Assembly (NCBI GenBank): GCA_001179505.1
Contig: CDMY01000456.1
Coordinates: 1-64,000 of the forward strand
DNA: 64,000 nt
DNA from: Vitrella brassicaformis CCMP3155
Lineage: Eukaryota; Protista; Chromerida
Reading direction: 5' to 3'
The position numbers were made by a program, and so were the translations under genes. The notes under the pieces were generated by a model. It searched no databases. It had not been told where the DNA came from and saw nothing but the letters and a program-made list of their open reading frames with translations. Shown here one piece after another: positions 1 to 64,000 of the stretch. Every line of letters begins with the position of its first letter. The stretch's first letter is position 1.

Positions 1-204
1 GTCAGCGGCGTCGGAGATGGTCGGCCGCACGTTCTTTTTCTTTTTCGCCCCCTCTCCCTTTTCTTTCAGCCCCGCCCCCCGTCGCAGCCTCTTCCGATCC
101 CTCTCGCCCTCTCTCCCAGCCCCCCAGTGACCACCACCACTATCACCACCATGCCAACCCACCCCAACCCGATCGTCGGCATCTGACCACCCTTCCTTCT
201 GCTA

Positions 205-3006
205 ATGGCCGTGTGTGTGGCTCGACCGAGCATGTGTTTGACCTGGACCCAACCTCCCCCCCTCACCAGCCCCGCAGCGCCCGTCTCCCGCCCACCCCTC
301 TGGACCCAAGCTGTGTCATTGTCCCCGCCGCCGAAAGGCACGTCACACGACGAGTCGGCTACACGCACAGAGGGCGCAGACAAGACAGCTGTGGAGACCC
401 AGATGGTGGTCGAGCACTATGAGGAGGACCAGGAGGCCCGACAGGCGCGCGAGGCTGCCACTGCGGCTCGACCACGCCGGGCAAGCAGCCGCCGACCCGC
501 TACGGCATTTCGCGCGCCATTGACCAGGCCAATGTGGAGATCGCCATTCGCAAGGACGGCCTGATCCGGCCCAATATGGCTGTCGACGAGAGGAGGGCAG
601 AGGCGATGGGGACGAGCCAGGCGACGACATGCTGCCGGCCCAGCTGCAACTTCACGGCATCCTTTCAGTCCACCGACCCCCCCAGCCCATCGCACACTGC
701 ACCGCCCGTCCGCGGTAGCACCATGCACACCAGCACCCAGCAGTCCACTAAGACGACAGGCCGCATCGGCAGCGGCATGACCATCATGGAAGGCACGCTG
801 GTCGGCGTGCGCTCGAGCAAGGGCGGCGTGGACGACGCCTTCAGTCACGTGTCCAACAGCATCATGGCCTCAGCAGAGGAGCACAGCCCTCCCCGAAGGC
901 AGCAGCACAAGCCCACAGCCACCTGCTACACCATCGGACCCCAGATGGCCGGCTGCCACGGTCTGCTGCCCACTCGTATTCGCCACCCGTTTCCCCAGCA
1001 GCAGGTCCACCTGCCCTATGTGCCCGGGCAGCAGCAGATGCAGGAGGGCTATGGGATGCAGGAGGGGTATCACGTCGGGGCTGCTGATGCTGCAGCGGTC
1101 CGATGACGCCAAGAGGGAGCTTGAAGGCACGGTGCTATCCCCAGCCAGCCAGCGGCATCCCCCCTCCACCGAGGGCTGATGTCGCCAGGCCCCAGTTCAC
1201 CCTCAGCCGCCTCGGTCGCATCCATGGGGTCTGGCAGCGTGTCAGGGCGTCTTGGGCGGAAGGGAGGGCCTTCAGAGTGTGTGCTGACGTGTCTCGAGTG
1301 GGCCATCCGGCACCCGCCGATCTACGACCTCACGTCGCTGCGGCAGCTGCACCGCCTACTCACCTTCAACACCCTCCACCGCAAGCTCTATGGCCGCACC
1401 TCACTCTGGCCCCACTGCCCCTGCAGCTGTACCCCAGGCGCCCGGGTTACCCATCCTTCCCACACCCATTCGCTCGCCGGCCACCAGAGGAGGGGGAGGA
1501 GGAAGGCGACGTCGACGTCGACACACTGGACCGAGTCGACGTGAGGCGTGATCTGGGGGACAGGGCTTTGCCCATCGCGGCTTCACGGTCGCTGCCGCGG
1601 ACGATCATCTACCTGTATCCGTCAGTGCACCCGAGCAAGCTGCCCAGATTCCCGCCCCGACTCCGGTCGCTGCTAAGCCGGGAGATGGTTGAGCAGGTGG
1701 AGGGTGAGGGCGAGGAGATGGCGCCGTCACAGGCTGGCGAGGAGGAAACCAAGACACCATCAGCGGCGGAATCGACACAAGGTGCGGCTGGACACACCAC
1801 TAATGCGATCAATCAACATGTGACACGTGGTTCTGTTTTGTTCATTCAGCTGCTGTTGCGGATTCGTCATCACAGCCGTCTGAGGCACTCGCCAAGACAC
1901 CAATCGGCGCCCGGACGCCCATCCTCGAGAAGAGCCTCACCCCATCAGCATCCTCAGACAACCTCACCATCCAGGCGACGACAGCCACGTCAGGCTCGCC
2001 CACCAGACGGACAAGACCTCTCGGCGTCGTGCCGATCGAGAGGCCCACCACACCTTCACCATCCGCCAAGCCCATGACGGCCGACGATGAAGGCGAGAGC
2101 GGAAATACCCTGGCAGTGGGGTGTATGGGCATGGTGGCGGAGGGGGGATGGAGCAGCCGGTGCCATATGCGGGGCCGCCAATGGGACTGGAGCACACCAG
2201 CATTCATCGAGCCTTTCGCACAACATCTGAGGGTAAGCAGGGCTTGGGAGGGAGGGAGGGAGGGTGGCCATTCGTCCATCAGCCAGTCAATGGCCCTCCT
2301 CCCCCCGTCTCCCTCTCTCTTTCTCTCTTTCTCTGTGTGTGTGTGTCGGTCAGATGTGAGAACCAACATCCACGACCTGTTGTTGGCCGTCAAGAAGGGT
2401 CCCAGCACCAGCAAGCCGCTGAATGCCAACGCTCCGCCCTTCCCCGACCCCTCACTCCCCACCTACCGGCCCATCATTACCGCACTCATGAACCAAGGTA
2501 ACAACGATCTCGGCGTAGAGGCCTTGCTGCAGGAGGCCAGCAGCAGCCAGTGGTGTCAGAGCGGTGCGTGGTGGGGCGCCCCGTGCAGCCTCAAGTGTAG
2601 TGTCAAGGCAGATGGCGGTGTCGCGCCCTGCAAACGGGACATCATGTTGGCCGAGGTCAGTCAGTGAGTTAGCGAGTGGGAGAGCACAGAGACACCGAAG
2701 GATGGAATGAGGCACCTTTGGGCACCTGGTCGGTCTCTGTGTGTGTCATCACATCAGGTGTTCGGCCCTTCCCTGTTCTTCACTCCCATGCCCGAGGAGG
2801 GCCGCCAGCACACCACAACCACCACGTCGGTGATCAGCAGCAGCACCCACACCCACACCACCACCACCAACAGCCGCGCCGGCTCACGTGCCCCTCCCTG
2901 CCCGCCACCCTTCGCCCCATCTGTCGGCACCCTGGTGGCCAGCTGCGGGCTGCACCCGGCATGGGTGGACGTGCTCATGGCCCAGTGCCGTCGCTTGCCG
3001 CCATGA
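205..3006 (+). pseudogene. Fragmented hypothetical protein, low-complexity, with apparent frameshifts; possible degenerate AP2-like helix near 400-480
   Basis: Protein-like segments lie in different frames (205-564, 534-1106, 1179-1544, 2029-2667, 2757-3006), with GT-AG introns around 2232-2352 and 2656-2757. They do not splice into one clean frame. Confidence 0.3.
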
Positions 3007-3036
3007 TGGTGGAGCAGCTGACAACCAACACGGGCA

Positions 3037-3881
3037 TGGACGCTCAGCCCGTTCGTCTGTGTCACTGGACGAGCAGGGCGAGATGGAGCCGTCGGGTGAG
3101 CGCCGTTTGTGGCGCGCCGGCCGGTCACCTGGCCCGATGGTGGTGTTCATGGAGGCAGAGGAGGGCGACCAGTTGTCACTCGGCAACCGACGGGCGAGGC
3201 CATCCCGGCAGACCCGTTGGTCACAGCAGCCCACACACGAAGGCCAGCTCTACTACGAGCGAGAGACTCGGCAGCCGCCCTTCCTCCCCTCCTCAGGCGC
3301 ACCATTCGGCCACCGACCGGCGGCATCAGTGCAGACCTACCGCGCCCCTCCCTCTTCCCACCCCGCTCCCTGTGATGACAAGGCGGCTGTCGGCCACGAT
3401 GTGAGGGAGGCGGTGTCCGACAAGCCCGTCCTGCGGTGCGTCTGCTTCGACTGGTAAGTGGGTGACCCGGGCAGGTGTGCAGCGGTGTATGCACGTGCCA
3501 CTGTAATGCAATCGAGACACGGTCCCCATTGCACTGTCTTCATTCTTTTCCTCAGGTTGAGCCCTTCACGTGTCTCGCAACTTCCTTGATGCCCTCCGGC
3601 GCCGTGGTGTCCGTCTGGCGGCCGCCACAGGCAAGTACCGCCGCTTCCTCAACGTGCAGCTCGACTCCACCGGCTTCCGGCCCCTCTTCGCGGCCTCCGG
3701 TGGAAACCGGCGAACACTCGAGGAGTTCATATGTCATCTTCGGCGCTTCGGGAGATACGCACGTATGACCACACGCAAAGGATGTGCTCATCTCGCGTGT
3801 GCACATACTTGTGTGTCTCTGTCTGTGTGTGTATCTGTTTGTGTGTGTCTTTGTCTGTGTGTATAGGTGGAGGCGATTGGC
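3037..3881 (+). pseudogene. HAD-IA phosphatase (phosphoglycolate-phosphatase-like) copy 1, lacking the DGT/cap exon
   Basis: VLRCVCFDW is followed by an intron, then directly by the NFLDALRRRGVRLAAATGK exon. The roughly 400 bp DGT/cap segment seen in copies 2 and 3 is absent. The copy ends at an N gap. Confidence 0.65.
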
Positions 3882-4181
3882 NNNNNNNNNNNNNNNNNNN
3901 NNNNNNNNNNNNNNNNNNNNNNNNNNNNNNNNNNNNNNNNNNNNNNNNNNNNNNNNNNNNNNNNNNNNNNNNNNNNNNNNNNNNNNNNNNNNNNNNNNNN
4001 NNNNNNNNNNNNNNNNNNNNNNNNNNNNNNNNNNNNNNNNNNNNNNNNNNNNNNNNNNNNNNNNNNNNNNNNNNNNNNNNNNNNNNNNNNNNNNNNNNNN
4101 NNNNNNNNNNNNNNNNNNNNNNNNNNNNNNNNNNNNNNNNNNNNNNNNNNNNNNNNNNNNNNNNNNNNNNNNNNNNNNNNN
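3882..4181. other. 300-N assembly gap (others at 6336-6635, 12456-12755, 17037-17336, 28468-28767, 34499-34798, 51296-51595)
   Basis: All are exactly 300 N. Several have duplicated or homopolymer flanks, so they are placeholders of unknown size. Confidence 0.98.
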
Positions 4182-5049
4182 GGCCGGCTGTCTGGCCGTG
4201 CTGCCCTTCGAAAATCTTTGTGATGGCTGCGTGCATGTGTGTCCCTTTCCCCCTTCATGGCCTGGCTGATGACGGCTCTGCCCCTCACACTCACACACGT
4301 GTCCGCATGGCCGATGGGTTTCGTTTTCGCCTGCCTGTCCCTCTCGATTTCGTTCGTCTGGCCTGTCTGTGTGCGGCATTGCATTCTTTAGTCATTTTTA
4401 CTGTCATTTCTGACGTCATCTAGTCAGTTTTTACTCGGTGGCTGGCTGCCCGACAGACAAGGGGAGGGACGAAGAGAGAAGGAAAGCAAAGCCAAAGGCC
4501 CCCTGAAGAAGGCCGAGAGAGGGAAAAGAGAGGCCCACAAGAAGGCAATACCAAAAAGGAAATGATAGGCACTTCTTCCCTCCCCCCTCCAAGCACCGCT
4601 CCACCGACCGGTACGCAGGGCAGGGCTGTACGGACGGACATGCACTTGGCGCACACACACATGCAATGCACGGATGTCTTTGGTCGGTTGGCTGCTTCAG
4701 GTTGCGGGAAGGCCGCTGTGTGTGGTGTGGTGTGTTTGCTGCCCCGCCCGGCATGTTTGTTCATTCAGGTACACACACGCGAACACTCACAGATGTGCAC
4801 ACGTGACAGACACATGTGGTCGACCTCTCTGAGCTCCTTGTCTGTCTGTCTGTCTGCCTGTTGTCCTTCTGCAGGCCGGCTGCAGTCAGCCGCCGCCCAT
4901 TCACTCATCCATCCATCTACGGCTCCCCGCTTCTTGCCTGGGAGGAGGAAGGTACGAGACCTACACACACACACACATACACGGCGGAGGTCATCTCTCA
5001 TCTCTTGTTGTGCTCTCATGGCTGTCACGTGTGTGTGTGCAGGTGGGAG

Positions 5050-6335
5050 TGGTTGTGTCAGGCCGCGGGAGTGCCGTCTCCGCGCTGTAGATGCCGGGCC
5101 GCATGCCAGCAATGCGCCTGTGGGCCTTAGTCACTCGGCGATTGACGGGCGAGGCCATCCGGCAGACCCGTTGGTGACAGCAGCCCACACAGGAAGGCCA
5201 GCTCTACTACGAGCGAGACACCCCGCAGCCGCCCCACCTTCCCTCCCCAGCCACTGCACCATTCGGCCTCCGACCGGCGGCATCAGTGCAGACCGACCGC
5301 GCCCCTCCCTCTCCGCACCCCACTCCGTGTCATGACAAGGCGGCTGTCGGCCACGATGTGAGGGAGGCGGTGTCCGACAAGCCTGTCCTGCGGTGCGTCT
5401 GCTTCGACTGGTAAGTGGGTGACCCGGGCAGGTGTGCAGCGGTGTATGCACGTGCCACCGCAATGGTTGTTGCGTGTGCTGTGCACCACTAGGGATGGCA
5501 CTGTGGTCAATTCGGTGACGTCGATCATCCGGTGGTGCTGGGTGAGGGCCGTCAAGGAGGCCAAGAAGACCGCTCGCGACAACAAGAGGAGACGGCAGGC
5601 GGCTGATGGTTCTGGTGATTGTGACGATGACATGACTCTGATCCGCCGATGAACGAGAGGCGTCTGGAGAGGGAGATTCGCCAGACGACTGGCCTGTCGA
5701 TCGATGACGTGCCCCTGGTGCTCTGTCCGGACGATGACCAAGAGACGCACGAAGAGATCAAGGCCGCATACCGCACACACTGATGGGAAATCGAGACACA
5801 CACAGGTACATCGATCGACTCACACGACATACATGCCTCGATCGACTCAATGCAATGGGTCCCAATTGCATTGTCTTTCGTCAGGTTAAGCCCTTCGACG
5901 GGTCTCGCAACTTCCTTGATGCCCTGCGGCGCCGTGGTGTCCGTCTGGCGGTCGCCACAGGCAAGTCCCGCCGCGGCCTCAACGTGCAGCTCGACTCAAC
6001 CGGTTTCCGGCCCCTCTTCGCGGCCTCCCGCCCGGCGAACACTCAAGGAGTCAACATGTCATCTTCGGCGCTTCGGGAGGTACGCACGTACGACCACAAG
6101 CAAAGGATGTGCTCATCTCGCGTGTGCACATACTTGTGTGTCTCTGTCTGTGTGTGTATCTGTTTGTGTGTGTCTTTGTCTGTGTGTGCAGGTGGAGGCG
6201 ATTGGCTGTCTGTCTGGCTGGCTCGGGCAAGTCATTCCTTCGGGAGTGCATGCCTTCATCGGCAAGTCATTCCTCCGGGAGTGCGTGCCTCCAGAGTTCG
6301 GCTGGACGGCAGCCCTTCTTGGCCACCACTCCATC
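5050..6335 (+). pseudogene. HAD-IA phosphatase copy 2, frameshifted
   Basis: Motif I FDW|DGT is split by an intron. The cap segment EIRQTTGLSIDDVPL lies in a shifted frame and ends in TGA. Motif II region reads RRRGVRLAVATGKSRRGL. Confidence 0.7.
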
Positions 6336-7905
6336 NNNNNNNNNNNNNNNNNNNNNNNNNNNNNNNNNNNNNNNNNNNNNNNNNNNNNNNNNNNNNNNNN
6401 NNNNNNNNNNNNNNNNNNNNNNNNNNNNNNNNNNNNNNNNNNNNNNNNNNNNNNNNNNNNNNNNNNNNNNNNNNNNNNNNNNNNNNNNNNNNNNNNNNNN
6501 NNNNNNNNNNNNNNNNNNNNNNNNNNNNNNNNNNNNNNNNNNNNNNNNNNNNNNNNNNNNNNNNNNNNNNNNNNNNNNNNNNNNNNNNNNNNNNNNNNNN
6601 NNNNNNNNNNNNNNNNNNNNNNNNNNNNNNNNNNNAGTGGTTGTGTCAGGCCGCGGGAGTGCCGTCTCCGCGCTGTAGATGCCGGGCCGCATGCCAGCAA
6701 TGCGCCTGTGGGCCTTAGTCACTCGGCGATTGACGGGCGAGGCCATCCGGCAGACCCGTTGGTGACAGCAGCCCACACAGGAAGGCCAGCTCTACTACGA
6801 GCGAGACACCCCGCAGCCGCCCCACCTTCCCTCCCCAGCCACTGCACCATTCGGCCTCCGACCGGCGGCATCAGTGCAGACCGACCGCGCCCCTCCCTCT
6901 CCGCACCCCACTCCGTGTCATGACAAGGCGGCTGTCGGCCACGATGTGAGGGAGGCGGTGTCCGACAAGCCCGTCCTGCGGTGCGTCTGCTTCGACTGGT
7001 AAGTGGGTGACCCGGGCAGGTGTGCAGTGGTGTATGCACGTGCCACCGCAATGGTTGTTGCGTGTGCTGTGCACCACCAGGGATGGCACTGCGGTCGATT
7101 CGGTGACGTCGATCATCCGGTGCTGGGTGAGGGCCGTCAAGGAGGGCAAGAAGACCGCTTGCGACAACAAGAGGAGACGGCAGGCGGCTGATGGTTCTGG
7201 TGATTGTGACGATGACATGACCCTGATCCGCCGATGGACGAGAGGCGTCTGGAGAGGGAGATCCGCGAGACGATTGGCCTGTCGATCGATGACGTGCCCC
7301 TGGTGCTCTGTCCGGACGACGACCAAGAGACGCACGAAGAGATCAAGGCCGCATACCGCGCACACTGATGGGAAATCGAGACACAGGTACATCGATCGAC
7401 TCACACGACATACATGTCTCGATCGACTCGATGATTGTCTTCATTCTTTTCGTCAGGTTGACCCCTTCGACGGGTCTCGCAACTTCCTTGATGCCCTGCG
7501 GCGCCGTGGTGTCCGTCTGGCGGTCGCCACAGGCAAGTCCCGCCGCGGCCTCAACGTGCAGCTCGACTCAACCGGTTTCCGGCCCCTCTTCGCGGCCTCC
7601 CGCCCGGCGAACACTCAAGGAGTCAACATGTCATCTTCGGCGCTTCGGGAGGTACGCACGTACGACCACACGCAAAAGATGTGCTCATCTCGCCTGTGCA
7701 CATACTTGTGTGCCTCTGTCTGTGTGTGTATCTGTTTGTGTGTCTTTGTCTGTGTGTGTAGGTGGAGGCGATTGGCTGTCTGTCTGGCTGGCTCGGGCAA
7801 GTCATTCCTCCGGGAGTGTGTGCCTTCATCGGCAAGTCATTCCTCCGGGAGTGCGTGCCTTTAGAGTTCGGCTGGACGGCAGCCCTTCTTGGCCACCACT
7901 CCATC
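5050..7905. repeat. Tandem duplication of the HAD unit, offset 1588 bp including a 300-N gap
   Basis: ORFs 5131-5463 and 6719-7051 are almost identical and offset by 1588. Shared blocks also occur at about 3187-3500 and 3555-3881. Confidence 0.85.
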
Positions 7906-8095
7906 CCTGGTAAGTGAAACACAGCACGCACAGACAGACAGACCTACCTGCATCTTGGATGAATGGACGGGTGCATCTGTCTGTCTGTGTGTGCGATGTG
8001 TTTATGAATGCGTTCAGGTGCCGTGACAAAATGTGTCGGCATCCCGAGCCCGCAAATGGTCACTGAGATCCTGTCGGAGCTCGGCGTTGTCTTTG
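6636..8095 (+). pseudogene. HAD-IA phosphatase copy 3, the most complete, with a frameshift and in-frame stop
   Basis: Reads FDW|DGTAVDSVTSIIRCW, then after a frameshift EIRETIGLSIDDVPL...AAYRAH*, then PFDGSRNFLDALRRRGVRLAVATGKSRRGLNVQLDSTGFRPLFAASR. A final GIPSPQMVTEILSELGV resembles the motif III KP.P region. Confidence 0.7.
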
Positions 8096-8099
8096 TGTC

Positions 8100-9200
8100 G
8101 ACTGCGAACCGCAGCACTGTCGCTAAAGGCCATCTGCTGGTTGTGCAGACCGGCGCTTCTGTCCAGGCCGTATTCGCCATTCGCTCCGAGGGCCGCTACA
8201 CCAAACACATCCACACCACCACAGAGGCCAGTTTCCCTCTTTCTCGGCGTGACGCCCGTGGGTGTGGGGTGGGGGGGCTCTCCCTGACCGACCGAGTACC
8301 TCTACACCGTGCGCGGTTCGTCGAGCGGCCTGATGGGTGCGATCTTCAAGGACAAGTTCCAGCTGCAGGACCCCTTGTCCAACAACCAGTCCTTCCTCGT
8401 CACCATCAGCGGCGACACCATCGATAAGTCCGTCTCCACGTCGGCAGTCGGGGCGTCACCGTGCCTGGCGACCTGCTCCAGCCGGGCATCACGCAGAAGG
8501 GCCACCGCCTCCTGGCGAGGATCCAGCCCGCTGCCTTTGTCGAGTCAGCGCCGGCCTTCTATTTCTCCAAGTCCCCTGAGCAGCTGGACTTGCAGAATCT
8601 GCTGGTGTCGTACCCGACCTTTCTGCGGCTGGCAGAGCAGGCGGGCGGGCCACGGTCGATACGGCAACTCGGCACTGGGAGGGTCCCTGGTGGATATGCG
8701 GCACGACAAGAGGGGCCATGTTGATCTCGATGGGCCTACCCTCGATGCCATCGTCAGCGACCTGTCGGACTACAGCACCGTGTCCGACTACCGCGATATG
8801 GAGAACAGCGTCAACGAGGTGCGACGGGCGGGAGGAAAGACATCACATTTCTTCCTCACTCTTGTTGGTGTGCATGTGTGGCTTGATTGGCTCAGTCTCG
8901 TGGCATCATGGATGTGGTCTTTGCCGCGGCGGCTGTGGTGGTGATGGTGCTGTGTTTCCTCAGCCTGGTGTCGTCCACGGCCGCGAACATTTTCGAGCGG
9001 ACCAAGGAGATGGCCATTCTCCGATCCATCGGGGTCACCAAGGCACGAGTCACCACCCTATTCATCTATCAGGTGTCTATCGCACACATGCAGAAGGCAG
9101 ACACAGACATCCGTGTGTTGCAACTGGGGCCATTCATGTGCACACGTGTGTGTGGGTGTGTGTGTTCAGGCGTTCGTATTGATAACGTCAGCGTCGGACC
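8100..9200 (+). pseudogene. C-terminal fragment of an FtsX/MacB-type ABC transporter permease
   Basis: SRGIMDVVFAAAAVVVMVLCFLSLVSSTAANIFERTKEMAILRSIGVTKARVTTLFIYQ|AFVLI matches the ERxxExAILRSIG FtsX signature. It is truncated right after, and upstream exons contain frameshifts. Confidence 0.7.
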
Positions 9201-9399
9201 CCAGCCCCCGAGCAGCCTGATCCGAGCAAGCCGTGAGGGCCGCCCCTCCGCTAAGCTCGCAGCAGATGGCGCCGATCTGAACGCAGCATTGCGCTTGGAT
9301 ATTGACCATCTAAACAGGTAGTGGAAGCTCCGCTTGATCTGTTCCAAGCATAAACCATCTGTCTCCGTTTCCATTCAGGTTCTGGATGTCAGGTGAGGT

Positions 9400-10165
9400 G
9401 ATGGCATCTGAAGCCGTGAGTCGCTTCAAGGTGGCCATTCAAGGCAAAAGCGTCGAGGAGATAGCCACGCTGCTCAATCAGCAGGACAGGCAGAACTGGG
9501 CTGCATGCGTGGCGGTGCTCGACGAGAAGGTTCGAGGGAGAATGGTGGCCATCCTCAAGCAGCGCCATGAAGCGAAAACAGCAGCAGCAGCAGCAGCAGG
9601 GTCCTCGTCAAGCAACCAGAAGACGACCGACTTAAAACAACCAGCAGCAGCGGCAGCATCTACGAGTGGTCTACGGACACTTGCCGCTCTTGAGATTGAC
9701 GCCACCACATTGCGCGAGACCCTCTCCTCGATGCCGTCCGCAGGGCGCTCTTCACGTTTGGCGACGCCCAGGAATGCTCAGAGGCTAGCGCCACGGCAGC
9801 CCACCACTACCTCAACCACTGGCTGGCGGCTCTGGTGACCGTCTTTGATCAGTGCGACAGCCAGGCGGGCGGCAGGGGAGCGGCAGCCACCAAGTTCATG
9901 GCCTTCCTGAGCGATGTCTTCCCACAAGAGATGTCCGAGTACGACACGAAGAAGGCAGTGACGTCCAAGGCGACCGATGCCATAAATGACGAAGGAGAGG
10001 ACATCGAGGCCCTCACACACATGGCAGCCGCCGCCCAAGAGCAGCCAGATGGTGAAGCTGCTGCACCGGCGGCCATCCAGGACGGCCGCTGTCCCGCTGC
10101 GGACAGTCTGCTCCCCCCTGATCGCTTCTTCCACCGTCTGGCCTTCAGAGATGCGCGCAGCAGGT
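9400..10165 (+). pseudogene. Spt3/TAF13-like histone-fold transcription cofactor fragment, frameshifted
   Basis: ALFTFGDAQECSEASATAAHHYL and RLAFRDARSR resemble the Spt3 'M(F/Y)xFGD...' and 'RLxxADxRT' segments. There is a frame change near 9700 and no clear downstream exons. Confidence 0.45.
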
Positions 10166-12093
10166 CGCTTTGTGCGTGCATGCGGCCACCGCAGGCCGCG
10201 TCTTTTTGTATGTGTGTGTGTATGTGTGTGTGAGTGGTTTCTTTCTTTCTTCTGCGGGCTAATGTAATTGAGAGGAGCGGGGCGAGTGCGAGTGCGTGGG
10301 CGAGGGGAGACGGTGAGGCGTCGTGGCGTTGTGGGTCGGCGTGGTGGTGTGGTGACGGGAGGGGCGATGAGAGGGAGGAGAAGTGGTGCGAGAATGCCAG
10401 CTGTCTGTTGTGTGTGACCATCGAGTGGCTGTGGGAATAGATGGGTGGATGAGCACCATGCCTGCCTGTCTGTTTGACATGCGGCTGCCTGACCTGTCGA
10501 CTGTGATGCACTGTGTTGTGGGGGTAAGGGATTTGCTGCGGTGTTCGTCCGTGCAAGTGTCCGCCGTCAGGGGGCGCGCAATGCACATCGTTTGGTGCAG
10601 GCGTGAACTCTGACGCACGGGCCTTGCGGCTGGCTGTGCACTGGCCTCTCAAGGGGCGCGTGTGTGGCCGGTAGGTATACAGCCTTCAAGCTGTGGTCGC
10701 CGCGTGAACCTGGGATGTGCCACGCAGCCAGTCAGGACACCCTGACAGCCTTAGCTATCTTGGGGTCGAATGAATGAGTGTGTCCTGTCTGGGTGTGTGT
10801 GGTGTGAAGGTTTGTCTGTCATGGATGGGATGGACGACACGTTTTGACGACACACACACTTACTTGGTATACGACTGAGTTGGTGAATGGCTGCATGGAC
10901 TTCTTCATCCCACTGGCTCACCACACACCACCTACCTGCAGGCAGACAGACCCACACACGTGTACGTGTCTATTGACAGACAGACAGACAGACAGACTCT
11001 ACTGACCTGGAGGCGTAAGTGAGTGAGACTGGCACTCGTACCGTTCGGCAGGTGAATAGCGCCAGTCATTTTATCGCTTTTGTCCTGCGCGCCCCGCAGA
11101 TGAATGACATTGTGCCATCGTCAAGCCATCCCGGCCATCGCTCTCCTGTTCCCATCCCGGCCATTTGAGTATTGGCGTGACAACTTGGCTCTCTGTATGT
11201 GTGTGTGCGTGGCCACCTCGTGTGTGTGTGTGTGTGGTCCTTCATTCTTCACAGCTGCCTGCCGCTGACAGCGCACTGTCCGTACTGTACGTACAACTGA
11301 CTCGATCACTGAGAGACTGTCAGTCGATCACTTGTTTGCGTGAAGTACTTGCTGAAACCCTCTGTACCACCCACCCACTAGACTACACCATGTTGGAGTC
11401 AGTCAGTCAGTCAGTCATGCGTTCCTTTGCTCTCTGCCTGGCAGGCACTGCCCGCATTCATTCGTTTGGCAAGCCCTTCCGTCCCGTGTACGTCAATCGT
11501 TTGGATCTTTGCATTCCTACAGTACACCTCAGCTGGTGAACTTCAACTCGCCCACACAATTCACAGACAGAGATGCGCGGCGATCAGAATGAGATGTGTT
11601 GAATCAGAGAAGCCCCAACCGCAGCAGTCAGCATTACTTGATGGGAAGGGCACGGCGCCCGGTCGCTTTGGCTGTGCGCATGGATCACCCATGTGGTCTC
11701 GGTTGCAGCTCGCCAACGGCCAACGGTCTTGATGGTACGCTGTGCAGGGCATGGTGTTTTAGTCGGCTTGTTTGCCATATGGCTGCAATGAATTTGGGAA
11801 CATGAGTGCCCATGAAGCGATATACAAACATCCAGACCATGTCCATTCTCCATCACAGTCCACGCACTCTTCGGTCGGTCGGCATTGCTGTGGTGGGCCT
11901 GTCTATGGCTGCTGCGCTAGGTGAGGGACGGCAGTGGGTCTCATTGACTCTTGAGTGTGTCGATGAGACCCCCCACCCCACCACCGCACAGCAGCACAGG
12001 TTGCTCCCACATACATCCAAACGCATTCACACTCACACACACACGTGTGCACAGCCATGGCCATGCCTCCCTGGTGGCTCGCCGTCGGAGCTG

Positions 12094-13032
12094 GACGTCT
12101 TTAAGGCAATCCTTGCGGAGGTGGGCATCACGGCTGTCACCGAAGTGCCCCTGCGGTCTCTCGCCATCACCCCCCCAAACGCCCAGCCCAACAGTCAGCG
12201 CATGGACCTCTTCTTCTCCATCAACGGCGAAGGTGTCCTGTGCGACGTCACGGTGGTCCATCCGTGTCGGCCCGAGAACTCAACCGCCCACCACACCCAG
12301 GTCAACCGCAGCAACGCACGTCGGCCGGGCGGTTTTGCAGCTGCAGGGGCGGAGCGCGACAAAGATCGCAAGTACGGTGCCAACTGTCGGCAGAAAGGCT
12401 ACACCTTCGTGCCCCTAGCAGCGGAGACGATCGGCCGTTGGGGTGACGAGACCCTNNNNNNNNNNNNNNNNNNNNNNNNNNNNNNNNNNNNNNNNNNNNN
12501 NNNNNNNNNNNNNNNNNNNNNNNNNNNNNNNNNNNNNNNNNNNNNNNNNNNNNNNNNNNNNNNNNNNNNNNNNNNNNNNNNNNNNNNNNNNNNNNNNNNN
12601 NNNNNNNNNNNNNNNNNNNNNNNNNNNNNNNNNNNNNNNNNNNNNNNNNNNNNNNNNNNNNNNNNNNNNNNNNNNNNNNNNNNNNNNNNNNNNNNNNNNN
12701 NNNNNNNNNNNNNNNNNNNNNNNNNNNNNNNNNNNNNNNNNNNNNNNNNNNNNNNCGGCCGTTGGGGTGACGAGACCCTCACTCTGCTTCGCCGTCTGGC
12801 GCAGCGGCGCGTCCCCCCACCCGCCAGCTCTGCAGAAGACCGTGCATTTTTTCATGAGGGTGTCATGAACCATTGGGGGCAGTGTTTGTCGGTCGCGCTG
12901 ATGCGCTGGAATGCTTTTCAAGTGTCCTGCCGCGCTCATCATGCGGCCGATGCTCGGACACAGCAGCGGGCGGTGCTGCAGGGTGATCAGAAAGGGGTAT
13001 CTGAATCATTGATGAGAATCGTGACTGATTGA
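12094..13032 (+). mobile_element. 5'-truncated non-LTR retrotransposon; restriction-like endonuclease (RLE) C-terminus, CRE/NeSL-type
   Basis: Intronless ORF with RMD...CDVTVVHP...AAAGAERDKDRKY...FVPLAAETIGRWG, a PD-(D/E)xK RLE pattern. No RT domain is present. The internal gap has identical 24-bp flanks, so the ORF is probably contiguous. Confidence 0.8.
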
Positions 13033-13155
13033 TTCGATCCTCATAGAGAAACGCTTCGCTAGGAAAGGGAGGGAAGCGTTACATCTTCCCTTGTCCTCGC
13101 TGTGCCTCTCCTTTTGGTTTCACGGTGGCACCAAACGCCTTGTAAACGGAATGAC

Positions 13156-13269
13156 GAAGCACCCCTAATTTGAAGGAAGGTGCCCTACAAAGGAAGGTGC
13201 CCTACAAGCGATCATTCATACTGCGGGGTGCTTCGGAAGCACCCCTACGACAAACCCCAGGAACCCTAG
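13156..13269. repeat. Short structured element: 17-bp tandem direct repeat plus a perfect 10-bp-stem palindrome
   Basis: AGGAAGGTGCCCTACAA occurs twice (13174-13207). GGGGTGCTTC-G-GAAGCACCCC is at 13225-13245. GAAGCACCCCTA also occurs at 13156. Confidence 0.8.
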
Positions 13270-14152
13270 ACAGGGCGAGAAGGAGAATGACCCCTTTGAC
13301 CTCATCGCCAATTGCCGACATTCAGTGTGCAGCAGTTGTTTCATTCGTTTTTCATCGTTTCGACCTCCCTGTGTTGATTTCCATCGTCAGCACAGGCAGA
13401 TTCCAGACCAGCTGTTGTAAGCAGCAGCTAGGTGTGTGCATCGTGTGTCACAAGTGACACATTGTGTGTTCGTGCGTTCGTTCGTCGTTCGTCGTCCGAT
13501 CGTCCGTTCATTCGTTTGTTCTGCCCGTCCGTGTGACAGACAGTCAGTCGTTGATAAGAGCAGTCCCCCGTGTGTGCGAACAGAGATAGCTTGAGCCTTC
13601 AGTAACAGAAACCTTCACACACCCAATCAAACACTCACTCTCACTCACCAGCAACACTTCATCCAGTATCCTCGAGCTTTGTGCTATTACTCATAGCACA
13701 TCGGACACAGACACCGCGAGAAAGAAAGCGGCAACAGCGGGTCTGTTTCCTGAGGACCTCATCTCTCGAGGGCCCTACAGGGCACAAACCCGCACGTTTG
13801 CCTGCCAGGACCGGCCGTGAGGGATTGATTTGGGGACGTGTTGTTATGGGTCGGGCTTGGGTTGCATGGTGGTTTGGTAGGGCAGGTGATAGTCGCTTGT
13901 GTGATTGCGTTTGATGGGCTGTTCGGTTTATATCAGAGTGCTGCTATCATCCATGCCGTATGGTGCGCATGTGTTTCTGCGATCGCTTGTGTCTTTGCGT
14001 GTGCAAATCCATACCGACTCTAGATCAGACGTGCTGGTCGCCCATGCTTCCGTGTAAACGATTCCAAATCCACGGCAGCCATTCATTAATTTGAGTATAA
14101 ATATTGGCGTGGCAACTTGGCTCCCTGTATGTGCGTGTTCTTGGCCACCTCA

Positions 14153-15026
14153 TGGATGCGGCACCCTGGCTGCAGCCGAACAGGCGCACAACGAGAGCCG
14201 CCAGCAGCAGACGGCAACCATCGAGGCCATGACCGTGGAGCTTCGACAGCTGCAGGTGGGTATAGATGAGTACACGGACGAGCGAGCGAGTGGGCTGGGG
14301 GCATGTCATACATGTCTGGATGTCTTTGTGTGTGGGTGTGTCATTTCATGTGTGTGCAGGATGCCAAAAATGAGGTGGAGGGCCGACTGCAGGGGCAGAT
14401 GACGCGCAATATCGAGCTGGCGCACGCCCTTAAGACCGCCCAACAGCAGATCAAGGTACGCACATACACCCAACCTGCCTGACCTGTGTTGTGTTGTGTT
14501 TGGTTGTGTATGTCAGAGTGCTGTTGACCGACAGTCCGCCTCCCAGCAGAGCCATTGTGGCGACAGGGCGGGCGATGCGGCCGATGCAATGCACGAGATC
14601 CGGCGACTGAGGGGCGAGATTGAGCGGCTGCGGGCATTGATCACGAAGTCACACCACCACGCCGAGCGCTTCAAACAGGCTACCGACAAGCAGGTATGTA
14701 CGCAGCCGCAGCCGAAAGTCTTGACCCTGTGTGTCCTTCGCTCATTCATCCTGATCTCTGCAACGCTCTGCTCTGTTCTGCCTGCCCGATCGACCATGCA
14801 GGCTGAGTCGCTCAAGATGGCGCTGCAGGCATCCAACAAGAAGGCCAGCCTGTATGCCGAGCAGGTCGCCTCCCTCTCCCGACAGCTTTCTGAGTCGACG
14901 GTGCGGCACGGGCAGAGGGGGACCATGCTGCTGCACGAGCTGCAGCGACGGCCCCAACCCCGCCCAGCGCTTGAGCACTATGCCATGGCTATAGGGGCTC
15001 TGTATCCTCGACTATTCGGTCAGTGA
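14153..15026 (+). CDS. Coiled-coil hypothetical protein, probably partial
   Basis: Spliced heptad-rich exons: TIEAMTVELRQLQ|DAKNEVEGRLQGQMTRNIELAHALKTAQQQIK|...EIRRLRGEIERLRAL...|AESLKMALQASNKK. Confidence 0.5.
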
Positions 15027-16090
15027 AGACAGACAGACAGACCAAGTGCGGACTGCACATAGCCGCGTCTCTCTGTCTGTCTGTCTGTCTGTCTGTGGGT
15101 GTGTCTTTTGTCTTGGTGCAGGAGGGCGAGGCGACCGACGGCAGTGAAGGACACAGGCCAGGCTGTGTTGAATTGATTGCAAGATGTGATTTCGGATTGG
15201 CTGTGTGAGTAGGTGGGCTGACGTGGTTGTGTGACTGAGGGTGTTGGTTCCCATGTCTGTCTGTGTGCTCACTCATTCACTCAAATGTGTATGTCCACGC
15301 ACAGCACACGACAGGCAATGAGTCCAGGAGATGTATGGGTGTCACGGGCCAGCATGCCACGCAGGCAGACAGAACCGACGGATCGACGTACGTGTCAGCG
15401 ACACCCATGCACAGCATCCACCGCACCTCACATACGTAGCGTACATAGACACAGAGACAGTCGCCGAGATGGTCGGCATGCATGGGCAAGCAGCTAGGCG
15501 CGTACATCACATCACATCACATCACATCACCGTCACAAGGAAGGAAAGTCATCACACACACGATCTCTCATGGACCACACACGCTAATGGATGGCACACT
15601 CACTCGCACACAGGGACCATTGAAAAAACAAACCGACACTGGCGAACGAACTACATTGGTCTAGTCAAGTGCAACAGACATCCATACACACAGCACAGCA
15701 CAGAACAGAACAGACAGGACAGGTAGGCTATCTATCGACACGCAAAACGAAGGGCAGACGGACGAGTAGGAAAACCCACCTGCCTCTTCTCACCAACCAT
15801 CACTCTCCACACACTCAATAAACCTCACTGACCAGGACCAAGTTGAAGCCGCGGAGTCAAAATCGCTCAGGGGCGCGCCGACAAACAGACAAGAGAGCAA
15901 GACCTGTGGTGGTGGCCTGAGGGGACGTCAGCCAGAAGCGTCAGGTGCATCAGCCGCCTTTCACTGCTCAACCGGCGGCAGCAGCGACCCCGAACCAGAA
16001 GACGCGAACCCCTCTGCAGTGTCGTCATCATCGCTTTCAGGAGGCGCCTCCACCTGCTGCCCAATGGCGCCCACGGTCGTCTCATCACCG

Positions 16091-16961
16091 TCAACTCCCT
16101 CCAGGTATGGGTGGGGAGGTGTCGGATGGGGGCACCGATGCCGAATCCACCGCACCCGAGGGCGGCGGGACGCGATAGTCGTCGTCCGGGTTCCACTCGT
16201 CGTCGTCGTCAACATCAGTGGTCACCGTGCTGTTGCCTGCTGCCGGGATGGTGCTCGCTGTGCTGTTGGTCGTTGTGCCGCCAGGCACCGTGCCGTTGGT
16301 CAGTCTGCCGCTGGTGGCCGTGGTGTTGCTCGGTGGTTCGACCACTGTGCTGTTACTTGGCCCTCCGACTGCTGTACTATTACTTGGGCCTCCCACAGCT
16401 GTGCTGTTACTTGGTGGTCCGGCGATGGTGCTGTTGCTCGGTCCTCCAACCTCTGTGCTGTTGCCGCCTCCGACCTGTGTGCTGTTGCCTCCGGGCGGCT
16501 CTGTGCTGTTGCCGCCTCCGGTTTGTGTGCCGTTAATTCCTCCAGCCTCTGTGCCGTTGCCGCCTCCAGGCTGTGTGCTGTTGCCTCCGTCGTCTGTGCC
16601 GTTCGTGCCGTTGTTTCGTCGTGGGATTCGCATCGAGTCCCTCACCACCTCAGCCAATGTCCAGGTCCGTGTGGTCGTGTTGCCGCCATCGCCCGGCGTG
16701 GTCGTGTTGGTCGTGTTGCCGCCATCGCCCGGCGTGGTCGTGTTGGTCGAGTTGCCTGGCTGAAGCCTGGTGAAGGTCTGGGTGATGTTGACCAGCCGCA
16801 AGAAAGCCGGTCGGACGTTCCTGTATCGCTGATTCAGGTTTTCCAAGGGCGTCGGCGCAGTCTCAACGGAGGCAGCTGCACCACGGGAGGGGTAGTAGGG
16901 ATAACTGCGGTACTGCAGACGGCGAAAGGATGAGCGGTAATTGACCTCCTCCTGATATCAA

Positions 16962-17012
<51 letters not shown>

Positions 17013-17455
17013 GGGGGGGGGGGGGGGGGGGGGGGGNNNNNNNNNNNNNNNNNNNNNNNNNNNNNNNNNNNNNNNNNNNNNNNNNNNNNNNNNNNNNNNN
17101 NNNNNNNNNNNNNNNNNNNNNNNNNNNNNNNNNNNNNNNNNNNNNNNNNNNNNNNNNNNNNNNNNNNNNNNNNNNNNNNNNNNNNNNNNNNNNNNNNNNN
17201 NNNNNNNNNNNNNNNNNNNNNNNNNNNNNNNNNNNNNNNNNNNNNNNNNNNNNNNNNNNNNNNNNNNNNNNNNNNNNNNNNNNNNNNNNNNNNNNNNNNN
17301 NNNNNNNNNNNNNNNNNNNNNNNNNNNNNNNNNNNNGGGAGAGGGGTCTGGATATGCCGTATTTGTGGAGATGTGGTCCGTCGGTGCCTGCCTACCTGAG
17401 GAGCGGCGCACGGGATGGACAGGAGAGCGGCTGCGAGGAAAAACAAAACCTTCAT
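16091..17455 (-). CDS. Secreted Gly/Thr/Asn-rich glycoprotein with GGNST/PSNST repeats
   Basis: Exon 1 (17455-17396) encodes the signal peptide MKVLFFLAAALLSIPCAAPQ. Exon 2 reads EEVNYRSSFRRLQY..., with 36-bp and about 27-bp tandem repeats and about 22 N-x-S/T sequons. The C-terminus may extend to 15961 through a frameshift. Confidence 0.8.
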
Positions 17456-17718
17456 CGTGAGATCTATGCCGGGACAGCCGAGAAGGGAAGAAAGGACCGG
17501 AGGAAAGAAGCCGAGGTCACGTCTAGGGTTTCGGGGGTCAAGGGTTTCTTCATTCAAGCTCGCACTCATTGAGGGCGAGAGTTTTCGCGTCAGATCTGTG
17601 CCAACTACTGCACCTCACTCACACCCTTCTACCCCTCCAACCTCACTGCGTTACTTCTTCTTTCCTCCCCCTTGTTAAGGGTTGGACTCATCGCGGTAGC
17701 GGATGAGCCAATGTAGCG

Positions 17719-19432
17719 ATGTCGCGGCTTGAGGTGGTCCTCACCGAGAGATCTCCCACATGGCAGCTGGCCAGCGGCATCGAGGACGGCACGCTGTCGG
17801 CAGAGGCGGCGCTAGACTTGATGGACAAGCACACCATTGATCCGCATGTGGAGCTTGTTCGAGTCAGTGACGGTGACGATGAGCCCCGTAAGGCTATGGG
17901 ACCGCTGCTTCACGCTGCCGCACACCGATATCAGGTGCCGCGAGTCGGGCGAAATTCTATGGTTGGTCGCCAATTGGTTGCCGCTGCTCTCTGGTCTTGT
18001 TCAGGGCCAGGCTGGTGCGGCTGTGCTCGATCGGCTGATTCATCTTGGGGCGGACGTCAACCGTGTATTCGAAGGCAAGACGGTCCTCGAGGTTGTGCTG
18101 CTCGCTGTCCGGGAGGGACCCGACATTCTCGATATTCATTCGAGACCGGTTCCGCCTCATTTCCTCCTTCATTCGAGTGTGAGCCCATTGCCGTCGGCTC
18201 TCGAGAGCGCCCTGCCCCTCATCGTGGTGCTGCTGCGCCATGGAGCCACCATGGTGCAGGGGATGGGCGCTCTGCGGATGATCATCTACTACATCAATGT
18301 GATGGGCAACTTCTCCCCAGATGGCGCCTTCAGTGCCAAGACTTTGCTGCACGCGGTGACGCAGCTCATCGATGCGGCACAGCAGGCGCCACCTCCTGCC
18401 AGCCCGCGACCCAGCCTGATGGGCGAGAAGCTGCTTAGCCGCGCCTGTGCGCTCATCCTGGACGACCCTGCTGACCATCTCACGATCCTCGACAAGCTGC
18501 TGGAGATAGCAGATGACGGCCTCGGCGAGGGGGACGGCGCTAGGGCGTGGAGTGTGGCGTGTGGCACGGCGCCCCACGCCACACATGTGATGCACTTCCT
18601 CCTCGACAAGGGCTTTCGGCCACCTGCCATCGACCGAGAGGCTCTGTTTGACGTGGATGTGCTGTCACGGGTGGCAGGGGAGGCAGGGGCGGACGTGGAT
18701 GTGAGCGGTCGGCAGGGCGACACGTCACCACCTATTCTGTATGCTGCGTTCGAGCAGCGCTACTCTGCCGTGCACTGCCTGATCCGCCATGGTGCGTCGA
18801 TCGACCTGGCCCTCGCGGACGACCTATGCGCTGATCTGTATCGCCACCGCATCCTCTCTGTTTACCACTCATTCATCAACCGCTCTGTGCCAGAGTTGGT
18901 CATGCAGTGCGTCAATGAGGCTCTCTCTCCCTTGCGCGCCATGTCGTGTGTCTCACGCACACACAGGGTGTTCAGTCAGAGCGTAGCTGGCTATGTTGGC
19001 TCGTTTCTGGTGCATGTCCCCCCCCTGCCCTTTTCCCCCCGCACCACACTGGGCCGCAACCTGAATGCTGCTCTGCGTTTCTTCCTGCTGCGTGCCCGTG
19101 ATGCAGCCAGCCGTGCAGACAGACAGCAGCTGTTCGCGCACACGTGTTTTCCGATGCCCCCCAGCACACACCCGGGAGGGGGGGAGGGCGAGGGAGAGGG
19201 AGAGGGAGAAGGGGGCGGACAGGCAGGTAGTAGGGAGGCGGCCTTTGGGCTGCGTGACGTCGTGCACATGTTGCGGTGTGCCGAGGCTGTGCGTTATGGC
19301 ATCAGTGAGCCAGTGGTGCGGGGGTATGGCAACGACAGCGAGACCACCACTGTGTGCACGTTCGCCGGTTATGTGTGTCTGCGGGGTGCTGATGGGCAGC
19401 CTGGTGTGCAGAGGGTGGAGGGATGGGAATGA
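17719..19432 (+). CDS. Ankyrin-repeat protein
   Basis: The intron 17935-18004 joins the two ORFs in frame. Ankyrin-like segments include VLDRLIHLGADVN and PPILYAAFEQRYSAVHCLIRHGASID. Confidence 0.75.
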
Positions 19433-19650
19433 AGGAATATGAATAGGCTGGCCGGGCCGATGTGTGTAGACTGACAATTGTCTGTCGAGACATTTGTCCT
19501 TGTATGGTATGCGTGACTGAGTGTGAATGCCTCATCCATTCACCAACCATGAGGGCACATAATGAGTCCAGAAACGAAATGTACATGAGTCGCCAACCGT
19601 GTGGCGCATGGACGAACAGAGTCCATCCATCCATCCATCGCACAATGCAT

Positions 19651-21026
19651 TCACACGTATCTGTCAGCCCACGGCCCGAACAGCTTGGTTGCCGTTCCTC
19701 CCAACACCATGTCCAGCTCCTCCTCATAGAGCGGCACCCTCTCAGCCCACTCATCCACCAACACACGCGACGCACCGGCATACTGGCAGTCGTCTTGAAG
19801 CGTCACAAAGGGGAAGTCGCTGCCCCACATCAGGCGGTGGCAGCCGGCCACAGACAGCAACTCACGCATCAACGGCAACAGGTCACTGTAGGGGTAGCCC
19901 TCAACCGAGTTACGAAAGAAGGCAGACACCTTCTGCACCACACAGACACGGATACACATGAGTGCTCTGTTTACGGGCTTCTTGTGCCGTCGTGTGCGCA
20001 TTGCACTGACCACATGCATCTGTGGTGATCGCTCCAGTGCGTCGAGGAGCTGTCTGAACGACCCCATGTCGAGCTGGCCGTCTTGCATCACAAAGCCAAA
20101 GTGGTCGATGATGCAGGGGGTGGACGGGTGGTTCTGGGCCAGGTCGTTGATCTGGTCGGCATACGTCGCAAACGAAGCCATACAGAGGAACCCCACAGGC
20201 GCATTCAGCTGCCCGCACCGCTCGTACATGGCCTGGCCCACCTGATCGATACACATACATACACACACACGCGTGTGCTGTGCACCGCAGTTGCGTGTGC
20301 TTTCACTTTTGCTCACTCCACTCACGTCATCGTTCATCTTGACGTCTGGCGGCCACAGCTTTGGGTTGAAGCGAACGCCGACCAGAGGAAAGTCGCCAGG
20401 CGCCAAGGCATCACTCGCCGGGTCGATGAGGTCATTCAACCGCTGCCTGGCCTCGTCAGAAGAGCCGGATGGATCCGCCAGCGCCATACCCTTGAAGTAA
20501 CTGGGAAACTGGCGCAACACCTGAAGACACATGGGTAGCTATCGAACGTGAAAGTGTGCAGTGCTGTGCTGTGCAGGTCTATCTGTACCTTTCTCATGTA
20601 TGAGTGGTCGAATTTGTGGTTGATGGGTTGAACGAGCAGCGCCCCCGACACGCCGGCCTCTCCCAGTAGAGCCACCAGGTCCTCCCCCGACGCACTCCCC
20701 TGCAGCTCCTTTGGCGGCTCACCACCCGCCCACTCATGAGGCTCGGTCCCGTTGGACCACACGTGGACAGCCGAATCGATGACGAACCTGTCCATGCCGC
20801 TGCTGCCCTCTGTGTCGATGGGAATGCCGCCCGGCATCACGGAAAAGATCGGGCGGGGCCTCCTCCGCCGCGTCAGCATGAGATGGGGAGCAGTAACAGG
20901 CTGCAGAAAGCTGAAGCTTTGTCTTGGTCGGCGCCGCAGCACATTGGTTGAAGTGGCCATGTTCCTGATGATGAACAGGAGCGCCAGCAGAGAGAGAAGC
21001 GCGGTGCGGCTGATGAAACGGATCAT
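19651..21026 (-). CDS. Amidohydrolase_2 family TIM-barrel hydrolase with a signal + transit-like leader
   Basis: Motifs VIDSAVHVW, GALLVQPINHKFDHSY, IIDHFG, KVSAFFR and RLMWGSDFP. The N-terminus is hydrophobic, followed by an Arg/Ser-rich stretch. Confidence 0.85.
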
Positions 21027-21244
21027 TGACACGGCAGGAGTCGGGCACAGACTGTCAGGAGAGGCTATGCGATGCTGTATTGCCTTCAAAACCCTTCAAA
21101 ACACGACTTCGGCGTCCTCCGATCCAAAGCTTGCAATTGTTCGGGGCAGAGGAGGGAGAAAGGCACCTTCCTGAAGACCAGCTACAGCCCCAGGCGACGT
21201 AGATCTCTCGCAGTATTCATCAATTTGTGGGTGGATCTCCAGAG

Positions 21245-24200
21245 ATGAGCTCATCATCCAGCGGGTTCACTGAGTTGAGCCACAGCCTTCAGGGATGGAT
21301 AGATGCCACCGCCGTCAACCAACACAAGACAGTGGAGGACAGCATGAGGCGCTTTTCGCTGCGTGACCTCAGCTGCGGCGGCGCGGAGCTGCTGAGAGCC
21401 TTCCAGCTCTTCCAGGTCTGCGCAATCACCCGGCACAATACACACACTCACACACACTCACACACGTATGTCCTTGCCTTGTGGTTGCAGGAGTATGTGT
21501 CCTTTGACCAGCAATACGTGACGGGCGTGGCCTCCCCGGCCCGCAGCTACGACACGAGCACCACCCGCTCATGGCACCTGAGAGGCGTGGCGCTGCCATT
21601 CGAGGCTCTCGCCACTTCCCCGGCCGCTCTGGTGAGTGCCGACGTGGCCCTATTCGCCCGCACACTGCTGAGAAAGTTCGAAAGATGGGAGCTGCTTCAA
21701 GCGGCGTCACTCGACACACTGAGGGTCCGGCCACCAAGCGCCGGTGCCGGTGAGGGTGATGGTGGTCAGCCGACAGTGAGTCCCGTTCTGCCTTTCCTGC
21801 GGTCGCTTCACAAACTGGTCAGCACGCACACCGAGGCGGCCCGCATCCACGGAGAGGTGCTGGTGGGGACCAGACGGGTGGACTACGAGGCTGTGATGGC
21901 TGCATTGGAGAGCCTCATCTCGCAGTCGGCCAAGCTGACTGCGCCTGTGGCCCCCCCGGCGACTGTGGACGGCAAGTCCCCCCCTGAGACCCTCTCTGCG
22001 TCGGTGGCGCCCCTCGCCCGCAAACTCTCCATCGAGCTGGCGCTGCTCAAGAGCCTCCTGGCCACCGAATGGTCCATCACACGGCTGCTCTACGACGAGT
22101 CCCTGCTGCTGCTGACCTACGCCAAGCAGTTCCTCATGACCTATGAGCACACATGCACTCAGCCGCCAGCGAGAGACCACGCGGCAGCATCATCAGCATC
22201 AGCATCGTCTAACACCACTGCCAAGCCGCCGTCGACGCCCACGATGTCGCGGCGGCGAGTGCAGCCGACCAACTCGGAGGTCAGGGGGGTGGTGGGTCAG
22301 ACGGCGCCGACGCAGGCGCCCTCAACTGGCACCGCTGCCGGCCAGAAGGTAGGCAGGTCGATTGAGCAGTGTGCGTGTTTGTCATTACTCATTGCGTACC
22401 TTGTCTGTGTATGTGGCCGTCAGATCGGGACTGTGGACATCACTGTCGAAACGAGCAAGATCTCTGCACTGGGGGAGTGGTCAGCACACACACGCCCCAC
22501 TCCTTCAAAGTGGCACCGCACCGCCCACCCATTGATTGCGTGTGGTACCTCAGGTATCGCGAGTTCCTTTGGCATTTGGCCAACAAGTTCCGGGTTTTGT
22601 TCCATCCGCCGCTGCACTTCAACCCCCTGCAGGCCGTCGATGGCTACGAGGGCGACTTCAAGACCCTTCCGCCCTGCACCAACGCCCTCACAAGACTGGC
22701 CGAGCAGCTGCTGCTGCAGAAGACCGTCACCTACGCGCCATACTATGACCAGTAATCGCCAGCGGAGTGGAAACTGTGGCTTGGATGGATTGTGTGTTGT
22801 GTGTGTTGTGTGTAGGCTGGAGGGGCTGACGAAGGCGTTCGACTCGCTGGTCATGGTGGGAGTGGTAAGAGAGATTGACAGGTGTACCGCAACATCTGTC
22901 TGTTTGTTGGGGATTGATGGCTGGGTGGCTCCTTCCTTTGTTTTCTTGTCATATCACACGTCATTCCATTCATCAGGTTGCGCCCGAGGCTCTTCTCCCT
23001 GCCATGCAGCGGACACCCAACCACGGTACGGTATGCACCAGGACGCCCACACCACACCCACCACACCCAGCAAGAGCATTTGTTACTTGTACACTTGTCA
23101 GGCAAAGCCCATCTTCCACTCAGCCTCCCTGTGGACGGCACCACCCCTACCGCCCCCACCAAGCCACCCAAGACACAACACGACGCCGACCACGGCCCGG
23201 TCGTCAGCATGTCGTCACGTCACCCAGCATCCCTCCACTGGCGCTTCCTCGCAGCACACATGGGTCCTGCTCTCAACCCGCCCTCTCGCCAGCCACCGCC
23301 TGAGCCAGCAAGTCAGGACAAGGACGCCCCTCTCGCAGACACAGCGGCCGACACGTCGACAGCAGAGAGACTGCATCGCTTTTGCCGGTCACCGCTGTGG
23401 CCACAGCTGCAGGGCCTGCTCATGGAGGCGTGCATGCACCGCCACTCCCCCGATCGCGTCAAGATGGCCCCCCTGCCCGCCACTGCGCTGCAAGCCTCCC
23501 TCTCTCTCAGCAGCGCCCAGTCTTCCCTCTCTGTGTCGACACTCAGCGGCCTTCTGTCGGTGGGCCGCACATCGACCCCAGTGCTGCAGGGGAGCCCCAG
23601 TTTCAGCGGCAGACCCCCCCGGAGCCGTCTGGGCACATCACCTGTCATCACCAATCTCGATACCCTCTTCTCTGACCTTGACGCGGAGGCCGAGGGAGAG
23701 AGCGGCAAGGGCGACAAGACGGCCGCTCAGCCACCGCGGCAAAGGACAACACCCGACACGACCAGCATCAGTGGCCTCAGCAGCAGCACCGCAGGGGCGC
23801 TGGCGAGTCCCATACTGACGCCAGTACTCGGGGGGCCATCTCGACGGCCGCCGCGGTCGCCTGATCCTGAGAGGGGGAGGAAGAGTGCATCGGCAGGCCA
23901 GCGAGCACCGCCGTCAGAGATGGACAAACGAGTCGCCAGAAGTAAGCAAAGCGGGTATAGAGGATTTTCCATCCTTCGTTGCTTACTGACTGCGTTCTGC
24001 AGTGATGCTCGAGGTTACGACATCGCAGGGCGACCCCCTCACCGAAGCCTTCACATCGGTCACCCGGCCGGCTCTCGCCAAGAAGCAACCGCCCCTGTTC
24101 ACCAAGCCACTCATCCCGCCACAGGCACCCACCACTGGCACTGCCCAGGGAAGTGGTCTGAGGTCGGCCTTCGCATCGCTCCAGCCCATCTCCGAGAAGA

Positions 24201-25119
24201 GCGTCAACACCACCATCACCACCAAGACCCCACCCGGGTCATTTCTGCTGCACTATCCGTGGCGTGGCGCGGGCGATGAAGGCCCCGGCAGCAGGGGGGC
24301 GGACGAAGGGCAGGGCAAACCTGCTGCTGCTGCTGCTGCTGCTGATGGCGGTTGTGCGGGATGGGGTGACATTTACAGGCTGGGAGTGGTGGCACTCGAT
24401 GAAGGTACAGGGCGGAGGGAGGGAGAGGGCTGTCATGGATGGTGTGTGGCGTTGGTTGTGGTTGCTTGGTTGTGCGTCCATGCATCAGAGTCTTGGTTCG
24501 CCGCCCCACAGTTCCTCGTCTACGTCGAGAGAATCCCACATCAGCCGGGAAGTAAGCGGGATGAAAAAGGGCAGCGGGTAGTGTGGGTCACTCGCCCATG
24601 GCCGTCCGTCCGTCCTTTCGGCTATGTGCAGGCGAGGACGACGGCAAGTCCCTACCGAAGTGGCGTAGCACACTGACGCAGGTGTGGAAGGGCCTCTTCC
24701 CGACCAAACCGTCCGATGCCCCATCAGTGACGCCCAGCCGGCCACCGCGGTCACCACTCAGGTAAGCACCCACGAGCAGACAACGTCGACTGTGTGAGCT
24801 CCCAATGCCATGTTTCTTCCAGGACTGTTGATGCTGACAGCGAGGCCTCACGGGCGACAAGGGTGCGTCAGAGAGATGGCGCACACAGCCCAGAGGGCAC
24901 GATATCACGACGTGTGTGGTGTGGTGTGGTGTGGTCAGGAGAGTGATGACGCCGACGACGAGTTGATGAAGAGGATGCGAGAAATCGCAAGGTGAGTGAT
25001 CGGTCGGATGAAGTCCATACCGACTCATGCGGAAAAGATCACTGCTATGTGGATGTACGTGTGTGTCACTCAGGTTGGTATCGGGTGCTCATCTACGGAA
25101 GAGGCAGCCGTGCGCGTGA
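21245..25119 (+). CDS. KICS2/C12orf66 (DUF2003)-like protein with long low-complexity insertions; 3' end uncertain
   Basis: Multi-exon gene. IELALLKSLLATEWSITRLLYDESLLLLTYAKQFL and spliced LGEWYREFLWHLANKFRVLFHPPL align without gaps to my recollection of conserved C12orf66 blocks. Confidence 0.5.
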
Positions 25120-26360
25120 CACCGTCCGCACCGGCAAGCAGAGAGAGAGGGGGATGTGTCACTCTCCATGGCCATCATTTCTTGCTGGTGCACCATGGGC
25201 ATGCGATCTCTCCCACACCGGCAAGAACTGCATCGGCTCGGCGTGTCACGCGACCAACGACACGATCCGGATTGACGTGCAGCGGCCGTCGCTTCCGGCC
25301 GGTTGTGACATCTTCAAGCCGACGGCCAGCGACCTGTTCCACCTGGTGGCTGGGTTTGCTCGCGATGAACATGACAGAAATGTCATCAGACAACACTTCG
25401 ACGCCATCTACACACACGCTCTCAAACAGGTGTGCACTCAGCAGACGAGAGGGACAACACACACTGATGTGTGTGTGTGTCTGTGTGGTTGCATGCAGTT
25501 TCCGATGGCTGAGTACGAGCGTTTCTTGTCACTCGCATTGGACGACTTCGAGCTGTCGCGGTCCGCACAAGAGCTGTCGGAGTCTCACTACGACGCCACG
25601 AGCCCGCACTGCGACGACAGCACACCGCCTCAGCCAGAGAGCGACCACCCCAAACACGAGGCGCCATATCCAGGCGGGTATGCAATGCCAAGGTGGATGG
25701 ATGGAAAGACAGAGACACACCGGGTGTGCCTTGTGTGTTGTCAGCCCGGTGCGGCGTGTGTTCGGCAAAGACCTGGGTCAGTCATTGACGGCCAGTCTGT
25801 CTGCGGCCACCGGTCCTGCAGCCGCGATGGTCCCACCTGTCGCCATGCTCACGACGATGGCCATCATGAGTGTCAAGGGCCTGCTGCAAGGCTCGCTCGC
25901 GACGGTAAAAGGGCGGAGGGAGACATGGACAGATGTGTGTTTGTATGTGTCTCTGTCCTGTTATGTGCAGATTGTTGACATTGTTCCTCCGCTCATCCCG
26001 CCGCCCATCTGGATTGCCCGTCCGCTGCCCTGTCTGCCGATGATCACGGGCAAGAACTGCATCGGGTCGGTGCTGTATCCCGCACGAGAGGCACTTAATT
26101 ATTCATTGTGCGGTACAGGATGTGCCGTGCTGCCCAATAGATGGGTGTTTGTGCACGTACGTGTGGGGTGGCTGTCGTGCTGTACGTGAGGGCGATGGAG
26201 AGGGAGAGAGATGTGGGTACGTGGCAGTTCGGTGACCCGTACTGTGGCATGACTGTGAACAAGTCAAAGATCCGAATGCATGACATCAAGCAATGGTCTG
26301 TCTCACTCGCGTCATTCATTCATTCTGGTGAAACAGATGCACAGTCATTTGCACACGTAG
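25074..26360 (+). CDS. Hypothetical Cys-containing protein exons, apparently out of frame with the upstream gene
   Basis: Exons GKNCIGSACHATNDTIRIDVQRPSLPAGCDIFKP, FPMAEYERFLSL, IVDIVPPLIPPPIWIARPLPCLPMITGKNCIGSVLYP and FGDPYCG are bounded by typical introns. Confidence 0.5.
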
Positions 26361-26493
26361 GTGGGTAGATAGGTACACAACAGACAGGCCTGTCGATCGG
26401 TCAACAAATAGTCGAATGAGCGCATGAACACATGCTTAGACAGACGCACCACCGTCACCAGGCCATGCAGCCCACAGCTATACACAGACTGCA

Positions 26494-28190
26494 TCAGCCC
26501 TTCTTGTCAGTCCGCATCTGCCTCTCGCGCCCTTGCACCTCCATAAGCATATCATCGTCTCGCACACGCAGCCGCACCAGCGCACCAGCCACCATCTGCA
26601 GCTCCCGCCCACCCATCGAACCGAGCCGCCCCTTGACAGCCTCCTTAACCCTCGCGATGCTCCGCTCCGACACACACCCCTCCACATTCGCCAAAGCGGA
26701 GAGCAGCCGACACAGCTGGCGGTTCGACAACTTCCCCTCTCTCCCCTCGATATGCTGCACCGCCTCAGCGAGCAGACGGTGGTCTCTCAGCCCCTTCCTG
26801 ACTCTTGACAGCCCCCATAGCGTGTCCACCAGTGCCTGGGCGTCGAGCCACTTCAGTTGCAGACGGACAGACCGGTTCAGCAGTGCAAACAGCTGGTTCT
26901 CGGTGTCTTGATCGAGTGACATGGCTTCCACATTCGCATATACCAAGACCATCTGGCTCACATCGGGCGCTGTAAAGTCCCGGAATAGCTGGGGCGATCC
27001 ACACAGGAATACAGACAGCTGGCGAAAGAAGGGATGGTCGAAAGGCAGCATTTTGGACAACGTCCAGACGGCGCTGCAAAGCCCCCGGCAGTCAAGCCGC
27101 CCAAAGTCTCGACGGATGCCGTCTGCCAGGCGGTCGGCGAACCCTTGAGGAAGGTTCTTTGGGTGAGCACCACAGCTGTAAGCCACCATGACCCGCGACA
27201 GGTCCTTGACAGACATGTCGGCCATTTCCCTCTCCATTACTGCATCGGCGACCTCTTTGAAGATGACATGGTCCCTCTTCCCCAGCCTCGATAGCGCAAA
27301 CACAGCCGTGCTGAGCGTGTGGAAGTCCGCACCCGATGCCCTGCCTCTCAGCCGAGCCACAAGGACGTCGATAAATGCGGTATTGTGTACATGTTGAGAG
27401 GGCAGAGCCGCATAGACGGCTAACAGCTGGGCGATGGATCGCGGCTCACATCCCTCCCAGAAAGATGCTGGCGCTTCAGCCATCCACCTGGCCGAGTCCG
27501 TGAACACGTCAGTCAATGGCCTGGGCAGCTTCGAGAGGGACCACAGGAGTGTCGTCAGCTGCCGGGGCGTCAGCTCGTGCAGCCGCCTTCTCATAGCATC
27601 TGCCACCCGATCGATCAGCTGCAAAAGAAAGAACAGAACAGAGATGGACACATCCACCGATACCAATCCACCTCCCATCATCTCACCGCCGGATGTGCCT
27701 CGAGATGGCCGCCCAGTCCACCCTCTGTGAGCAGCTTGGCCACGGCCCACACAGCACCCGAGAAAGCGGCCGGCGTGAGGGCATCATCTTGCTCGATGGA
27801 CGAGTGCAAGTCAGCCACCAAGGCGGCCAAGACCCGATGGCCTTCAAGCGCCCTCACCATCCATGATCTCTGGTTCCGTCCGTCGGCCCTGTCGACACAT
27901 CTGGCGATGTGGTAGAGGCCGTAGGCACGGCTGAGGCTGTCACATTCCGCCATGTGGTCCTCAATGAACTGCAGCAGCCGGTGACAGTCGCCGGCCATTG
28001 CAGAGATGGCATCGGTCATGGTTGCAGTGCCGGCAATAGCAGCATTGTTGCCGTTGACGGCTGAGGGCTGTGCTGGTGTGCAGAAGTGATGGCGGGACAG
28101 CCGCGCAGCCTGCCGGCGAGCTGAGGCCAGGAGATGCTGACTCATCTCCCTGAAAGCAAGGAAACCGGGAACGCCGATCAGTGAGGCCAT
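26494..28190 (-). CDS. Helical-repeat organellar RNA-binding protein (heptatricopeptide/OPR/FASTK-like)
   Basis: Repeated units of about 36-38 aa such as LTPRQLTTLLWSLSKL, LDCRGLCSAVWTLSKM and LDAQALVDTLWGLSRV. The Arg-rich N-terminus MASLIGVPGFLAFREMSQHLLASARRQAARLSR looks like a mitochondrial presequence. Confidence 0.75.
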
Positions 28191-28767
28191 CTCATTGATC
28201 CAGGCTCCTCTTTTCCCTCTGTCCCCTCTTCCCCCTCGTGCGAGCTCGAATGCGAAGAGGAGAAGAGAAAGAGAAAAATGTTTCAAACACCGTCGGTAGG
28301 CCCGCCCCACCTAGGAGGGGCTGCGGGGCAGGCTCCAAGACCCGCTGCCTTCCCAGGGGCTGCTTCCAGTGCGCGAGGTAGGTGGGAGGGGGGACAAGGG
28401 AGAGAGAACAGAGGAATGGCGTGTGGGTGGGTGCGTGGGGAGGGGGAATGAGTGTCGGATGGCCTCCNNNNNNNNNNNNNNNNNNNNNNNNNNNNNNNNN
28501 NNNNNNNNNNNNNNNNNNNNNNNNNNNNNNNNNNNNNNNNNNNNNNNNNNNNNNNNNNNNNNNNNNNNNNNNNNNNNNNNNNNNNNNNNNNNNNNNNNNN
28601 NNNNNNNNNNNNNNNNNNNNNNNNNNNNNNNNNNNNNNNNNNNNNNNNNNNNNNNNNNNNNNNNNNNNNNNNNNNNNNNNNNNNNNNNNNNNNNNNNNNN
28701 NNNNNNNNNNNNNNNNNNNNNNNNNNNNNNNNNNNNNNNNNNNNNNNNNNNNNNNNNNNNNNNNNNN

Positions 28768-29451
28768 TCATCTTGCTCGATGGACGAGTGCAAGTCAGCC
28801 ACCAAGGCGGCCAAGACTTGATGGCGGTCAAGCGCCCTCACCATCCGCGATCTCTCATTCCGTCCATCGGCCCTGTCGACACATCTGGCGATGTGGTAGA
28901 GGCCGTAGGCACGGCTGAGGCTGTCACATTCCGCCATGTGGTCCTCAATGAACTGCAGCAGCCGGTGACAGTCGCCGGCCATTGCAGAGATGGCATCGGT
29001 CATGGTTGCAGTGCCGGCAATAGCAGCATTGTTGCCGTTGACGGCTGAGGGCTGTGCTGGTGTGCAGAAGTGATGGCGGGACAGCCGCGCAGCCTGCCGG
29101 CGAGCTGAGGCCAGGAGATGCTGACTCATCTCCCTGAAAGCAAGGAAACCGGGAACGCCGATCAGTGAGGCCATCTCATTGATCCAGGCTCCTCTTTTCC
29201 CTCTGTCCCCTCTTCCCCCTCGTGCGAGCTCGAATGCGAAGAGGAGAAGAGAAAGAGAAAAATGTTTCAAACACCGTCGGTAGGCCCGCCCCACCTAGGA
29301 GGGGCTGCGGGGCAGGCTCCAAGACCCGCTGCCTTCCCAGGGGCTGCTTCCAGTGCGCGAGGTAGGTGGGAGGGGGGACAAGGGAGAGAGAACAGAGGAA
29401 TGGCGTGTGGGTGGGTGCGTGGGGAGGGGGAATGAGTGTCGGATGGCCTCC
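28768..29451. repeat. Near-identical copy of 27784-28467 across an assembly gap (haplotype or tandem duplicate)
   Basis: Offset is 984 bp. The copy includes the 5' part of the HPR gene, the bidirectional promoter and CBM20 exon 1. Confidence 0.85.
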
Positions 29452-30335
29452 TCTGAACTTAATCCTGCCTGTTTGTGAATCCGTCCTGTATTATCTCAGG
29501 TGGGGCGGTTCCGCCCGTCCCCCTCCCCGAGCCGCCCAAGTATGTGCCGCCGGACGAGCAGCAGTGGGTGCCGGCGGCCCTCACGGCCAAGCTCCCCCCC
29601 AAGACCGTGCCGCGGGAGACCACCCGGGCGCGGTATCAGCAGTTGCTCAAGGACAAGAAGGTCAAGATGTACGAGGACGCCCTCGCAGAGGCCCTCCGGC
29701 GTGAGCGGCTGGCGGCCACCGGCGTCACGCCAGACGCCATGAATTTTCGCATCAAATACGACACACGAGTGGGTGGCAGAGGGCGACTGGGGGGAAGAGA
29801 GGCAGGCGGTCATCCCATCATGGTTGGCATGGTTGTGTCTGGCTGGCGTGTGTGCGGTGTGCAGTTCGGTCAGAACTTGTATTTGGTCGGTTCGGTGGAG
29901 CCCCTGGGGCTGTGGGACCCGAGCCGTGCGGTCAAGATGACCTGGAACGAGGGCAACATGTGGACCTGCACCGTCAACCTGCCCGTCTGTAAGCACCAAG
30001 CACACCAGCACAGACAGACAAACCAATTCACGCACGACGCAACCCTTTTTTTTTGCGACTGTGTGTACGTTTCCTCCCTCCCTCCCTCAATCAATCGATC
30101 AGCGATCGGCGAGGTTGAGTACAAGTACATCGTGCGGCAGGACAACATGGTGGACTGGGAACACGGCAACAACCACAAGGTGAGTGAGTCAGTGGGTGGA
30201 CCCACACACAGCACAGCACAGCACATCAACCACTGACAGACACGACGACCGATGTGTGTGTGTGTATGTGTGTAGCTCAACTCGGTGCAGGGCGGCGTGA
30301 CGGTGGAAGACGCCTGGGGGCAGGGGCGGGGCTAG
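29262..30335 (+). CDS. CBM20 starch-binding-domain protein with no catalytic domain
   Basis: Pro-rich N-terminus, then FRIKYDTR|FGQNLYLVGSVEPLGLWDPSRAVKMTWNEGNMW...VEYKYIV...WEHGNNH...VEDAWG, a CBM20 consensus. Confidence 0.88.
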
Positions 30336-30349
30336 GGAGATAATCAGAC

Positions 30350-32100
30350 AGACAGGATTGGGCGTCAAGTGTGGCTGGCTGTCTGTGCAGTGTGAGAGAG
30401 TGTGTGCGTTCCTAGTTGCTCTCTGCTACCACCAGTGATTTGTCTGCCTACGACTGGGATGATGGATGGATGGGGCGGTGGATGCCTGGCTGTCTGGCTG
30501 CCTCAGGGTTGTGTTGTGTTGTGCCATGTCGTGTGCAGCTATATCTATCGCCGTACATGTGGCTGTATCACTAGCTAATCGATCGATATCGATTCCTGTG
30601 TACTTGCGCATTTTTGTCGTCCGTCCCGTCCGCCAATCCGTCTGTCCGTCTCCCTCGCTCATAGAACGAACGACTCACTCACTCACTCACTCTGTCTGAT
30701 CGACTGACTGACTGACTGCACAACACCTCTCTCTCTCTCTCTCTCTCCATCGGGCAGGCAGGCAGGCAGGCAGGCAGTGTGTGCATGCCATGCTTCTTTG
30801 TCGGACTGCCCGTCTTCTCGTGACGACTGAGTGGACGACTGAATGAATCAACGAGCGGTGTTGCATCCCTCCCTCACTCCCTCCCTCACTCACTGACTTG
30901 ACAGACAGGAGGTCAGGCAGATACATGGCACCGGGTACCTACCTGTGTGGGTGCACGTGTTCTCAGCTTCTGGCGTGTGATGTCAACAACAAACAGCTCA
31001 TGCACTCAGATGGTCGGTCCTCTGTGTTGTGTTGGCGTCACGTCACTCGCTGGGGAGGTCGAAGCACACACCACTGACTGACACACAAACAACGCAGGCA
31101 GACAGACCAGACAGGATCGAAGGAGGCGAAGCACACATGCATTGCAACACAACACAACCTGATTGGCAACCTGATTGGTCGATGGATTGGGTTGGCTGGG
31201 TGGGTGGCTGGCTGGGTGGGTGATGTACAGTCTCTCTGTGTGAAACCAGTGTGTCCCTGTGACGTGACGTCGGTTTTGGTTCGGTCTCTCGCCTTGTTGC
31301 CTGTTGCGACGCCAATGGACGCCAGTGGGGTCCTCAGCCCGGGGAGATCCAGGGCCCCGCACGGCGTTGCGAGTGACCTGCTTGCTGTTCATGTTGTGCG
31401 ATGGTGTGAACTCACTCACTCAGTCCCCGCCACTCGTTCGTTGACGCACTTGATGTATAGTTGGTTACATACCTGCCTCATTGGTTGACGCATGCCTGTC
31501 TCCATTCCATCCATTCCATCCAGCCGCACACGCATGCACAGATTTATGTGTGTGTGTGTATGGAGTATTTATCCCTCTCCATCTCCGTCCATATATCTCT
31601 CTCTTTGTGTGTTGGTGCCGTGTGTAGCCCCACAGCACAGCTAGTGGCGCGTGTGCATTGCATGCGTGCGCGACAGTGGGCTGGCTGCGTGCGTGTGTCG
31701 GTTTTCATTGACACTCACTCACTCGGGTACTCGCGTGCGTATCTCGTGGGTGGATGAATGGATGGATGGATGGATGAAACTTCACACTGACCGCCTGCCT
31801 GACGCGGCTGACTGAAGCACATACTCGTGAGCCACACACAATTATCCCGAGATCGGTTAGATTAGCAGGTGGGTCCATTCCATTCATTAGGTATGCCTGC
31901 CTACACGCGCACACGCACATATCCCACAAGCATTGCAAGCAGCGCTAGGCAATTAGAGCATGATGAAAACGCACAGCTGACTATATAGTCATATACACAC
32001 ACAGGTCAGCCCAGGCCACACTTACCAGCACCCCACCCCACCTCCCCTCTCACAAAAACAGATAGATGCACGCAACGCACAGCAGCACGCTACGCACATC
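30350..32100. repeat. Microsatellite-rich non-coding interval ((CACT)n, (GGAT)n, (GGCA)n, (CT)n) between convergent genes
   Basis: No credible ORF, with dense simple repeats. Confidence 0.7.
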
Positions 32101-32330
32101 TCCACACACACATCAGCTGCAGACACCACACGGGCTTGCATTGCATTGCAGCTGGTTGCCCCCCATCCACACACACAAGGCGGGGCGGGGCGGGGCGGCA
32201 AGGGCGATGCGCATGACCAACGCGAGAGCAGCGGCACAAATAACCACCACCCACCCAGGCAGAGGGACGGAGAGAGGGAGGGAGAGAGAGAGCAACCAAC
32301 CAAGCACCGAAGCAGCCGCGAGGCATTTCC

Positions 32331-33681
32331 TCACAGCTGCTGCTGCTGGTGCTGCTGCTGTTGCTGGTGCTGCCGTCTCCGCCCTGCTGGCCTCCTCTCT
32401 CGCTCTTGTCTTTGTTGCTGTTGTTGCTCTGCCTTGAGCTGCGTATACGATCCGCCGTACGATGATGATCCAGGATGCTTGGGATACTCCAGCACACCAC
32501 CACCTGAGCCGCGCTTTCTTCTTTTCCTTCTGGCTGCTGCTGACGCTGCAACTGACGACTGCTGGTGGTGGTGGTGGCGGTGTGCTGAGGCGCTCTGGTC
32601 GGTCTGGAGCGTCATGATGGTGGCTGGTGGGGCCACCATGTCCTCTGTGGTTATCCTCTGGCTGTTGGACGGGTGGGAGTCGCGGATGTGGTTCAGGTGC
32701 ACCAGCGCGGCGGCGTCTGAGCGGGCCTTGGCTATACCGACCTGCCGCACACACATGGATGGATGTGTTGTGAGTGTTGGTGTGTCGGTGGCTGACCTGT
32801 GGGGGAGAGTCTCTCTTGAAGACGGTGTAGTACTGCCGCATGAACACGTCACCTGTTGTATACACACAGCACAGGCCACACCACCATGCGTGTGTCGGCG
32901 CGTCTGTTGTGGGTCTGTGTGCCCCTCGTACCGACCGAGTATATATGCCGGTGCGTATGGCTCCGGCACGTCGATATCCATGTAACCCGCCTTGCAGTCA
33001 CCATTGCCAGCCTACAGACGACGCGCACTCATAGTAACAAACGTGTGCTCTCTCCCCCATCCCTCCCTCCCTCACCGGCACGAGATATTCCGACGGCGTC
33101 AGCGTCACCACAACACCACTCTGCACACAACACACAACAAACAACAGCCACACACACACAAGCGCGTCCCGTCCACACACCAATGTCAGTTATGTGACAA
33201 TCCCCCACTTATGTATATATCCCCCGCGCAGCGCACCGCACCATATTATAGGTGATGTTGACTTGCGCCTCCCCCTCGGCCCGGAGTGAGTCGCACGGCC
33301 TGGCGGTCAGCGGCACACGCGAACCCAACGCCTCCATCTGTGACCTCGGAACCGTGTTGAACGATGTGCCTGTGGGTGGGAGGGAGGGAGGGAGGGAGGG
33401 ACACACAGAGACAGAGGATAGCTACAGGCACGTGTGTATGTGGTGGGGAGTAGGCAGGTCCATGTGTTGTGTGTGTGTGTGTGTGTGTTTACCCGTGTCG
33501 AATATGACGTATGCTGGCCCGTCACAGCAGAGCTGCAGATCGCCGACCGTTAGCCTGTGCAGCTTCACCTCCCAGTAGTGCTCCAGGTGTTGCGGTACGG
33601 GCAGCATGTGGATGGGGCCCTCGAAGTAACTCCGATTCACACCGCCGAAGAATGTCGCTGACGCCTGCACACACACACGCA

Positions 33682-33716
<35 letters not shown>

Positions 33717-35781
33717 TCAGTCATGGCGATACGTGGCTGGATGTCTGTCTGTCTGTGTCGAGCTGCACCTGGTGTGGTTGGCTTGACAGGTAGAACGAGA
33801 ATTCGTTGTGTTTGAGGATGCCCTGCTGCATGATGTTGTCGAAAAAGGGCGTCACGCCTGCACACACCACACCACATTCACCGATCGATCGATCAGCGCC
33901 CGATGCGATGCGATGCGTGTGCCCGTTCACACCCCCCCACACACACATACCTTCACACGACATGGAGGGAAAGGCCAGCCCCAGAATGCCCTCAAAGTCG
34001 ATCTCCTGAACCACCAAACCCACGCAGAACAGACAGATATGAGGGAAGAAGCAGGACAGACAAAGGCGTCAATGTCATCAGTCAGCCAATCACCTCGAAA
34101 ATGTTGAATTCTCCGTCTTTGAGCTCGGCCGTGACGAGCCCAAACGACTGGTTCTTGACGGTGAAGGGCCCCAGCTGGAAGTCATCCAAACCCAGCAGCC
34201 CCTCGATGCTTCCCGTGCCGAACTGACAGTAATGATACCACCATCACCACCACACACACATGTGATAGCAGTGGATCGATGGCCGGCCATGGGTGAGTGC
34301 GGTGTCTCTGTGTGTGTGACGTGACCCACCCCACCTCACCTTGATGGTGAGTTTGACGCCCGGTTCCGCCCAGTGGAACGTGTTTGACTTGCTCATGTCG
34401 AACTGGTGGAGGCCGTCCTTGGTGCAGGTCGGCATCTGACACAATGTCGATATCACCCACAGATTCCTGACACACACACACCCCCCCCCCCCCAGTACNN
34501 NNNNNNNNNNNNNNNNNNNNNNNNNNNNNNNNNNNNNNNNNNNNNNNNNNNNNNNNNNNNNNNNNNNNNNNNNNNNNNNNNNNNNNNNNNNNNNNNNNNN
34601 NNNNNNNNNNNNNNNNNNNNNNNNNNNNNNNNNNNNNNNNNNNNNNNNNNNNNNNNNNNNNNNNNNNNNNNNNNNNNNNNNNNNNNNNNNNNNNNNNNNN
34701 NNNNNNNNNNNNNNNNNNNNNNNNNNNNNNNNNNNNNNNNNNNNNNNNNNNNNNNNNNNNNNNNNNNNNNNNNNNNNNNNNNNNNNNNNNNNNNNNNNCC
34801 CCCCCCCCCCCAGTACACGACGAGGCGCGTGTGTGTGTAGATGTGGTGTGTCCCCCGGTTGTTGGCTGCTCAGGTCAGCTCAGCTCAGCTCACGTGCTGC
34901 CCGTGTCGAATATGACATTCTCATATTGGCCGGGGGCGCTCGTGCCCACGCCTATGGGGCCGATGTACTGATTCTGAAAACCACACACCCACACAAACGT
35001 TTGACACAGATGACGGCGCCTCTCACTCCATCCATTTGATGTGATGTGACTTACATCTCTGACGTTGTTGAGGTCCACCTGCACCTCCCCCCTGATCTCC
35101 GTCTGGTTGACGTCATACGCCGCTATACGCCGACCATACCTCTGATGCTGATGCTGCGCACCCTCCCCACCCATAGCGTCGTCAAACTCCCAATCACGCT
35201 CAGATCGGCCGCCCCGCCCCTGGCTGAAGATAATGGGCTCGCTGTCGAGGTCCTCACTCTCACTCTCGTCGCTCTCATCACTGTCCTCATCTCGGCTGCT
35301 TCCGTGGGATCGTGACGATCCCATCTGTAGGTAGAATGAGTGTGGGTCGAAGCTGTCCGGGAGGACTGTGTGGCGGGTGTGGCCGTTGCGGGACTCATAG
35401 CGCTGCTTGGCACGGTGGTGCGGGAGGCGGCCCATGTACCGCGGCTGAACCGTCAAGGCCAACGTGTGCTGCACACATACACGCAGGCACACACACGTGG
35501 TGAGGGAAAAGAGAGAGATTCGCGTGTGTGTGCATGGTATTGCTCACCTCTGGCTCATGTTCCGGGTGCAGGCAGACCTCACACGAGCTGTCGATGAAGC
35601 TCACAGCCTGCCCTTCCCGATACAGGCACTCAGAGCAAGACATCACCGTCCCAGACCGAGATACCGACACCGTCCCCTCACACAGGCCCGCCAAGCCACA
35701 CATGAACACAGCCACTGATGCGACGATTGGCACCCACAGGCCTGGGGGCTCCTTAGCGCCGCCTAATGCCGACGCTGCCAT
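32331..35781 (-). CDS. A1 aspartic protease, plasmepsin IX/X - Toxoplasma ASP3-like
   Basis: Both catalytic motifs are present after splicing: IFDTGST|NLWV and VIFDTG|TSFNTVP. Also GILGLAFPSMS, HYWEVKL and GDVFMRQYYTVF, with an N-terminal hydrophobic anchor and an acidic prosegment. Confidence 0.9.
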
Positions 35782-36242
35782 GCCCGATATGATGCCACCG
35801 CGCTCGCTTCAGACGCTGACGTGAAGAAGCTTTGCAGAGCGGATGAAGAATGAAATGGCCGAAGGGTACCGAAAAGGGATGGGGGCGTCGACGGAGGGGC
35901 GATGGAAGTCGGCTGCTGTCACCGTGGCGAGGGGCTGATCCCCCTTTTTCCACTTGTGATGGGCGACGTCCCTCGGCTGTCGGCTCAGTGCCGCATGCAG
36001 TCAAACTGACGATGCAGGCGAGGCACTGATTACGTCTTGCGTGACGGAGTCCTTCTCTCTCCTTTCATCAAGGCGTCAAGATCGCACATCAGCTCACATT
36101 AGCTCGCAAAAAAGGGAGAAGAGGAAGGAGAGAGGAGAGGAGTCCAGAGGGCACCAGTCGCACGTGCAGGGCTACCCAGATCTGAAATCGAGACGGAGAT
36201 CCGCTGTTAGTCGGCTGGGAGTATCTCGTGTGTGGTGTGAGG

Positions 36243-38185
36243 ATGAACTACGCCAAGAGCAGGCAAATCGCCAGCCTGCGGCAGATGGTGCCATCAGGTG
36301 CGACCACACAGGCACGCCAGAAGATGCTTATGCTTACCTTTGGCTCATACATGTGTGTGTTGTGTTGTGTGTGCGTGTGTGTGGTTTGGCAGCGGTGTGT
36401 CTGCAGCCCGACGAGAGTCGGTGGCAGGTGCAGCTCGTCAACCAACAGTTCCACACCATCTGCACCCTACAAGTGTAAGCCACAAAGCAGAGGACAGCCA
36501 CGTGGCGTTCGTCACACATTCTCACGCTGCCTGCCTGCCTGCCTGTATGTCTGTCTGTCTGTCTGTGTGTTGTCCATCCTCCATCGCTGTCTGTCAGGCT
36601 GTTGCCGGATCAGTTCCCCTCGGTGGCTCCCCGGATCTCTGTCACAGAGCGCCTCGAGCACCCATGGCTCAACGCAGACCATGTCACTGGGTGGGTGGGT
36701 GGGACATCATACACACACACGCGCGGACAGGCACAAGAATGACGTGCCGATTGCTTTGTCGATACTGCGTGCGTCCGTCCAGTCATCCCGCCCTCCGTTC
36801 GTGGAACCCCCACTGCCATCTGGGCACCGTGGTGTCAGAGATCGTCAAGGAGTTCACCCGCAACCCACCCAGACACACGGCCGGCCCAGCCACGGCGGCG
36901 GCTGCCATCCCCTCGCGAACCACACAACCCGTGGGAGCAGCCAGGTGGGTGTGTGTGAATGAATGAACCACCCAGCACACCAGCAAGAACCTCCCGGTGT
37001 GTTGACTGAGTGTGTTGTCCTTCCTGTTCGTTCGTTGATTCAGTTCGGACCGTTCAGTTGGCGGTGTCCAGCAGCCTCCCCCGCCCCTCTACGGCCAGAG
37101 CGTTTCGCCCCCTGGCACGAGCGGCCCCTCCACGCCCTCCAACCGGCCCCGCACACCACTCCCACCATGCCCAGCTGAGTTCGAACGCGTCAAACAAATG
37201 AGGTAGGATGCGGTGCGGTGCGCCGATCAGTTTTGGATGGCATGGCAACTGTGTGTGGACGGATGGTGTGATGGGTGTGGATCGTCACGTCAGTTTGGCC
37301 GAGTTGGAGTTTTACAAGGACAACCCCAACTGCCTCGATGACCTCATCACCGAGTCAGAGCAGGTCAGAGTCGACAACGAGGGTCTTCGGGTATCCTGTG
37401 TGTGTGCCTGTGAAGTGGATGTGGCATTGGCATGTGGTGTGTGTGCAGCTGCAGCAGTATGCCGCGATGACGAGCGATTTGATCAAGGCCAACGCTGAGG
37501 TCCTCGAGAAGAATCTCGCACGACAGGTGAGTGAGATCGCCGACACGGCAGACACGGGCGCACACACACACCTGTTCTGTGTATGTGTGTGGTCAGCAAG
37601 AGGTTGAGGAGGCCCAGAAGGCCGTCACGGAGAAGTGGACAGCCCTGCAAGCCAGAAAAGCTGAGGTCGGTGACCGCAGAAGACAGACAGACAGGCAGAC
37701 AGCCATGTGTGTGTGTGTGTGTGTGTGTATAGGTTGAGGGGTTGTTGAAGGAGCAGGACGCCCTCATGCAGCGGTTCAACGCCCCCCAGATGGTATCCGC
37801 ATTGGCTGAGGTACGTAGCTACACGCGCACAGACAAGCCTCGGCGCCTCACTCACCTGACTGACGTGTATGTGCCTGCCTGTCTGCCCGTCACACACAGG
37901 AGGCCCGCGCAGACTTCACTGCAGCCGAGGAGGTCAAGCGGGTAAGCAAGCACCAGGAGGCAGGCAGGCAGGCTGAGGGAGGCGTGTGTGTAAGATTGAT
38001 ATGTTGCCTTGTGTCTTGCGTGTTGGCTGGCTGGCTGCATCTGTCGATGGATCGATCACTGGCTGCAGGAGTTGTTCAGCGCTTCGATCGACCTGCACAC
38101 CTTCAAGCGGGCGTACCTGCAGCATCGCAAGGACTTTCATCGCAAGATGGCCAAGAAGGAGAAGCTAGAGAGACAGCAACAGTAG
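36243..38185 (+). CDS. VPS37: ESCRT-I subunit VPS37A-like (N-terminal UEV-like + C-terminal Mod(r) domain)
   Basis: LPDQFPSVAPRISV...HPWL and SWNPHCHLGTVVSEIVKEFTRNPP, then Pro-rich linker, coiled coil and C-terminal FKRAYLQHRKDFHRK. Confidence 0.7.
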
Positions 38186-38741
38186 TCAGTCATCAATCGA
38201 CGAGTGATGATAGTGTGTGGTGTGATACATATAACCTGGCTGGCTGGCTGTCGCTGGCATCGCTGTCGGCTGCACCGCTTCCTCGGCCGATGACACTTAA
38301 GTCGGCATTGGAAGTAATGCAGGCGTCTTCGATGCCGGCCGCAGCCAGCTCTTCCAATGGAGGAGTTCTGAGTTCTGTGTCGGTTGGTTTTTGGCGTGTT
38401 CCATATATACAGACAGACCTCTACATGTGTTTGTGCGGTTTGGTAAAGAGAAGAGGCCTCCGTGTGCAAGTAAGTGTCTTTCCGTGTGTGGCAAGACGAT
38501 GATTTAAACGATGAAGCACTCTTCGATGACTGACTGACTGAATGACGGAATTCACCCAGTCACGTACTTGCTGGTCGTATACAGACATACTGGGCCCGTC
38601 CGTATCAGTGAAGTCTGTTTGTCAGCCATGTCACTGAAGCATGCACTCACACCATACATAGAAAAGTCGATCACAGAGCTGACCAGGTAGGTCATTCGGT
38701 CGTCGATCTCATCGCATCGCGTCACTGACTGACACACATGG

Positions 38742-39500
38742 TCACTCCTCCCCCCCTTCTTCGCCGCCCCCTCCTCGCCTCCTCAACTCAGCCGCACCGA
38801 CGGCAGCCACCTCTGTCGCCTCGCCCATCGAAGACACGGGGCCGTTCATCTGCCCACCACCGCCCGCCGCCTTCTTGCTTCTCCTCTGTGCCGCCCTCTC
38901 CTTGTCCTTCTGCCGCTTCAGCTCCCAGGCCCGCTGTTTCTCCTCGAAAATGATGAAGAGCACCACCTCCATGAGCAGACACACAAAGGCAAAGCAGGCC
39001 GACACGAGCGCCCGCGTGGTGATGCTCTCCACCTCCAAGTAGACGCACAGGTAGTAGCCAGCCAGGAAGGACCCCACCAGGCAAAGGATGAAGTTGCCGG
39101 CGAGGGCGAGGGAGCCCCGGTACTGCTGCACCGTCTCCCCACCCAACACACCGCCACCGCCACCGCCAGCACTCCCACTTGCAGTGACCTTGTGGATGGA
39201 CCGCTGATAGGCCGCCTCCTCCCGCCTCCGTCGGAGTCTGTCCATCTCGCTGAGGTTCTCCTCCCCATCGCCCTCTGTCGACCGCCGCACCACACCTGCA
39301 CCGTCCATCAGCTCGTGCAGCTTGACGTGGTGTCTGGCGGGGAGAGGCGCGTTGTGCTCCTCGACCAGCTGGATAAGATGGTCCAACTCCACTGTAGCAG
39401 GTGTATTCGGAGAGTGTGCCAGGCACTGCCGTGAGGCCGATGATGATTTGCGGAGGAAGGCCCGAATGGGCGGCGTCACCTCGATGAACAACTTCGCCAT
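38742..39500 (-). CDS. V-ATPase ER assembly factor Vma12/TMEM199-like
   Basis: Single exon. LHELMDGA...RLRRRREEAAYQR is followed by two TM helices ending LMEVVLFII. Confidence 0.75.
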   Translation of the reverse strand: MAKLFIEVTPPIRAFLRKSSSASRQCLAHSPNTPATVELDHLIQLVEEHNAPLPARHHVKLHELMDGAGVVRRSTEGDGEENLSEMDRLRRRREEAAYQRSIHKVTASGSAGGGGGGVLGGETVQQYRGSLALAGNFILCLVGSFLAGYYLCVYLEVESITTRALVSACFAFVCLLMEVVLFIIFEEKQRAWELKRQKDKERAAQRRSKKAAGGGGQMNGPVSSMGEATEVAAVGAAELRRRGGGGEEGGEE

Positions 39501-39776
39501 TGCTCGCTGCTCAATGCGTAGGGCCAAGCTGGTGGGAGATCATGCCATCCAGCACTGAGAAGCCTCGAAGTCCCTCCCCTCTCTCCTTCCTCCTCCTTCC
39601 GACTGGACTGCGAGCTTTTTGTTTGCGGCGGAGCGTCTCGGCGTGTGGCTCTCTTCCTTCCCCGCAGCTTACTTGCCTCGTCGGCCCGCCAGCCCACCTC
39701 CCTCGGCACCGCTGAAAACAGCACACAAGGGTCTGCCCCACAACCGTCGCCAGCGTCTGCACCCCTACCACCAACC

Positions 39777-41229
39777 ATGGGAGATAAAGGTGCGTCTGCA
39801 GAGAACCACCACACTCCAGCACTCCACAGCAGCGGCAGCACGAAGTGAAAGGCCGCAATTTCACGTGTTGCTGTGTTTGTGCGGTGGGTGTGTTGTGTGT
39901 GTTGGTGTTGGTCAGGCAAGAAGCCCGAGAAGACCCCGTATTCGTTTCTGATCGATTTTGCGATGGGTGGTGTCTCTGCGGCCATCTCCAAGACGGCCGT
40001 GGCGCCCATAGAGCGCGTCAAGCTGCTGCTCCAGACACAGGACAGCAACCCCGACATCAAGTCAGGCAAAGTGGCCAGATACTCCGGCATCATCAACTGC
40101 TTCACGCGGTGAGTGAGTGACCAACCTACCACAACACACACACACACACACAACACAAGGCACACACGGCACGAGCGGAAGGAGAGAGGCTGTGAATCTA
40201 TGGCTCTTGTCTGTGTGTTCCGTGGTTCGTGGTTTCTGATGCAGTGTGTCAGCTGAGCAGGGCGTTGCGTCGTTTTGGCGCGGCAACTTGGCCAACGTGA
40301 TTCGGTATTTCCCGACGCAGGCCTTCAACTTCGCCTTTAAGGACACGTTCAAGAAGATGTTCCCCAAGTACGACCCCAAGACACAATTCTGGCAGTTCTT
40401 CGGCGCCAACCTGGCGAGCGGCGGGGCGGCCGGCGCCGCCTCACTCCTCATCGTCTACCCCCTCGACTACGCGCGGACGCGACTCGCCGCCGACGTGGGC
40501 AAGGGCGACGCCCGGGAGTTCACGGGGCTGGTGGACTGCCTCGTCAAGACGGCCAAGAACAGCGGCCCCATGTCGCTGTACCAGGGGTTCGGCGTGAGCG
40601 TCCAGGGCATCATCGTGTACCGGGGTGCGTACTTCGGCCTCTACGACTCGGCCAAGGGCATGATCTTCAAGGACGAAAAGAAGGCCAACGTCCTCTTCAA
40701 GTGGGCCGTCGCACAGGTATAGTCAGTCAGCCACTCACTCACTCACTCACTGAGGGAGGGAGGGAGGGAGGGAGGGGGAAGAAGCACAGCACATCGCAGC
40801 GCAGCGCAGCTCACTCCCTGTTTGTTTGTGTCCTTCCTCCCCCTCTCTGTGTTGTGTGTGTGTTGTTCACTCAGACTGTGACAGCGCTGGCAGGTGTGAT
40901 CTCCTACCCGTTCGACACGGTCCGTCGTCGCATGATGATGATGGCTGGCAAGAAGGCGGGCGAGGCCAAGCAGTACTCGGGCACCATCGACTGCTGGCGC
41001 AAAATTGCAGCGGAGGAGGGCATGCCCGCCTTCTTCAAGGCAACCAACACAACCACACACACACACACCCAAACAGACCAGACGCACACACACACATGTA
41101 CCTACCGTACCTCTATGTGTGTGTGTGTGTCTGTCGTGTGTGTAGGGTGCTGCTTCGAATGTGTTGCGAGGTGCTGGCGGTGCGTTCGTGCTGGTGCTCT
41201 ACGACGAGCTCAAGAAACTCGTCGGATAA
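39777..41229 (+). CDS. AAC: Mitochondrial ADP/ATP carrier
   Basis: [40 protein letters not shown] and the RRRMMM signature. The last intron is GC-AG (41040-41145). Confidence 0.97.
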
Positions 41230-42591
41230 AGCACACCACACACATACACACACACACACACACAAACACACAAGCACACACCATCCGTGGGTCGGTCGGT
41301 CGGCAAGCTGCGGGGAAGAGGAGAGGGGCGGGGGCTGGTTATATGTATGTACCACTCACTCACCATCTTTTTGTCTCTGTCAGTCAGTCAGTCAACTTGC
41401 ATTCGTTAGTCGGTTCACGGAGTGGGGGCGAAGTATATCTATCGTCCGTCTGTCCGTCTGTCTGTCTGGCTCCCCCGCTCCCTTGCTTGGTCGATCCATC
41501 ACAATCGATGGGACAGGACAGACACTATCAGATCTATAGAGAGATTCATTCGTATTACGCGTGAGCGGATAATTGGATTGCATGTGTGTGTGTGTGGATG
41601 GATGGATGGACGGATGGATGGATTCTTTCTCTCTCCTCTGTGTTCGCGTCGGTGCGTCTGCGTGTGTGCTTGCACTGCACGAGTGTGTGAGTTTGTGTGA
41701 GAATGCCTATACGCACGGCCCTGCACGGCTTCCCTCGACCGCGCCTCCAATCAACCAGTGAGGCCTGAACGGTTTGTCACGTGGACTGGCTGTCGTCCCA
41801 CCAGACGGCAGTCACGACACGTGACAGGCTGTTTGTTGTGTCGCTGGTTGACTGTGGGGTGGGTGGGGTCGACTGGCTGGGCTGACTTTGGCGGCGATTG
41901 ACGGCGAGAGAATACTGAGAGACACCTACCCTACCTAGGGCAGAGAGAGCAGGCAGGGCTGTAGCTCGTGTTTGAACCCCTTCACTCACTTCATCGGCAT
42001 GGCTGGCTGGATATTGCGGGCTCTTGCCGCTTTGCTTTGTGGCAGGCAGGCAGGCAGGCCACCCACCTCATGTGTGCGCAAGAAAGGTATTGACTGTTTT
42101 TCCACTACAGCTGGCTGGCCAGGCATTCTTTGACGCGATTGCGGGAGCCGGCCGGCCTGCCAGCCATCTACTTGACTGATTGGATTGCGAGTCTGGTTTA
42201 TCAAGCCCTGGCCAGAAATGCTACCCCCTGCTACCTGCTGAGTTTCCTGAGTACGCTGACAGAGAGATGGGGGGGGAGACATCGAAGGGCTGGCTAACTT
42301 GCTCGTGGATGGATGGATGTCTTGTGTGCGTGGGCGTGTGAGTGTGGATGTGTGGATGTATCGGTCTGTGTGCGTGTGGACGAGAGCGACTAACCTACCT
42401 CCCTACCTGCCTCGTTGTGGTTTAAATCATGTCCTCTTGCCATGCCGTGGACAGACAGACCAACGGAACGAAACGAGCGCACTTTCACCTCACCAAGACA
42501 CAAACACATCCACCATCCATCCACGAGTCGAGTCTCGCCACACACACTGTAGGTACAATCTCAGTCAGACACGAACATCAGCAGCGCTCGC

Positions 42592-45500
42592 TCACTGATG
42601 GTGCGGCTGCTGCATCATGGTCACGCCGTAGCCGCCCTCCCCCCTCTCCCCCCTCTCCCCCCTGTCATAGTCATCAAACCGGAACGGCGCTGCCGTCAGC
42701 CCCAGGCCGCCCGCCTCGTCCCCACGCACCCTCACACCGCCTACACCACCGCCGTCATTGAGGGACGGCAGGCGGCCGTAGATGTCATCGATGGTGGAGG
42801 GCCTGTCTCTGTCTGAGTCTGTGAGTGGCGGGAAGGCGCCGCCCTCATCCTCTTCAAGCAACGTCCGAATCAGCTCCCTGTTGCGCCTGCAACACACACG
42901 CACAGTGGGGTGGATCACAGGACACTGGTTGGTTGTGGTGTTGTGTAGGTCGACTGAGACTGACGCCTCGATGGTGTCTGGTTCGAAAGTGCATTCGGCC
43001 TCCTTTTGTTTCTCTGCCTCGAGCGCCTTCTGCAGCCGGTCGCGGCGGGAGCGGAACTCGGCTGACTCCTGTCGGTAAGACGGATGGGCACACCAGGCAC
43101 ACACAAATACACACACACATACGGATGCATCAAATGGGTGTGGTGTGTCCCTCGCTTACTGACCGTCTGGAAGGAGAATGGTCGTGGCACAGTGCAGCCC
43201 CCTCCGCCGTGGCCCTCGCGACGCCTCGCACCACCTGAACAAAGGGGATAGAGGATTTTGGGGCATGTGTGTGCTCGAGGTGTGATGGCGTGTCCACCGC
43301 GTGCGTACCGAAGACCTCTTCGTATCTGAGTTTCTTGTCTTCCTCCTGCCGCTTGGCCATGTCCTTGAGCTCCATGAAGCGACCGAAGCCACGAACCGAC
43401 ACACGACGCTCGGACCCTGCAAAACACACACACGTACATCCAATCTATCACATGATGCCTGCCTGCCTGAAAGGGGTTCACAGTGCGTGTGCGTGGCGTA
43501 CCTTCTGTGGGCGGTGGCGGGCCGACTTTGGGCTTGAACGTGCACGCCTCCAGCTCAGCCGCCTCCCTACGTGGACACACAGACACACACACACACGGAG
43601 GGTGAGAGTGTCCCCCACAGAAGAGAACGGCACAGCACAGCAGGGCACATCACATCACATCGTCTGTCTCCCTACCTCCTTCGTCTTTCCTCTTGGATTC
43701 TTTGCTGTTTGATGTCCTCCTGCCGGCGGATCTCATCCATCAAACTCTACACACACACACACGCAGACAGACGACGTCAGATAGATGCGGTGCGATTGGT
43801 GCAGCGAATGCAATGCGTGTGTTCTGCTCACTCACCGTGGAGTTGGCGTACTTCGACCTCAGGCGTCCGTATTTGCCGGCACCGTCTGCGCTCATCAGGG
43901 AGGGCCGAAACTGGTCCTGCTGCTGCCGCTGCTCAGCTGCTGCCGCTGCCGCTGCTGCTGCTGCTGCTGCTGCCGCATGTGCGTGCCGGCTGGCAGGGGG
44001 GGCCCTGAAGGAAAAAAATGCAACAAGCAACAGTATGCCCCTTGTACAAGTGGCTTTTGCCCCCACTTGTTTTCGATGATGTCAGTGAGGGTCCTGTCGG
44101 CCGCAAGAGTGCGGCTGTGCTGACAAGAGAATGATGCAGAGCGTCCCCCCATCCCTCCGTCATGACTCACTCGTGTGGATGGATGGATGGATGGTGAGTG
44201 GCTCGGCTCACCAGGCTGATTTGCGGTTTGAAAGTGCAGTCGCTCGGGGGCTCGGCCGACATCGGCCTTCGGGGCACCTGAACACACGCACACGCCACGC
44301 CCCACAATATGTATCGGCGTGTCGGTTGTGAGTGGATGCATGCCGAGCCGAGTGTGAGCTGACTTGACCCGGGTACCCTTTGTGCGAGTCTCCTTATCCT
44401 CTCCTCGGGCGTCTCGGCTATGCGCTGAGGAGTGGAACCGACACACATGAATGAATGGGTGCGGCGTGTGAGGTGGTGAGGTGCGTCCATGGCCGTCCGT
44501 GCCATCCATACACACCTGCGGGTCATAGGCCACTAGTGTCTCCGATGCGGCCGACACTCGGGGCTGGAACGTGAACTGAGATGCCTGGAAGGAAGGAATG
44601 GATAGACAGATAGACAGATAGATGCATGAAATCCACCCACATCCTCCATCACATTACACTACATTAATTAGCATCTCTGGTCTGTCTGGGGCATGGCATG
44701 CAATGCATACGATTTCGCTCTGCATCTGGCTGAGCTTGGCCTGACGCAGCTGCGCAAACTGCTCCTGCCTGAAGGTCCACACAAGCCACTCAAAACAAGG
44801 ACAAATTTTGGTTGGTCTGGCTGGCTGGCTGGCTGGCTGGCTGGTCTCTCTGTCTGCGTGTCGTGTCGGTACCGTACCTCCTGAGGAAGTTTTCATTTGT
44901 CGCCTGCGAGAGGACAGAGGGGGCCTCGAGGGAATCTGACAGACACAGAAGCGCACCGCTCCCTCGTAGTGTCTGTGTGTGTTTGTGTGAATGTGTGCTG
45001 CATGGGATGGCATCGGCATGTGGGTGCGCAGCGGACCTGGCGCCCCGGCAGCATTGTGGGGCATGCGGTGCAGCAGCTGGCACTCCTTGGCCTGGCTGGC
45101 CTTGATCAGACGCTCCTCCACCGGCATGCACAACTCGGTGTTCTGCCAAGTGGATTGGATGGATGGATGGATGGATAAAAAAACACCCACCCACCCGTTC
45201 TCTCCTTTGTTGAATGATTTTCTCGCTTCTGGGGTCGATGTCTGGGTGGAAGGTGTACACAGAACGTCGCTCACGCTCAACCTGACAGACACATACACAA
45301 TGAATGACTCGATCCGATCCATGACCCGGTCCGTGATCGATTCGTCTACTGCTGGCCGGCTGGCGTACCTACCTGCAGTTTCTTCTCGTGCAACGCCTCC
45401 CGCTTCTGCTGCACGACCTCCGCCAGCTGACCACACGCACAGCACAGCAGACCAGAAGTATGGACGACTGACAGTATGTCTGTCTGTCCGTCCGTCCGTC

Positions 45501-47295
45501 CGTTGCTGCTATGCTTTTCCCACCCTTGTGTGGATCGGCGGGCGGCTGTACGCCACGGGATGGTCGCGAGTCTGTAGACCGACACACACATAGATATGCT
45601 CTGCACACTGACTATGGTTTCTGCCACTCACTCACCTCTGGCCTGAATGGGTGCTTCGTGAGCTGCTCCCGCTCCAGCAGCTCCTTGGCCTTCTGACGCA
45701 CCATCAAACGCTTGTCTGCACACATACACACATGAACACACAGACACACACACAGACAGACGGACAGACAGACAGACAGACAGCCGAAGGGATGGGAGGC
45801 CTTACACACCAACACATACACACACGTTTGGCATGACGGATTGGGTGCTTTACCGGCTTCATGGTGCAGCCGATCGGCCAGTGGGAGCCTCTGATGCGGC
45901 CGCAACCTGACCGACAAACACACACAGAGAGACAGAAATTGCATATCATTGTGCAGCGTTCGTTGTGCCAGCTGCGTCCGTCCATCACGTCTGAGCGTAT
46001 TGGGTCGACTTGGGGTTGACTTGGGGGTGGAATGAACACTGGGCCAGCTGCACAACAACCATGGATGATAGCGCGTTCTGTGGTCAGTCGGTGTGTCCGT
46101 ACCTCCAGCTGGTCCTTCTCAGCCTTCATCCTATTCCGCCGCTGCATCGCCTGATGGTGCCTGATGCGTGGATGGATGGATGGACCAATAAATGAGCGAA
46201 TGGACGATACCGACACACACACACAGTGAGGTGATGAGCAGCCTCCTCTCTCTCCCCATTCACCTCTTCAGCAGCGTGGCCACGTGTGCCTCGACCTCCT
46301 CGGGGGCCGCCTTGCGCACAACACGAACCGCGACATTATCGTCACTGTCGGGCGGGCCGCGGGGTGGTACCATCCCACCAGAAGACCCCCTGACCGACGA
46401 CCATACATACAAAAGAAGCACACATGGAGGACAGCATCTGCGAATGGCGTGCATCTTTCTCACCGTTCTCTCCCCCTTGATGCCGTCCGCAGCCCCGGCG
46501 GCCCCGCGGGAGGTCGGCCCCTCACTGTACCCCTCACCCTAATGGAACTATCAAACTGTCCCGGCCCCCCCTGCACCTCCCGCATGGCCTCCTCCAGCAG
46601 CTCCTCCACCGATATGTTGAGCTCGCCAGCCAACTCTATAATGCTCTCCCCATCAGCAGAGCTCACCAGTTGCAACAGAGAAGGCGCCGGGGCGTCCATT
46701 GCTTGATGCCGGCGAGCAGCTGCCGGGACGGATTGAGGACGGTGGTGGGCTGCTGTTGCTGCTGGTGGTGGCGACGAGACCTCCTTCTCCTCTCCCCTGG
46801 TCGTGAGATGAGTTTCATCATCCACCCGGGCGTGCCCGTGGTCCTTCTGCGCCTCTTGCCTTTCGATGCGCTGCCGTCTGTCCTCGAGCAGCGTCTCGAC
46901 GATGTCCTCCTTGGTGCGCCCCGAGTCGCTGCGGAAGGGAGAGGGAGAGGCCGGCTGGGGAGGGGAGCATCCGAACCGCTCTATCAGCTGCCGACGCCGC
47001 TCTTGCGAGAAACGCAGAAGCTCCTCCGGATCTAGACTCGACAACGCCGGGATGGAGGGACGACGGTCTGACACACAACCAATTACCAACACATTCATTG
47101 CAAATGCGGCGTGTCCTAAGTGTTTATTTCATTGAGCAGAAAGGAATGGATACCTGCAGGCAAGCTAAGCTTACCGGGTGATGACGATGGTGCATCGATG
47201 CGCGAGTACCGGCCCAATTCCGCCGCCCCTGCCTGCTGCAGATACCGCTCTGCATCATCCAGCTCTCGCTCTGCACTCGCCAACGGATCACTCAT
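42592..47295 (-). CDS. Large multi-exon coiled-coil protein with repeated (E/D)CTF(K/H/E)P motifs
   Basis: VLCTFHPDID, SDCTFKPQI, EACTFKPKV, ECTFEPDT, KHPFRPE and VPRPFSF recur between charged helices. It starts MSDPLASAERELDDAERYL. Confidence 0.7.
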
Positions 47296-47478
47296 GCTCC
47301 ACCTGGCCTAGCTACCGCATGAAAGAGCTATGTTGTGCTGCTGTCCTTTCCTTTTTGGAGCGAGCTTTCTTGCTCGAAGCTCGCAGCTGATGTCCTTTTT
47401 CCTTTCCCTCTCTTCTCCTCTCGCTGTGGTCGACAACAGAGCAGAACGCGTTCGTTCATCTGTCCATCAGATCCATAT

Positions 47479-50400
47479 ATGTGGAGATCTGGTCCGTGGC
47501 CAGGGTGTGTGGCTGCGGCTGCGGCGGTTGGCCTCCTTCTGTGGCACCTCGCCCATGCGCAGAAGCAGGCGCCCATCGAGTGGGACGACGTCGAGGTGGA
47601 CAGCTCACCGTCAGTAGCCATTGAGGAGGGAAAACGTAAGCAGCTGGCATGGATGGACGGCTTCCACTTGTCTGGCTGGGATGGATGGTGGCGAGTCTGT
47701 GTGTGTGGTGCGTCCGTCCATTGTCAATCAGCGTTGAAGGGGTGCAGCTGCGACTTGAGTCCGTCGCTGTGCGATGCCAACTGCTGCTGCGACCCTGACT
47801 GCACAAGGGCCATCAGGGTACACACACATAACATACAGCTGGGGCAGACGTCATGGAGCCAAACAAACAGTCGGTGGTTTGTGTGCAGGATTCGTTCAGT
47901 GGCTGTGTGCGCGAGACGCTGCCAAAGGAGGAGCGGCAGTACTGCTATGCGAGAGAGCTCATCCACAAGGCCAACCGGCGGAGGAACTTCGATGTCGTCA
48001 CGGTCTGCCAGGGGGGATGATGATCTGATCAGGAGGGCCCGTGTTGCGTTGCGTATGTGTGCCATTAATGCATTGCGTCTGTGTGCAGGACTCGATGTAT
48101 GATGTGCTGTGCATCGAGATTGACAATGATCCATCCACGGGCGTCTTCTACACAAACGAAGAAAGGGTAGGTAGGGTAGGTGGCTGCGAAGCGAATGCGT
48201 GTGTGTATGTGTATGGGGTGGTCTCTGTTTGTTTCCTCCTCCAGCGCAGCACGACTGACCTCTACAGCATCTACAGCGACCAAAGTACGTCCATACGCGC
48301 CCGCGGCAAGGAATGCAATGCCCCCCCTCTCACTCACCACTCGTCTGTCTGCCTGTGTGTTTTTTGTATGTCAGATGTGAAGCGACTGTCCGATTCGGGT
48401 GCCGACCTGCCCTATTGGAGCTTCAAGGATCCAGACGCACCTTACAAAGTTAGCAAACGCGTGACGCAATACAGGTCGACACCCGCACCCACAAATGCAC
48501 GTAGGTTGGGGAGCCTGTTGTGGTGGGCGTCAATGTTGGCGGCACCAACACATTCAAAGCCAGCTTCACACTGCCACAGGGGTATGCATGCCATCCGTAT
48601 GCAAACCACCATCTCCCGCTCGCCCTCCTCCTCCCATCCCCTCTCTCTGCCTGTCTGTCTGTCGGTGTGTGTACCAGTTCCCTGTCAGGTGAATGCTCCG
48701 ACGGTGGGGGTGTGCCAGTGGGTTTCCTGGCCTCACATGGCGGCCCCACTGACGGCGGCCGTCTCGAGACCGGGGGCCTGCTCTACAGCCGAGACGCACT
48801 CCCGCCCTCTGACTTCGCATCGCCCTCCTCGCCATCCTCGCCATTCCAGCGACACACATGCTGGAGATCATTCGTAAGCCAACCACGGCCGGGCCGGCTG
48901 TTCTGGTGGGGGCTCCTGCCTCCCTCCCTGAAAGTATGTGATGTGTTTCGACAGAGCCACATGGGTGAGGACGTGTGCAAGTCTGCGCTGGGCCCGTGGC
49001 TGAATGTCCGTCTGGCGCCGCTGCCTGCGTCTCCCCTCTATAATGCGACCGCATGGCCACAACTCACCGTGCGAAGCATCAAGGTGCGATGCAGACACAC
49101 ACGCGCCCGCCGTCATATAATGCATCATTGTCACTCATTGACGCATTCAGGAGCGTGACTTGAGCACGGGCGCTGAGCGTGTGTGGGAGCAGACAGAGGT
49201 GGACCAGTACGTCAGCGGCGGTGGACCAACCTGGGAGACATCAGGGTCGAATGGTACATAGACATACATAGCCGTGTCGGTACTCAAGAGAGAGGCCGTG
49301 TGCTCATCTGTCTGTTCCCCTCTGTCTGTGTGTGCGTCTGTCTGTATGTGTGCAGACACCGACGCCCTCTGCTCATGCACTGGTGTCGTGCTGGAGGTGA
49401 TGAGAAAGGAGACAGACGTGAAGAGCAAACAGATAGACGAATTCCCCTCACTTATTCTGGTGGCTGCTGGCCTGGCCTGGCCTTGTGTGTTTTCTTGATC
49501 CAATCTGTCTGCCTGTCAGCAAGTGATAGTGATATACTACAACACTGCTCGAGGGCAGGCGATAGGGTGGGAGGCCAACCTTACGGTCGCCACCATCTCC
49601 GATGCCAACTGCCAGCCTAACGCACTCGGCGTCGTCTCGGCGGCCGTCCCACAAACATTCGCGGTTGCATTCTTCCCTACTGAAGACACGGTCAGCACAA
49701 AGACAGACAACAACGAGAAGACATAAAATGTATCATGTCTGTCTCCCTCATGTCATGTGTTGTGTTGTGTGATTGCTGACCAGACCGCCCCCGCGACTCC
49801 TCCATCTTTCCCCATCCAGCGATCCGGCAACCCAGGATACAGGCATGCACTGCACGCACATGCATCAACATAACAGCCATTTATCTCCTCCATGCGATGC
49901 GTGTGTGTCTATATGCGTCCTCTCGTAGGTTGGGATATCCGTTGCGTGCGGGCACCTTCACGACCGGCCCGTCGCTGAACAAGCAGGCGGTGAGCCTCCA
50001 GGTGGACGAGTACGGCACCGCGGGGGCGTTCCTGCTGGGCATCGGACCCAATGGCGAGTGCCTCGACACCAGCACCCCGCAGCAGGAGCTCTGGAGCAAC
50101 AGACGGGTTCGTCAAGGGCCGGGGGCTCGCACATTCCGACGGACGGACATATGGCTGGCTTGTGTTGTGTAGGTGATAGCCTTTGGCGAGAACGCGGCAT
50201 ACAGCTGCCGACTGAGCCTCAACGAACAGGTAAGGTAACTAACGGACAGAAACAGAAAGAGAGAGCCGTCACCCGCCCGCCAATGGCATGGGGCTGCGCC
50301 CCATGTACTTACACGCAGGAGCTATCGAGCTTGTGTTCGGGGGACAGCAGCCTTGCTGGAAGGTATCGACTGCTGAAGCCTTCATTCGACGCCGTGGTGG

Positions 50401-51256
50401 GTGAGCGAGGGAGGGAGTGGTCGAGTCGGCAGATACACACTTGCAGTGCACCCGCCTGCCTTCCTAGGGTTACTTTGGCAACGCTGATTGGGAGAACAAA
50501 GCCGACTGGCTTGCCGTGTCCATCGAGGAGGCCACATCCACCATGGCGTACAATGACGACACAGGCAAGGAAGGCAAAGCAAGGGGAACAGGACAAAGGA
50601 AGCAGCAGCTGGGTGGGGTGGACATCCCTGTGTCTCCATCCATCCCAGGTGTGTGTGACGGCTCCGTGACGATTCTTGAGCTGGACTTCCTCTATGCGGC
50701 ATTTGGTGAGTTCGCTGCCCCCCAATTCCGCATTGTCGCCGCCAAAGCCACACAGAGAACAGGGTACAAACAAAGCCGGCCGCGGGAACCAACGCGGGCG
50801 CCAGTGTTTTGTGTGTGCGTGTCTCTTTGTGGGTGCAGGAGGCTCCGTTATGAGTCTGCGTACGACCCCTCCCTCAAGCAGTCGTTTGTCCTCTCTGTCA
50901 TCGTCACATTTGCAAGGGTGCGTGCACCGGCGGCCATATCATGTGCTGGCTGATCATTTGGTCACATGTCTGACAGGTGCCTGACAAGGAGCTCAAAAGG
51001 TCCGTCCCGCCCCGCCCGCCCCTGCTGCCAAGCCTCCCAGACGTGAGACAACGCACATAGACACATACATACATACGAGCAGCACATCCGCCCACCCCCT
51101 CTGCTGCTGTCTTGGGTCGTGCGTGTGCGCCAGGATGTGTTCTACCCCTTCGGCGTCAGTGGTGCGCTAGGCATGGATGGATATGGGATGAGAACAATGA
51201 GACTGTGGATCTGTGCGTGCATTGTCTTCGTCGCTGCGTGGACAATGGACTTTTGA
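47479..51256 (+). CDS. TCTN: Tectonic family (DUF1619) ciliary transition-zone protein
   Basis: Signal peptide, the signature CSCDLSPSLCDANCCCDPDC, and C-terminal DVFYPF followed by a hydrophobic tail. Confidence 0.85.
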
Positions 51257-51687
51257 ACGTAACATGCGCACACTCGTCGAGACTTGGGGGGGGGGNNNNN
51301 NNNNNNNNNNNNNNNNNNNNNNNNNNNNNNNNNNNNNNNNNNNNNNNNNNNNNNNNNNNNNNNNNNNNNNNNNNNNNNNNNNNNNNNNNNNNNNNNNNNN
51401 NNNNNNNNNNNNNNNNNNNNNNNNNNNNNNNNNNNNNNNNNNNNNNNNNNNNNNNNNNNNNNNNNNNNNNNNNNNNNNNNNNNNNNNNNNNNNNNNNNNN
51501 NNNNNNNNNNNNNNNNNNNNNNNNNNNNNNNNNNNNNNNNNNNNNNNNNNNNNNNNNNNNNNNNNNNNNNNNNNNNNNNNNNNNNNNNNNNNNNNGAGCT
51601 GGGAAAGGGCGTCTTCAAAGTTAGTTCGTTGCCTTTTGCTCTTCGCCTCTTGAGAGTTTCAGCGTCGTTCTTGACTGTTGTTGGAGA

Positions 51688-52026
51688 ATGGCAGCAGCGG
51701 CAGAGAGCGGCGCCGCCCCCGGCGGCCCGGACGCGCCCCGGCAGCGTCAGCGGGAGATAGAGTTCATCGAGTTCGAAACGAGAATGAGGCACCTAATTGT
51801 AGAGGTCAGGGCACTGCAGGGGCAGCGTGGACACCTTGGAAGATGCCTACATTGTGCTTTGTGCACCGTTCGCTGCTCAGCTGATAGAGCCGACCATCCA
51901 CCGTGTGACGCAGACGGAGTTGAGCCTCAAGAGTCTGCGGGAAATGAACGAGAGAATTCAGAAAGGTCAGCAAAAGCAGAGTCCGAACACCTGCGGGCCT
52001 TCTTGCAAATCCTTCCCAAGCCCCCG

Positions 52027-52057
<31 letters not shown>

Positions 52058-54885
52058 TGTGTGTAGACATGCACGACGCCCAGTTGCTGTCGGTCAAGGC
52101 CGACCAGCAGGTGTCCATGGTGGAGCACTTCAGAGAAGAACTCTCCAAATGGGACGTACAGAGACGCAACCACGTGAGCAAGACAGCCAGATGTAGGGTA
52201 GGGCCCACCCTGACTGACGTGAATTGTGTTGGTTGGCCCACCCTGACTGACGTGCAGGAGTCTAAGCTGACGGAGGAGCTGAGCGTGATGAAGCATGACC
52301 TGGACGGCTTCAGATACAACCTGGAGAGAAAAGACACCACCATACAGGGTACGGTACATAGCGCATACGCACTGTGGCTGTCTGGCTGAGGACGACGCCC
52401 TTCCCCTCTCTGGTGTGTCAGGTCTTCAGCGTGCGGTGGAGCGCGCCACCCAGGAAGTCAACCGCCTGATGGACGGCCAAGACCAACTTAGGTATGTATC
52501 CACAGCCAAAGGCCACTTACTGACTGCCCAAGGCCACCCCTTTCTCTCCCTGTGTGTCTGTGCTGTGGTTGCAGGCAGTACTCGGATGAGCGCATCGACC
52601 TCCAATCCAAGCAGCTCAGCGACTTCAGAACCGAGACAGAGGTATGTGGCTGACACACCAACAGCAAGTCCATCATGAGTACACAGAACTGTCCGTGTCC
52701 GTGTCCGTGTCTGTGTGTGTGTGTGTGTGTGCAGGTGAAGCTTGTGGCGGTGGAGACCAAACACAACGCCCTGGCGGACGAGCTCTGGGGAGAAGAAACA
52801 GGACTAGCAAAGGTCACTCAGCAACCCTCCCGCCCTCCATCTCCATCTCCATCTCCATGTCTCCCTTACTCCCTCCTGTGCAGGTGACTGGTGAGCTGAA
52901 CAAGTCCAACCAGATCGTGAGTGCGCTCAACGAGGAGGTCAAGCGCATCGCCCGCTCCAAGGCGTCCACCGCCGACTTCGAGAAGCTGCAGAGCGAGGTC
53001 AAGGACTCCATCGAGGAGTCAGCCAGCGCCGTGGCCACACTCAAAACATCCGTCAACTCGGCCGTGCAGGTCAAGTGGTGCAGAGACAGAAGAGATGTGA
53101 CATTGTGTGTGTGGTGTGTTGTGTGTATATCAGGAGGTGAAGGAGCATTTCCGCACGGCATCCAACACCATCGCCGCACACAACGCAACCATGATGCAGG
53201 GTGCGGGGCGGTGCAGTGCGCACAGGCGCACAACTACAACTACGCAGATAGACCGATATGGACACAACACAACACAACACACCCCTGGGGCTGTGTGGTT
53301 CTTATGTTTGTCAGAGGTGCGCGCGGCCTACACGGACGAGCTGACTCATGCGGCCAAGCTGCGCAACGACGTGCAGAACTTCATGCACGACACCCAGGGG
53401 GCCATGCAGAGCCTCGAAAAGACAGTCGACGGCATTCGCTCACAGACTGAGGCGATGGTCAAGGTGATGGACTGACTGCAGCAGAAAGAGACAGACAGAC
53501 AGACAGCCACACAAACATGTGTGTTGTGTGCAGGAGGTGCGGCTGGACGTGGAGGAGCTCAACAAGAAGCGCAAAAGGGACAAGGCAAACAGCGGTAGGG
53601 AGGTCGGTCGATCAGGTGGTGACATGGCACCAATATATATGTGGTGTGGTGTGGTCATTCCCTCGGTAGAGATCGAGTTGCGTCAGCTCAAGAAGCGCAT
53701 CGGCGGTGTGTACGATAACAGCGATGCCGTCCTCAAGGGCATCGAGCACATCGCCGGCGTAATGGCCATCGTCCTCGAATCAAACAAGGTCACACACACA
53801 CACATACACACAGACACAATGGCTGTGTGTGCGAGTGGGTGCATAGGCGCGCTTATGCCTCTCTGTGTCTGTCAGGTTGCGTGTGCGGTGTCCCTGCAAG
53901 ACGACGACGACCGACGGAAGGTGGCCTTGATGGGGTACAAGGAGGCGGGGCAAGGCGGGCCTTCAGCACAACAACCCGGCGCAGCACCCATAGCTCGCAA
54001 GGGCACACAGGCCGCACCAACCGTCATCTCCGTCAGTACATCGCCCTGGCAATGCCTCCACCTTTCATTGTGGTGTGGCGTGTGTCTCCCTTCCTCCCTC
54101 CCTCCCTCACTGATCAGGTTGACAATCGGTGTCTGTCGTGCAGCGGTCAGTCTGCCACCGTGCTGGCGGGGTTCAAGATGGCGTGTCTCCAGTACCACCC
54201 AGGCCCTGTGCCCTACAGCGGAAAAGTAGAGACAGACAGACAGACCACCCAGGTAGACACCACACATATGGGTGACCGACTGACTTTCAGCATTACTCTC
54301 GAGGAGAGCTCCTTGCCATCCGCAGCCAGTTGATTGAACAAGTAAGAAACCACACAGCGTGCCAGGCCTCACACACAACATGTATATATTGGGACGGGAT
54401 GCGCTGCAGGCGTCTGAGGCTCTGCATCTGGGCCCCGAGGGCCGTGGTGGCGGGCCGAGCGGCGGCATGATATTCGGCAGTGTCGCGGCTGAGGGACGAA
54501 CGGCGCCAGGCTCGGCCTCATCCGTCCAGCGGGAGCTCCTACACGCAAGCCGGTCGGTATACAAACACACACACACAGATTCCAGATCAAGACAGCAGAG
54601 ACGTGGATTCGTGCGTCACCGCTGCCTGTGTCTCGTGTGTGTCCCCCGTCCAGCAGCCTTGCTCAATACTCCCCCGGCAGCATGGGCTTCAACCTCGGTG
54701 GCGGGTCAGGCACCAGGTCCTCTGTGCACTCGAGCGCGACGTCGGGGAGCGGCGGGAGAGGGAGGGTGCCCACACCCCTCGGGCAGACTGCTGGTATGGG
54801 TGTGGGTGTGGGTGGGCTGCCCAACCTGCAGTCGGCTAGTGGTGGCAAAAGGACCACCATCGGCCCAGCCATGACGGCCAGATAG
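51688..54885 (+). CDS. Long coiled-coil hypothetical protein with a C-terminal VDNRCLSC...FKMACLQY motif
   Basis: About 16 small in-frame exons with heptad patterns and a conserved-looking Cys motif near 54120-54220. Confidence 0.7.
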
Positions 54886-55488
54886 ATGAGTAGACATATC
54901 TCTCCCTTCTCCAAACAGGAGAAGAGAGACCACACCCGTGGTGCATGCCATGCCATGCCATGGCAGGGCATGATTGTATGGGAATGCGTATGCGTATGCG
55001 TAGTGGACCCTATGTGCTCAACATGTTGTGGTTGTACTTTTGCCTTTCGTCGGATAGGGTATGCCCTCACATGAGTCACACGTTCGTTCATTGAGTAGTT
55101 AACTACATCCATCCGTCACACGCACCGCACACATGGAGAGGGAGGTGTCCATGCCATTCCATGCCCGTAGGGGCAGGCAGGTAGGCACATCACGGGGCGA
55201 TTCAAACCGTCCTTAACACTTGCTCATGAGTTGTGGCCTCATGTCTTGTGGCCGCCTGACTTAGCCATTCCCTGATGCCGTTTATCGATGACCAGTTCCA
55301 ACCAGTCACCAACAAACAGCACAAGAGAATCTGCCAAGCAGGCGACCATCAAGCGGCGTGAGACGCACACTGAGAGTTAGCTCAACACACTTGGGCAAGC
55401 AAGGCAAAACGAGCACCTCACTCGCCACCACCCCGGCCAATCCAACCCACCCCACAAGTACACGACACGCCGCACCCGCCCGCACCCG

Positions 55489-55993
55489 TCACTTGTGGGC
55501 GGCAGCGGCAGCCTCAGCGGCCGCCTTCTTCTTCCTGATGTTCCACGCCTTCTCCATCTCCTCCCGCTTCTTCTTGCCGCGGCGGTGTGTGCCAAGGCGC
55601 TTCTTGGAGAACTTGAGGGCGCGCTTCAGCGAGGCAGCCGTGCCGACCTTGATGAGCTCGATGATGCGCTTCTCGTAGGGGGCGAAGCCGGCCACTTCGC
55701 GGATGACCTCGCGGGCGATCTTGACGCGGTTGTCGGTCTTCTCCTCCCCACCCTTGCCCTTCCTCCGCTGGGAAGGCTTGGGCGGCAACTCACGCTTCGT
55801 CACGATGTAGCCACGGTCCTTCTTCCGACCGGCTGATGTGATGGCATACACACACGCACACACCGACGCACAAGCACAGAACAGCCAGCAGTAAGGGAGG
55901 GAAAGGTGTGTGCGGCAGAGATCTACTCTCCTCTTTCTGTTTTTGCGCTTATCGTCGTGTTCACTGACCTGCTATGCCCGTGTTTGTCGACAT
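55489..55993 (-). CDS. RPL36: 60S ribosomal protein L36 (eL36)
   Basis: Exon 1 (55993-55969) MSTNTGIA plus exon 2 with [20 protein letters not shown]...[24 protein letters not shown]. Confidence 0.95.
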
Positions 55994-56019
55994 CGTTCCG
56001 ACACAAGCGTTTTTCCAGT

Positions 56020-56055
56020 TGCGAGCTTGTCAGCGAATTGCGAGCTAAGCTCGCA
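56020..56055. promoter_or_regulatory. Cluster of three TGCGAGCT/AGCTCGCA motifs in the RPL36 / S1-IF2 bidirectional promoter
   Basis: Exact matches at 56020, 56039 and 56048. The same 8-mer occurs in other divergent promoters at 17557, 29223, 36101, 39609 and 47378. Confidence 0.55.
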
Positions 56056-56197
56056 GATGGGGTGGCGGGAAAAGAAGAAGACAGAGGAAATCAACGCTTC
56101 ATTCAAGTGCCGAAGAGCCACTCATCCAAGATCTTCGGCCGCTGATTTTTGCGAGTGCAGCATTAGCTAATCTATTGCGGTGTCCGTCCGTCTATCT

Positions 56198-59100
56198 ATG
56201 TGGCTGTTCATTGCGTGCTGCCTGGCCCATTTTTGTTGCCTCTGGCAGCATGCTTTTGCCATCTCTCCATCATGGCGATCTGGCAGGCGAGCCGAGGCAA
56301 GGAGGAGATCCCAGTCAACCCTCCTGCAGCCGGCCTTCTTGCTGCAGCTGCCCAGTAGCCATGGACCGCTGCAGCTGCACATGCTGCAAAGAGGGAGGAT
56401 GCGACCTGCCGTCCATGAGAGGGCGCTGTTGGCTTTTGAGAGGCGTCGGCTGGGGAGGCCGGCTGGTTTTGGTGGCGATGATCGTTCTTCTCTTCTGCGG
56501 CTCGGGGCTGCGGGCGCGACTGCAGAGAAGCAGAGTGTCAAAATGGGAGAGGTGAGTGAGGAGGTGGCAAGACATGCACACCACACATGCATACACACAC
56601 CAGCTGCCTCACTGCGGAGGGGTGTGTGTGTGTGCAGGTGTACGAGGGTTCCATCCAGGGCGTCTTCTCCACGTATGCCTTTGTGAGGTTACCTGACGGC
56701 CGGGAGGGGTGGCTCCCGGCGACGGAGGTCAGAGCGGAAGAGAGTGACATGATCGACCTCACATCCGTGCTGCACGACGGCATGAAGCTCCCCGTCTATG
56801 TCATGGGGGAAGACGACTCCTCAGGCAGGTGGCGGGTCTCACTCAGACGGGCGGCCGACCAGCTCAGAAAGAAAGAAGAACAAGACGACGAGAGCGACGG
56901 CACCGACACCCCGGCCTTCGCGACCTCCTCTGTCGCCCCCCCACGTCAATCGTCGTCTGCGAATGTCAATGGCAGCCCCGCCCCGACTGTGTCTGGCGGT
57001 CCCTCCGCCTCTGGTGCGCGCGGCAGGTGGTCGGCGGCGTCGGCAGCAGCGATGACGCCCGAGTCTGTTGGTCTGGCGAGTGAAGTGGACGCCACTGTAG
57101 CCAGTGTTTTCCCCAGACATACCCTGCTCAAATTCGACCAAGCGTAAGGGAGGGAGGGCCGGGTGGGGTAGTCAGGGAATGGATGGATGGATGGTGTGTC
57201 TTGTGGCTTGCTGTGTCCGCGCTATGATAGGCCTGATGTGGTGGGTTTTCTGCCTGCGGTTGACTTTACGGCGCAATACGTCAAGGACATGAGAGACGTG
57301 GGTGTTGGTTGACACCGTCACAGGGGCATGATTTGACAGAGGACAAGACACATCCACACACATCTCGTGTGTGTTTGGTGCTGTCTGTCATGTCAGCATC
57401 TGAAGGAGGGGAAGCCCCTGCGCGTGGCTGTGATCAATGTCGGCTACTACAACGGCAAACTACAGGCCAAATGCTCAACGAAGTGAGTGAGCCTAAAGCC
57501 CCGTCCCGCCCCACCACACGAGACCACACCACACAACAGACGACTCCCTCTTTCCTCACTGACTCATCCATCCATCCATCCATGCATCGATTTGTCAGGC
57601 TTCTGGACCTTAACAGAAACGGCGAGGTGCAGTCCAGCCCCCCCACTCCCAGAAGAGCGTCTCTGCTCCCGGTTGTGTCTGAGGGACCCTCACGCCCCTC
57701 AGTGCTGCCCACCGTCTCTGACGGCCCGCCACCACGCCCATCACCACAGCCTTCATCGGCTGCAGCGTCATCCCCACCACGAACAGGCCCAGTGGTGAGC
57801 AGCGGCCCGTCGAGGGAGACGAGGCTGCCACAACGCGCACCGCCATCTGGGCCGTCAGAGGCGTCGGCAGCGGATGTGGAGGCCGGCAAGGTGTATGTGG
57901 GAGAGGTCAAGTCGCACCCGATGCCTCAGCTGGCGCTCATTACGCTAGAGAACGGGGCTTTTGTTTCTCTACACGCATCGGAGGTCAGTCAGTTGTCAGT
58001 GCCGCCTCTTTCTCTACTGTGATGGATGGATGGATTGATGAATGGATGGATCCGGATGTGCACATCAATCAGGTGGGGTATCGGTACGTGAGTGACATCG
58101 CCGCTGAGCTGCCTGTGGGCGAGAAGGTGCTGCTCGTGCTCAGAGAGATAGTCGAGGTCAGCGAACACATAAGACCCCACACAGTGACATGACACTGACA
58201 CGGCTGCTCTCAACTTTCGATGCATGTATGTATGCGTGTGTTGCGACCGTTTCCAGGATCGTCGCGGGCGGCCTCAGATCCGGATGACCATGAAGAGAAA
58301 CGAAGACGCCCCCATGCCACACAGAGGAGACGTACGTCAACCACAGCCAAGCAGACAAGCCCTACCTTCTTCTGTGTGGCTTTGGTTTGTGATCTTGTCC
58401 ATTCAGGAGTTTGAGGGCCGTGTGTCGCGCACAGCCAAGGACTACGTCTTTGTCAAGATGCCCAACGGCATGGTAATACTAGACCAGTCACGCTGACCAC
58501 GCAAAGCGCTGCCTCCATCCATTGGATATTGTGTGTGTGTGTGTGTGTGTGTGCAGGATGGTCTCCTTCACCGCCGTAACGTCCCGGTCTTGCGTAACAA
58601 GAGGGAACCAATGGTACGCCGTAGTACAGCCACTTGGCTGTCGAGTCGATGCTTTTCCAATGTGTGTGAGTGTGTGCGTCTTGTGCTGCCTGGCCTGCAG
58701 AGCGTGTTCTTTGACGTGTGTGACCCCGTCAAAGTCAAAGTCACCGAAGTCGAGCAAAACACCGTGAGCGAGATCCCCTCCCTCCCACTGGCACACCACT
58801 TGCGCACCATTCGCACCGCACACCCACCATATCCTCTCTCGTGTCATGCCTCCACCAGGGTCGTGGGCCGCCCTTGAAGGTTTCTCTCGAGCTGCTCGAC
58901 ATGCTTGGCGAAGAGGACATGGAGAAAGCCGAAGAGAGAGAGGGCGGGGGAGCCGAGGGCATGACAGCGGACGAGACAGAGGAGGGCGAGATCGACTTGG
59001 CTGATGTGGGTGATGATGTGGGGGCTGATGTGGACCCGTGGGCTGAGCAGGCGGCCGTGACGGACATGGGAGTGGGTATGGGGGCGGCCACTGCAGTGGG

Positions 59101-62100
59101 GCTGGGGAAGAAGAAGGCCCTCAAGAAGACGGTGAGTTAGTTAGTCGGTCGGGCAAGAGAGCTGAGCTGGGCTGTGTGCGGATGTGATGTACCTCTGTGT
59201 CTGTCTGTGTACCTTTGTCCGTCAGGACGCCAAGAGGAACGACGACGCGAAATACAAGAAGAAGCCGAAAAGGAGACTGGTACTGCATTCAGCCATGCGA
59301 CGGATACATACACATGCATCCTCTAATCTCCGTGTGATGTCTGTCGATGTCCGATTATCTGTCTGTCTGTCTGCAGAAGGACGACTACAGCAGCCACGAC
59401 GACCTCGCCAACTTTGAGAACGAAGACGAGGAAGCCGAAATGGTCCGCAAAATGGAACGAATCGCCGAAAAGAAACTCAAAAAGTAAGCTGCCCCTCCCC
59501 CTCCCCCTCCCCGTCCCCCACTCGCTCTCTCACCACACACATGATGATGATGATGATGTTGTCTGTCTGCAGGATGCGCAAGGAGCGAGAAGAGCGAATG
59601 CCCGAAGGCCAGAAGCCGGTGGTCATCCCTCTGGGTCAGGTGCTGACGGTCGGACAGGTGGCCGACAAGCTCGACGTGGGGTCGGCGGCGGTGGTCAAGC
59701 ACCTGATGCTGCAGGAGGGCGTCATGGCCAACGCCATGGCACCGCTGCAAAGGGATATGGCCGTCAAGGTCGTTGAGGCCTTCGGGCGGGAGGTGGCTGA
59801 GACGGATGAGGTCGAGGACGACGAGGCGCAGCTCTATGACGAAGAAGAGGCCAGGGTGAGACCGACCGATACACATGGGGGGCGGGCGGACGGTTCCAAT
59901 CTGTCTGTGTGTGTGTGTGTGTGTGTGCAGTTACTAGAGGAGCTGCAGCAGAAGGAGGACGACCCCGCCTCCCTCAAGCCCCGCCCGCCCATCATCACCA
60001 TCATGGGCCACGTCGACCACGGCAAGACCTCTCTCCTCGACGCCATCCGATCCACCACAGTGGCAGCCAAGGAGGCCGGCGGCATCACCCAGCACATCGG
60101 CGCCTACACCGTCAAGGGCCCCTCGGGCGACAGCCTCACCTTCATCGACACCCCCGGGCACGCTGCCTTCTCGCAGATGCGCAGCAGGGGCGCCAATGTG
60201 ACGGATGTGGTGGTGCTGGTGGTGGCGGCTGACGACTCGGTCATGGAGCAGACGAGGGAGTCGATACGCATGTGCCGGGCGGCGGGGGTGCCGGTTGTTG
60301 TCGCCATCACCAAGATCGACAAGCCAGAGGCGAACCCTGATTCGGTCATCGGCGACCTGGCCAGCGAAGAGATCGTTGTCGAGGATCTCGGGGGCGATAT
60401 TCAATGCGCCAGGTCGGTAGGGTACACACATACACTCACTGTGCCCTGCCCTGTTCGTTCACCTGACTGGTGCGTGGTCTCTGTGTGTCGTCAGGGTGTC
60501 GGCAATGACGAAGGATGGCCTTGACGACTTGCTTGAGAAGCTGGCCTTCTCTGCAGAGATCATGGACCTCAAAGCCAACCCCGATCGGCCAGCCTCGGGC
60601 ACCGTCCTGGAAGCCTCCGTCGAGCAGGGCCTCGGCGTTGTCGCAACTACACTCATACAACGAGGCACACTCAGGTATCCTTGACGCCCCCCCACACCCA
60701 CACCCTCACCGCCATACACCCTTTTTTCGAGCTCCTTTTGTCAGGGTGGGCGACATCGTTGTTGCTGGCGGTGCGTACGGCAAGATCCGCGCCCTTCGGG
60801 ACTGGCAGGGTCGGCCGATCAAGGAGGCGGGCCCGTCGGAGCCGGTGCAGGTGGTTGGCATCAACAGGGAGGTCCTGCCCTCTGCCGGCGACCCATTGGA
60901 GGTGGTCGACACGGAGTTCCAGGCCAAGGCGCTCGCAGAGGTGCGGCGGAAGATCACCTCGACGGCAGAGGGGGCCGGCAGGTTCGGCAGCCTGCTCTCG
61001 GAAACCGTTGCCACCATTGCTGGGGTGAGTGAGCCAGGAGGGAGAGGAGGGTCTGTCTGTATTCTTTGTGAGGTGTGCATGTGCATGGTGTGTGTCGCGT
61101 GGACGGATGGATGGCTGATGGATGGGATGCAGGAGAATGGCGATTCCAAGGAGCTGACGGTTGTGGTCAAGGCGGACGTGCAGGGGTCGGCAGAGGCCGT
61201 GTCCAACTGGTGAGTGGAGTGGATGTGAGTGGATGGAGGACGGGCAATGCACACACAGCACAGGACAGGACAGATCCTTCTTCCATCCATCTGAGAATTG
61301 GATGTGTGTGGCTGTGCTGGTCGGTTCGGTTCATTCATTCAGTGTGGGTGGTCTGTTCAAGGAGGACCCCACTGGCAAGGCGACCGTCAAGGTCGTCCTG
61401 GCTGAGGCGGGACCAGTCACCAAAGTAGGCAGGGAGAGATGCATGGAATGGACGCCAGCCAACACAGCACAGCACAGCACACAACAGACGCACTCGGGGT
61501 GTGTTGTGCGTATGGGGTGGTGGCTGGCTGTTATGTGTGCGCAGACTGACGTGGTGACGGCGTCTGTGGGGAGGGGTCTGATCATCGCCTTCAATGTCGG
61601 CATCAATGATGACGCTAAGGTCAGTCAGTCACCGAACGCACACATGCGCCTGCCCAGACCGACATCATTGTCTCTCCCTCTCTCTCTCTCTCTATGTGCG
61701 TCTGTGTGCAGAGGGCAGCTGCTGACCTCGGCCTTCCCCTCTTCCACTGTCGAATAGTCTACGAAGGTGACCATCAATCACATCACACAAATCCATGCAC
61801 CAACAGAGAGAGATTTTTCCATTTCCATGTATGGCTGGCCCTTCTCTTGTGCAGCGATCAAGGAGGTAGAGAGCAGGTTAGAGCGGATCCTGAGCCCCAC
61901 TCCCGAAGGCGAGTATGCGGGCGCCGCAGAGGTCAAGCAGGTGTTCGTCGTCGGCAAGAAGGGCAAGGTCGCCGGCTGCATCGTGACTGACGGCGTCATG
62001 AAGAAGGGCGCTAACGTCAGGATACTCAGGCCGAAACCGGGCGCAGGCAGCGAGATCGTATACATGGTCAGCCCAGCCCACACGAGAGAGAGAGAGAGAG

Positions 62101-62320
62101 CGGCGCGAAAGAAATCCAATGGCCGCATTTGCGTGTCCTTTGCGTGTGTGTGTGTGTGCAGGGTCGGTTGCGGTCTCTGCGTCACATTAAGGAGGAGGTT
62201 GGCGAGATGGAGTCAGGCCGCGAGTGCGGCATGGCCTTCGACGACTTCGAAGACATGCAGTCAGGAGACATCATTGAGTGCTATGTCGACTCCAAGTCGG
62301 CAATAAGACAGCTGACGTGA
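56198..62320 (+). CDS. infB: Plastid-targeted fusion protein: four S1 domains plus bacterial-type translation initiation factor IF2
   Basis: Bipartite leader, four S1 folds, IF2_N ([10 protein letters not shown]...), G-domain [24 protein letters not shown] and C-terminal ECGM...GDIIECY. All junctions from ATG to IF2_N were checked by hand as GT-AG, phase-compatible and stop-free. Confidence 0.88.
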
Positions 62321-62830
62321 TGACTGACGTGTGTGAGGGTGTCAATGTGGCTATGTTGTGTTCGTATGTGTCTGTGTGAGGACCCCCGCGCTCGTGTGTC
62401 ATCAGATGAGCTTGTGAGTTGCCACACAGCTTTATGTACGTGTGTGTCACTTGACAACGGCCTAAGGTTTGGCAGTCGAATCGATCGGCTGTGTCCTCTC
62501 ACTCCGTTCGGTCAATGCCATCCCATCCACCATGCACAATCAGTCCACCGCTTCCACGCCTGGCTGGAGAAGGAGGTCCAGCACTCTGCGTACCACACCA
62601 GTCATGGTACACACACACCAAATCCACCTAATACACAGCGGAAAACGGACTAGAAAAAGCCACCGGGTCCCAGAAAAAACGGGCCACGTGAGCAAAATAT
62701 GGTACATGTCGCACACAGTGAAGAGAGAAGGCGGCCAATACACACACACACACCCACACACACCCACACACACACACACATGCACCACAGAACCAACTAC
62801 GGAACAAGTCGCTCATCCACCAGCGTCCCC

Positions 62831-64000
62831 TCAAACAAATGTTATTGCCTCCACCACGTCTGCTTTGAATTCACACTCGCCGCCAAGCCAGGCGTGTCGA
62901 TCTTCATCTCTCTTGCCACTGTATCCCTCAGGGACACAATCTCTGTGGAAAGACTGGCGGCACCAGCGTACGTCGGAGCTGTGCCAACCAAGGATCAACG
63001 ACCTTCCCTTCAAGTTGACTCTAAATTTCCACTTCTCGTTGCTTGCCTCCATTCCGAGCACTGTCACCTTTGCTGATTCTCCGTCTGTCTTGAATTCCGT
63101 GAGTTTGTCGAAGCCATGGCCGCAGAGAGAGAAGACTCGCACCGGGCGATCAACCGTCACCGTCTCCGTACGGACGGGTGGGATGGTGCCGTCAATCAAG
63201 TATGCGAATCCATAAGGGCCCTTGCGGGTGAGCAGCAGCAGGTTCTCGGCATTCTCGACTTGCTGAAGGAAGCGCGCATAATCATGGTTGTCCCTCGCCG
63301 AACTGATTGGATACACAGGCACACGCACACACACACACACACATACGTGGTGTGGTTACGTCAGTCGCTCGCGAGGCTTCGCCCTTACCTGTACACTGAT
63401 CGGAGGGCCTCGACCTTCTTGCCAGCCATGGCCGCGACCTCCGATAATTGCGCCGGCGATGCGACGTGAGAAGGACAGAGCTGGAGCGATGTCAGTGTGA
63501 CTTGGAGTGATGGCTGGAGGGCCCCAGGCACATGAGGAGGCTCGACCACACTGCCGGGGAGCGACAGGCGAATCCGACGCAGAAAGTCCACAGCGAGATG
63601 GAAGTGCTCTGGCGACGTCTTGAGTGTCGTGCCGCCCCCCACTCTACGCACACAGAAGCGTTTAATGCTGTGTGTGTGTCTTGGCAACCTCTTCTCTCCA
63701 TCTCCCTATATATGTCACTTGCCTGTCATTGAAGATCTCGCGGATGGAATCACTGCTTGTCGGCTGATCGAGCGTCACCTGCAGTGAGGCCTCTCTGTGC
63801 GATCGCACGCACACACTCTTGACAGACCCCTTATCCTCGCCAGTGCGCAGCAGACCCCCAATCTCCGTGTAGAAGCGCTCCACGTCCTCGAGTGCCTTGG
63901 CCGCATCCATGATGCCCGCCGACCCATCACCCAGCAGCCGATTCTTGATGAGCTTGTCATGGTAGAAGCGGATTGACACCTTGCTCCTCTCCTCATCAGT
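62831..64000 (-). CDS. TLDc-like domain hypothetical protein, 5' part outside the window
   Basis: VYR|...DYARFLQQVENAENLLLLTRKGPYGFAYLIDG...WLGGECEFKADVVE resembles a divergent TLDc fold. Upstream exons run off the window end. Confidence 0.45.

What the first reader, a model, noticed from the sequence alone, without database searches (positions are those of the whole stretch)
56198..62320. Tetra-S1 - IF2 fusion: a candidate plastid translation-initiation polyprotein
Seen in sequence: splicing exons 56198-56551, 56638-57143, 57231-57297, 57397-57482, 57599-57983, 58073-58156, 58257-58331, 58407-58472, 58557-58613, 58701-58763, 58859-59131, 59226-59279, 59377-59483 and 59573 onward gives one stop-free frame. 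It carries four S1 domains ([29 protein letters not shown]; [29 protein letters not shown]; [10 protein letters not shown]...[17 protein letters not shown]; [29 protein letters not shown]) ahead of a complete IF2. Established: bacterial and organellar IF2 normally has no S1 repeats. The closest precedent I know is green-lineage PETs, where S1-containing PSRP-7 is fused to EF-Ts, not IF2. Inference: a ribosomal-protein-S1-like mRNA-capturing module is tethered to IF2 to couple mRNA recruitment with fMet-tRNA loading. I know of no description of this fusion.
Basis: partly seen in the sequence, partly recalled or inferred. Interest (0 to 1): 0.92.

Follow-up and report, generated by a model that had tools for sequence, protein, structure and literature searches.

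The report
Four S1 domains fused to plastid IF2
The alga Vitrella brassicaformis really does express one gene joining four RNA-binding S1 domains to a complete bacterial-type translation initiation factor IF2, probably sent to the plastid; the layout is listed in public databases, but I found it in no other organism and in no paper.

Summary
A 23-exon gene (window 56198-62320, + strand) encodes a 1353-aa protein. One 4648-nt transcript contig (L001) holds the whole 4062-nt CDS without a mismatch, with the critical 59483/59573 intron spliced out.

The protein reads as follows:
- Residues 1-21 look like a signal peptide.
- Residues 22-115 are Arg-rich and look like a transit peptide.
- Four divergent S1 domains follow. 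Two pass Pfam's cut-off and two fall below it, but those two have S1 as best Pfam match and hit S1 domains in the PDB (repeat 2 also in a fold search).
- A 157-aa charged linker follows.
- The rest is a full IF2 (NCBIfam IF-2, 606 bits against a cut-off of 424).

The gene is already public as CEM14468.1 / A0A0G4FL05, named only "IF-2, chloroplastic". Both public models are cut short at the N-terminus and miss the signal peptide. None of the 119 closest IF2 relatives carries S1. No relative of the S1 module was found, and no paper describes the fusion.

Cleavage into two proteins and the proposed mechanism remain untested. I rate it a new variant of a known kind, of moderate interest.

The parts
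56066..62774 (+). mRNA span: 132-nt 5'UTR, 23 exons, about 454-nt 3'UTR. The 3' end is extrapolated from the contig length.
   Evidence: L001 transcript contig of 4648 nt starts at window 56066 and holds the CDS at 133-4194. The X8 contig starts at 56086.
56198..62320 (+). CDS of 4062 nt in 23 exons, giving 1353 aa. Exons: 56198-56551, 56638-57143, 57231-57297, 57397-57482, 57599-57983, 58073-58156, 58257-58331, 58407-58472, 58557-58613, 58701-58763, 58859-59131, 59226-59279, 59377-59483, 59573-59855, 59931-60412, 60495-60674, 60745-61024, 61133-61209, 61343-61424, 61545-61619, 61712-61766, 61855-62066, 62162-62320.
   Evidence: Public model P0125 equals residues 62-1353.
56198..56260 (+). Residues 1-21, a hydrophobic signal-peptide-like start ([21 protein letters not shown]).
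   Evidence: Mean Kyte-Doolittle hydropathy is 2.19 over residues 1-15. This is the first AUG of the mRNA, the 5'UTR has no ATG, and there is an in-frame TAA at 56168. No predictor such as SignalP was available.
56261..56542 (+). Residues 22-115, an Arg-rich transit-peptide-like stretch with few acidic residues.
   Evidence: 16 Arg against 6 Asp+Glu in 94 residues. A 9-nt in-frame indel between L001 and L002 keeps the frame open here and removes M62.
56543..56853 (+). S1 domain 1 (residues 116-190), split by intron 1.
   Evidence: Pfam S1 23.7 bits, E 6.5e-5. PDB hits are the PNPase S1 domain, GSP13 and bS1.
57067..57620 (+). S1 domain 2 (residues 262-345), the most degenerate, spread over exons 2-5.
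   Evidence: Pfam S1 15.6 bits, E 0.021, and the best family listed. The best PDB sequence hit is the aIF2-alpha S1 domain, E 3e-4. An AlphaFold2 model made with a 12-row S1 alignment has pLDDT 91.5 and a five-strand barrel. Foldseek's top matches are S1 domains with TM 0.75-0.82.
57876..58295 (+). S1 domain 3 (residues 431-507), exons 5-7.
   Evidence: Pfam S1 16.7 bits, E 0.0097, and the only family listed. PDB hits are GSP13 (E 8e-4), the PNPase S1 domain and spinach chloroplast S1.
58323..58891 (+). S1 domain 4 (residues 517-592), exons 7-11, the best conserved.
   Evidence: Pfam S1 37.1 bits, E 4.3e-9. The best PDB hit is E. coli bS1 residues 276-339, E 1.5e-10.
58892..59642 (+). Linker, residues 593-749: an acidic block, a Gly/Ala/Met-rich patch, then a Lys-rich block and a charged helix-like stretch. 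It holds the introns at 59131/59226, 59279/59377 and 59483/59573.
   Evidence: Composition over residues 593-745 is 41 Asp+Glu and 29 Lys+Arg in 153 residues. No Pfam family matches (protein 5). The joints are seen in RNA contigs.
59643..59792 (+). IF2_N domain (residues 750-799).
   Evidence: Pfam PF04760, 30.2 bits on the exon alone. BLASTP similarity to diatom IF2 starts here.
59991..60543 (+). GTPase (G) domain of IF2 (residues 841-997). G1 GHVDHGKT and G3 DTPGH are intact. G4 reads TKID instead of NKID, with the Thr codon at 60309-60311.
   Evidence: Pfam GTP_EFTU 117 bits. Alignment with 119 relatives.
60589..60904 (+). IF2 domain II (residues 1013-1094).
   Evidence: Pfam EF-G_D2 81.2 bits.
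61133..61871 (+). IF-2 C1 domain (residues 1135-1236).
   Evidence: Pfam PF11987 74.5 bits.
61962..62275 (+). IF2 C2 domain (residues 1267-1339), which binds fMet-tRNA in bacterial IF2 (my knowledge). The ECG motif is present.
   Evidence: Pfam GTP_EFTU_D2 35.3 bits. NCBIfam IF-2 covers profile positions 4-580 of 587.

Best explanation
This is one nuclear gene of Vitrella brassicaformis. It is transcribed and spliced into a single mRNA that encodes a 1353-aa protein. The protein has a two-part leader (signal peptide plus transit-like peptide) that most likely sends it to the four-membrane plastid. Four divergent S1 (OB-fold) RNA-binding domains follow, then a 157-residue charged linker, then a complete bacterial-type IF2.

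My reading is that the S1 array takes the place of the variable N-terminal extension found in other IF2 proteins. That extension is rich in Arg-Gly (RGG) repeats in the closest diatom relatives. The protein would then act mainly as one chain. The IF2 core loads fMet-tRNA and joins the subunits on the plastid 30S. The flexible S1 arm holds single-stranded, probably A/U-rich, plastid mRNA (or 16S rRNA) close to the start site, as the mRNA-binding domains of ribosomal protein bS1 do.

Shown: the gene structure, the fused mRNA, the identity of the domains, and the absence of S1 from the nearest IF2 relatives. Inferred: plastid location (about 0.75), RNA binding by the S1 array, and action as one uncut chain (about 0.45, against about 0.25 for cleavage).
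For: - Fused mRNA: the spliced contigs. L001 holds the exact 4062-nt CDS, and L002 agrees.
- S1 domains: Pfam gives 69.6 bits for the whole protein and lists S1 as the best family for each of the four pieces. All four pieces hit S1 domains of solved structures. They align in the same order as canonical S1 repeats. The model of repeat 2 has an S1 fold.
- IF2: NCBIfam IF-2 equivalog scores 606 bits against a cut-off of 424. 155 of 170 columns that are at least 95% conserved are kept.
- Targeting: the first AUG of the mRNA opens a hydrophobic 21-mer followed by an Arg-rich stretch. The in-frame 9-nt indel keeps this part coding. The best eukaryotic relatives are diatom IF2s with a signal peptide followed by Phe at the predicted cleavage site. 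Chromerid plastid proteins need a two-part targeting sequence (PMC6723311).
- RNA contig depth in runs X1 and X2 rises inside the S1 part, between 58156 and 58859, not at the S1/IF2 border. That fits 3' bias rather than a separate IF2 transcript.
- Background: bS1 recruits mRNA at initiation (PMC4288201 abstract). [quoted passage not shown]
Against: - There are no protein-level data, so size, location and RNA binding are untested.
- No targeting predictor could be run.
- Repeats 1 and 2 lack the conserved His of canonical S1 domains, and repeat 2 also lacks the aromatic pair, so some repeats may not bind RNA.
- The G4 motif is TKID rather than NKID, which might change nucleotide handling.
- The IF2 part scores as close to alphaproteobacterial IF2 as to diatom IF2, and the tree does not place it. 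Ancestry therefore does not settle the compartment.
- The closest precedent, PETs, is cleaved in Chlamydomonas.
- Contigs drop rare isoforms, so S1-only or IF2-only mRNAs are not excluded.
Confidence: 0.6

Rival explanations
1. Polyprotein, like Chlamydomonas PETs. The precursor is imported and cut in the linker. This gives a free four-S1 protein, which acts as a plastid ribosomal or ribosome-associated S1-like factor, and a free IF2 of ordinary size. The fusion would only ensure co-expression and co-import.
For: - PETs, which joins two S1 domains to EF-Ts, is processed into PSRP-7 and EF-Ts in Chlamydomonas (PMC8343077).
- The linker of 157 residues is long, highly charged and matches no domain family, so it is probably unstructured and exposed.
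- Similarity to diatom IF2 starts only at residue 750. A cut upstream of that would leave a normal IF2.
Against: No cleavage site or protease is known here. The Arabidopsis PETs homologue is mostly not processed, so the precedent points both ways. There are no proteomic data.
Confidence: 0.25
2. Two products made at the RNA level. Retention of intron 13 (59484-59572) places a TAA right after the exon (AAG TAA) and would give an S1-only protein of 726 aa. An internal start would give IF2 alone.
For: The in-frame TAA at 59485-59487 is read directly from the sequence. An ATG-rich stretch and Met727 lie at the start of exon 14.
Against: In runs X1, X2 and X7 the depth of the 59400-59599 bin equals exactly the exonic share (0.555 times the contig depth), so no contig covers the intron. 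Any phase-2 intron that starts GTAA gives such a stop, so the stop is not special. An IF2 starting at Met727 would have no targeting leader.
Confidence: 0.07
3. One of the S1-like OB folds stands in for IF1, the A-site OB-fold factor, in the way the insertion in mammalian mitochondrial IF2 replaces IF1.
For: IF1 and S1 share the OB fold (my knowledge). IF2 and IF1 sit next to each other on the 30S (my knowledge).
Against: None of the four repeats gave a Pfam match to the IF1/eIF-1a family, even at E up to 1. Their best matches are bS1, PNPase, GSP13 and aIF2-alpha S1 domains. Whether Vitrella has its own infA gene was not checked.
Confidence: 0.04
4. Artefact: two neighbouring genes joined by a wrong gene model or by a chimeric assembly.
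For: Contig assemblers can join overlapping transcripts. Both public gene models of this locus are inexact at the 5' end.
Against: A GT..AG intron is removed exactly between the two parts and keeps the frame. This is seen in contigs of three runs and in two independent assemblies. Only 89 nt separate the parts. The IF2 part alone would have no targeting leader.
Confidence: 0.02

Closest known systems
Bacterial-type and plastid IF2 (infB; NCBIfam TIGR00487; plant cIF2, ochrophyte plastid-targeted IF2)
   Same: The core architecture is complete: IF2_N, G domain, domain II, C1 and C2. It scores 606 bits against the equivalog cut-off of 424. It is 47-50% identical over about 600 residues to diatom IF2s that carry plastid-type leaders.
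   Different: The N-terminal extension is an array of four S1 domains. The diatom relatives have RGG-rich low-complexity extensions instead, and the alphaproteobacterial relatives carry PF08364. None of the 119 best relatives has PF00575. The G4 motif is TKID instead of NKID.
PETs / PSRP-7 / EMB2726 (plastid polyprotein of EF-Ts: two S1 domains fused to EF-Ts)
   Same: It is a nuclear-encoded plastid translation factor with S1 RNA-binding domains fused at its N-terminus (PMC8343077).
   Different: The partner is the initiation GTPase IF2, not the exchange factor EF-Ts. There are four S1 domains rather than two. No sequence relatedness of the S1 parts was shown. Processing is unknown here.
Ribosomal protein bS1 (rpsA) and chloroplast PRPS1
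   Same: It has tandem S1 domains. Repeat 4 is most like the fourth S1 domain (residues 276-339) of E. coli bS1, which I recall as an mRNA-binding domain (E 1.5e-10). Repeat 3 weakly hits spinach chloroplast S1.
   Different: It fails the rpsA equivalog model (38 bits against 577). The order of best matches does not follow the domain order of bS1. No N-terminal ribosome-anchoring segment was looked for or seen. Here the anchor would be IF2 itself (inference).
Small stand-alone S1 proteins (GSP13 / CvfD / YabR type; bacterial proteins with three S1 repeats, P0003-P0005)
   Same: These are the best family-level and sequence-level matches of repeats 1 and 3.
   Different: The scores are far below the family cut-offs (69.6 against 148). 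Those proteins are single-domain or three-domain proteins without a GTPase.

Membership tests
Bacterial-type translation initiation factor IF2 | Full-length match to the IF-2 equivalog model above its curated cut-off | tested here: met
   TIGR00487 scores 606.2 bits against a cut-off of 424.4, covering profile positions 4-580 of 587.
Bacterial-type translation initiation factor IF2 | Domain set IF2_N, G domain, domain II, IF-2 (C1) and C2 | tested here: met
   PF04760 30.2 bits on the exon alone. PF00009 117, PF22042 81.2, PF11987 74.5 and PF03144 35.3 bits.
Bacterial-type translation initiation factor IF2 | Canonical GTP-binding motifs G1, G3 and G4 (NKxD) | tested here: inconclusive
   G1 GHVDHGKT and G3 DTPGH are intact. 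G4 reads TKID, while all 119 relatives have N at that position. The effect on nucleotide binding is unknown.
S1 RNA-binding domain (Pfam PF00575) | Match above the gathering score | tested here: met
   The whole protein scores 69.6 bits (cut-off 22). Repeat 1 scores 23.7 and repeat 4 scores 37.1. Repeats 2 and 3 score 15.6 and 16.7, below the cut-off, but S1 is their best family and the match covers nearly the whole profile.
S1 RNA-binding domain (Pfam PF00575) | Five-strand OB barrel of the S1 type | tested here: met
   Tested for repeat 2 only. The AlphaFold2 model has pLDDT 91.5. Foldseek's top PDB matches are all S1 domains, with TM 0.75-0.82. Caveat: the input alignment was made of S1 domains, so the model leans that way. 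The single-sequence model of all four repeats was unusable.
S1 RNA-binding domain (Pfam PF00575) | Conserved RNA-contact residues (aromatic pair, His, Arg). The residue roles are from my memory of the PNPase S1 structure. | tested here: inconclusive
   Repeat 4 keeps Tyr, Phe, His and Arg. Repeat 1 keeps Tyr, Phe and Arg but has Pro for His. Repeat 3 keeps His and Arg but not the aromatics. Repeat 2 keeps only a Lys.
Ribosomal protein bS1 (rpsA) | Match to an rpsA equivalog model above its cut-off, with S1 domains in the same order | tested here: not met
   TIGR00717 scores 38 bits against 577, and the other rpsA models are also far below their cut-offs. Repeat 4 matches bS1 domain 4 while repeat 1 matches domain 6, so the order differs.
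PETs (S1 plus EF-Ts polyprotein) | EF-Ts domain(s) C-terminal to the S1 domains | tested here: not met
   No EF-Ts family appears among the Pfam matches. The C-terminal part is IF2. The resemblance is in design only.
PETs (S1 plus EF-Ts polyprotein) | Post-translational cleavage into two proteins | not testable with these tools
   This needs westerns or proteomics.
Plastid-targeted protein of a complex red plastid | Two-part leader: ER signal peptide followed by a transit peptide | tested here: inconclusive
   The start is a hydrophobic 21-mer followed by an Arg-rich, acid-poor stretch of 94 residues. The requirement for such a leader is taken from PMC6723311. No SignalP, ASAFind or TargetP was available.

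The most novel reading that the evidence does not exclude
The S1 arm gives the plastid IF2 its own mRNA selectivity. One possibility is that it replaces a missing ribosomal bS1 in the chromerid plastid. A more striking one is that it binds the 3' poly(U) tails that mark photosynthesis transcripts in Vitrella plastids (PMC3894158). Initiation would then be coupled to tail status, a bacterial-type counterpart of the PABP-eIF4G closed loop. Nothing in my evidence excludes either, and nothing tests them.
Probability: 0.12. Interest if true: 0.85.

Novelty: new variant of a known kind. Interest (0 to 1): 0.55.

Why it matters
How organellar and bacterial ribosomes find start sites on mRNAs with weak or no Shine-Dalgarno signals is usually put down to bS1 on the ribosome. 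Here an S1 array sits on the initiation factor instead. That would be a natural experiment in moving mRNA capture from the ribosome to IF2. It would also be a second, independent case, after PETs, of plastids fusing S1 domains to a translation factor.

It gives a concrete handle on translation control in the plastid of the closest photosynthetic relatives of apicomplexan parasites. The limits are clear. It is one lineage-specific gene in a genome where other notes of this scan report further lineage-specific fusions (not checked here). The protein sequence is already public, and no function has been tested.

Tried and rejected
- AlphaFold2 on residues 116-605 without an alignment gave pLDDT 36 and was unusable.
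- An hhalign run of my S1 alignment against repeat 3 gave 98.9% probability, but repeat 3 is itself a row of that alignment. The result is circular and I do not use it.
- A FastTree of the IF2 core with 119 relatives put the Vitrella protein on its own branch between the diatom clade and the alphaproteobacteria. There was no outgroup, so nothing can be said about cyanobacterial or mitochondrial ancestry.
- Two ESM Atlas searches returned only ordinary IF2 clusters and say nothing about S1+IF2 layouts.
- Three searches for relatives of the S1 module gave no orthologue:
  - The sensitive search with exon 2 found only the protein itself, three small bacterial S1 proteins, and one chance match on the motif DGREGW.
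  - The word-index search with residues 1-620 of public model P0001 found only the protein itself.
  - The word-index search with residues 1-490 as a stand-alone query found nothing.
- In the PDB search with repeat 1, the top hits (designed 'Scone' and 'Cake' propeller proteins) are matches to a short motif, not homology.
- Joints listed in table 5c (for example 57194 to 59356, and 58679 to 62141) lie in GT/CA microsatellites inside introns. I read them as cross-matches.
- Six literature searches found no description of an S1-IF2 fusion.

Full report
**1.

The IF2 part "from 59573 onward" is not one exon but ten. I fixed their borders from RNA contigs and from the reading frame. The complete model has 23 exons, 4062 nt and 1353 codons, and ends at the TGA at 62318-62320.

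RNA contigs of four public runs show the GT..AG joints. In runs X1, X7 and X8 a single contig runs from exon 11 (58859-59130) into exon 14 (59573-59855). Exactly 162 letters lie between the two pieces. That is the 1+54+107 nt expected if exons 12 and 13 are present and the 59484-59572 intron is removed.

The direct test came when the look-up of the public protein fetched two transcript contigs.
- L001 (Logan SRR646408, 4648 nt) holds my whole CDS as an exact, unbroken string at positions 133-4194.
- L002 (JGI 3300017297, 4335 nt) aligns to the window exon by exon with the same borders.
- Run X3 holds the same DNA unspliced and is the genomic control.

A splice that removes 89 nt and keeps the frame between the two halves cannot come from two separate genes. 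The artefact reading is excluded.

**2. What the protein is**

*IF2 half.* Pfam finds IF2_N, GTP_EFTU, EF-G_D2, IF-2 and GTP_EFTU_D2 in the right order. The NCBIfam IF-2 equivalog model scores 606 bits against a cut-off of 424 and covers positions 4-580 of 587. I aligned the core with its 119 best relatives. Of the 170 columns that are at least 95% conserved, the protein keeps 155. One of the 15 departures is notable: the G4 motif reads TKID where every relative has NKID.

*S1 half.* Pfam gives S1 69.6 bits for the whole protein. I then scanned the four repeats one at a time.

| Repeat | Bits | E-value |
|---|---|---|
| 1 | 23.7 | 6.5e-5 |
| 2 | 15.6 | 0.021 |
| 3 | 16.7 | 0.0097 |
| 4 | 37.1 | 4.3e-9 |

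The gathering score is 22, so repeats 1 and 4 pass it and repeats 2 and 3 fall below it. For repeats 2 and 3, S1 is still the best family listed, and the match covers almost the whole profile. These E-values are corrected for 24,736 families. For the single hypothesis "S1" they correspond to p below 1e-6 (my arithmetic).

An independent library agrees. Against sequences of solved structures:
- Repeat 1 hits the PNPase S1 domain, GSP13 and bS1.
- Repeat 2 hits the S1 domain of aIF2-alpha (E 3e-4) and Rrp5.
- Repeat 3 hits GSP13 (E 8e-4), PNPase and spinach chloroplast S1.
- Repeat 4 hits residues 276-339 of E. coli bS1 (E 1.5e-10).

All four repeats align in the same order as canonical bacterial S1 repeats. 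They are only 17-28% identical to each other, so they are old repeats and not a recent duplication.

Repeat 2 is the weakest. I modelled it with a 12-row S1 alignment. The model has pLDDT 91.5 and forms a five-strand barrel. Its best Foldseek matches in the PDB are all S1 domains: a/eIF2-alpha, bS1 D3-D4, Chlamydomonas chlororibosome bS1 and GSP13, with TM 0.75-0.82. The alignment was made of S1 domains, so this model leans towards that fold.

The module is not an orthologue of ribosomal protein S1. The rpsA model scores 38 bits against a cut-off of 577.

*Linker.* The linker spans residues 593-749. It has an acidic block, a Gly/Ala/Met-rich patch and a Lys-rich block, and it matches no family.

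**3. The N-terminus and the likely compartment**

The RNA contigs start at 56066 and 56086. The 132-nt leader has no ATG, and an in-frame TAA lies at 56168. The ATG at 56198 is therefore the first AUG of the mRNA.

It opens with a hydrophobic 21-mer ([21 protein letters not shown]). A stretch of 94 residues follows with 16 Arg and only 6 acidic residues. That is the pattern of the two-part leader that chromerid plastid proteins need (PMC6723311).

The two transcript assemblies differ by a 9-nt in-frame indel inside this leader. The indel deletes Met62. A 3n indel fits coding sequence, and it removes the very start codon used by the NCBI model. Both public models miss the signal peptide: P0125 starts at Met62 and P0001 at Met116.

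The best eukaryotic relatives of the IF2 half are diatom proteins, at 47-50% identity. Four of the six whose sequences I read start with a signal peptide followed by Phe at the predicted cleavage site, which I recall as the diatom plastid signature.

I put plastid targeting at about 0.75. No predictor could be run.

**4. Distribution**

Among the 120 best IF2 hits out of 5.8 billion proteins, only the query itself carries PF00575.

The S1 half found no orthologue in three searches:
- The sensitive search of 1.84 billion cluster representatives with exon 2 returned the protein itself, three small bacterial three-S1 proteins and one chance match.
- The word-index search with the whole S1 half, restricted to long candidate proteins, returned only the protein itself.
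- The word-index search with the S1 half as a stand-alone query returned nothing.

Orthologues with a repeat 1 that is less than about 35% identical could have been missed. "Found only in Vitrella" is therefore supported but not proven.

The N-terminal extensions of the diatom relatives are RGG-rich. That fits the idea that plastid IF2 extensions tend to be RNA-binding. This is an inference.

**5. Public record and literature**

The 90% cluster of the protein holds CEM14468.1 / UniRef100_A0A0G4FL05, "Translation initiation factor IF-2, chloroplastic", from Vitrella brassicaformis CCMP3155. It has 1292 aa and is identical to residues 62-1353 of my model. The fused sequence, and its precomputed S1 and IF2 Pfam marks, are therefore already public.

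Six full-text searches found no description of an S1-IF2 fusion.
- A 2026 preprint that surveys IF2 terminal extensions across life uses 12 eukaryotic sequences. It mentions S1 only as a domain of NusA.
- The 2015 survey of translational GTPases left the apicoplast-specific subfamilies out of its superfamily tree because they are very divergent.

**6. How it most likely works**

Established background:
- bS1 recruits mRNA and helps place it in the decoding centre (PMC4288201 abstract).
- PETs joins two S1 domains to EF-Ts. It is cleaved in Chlamydomonas but mostly not in Arabidopsis (PMC8343077).

From this I infer that the S1 array is an RNA-holding arm on IF2. The long linker would let it reach mRNA at the 30S platform while the IF2 core does its usual work.

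Repeat 4 keeps Tyr, Phe, His and Arg at the canonical contact positions. Repeat 1 keeps most of them. Repeats 2 and 3 are degenerate. The residue roles are from my memory of the PNPase S1 structure.

The main rival is cleavage into two proteins (about 0.25). RNA-level separation by retention of intron 13 is possible in principle, because a TAA follows the exon at once. However, in runs X1, X2 and X7 the depth over that bin equals exactly the exonic share, so no contig covers the intron. Contigs do drop rare forms. In X1 and X2 the depth rises inside the S1 part rather than at the border, which fits 3' bias.

The boldest reading not excluded is that the arm reads the poly(U) tails of Vitrella plastid photosynthesis transcripts (PMC3894158), or stands in for a missing bS1.

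**7. Verdict**

The architecture is a new variant of known kinds: an IF2 with a new type of N-terminal extension, and a design parallel to PETs. It is present in databases but, as far as I could search, undescribed. Function, processing and location remain to be tested.

Other agents' notes of this scan name the same organism, which one search confirms. They also mention another plastid-targeted S1 fusion in this genome (s1-226953), which I did not test.

Noticed in passing
window 60309-60320 (residues 947-950): The G4 guanine-specificity motif of the IF2 GTPase reads TKID instead of NKID. All 119 closest relatives have Asn at this position, and the RNA contigs confirm the codon. This may change nucleotide affinity or specificity.
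   Followed up: partly
window 56198-56551; L001 against L002: Both public gene models are cut short at the 5' end. CEM14468.1 starts at Met62 and the JGI model at Met116, so both lose the signal-peptide-like first 21 residues. A 9-nt in-frame indel between two transcript assemblies deletes Met62 (window 56381-56383).
   Followed up: yes
window 55076-56013, minus strand: A highly expressed, spliced gene for cytosolic ribosomal protein eL36 (Pfam Ribosomal_L36e, 92.7 bits) lies head-to-head with the S1-IF2 gene. Its intron is at 55833-55968. The ends of the two sets of RNA contigs are only about 52 bp apart (56013 and 56066), so the two genes probably share a very short divergent promoter region.
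   Followed up: partly
P0001 residues 611-1238 against the database: The best bacterial matches of this IF2, and of the diatom plastid-targeted IF2s, are alphaproteobacterial at 46-47% identity. No cyanobacterial IF2 is named among the best 120 hits. The ancestry of IF2 in red-lineage complex plastids may not be cyanobacterial. The tree had no outgroup, so this is unresolved.
   Followed up: partly
P0006, P0011, P0019, P0035 (diatom IF2 relatives): In the diatom relatives I read, the IF2 extension (after the plastid-type leader where the model is complete) is a long Arg-Gly (RGG-like) and Asn-rich low-complexity region. This is a different, possibly also RNA-binding, solution at the place where Vitrella has S1 domains.
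   Followed up: no
window 54341-55050, plus strand: Another spliced transcript lies just upstream. Its joints are at 54341/54410 and 54551/54656, with an alternative acceptor at 54653. It was not identified.
   Followed up: no
window 57177-57199, 59356-59375, 62100-62160: GT/CA microsatellites inside introns attract many unrelated contigs. They produce false long-range 'joints' and depth spikes when reads are laid on the window.
   Followed up: partly
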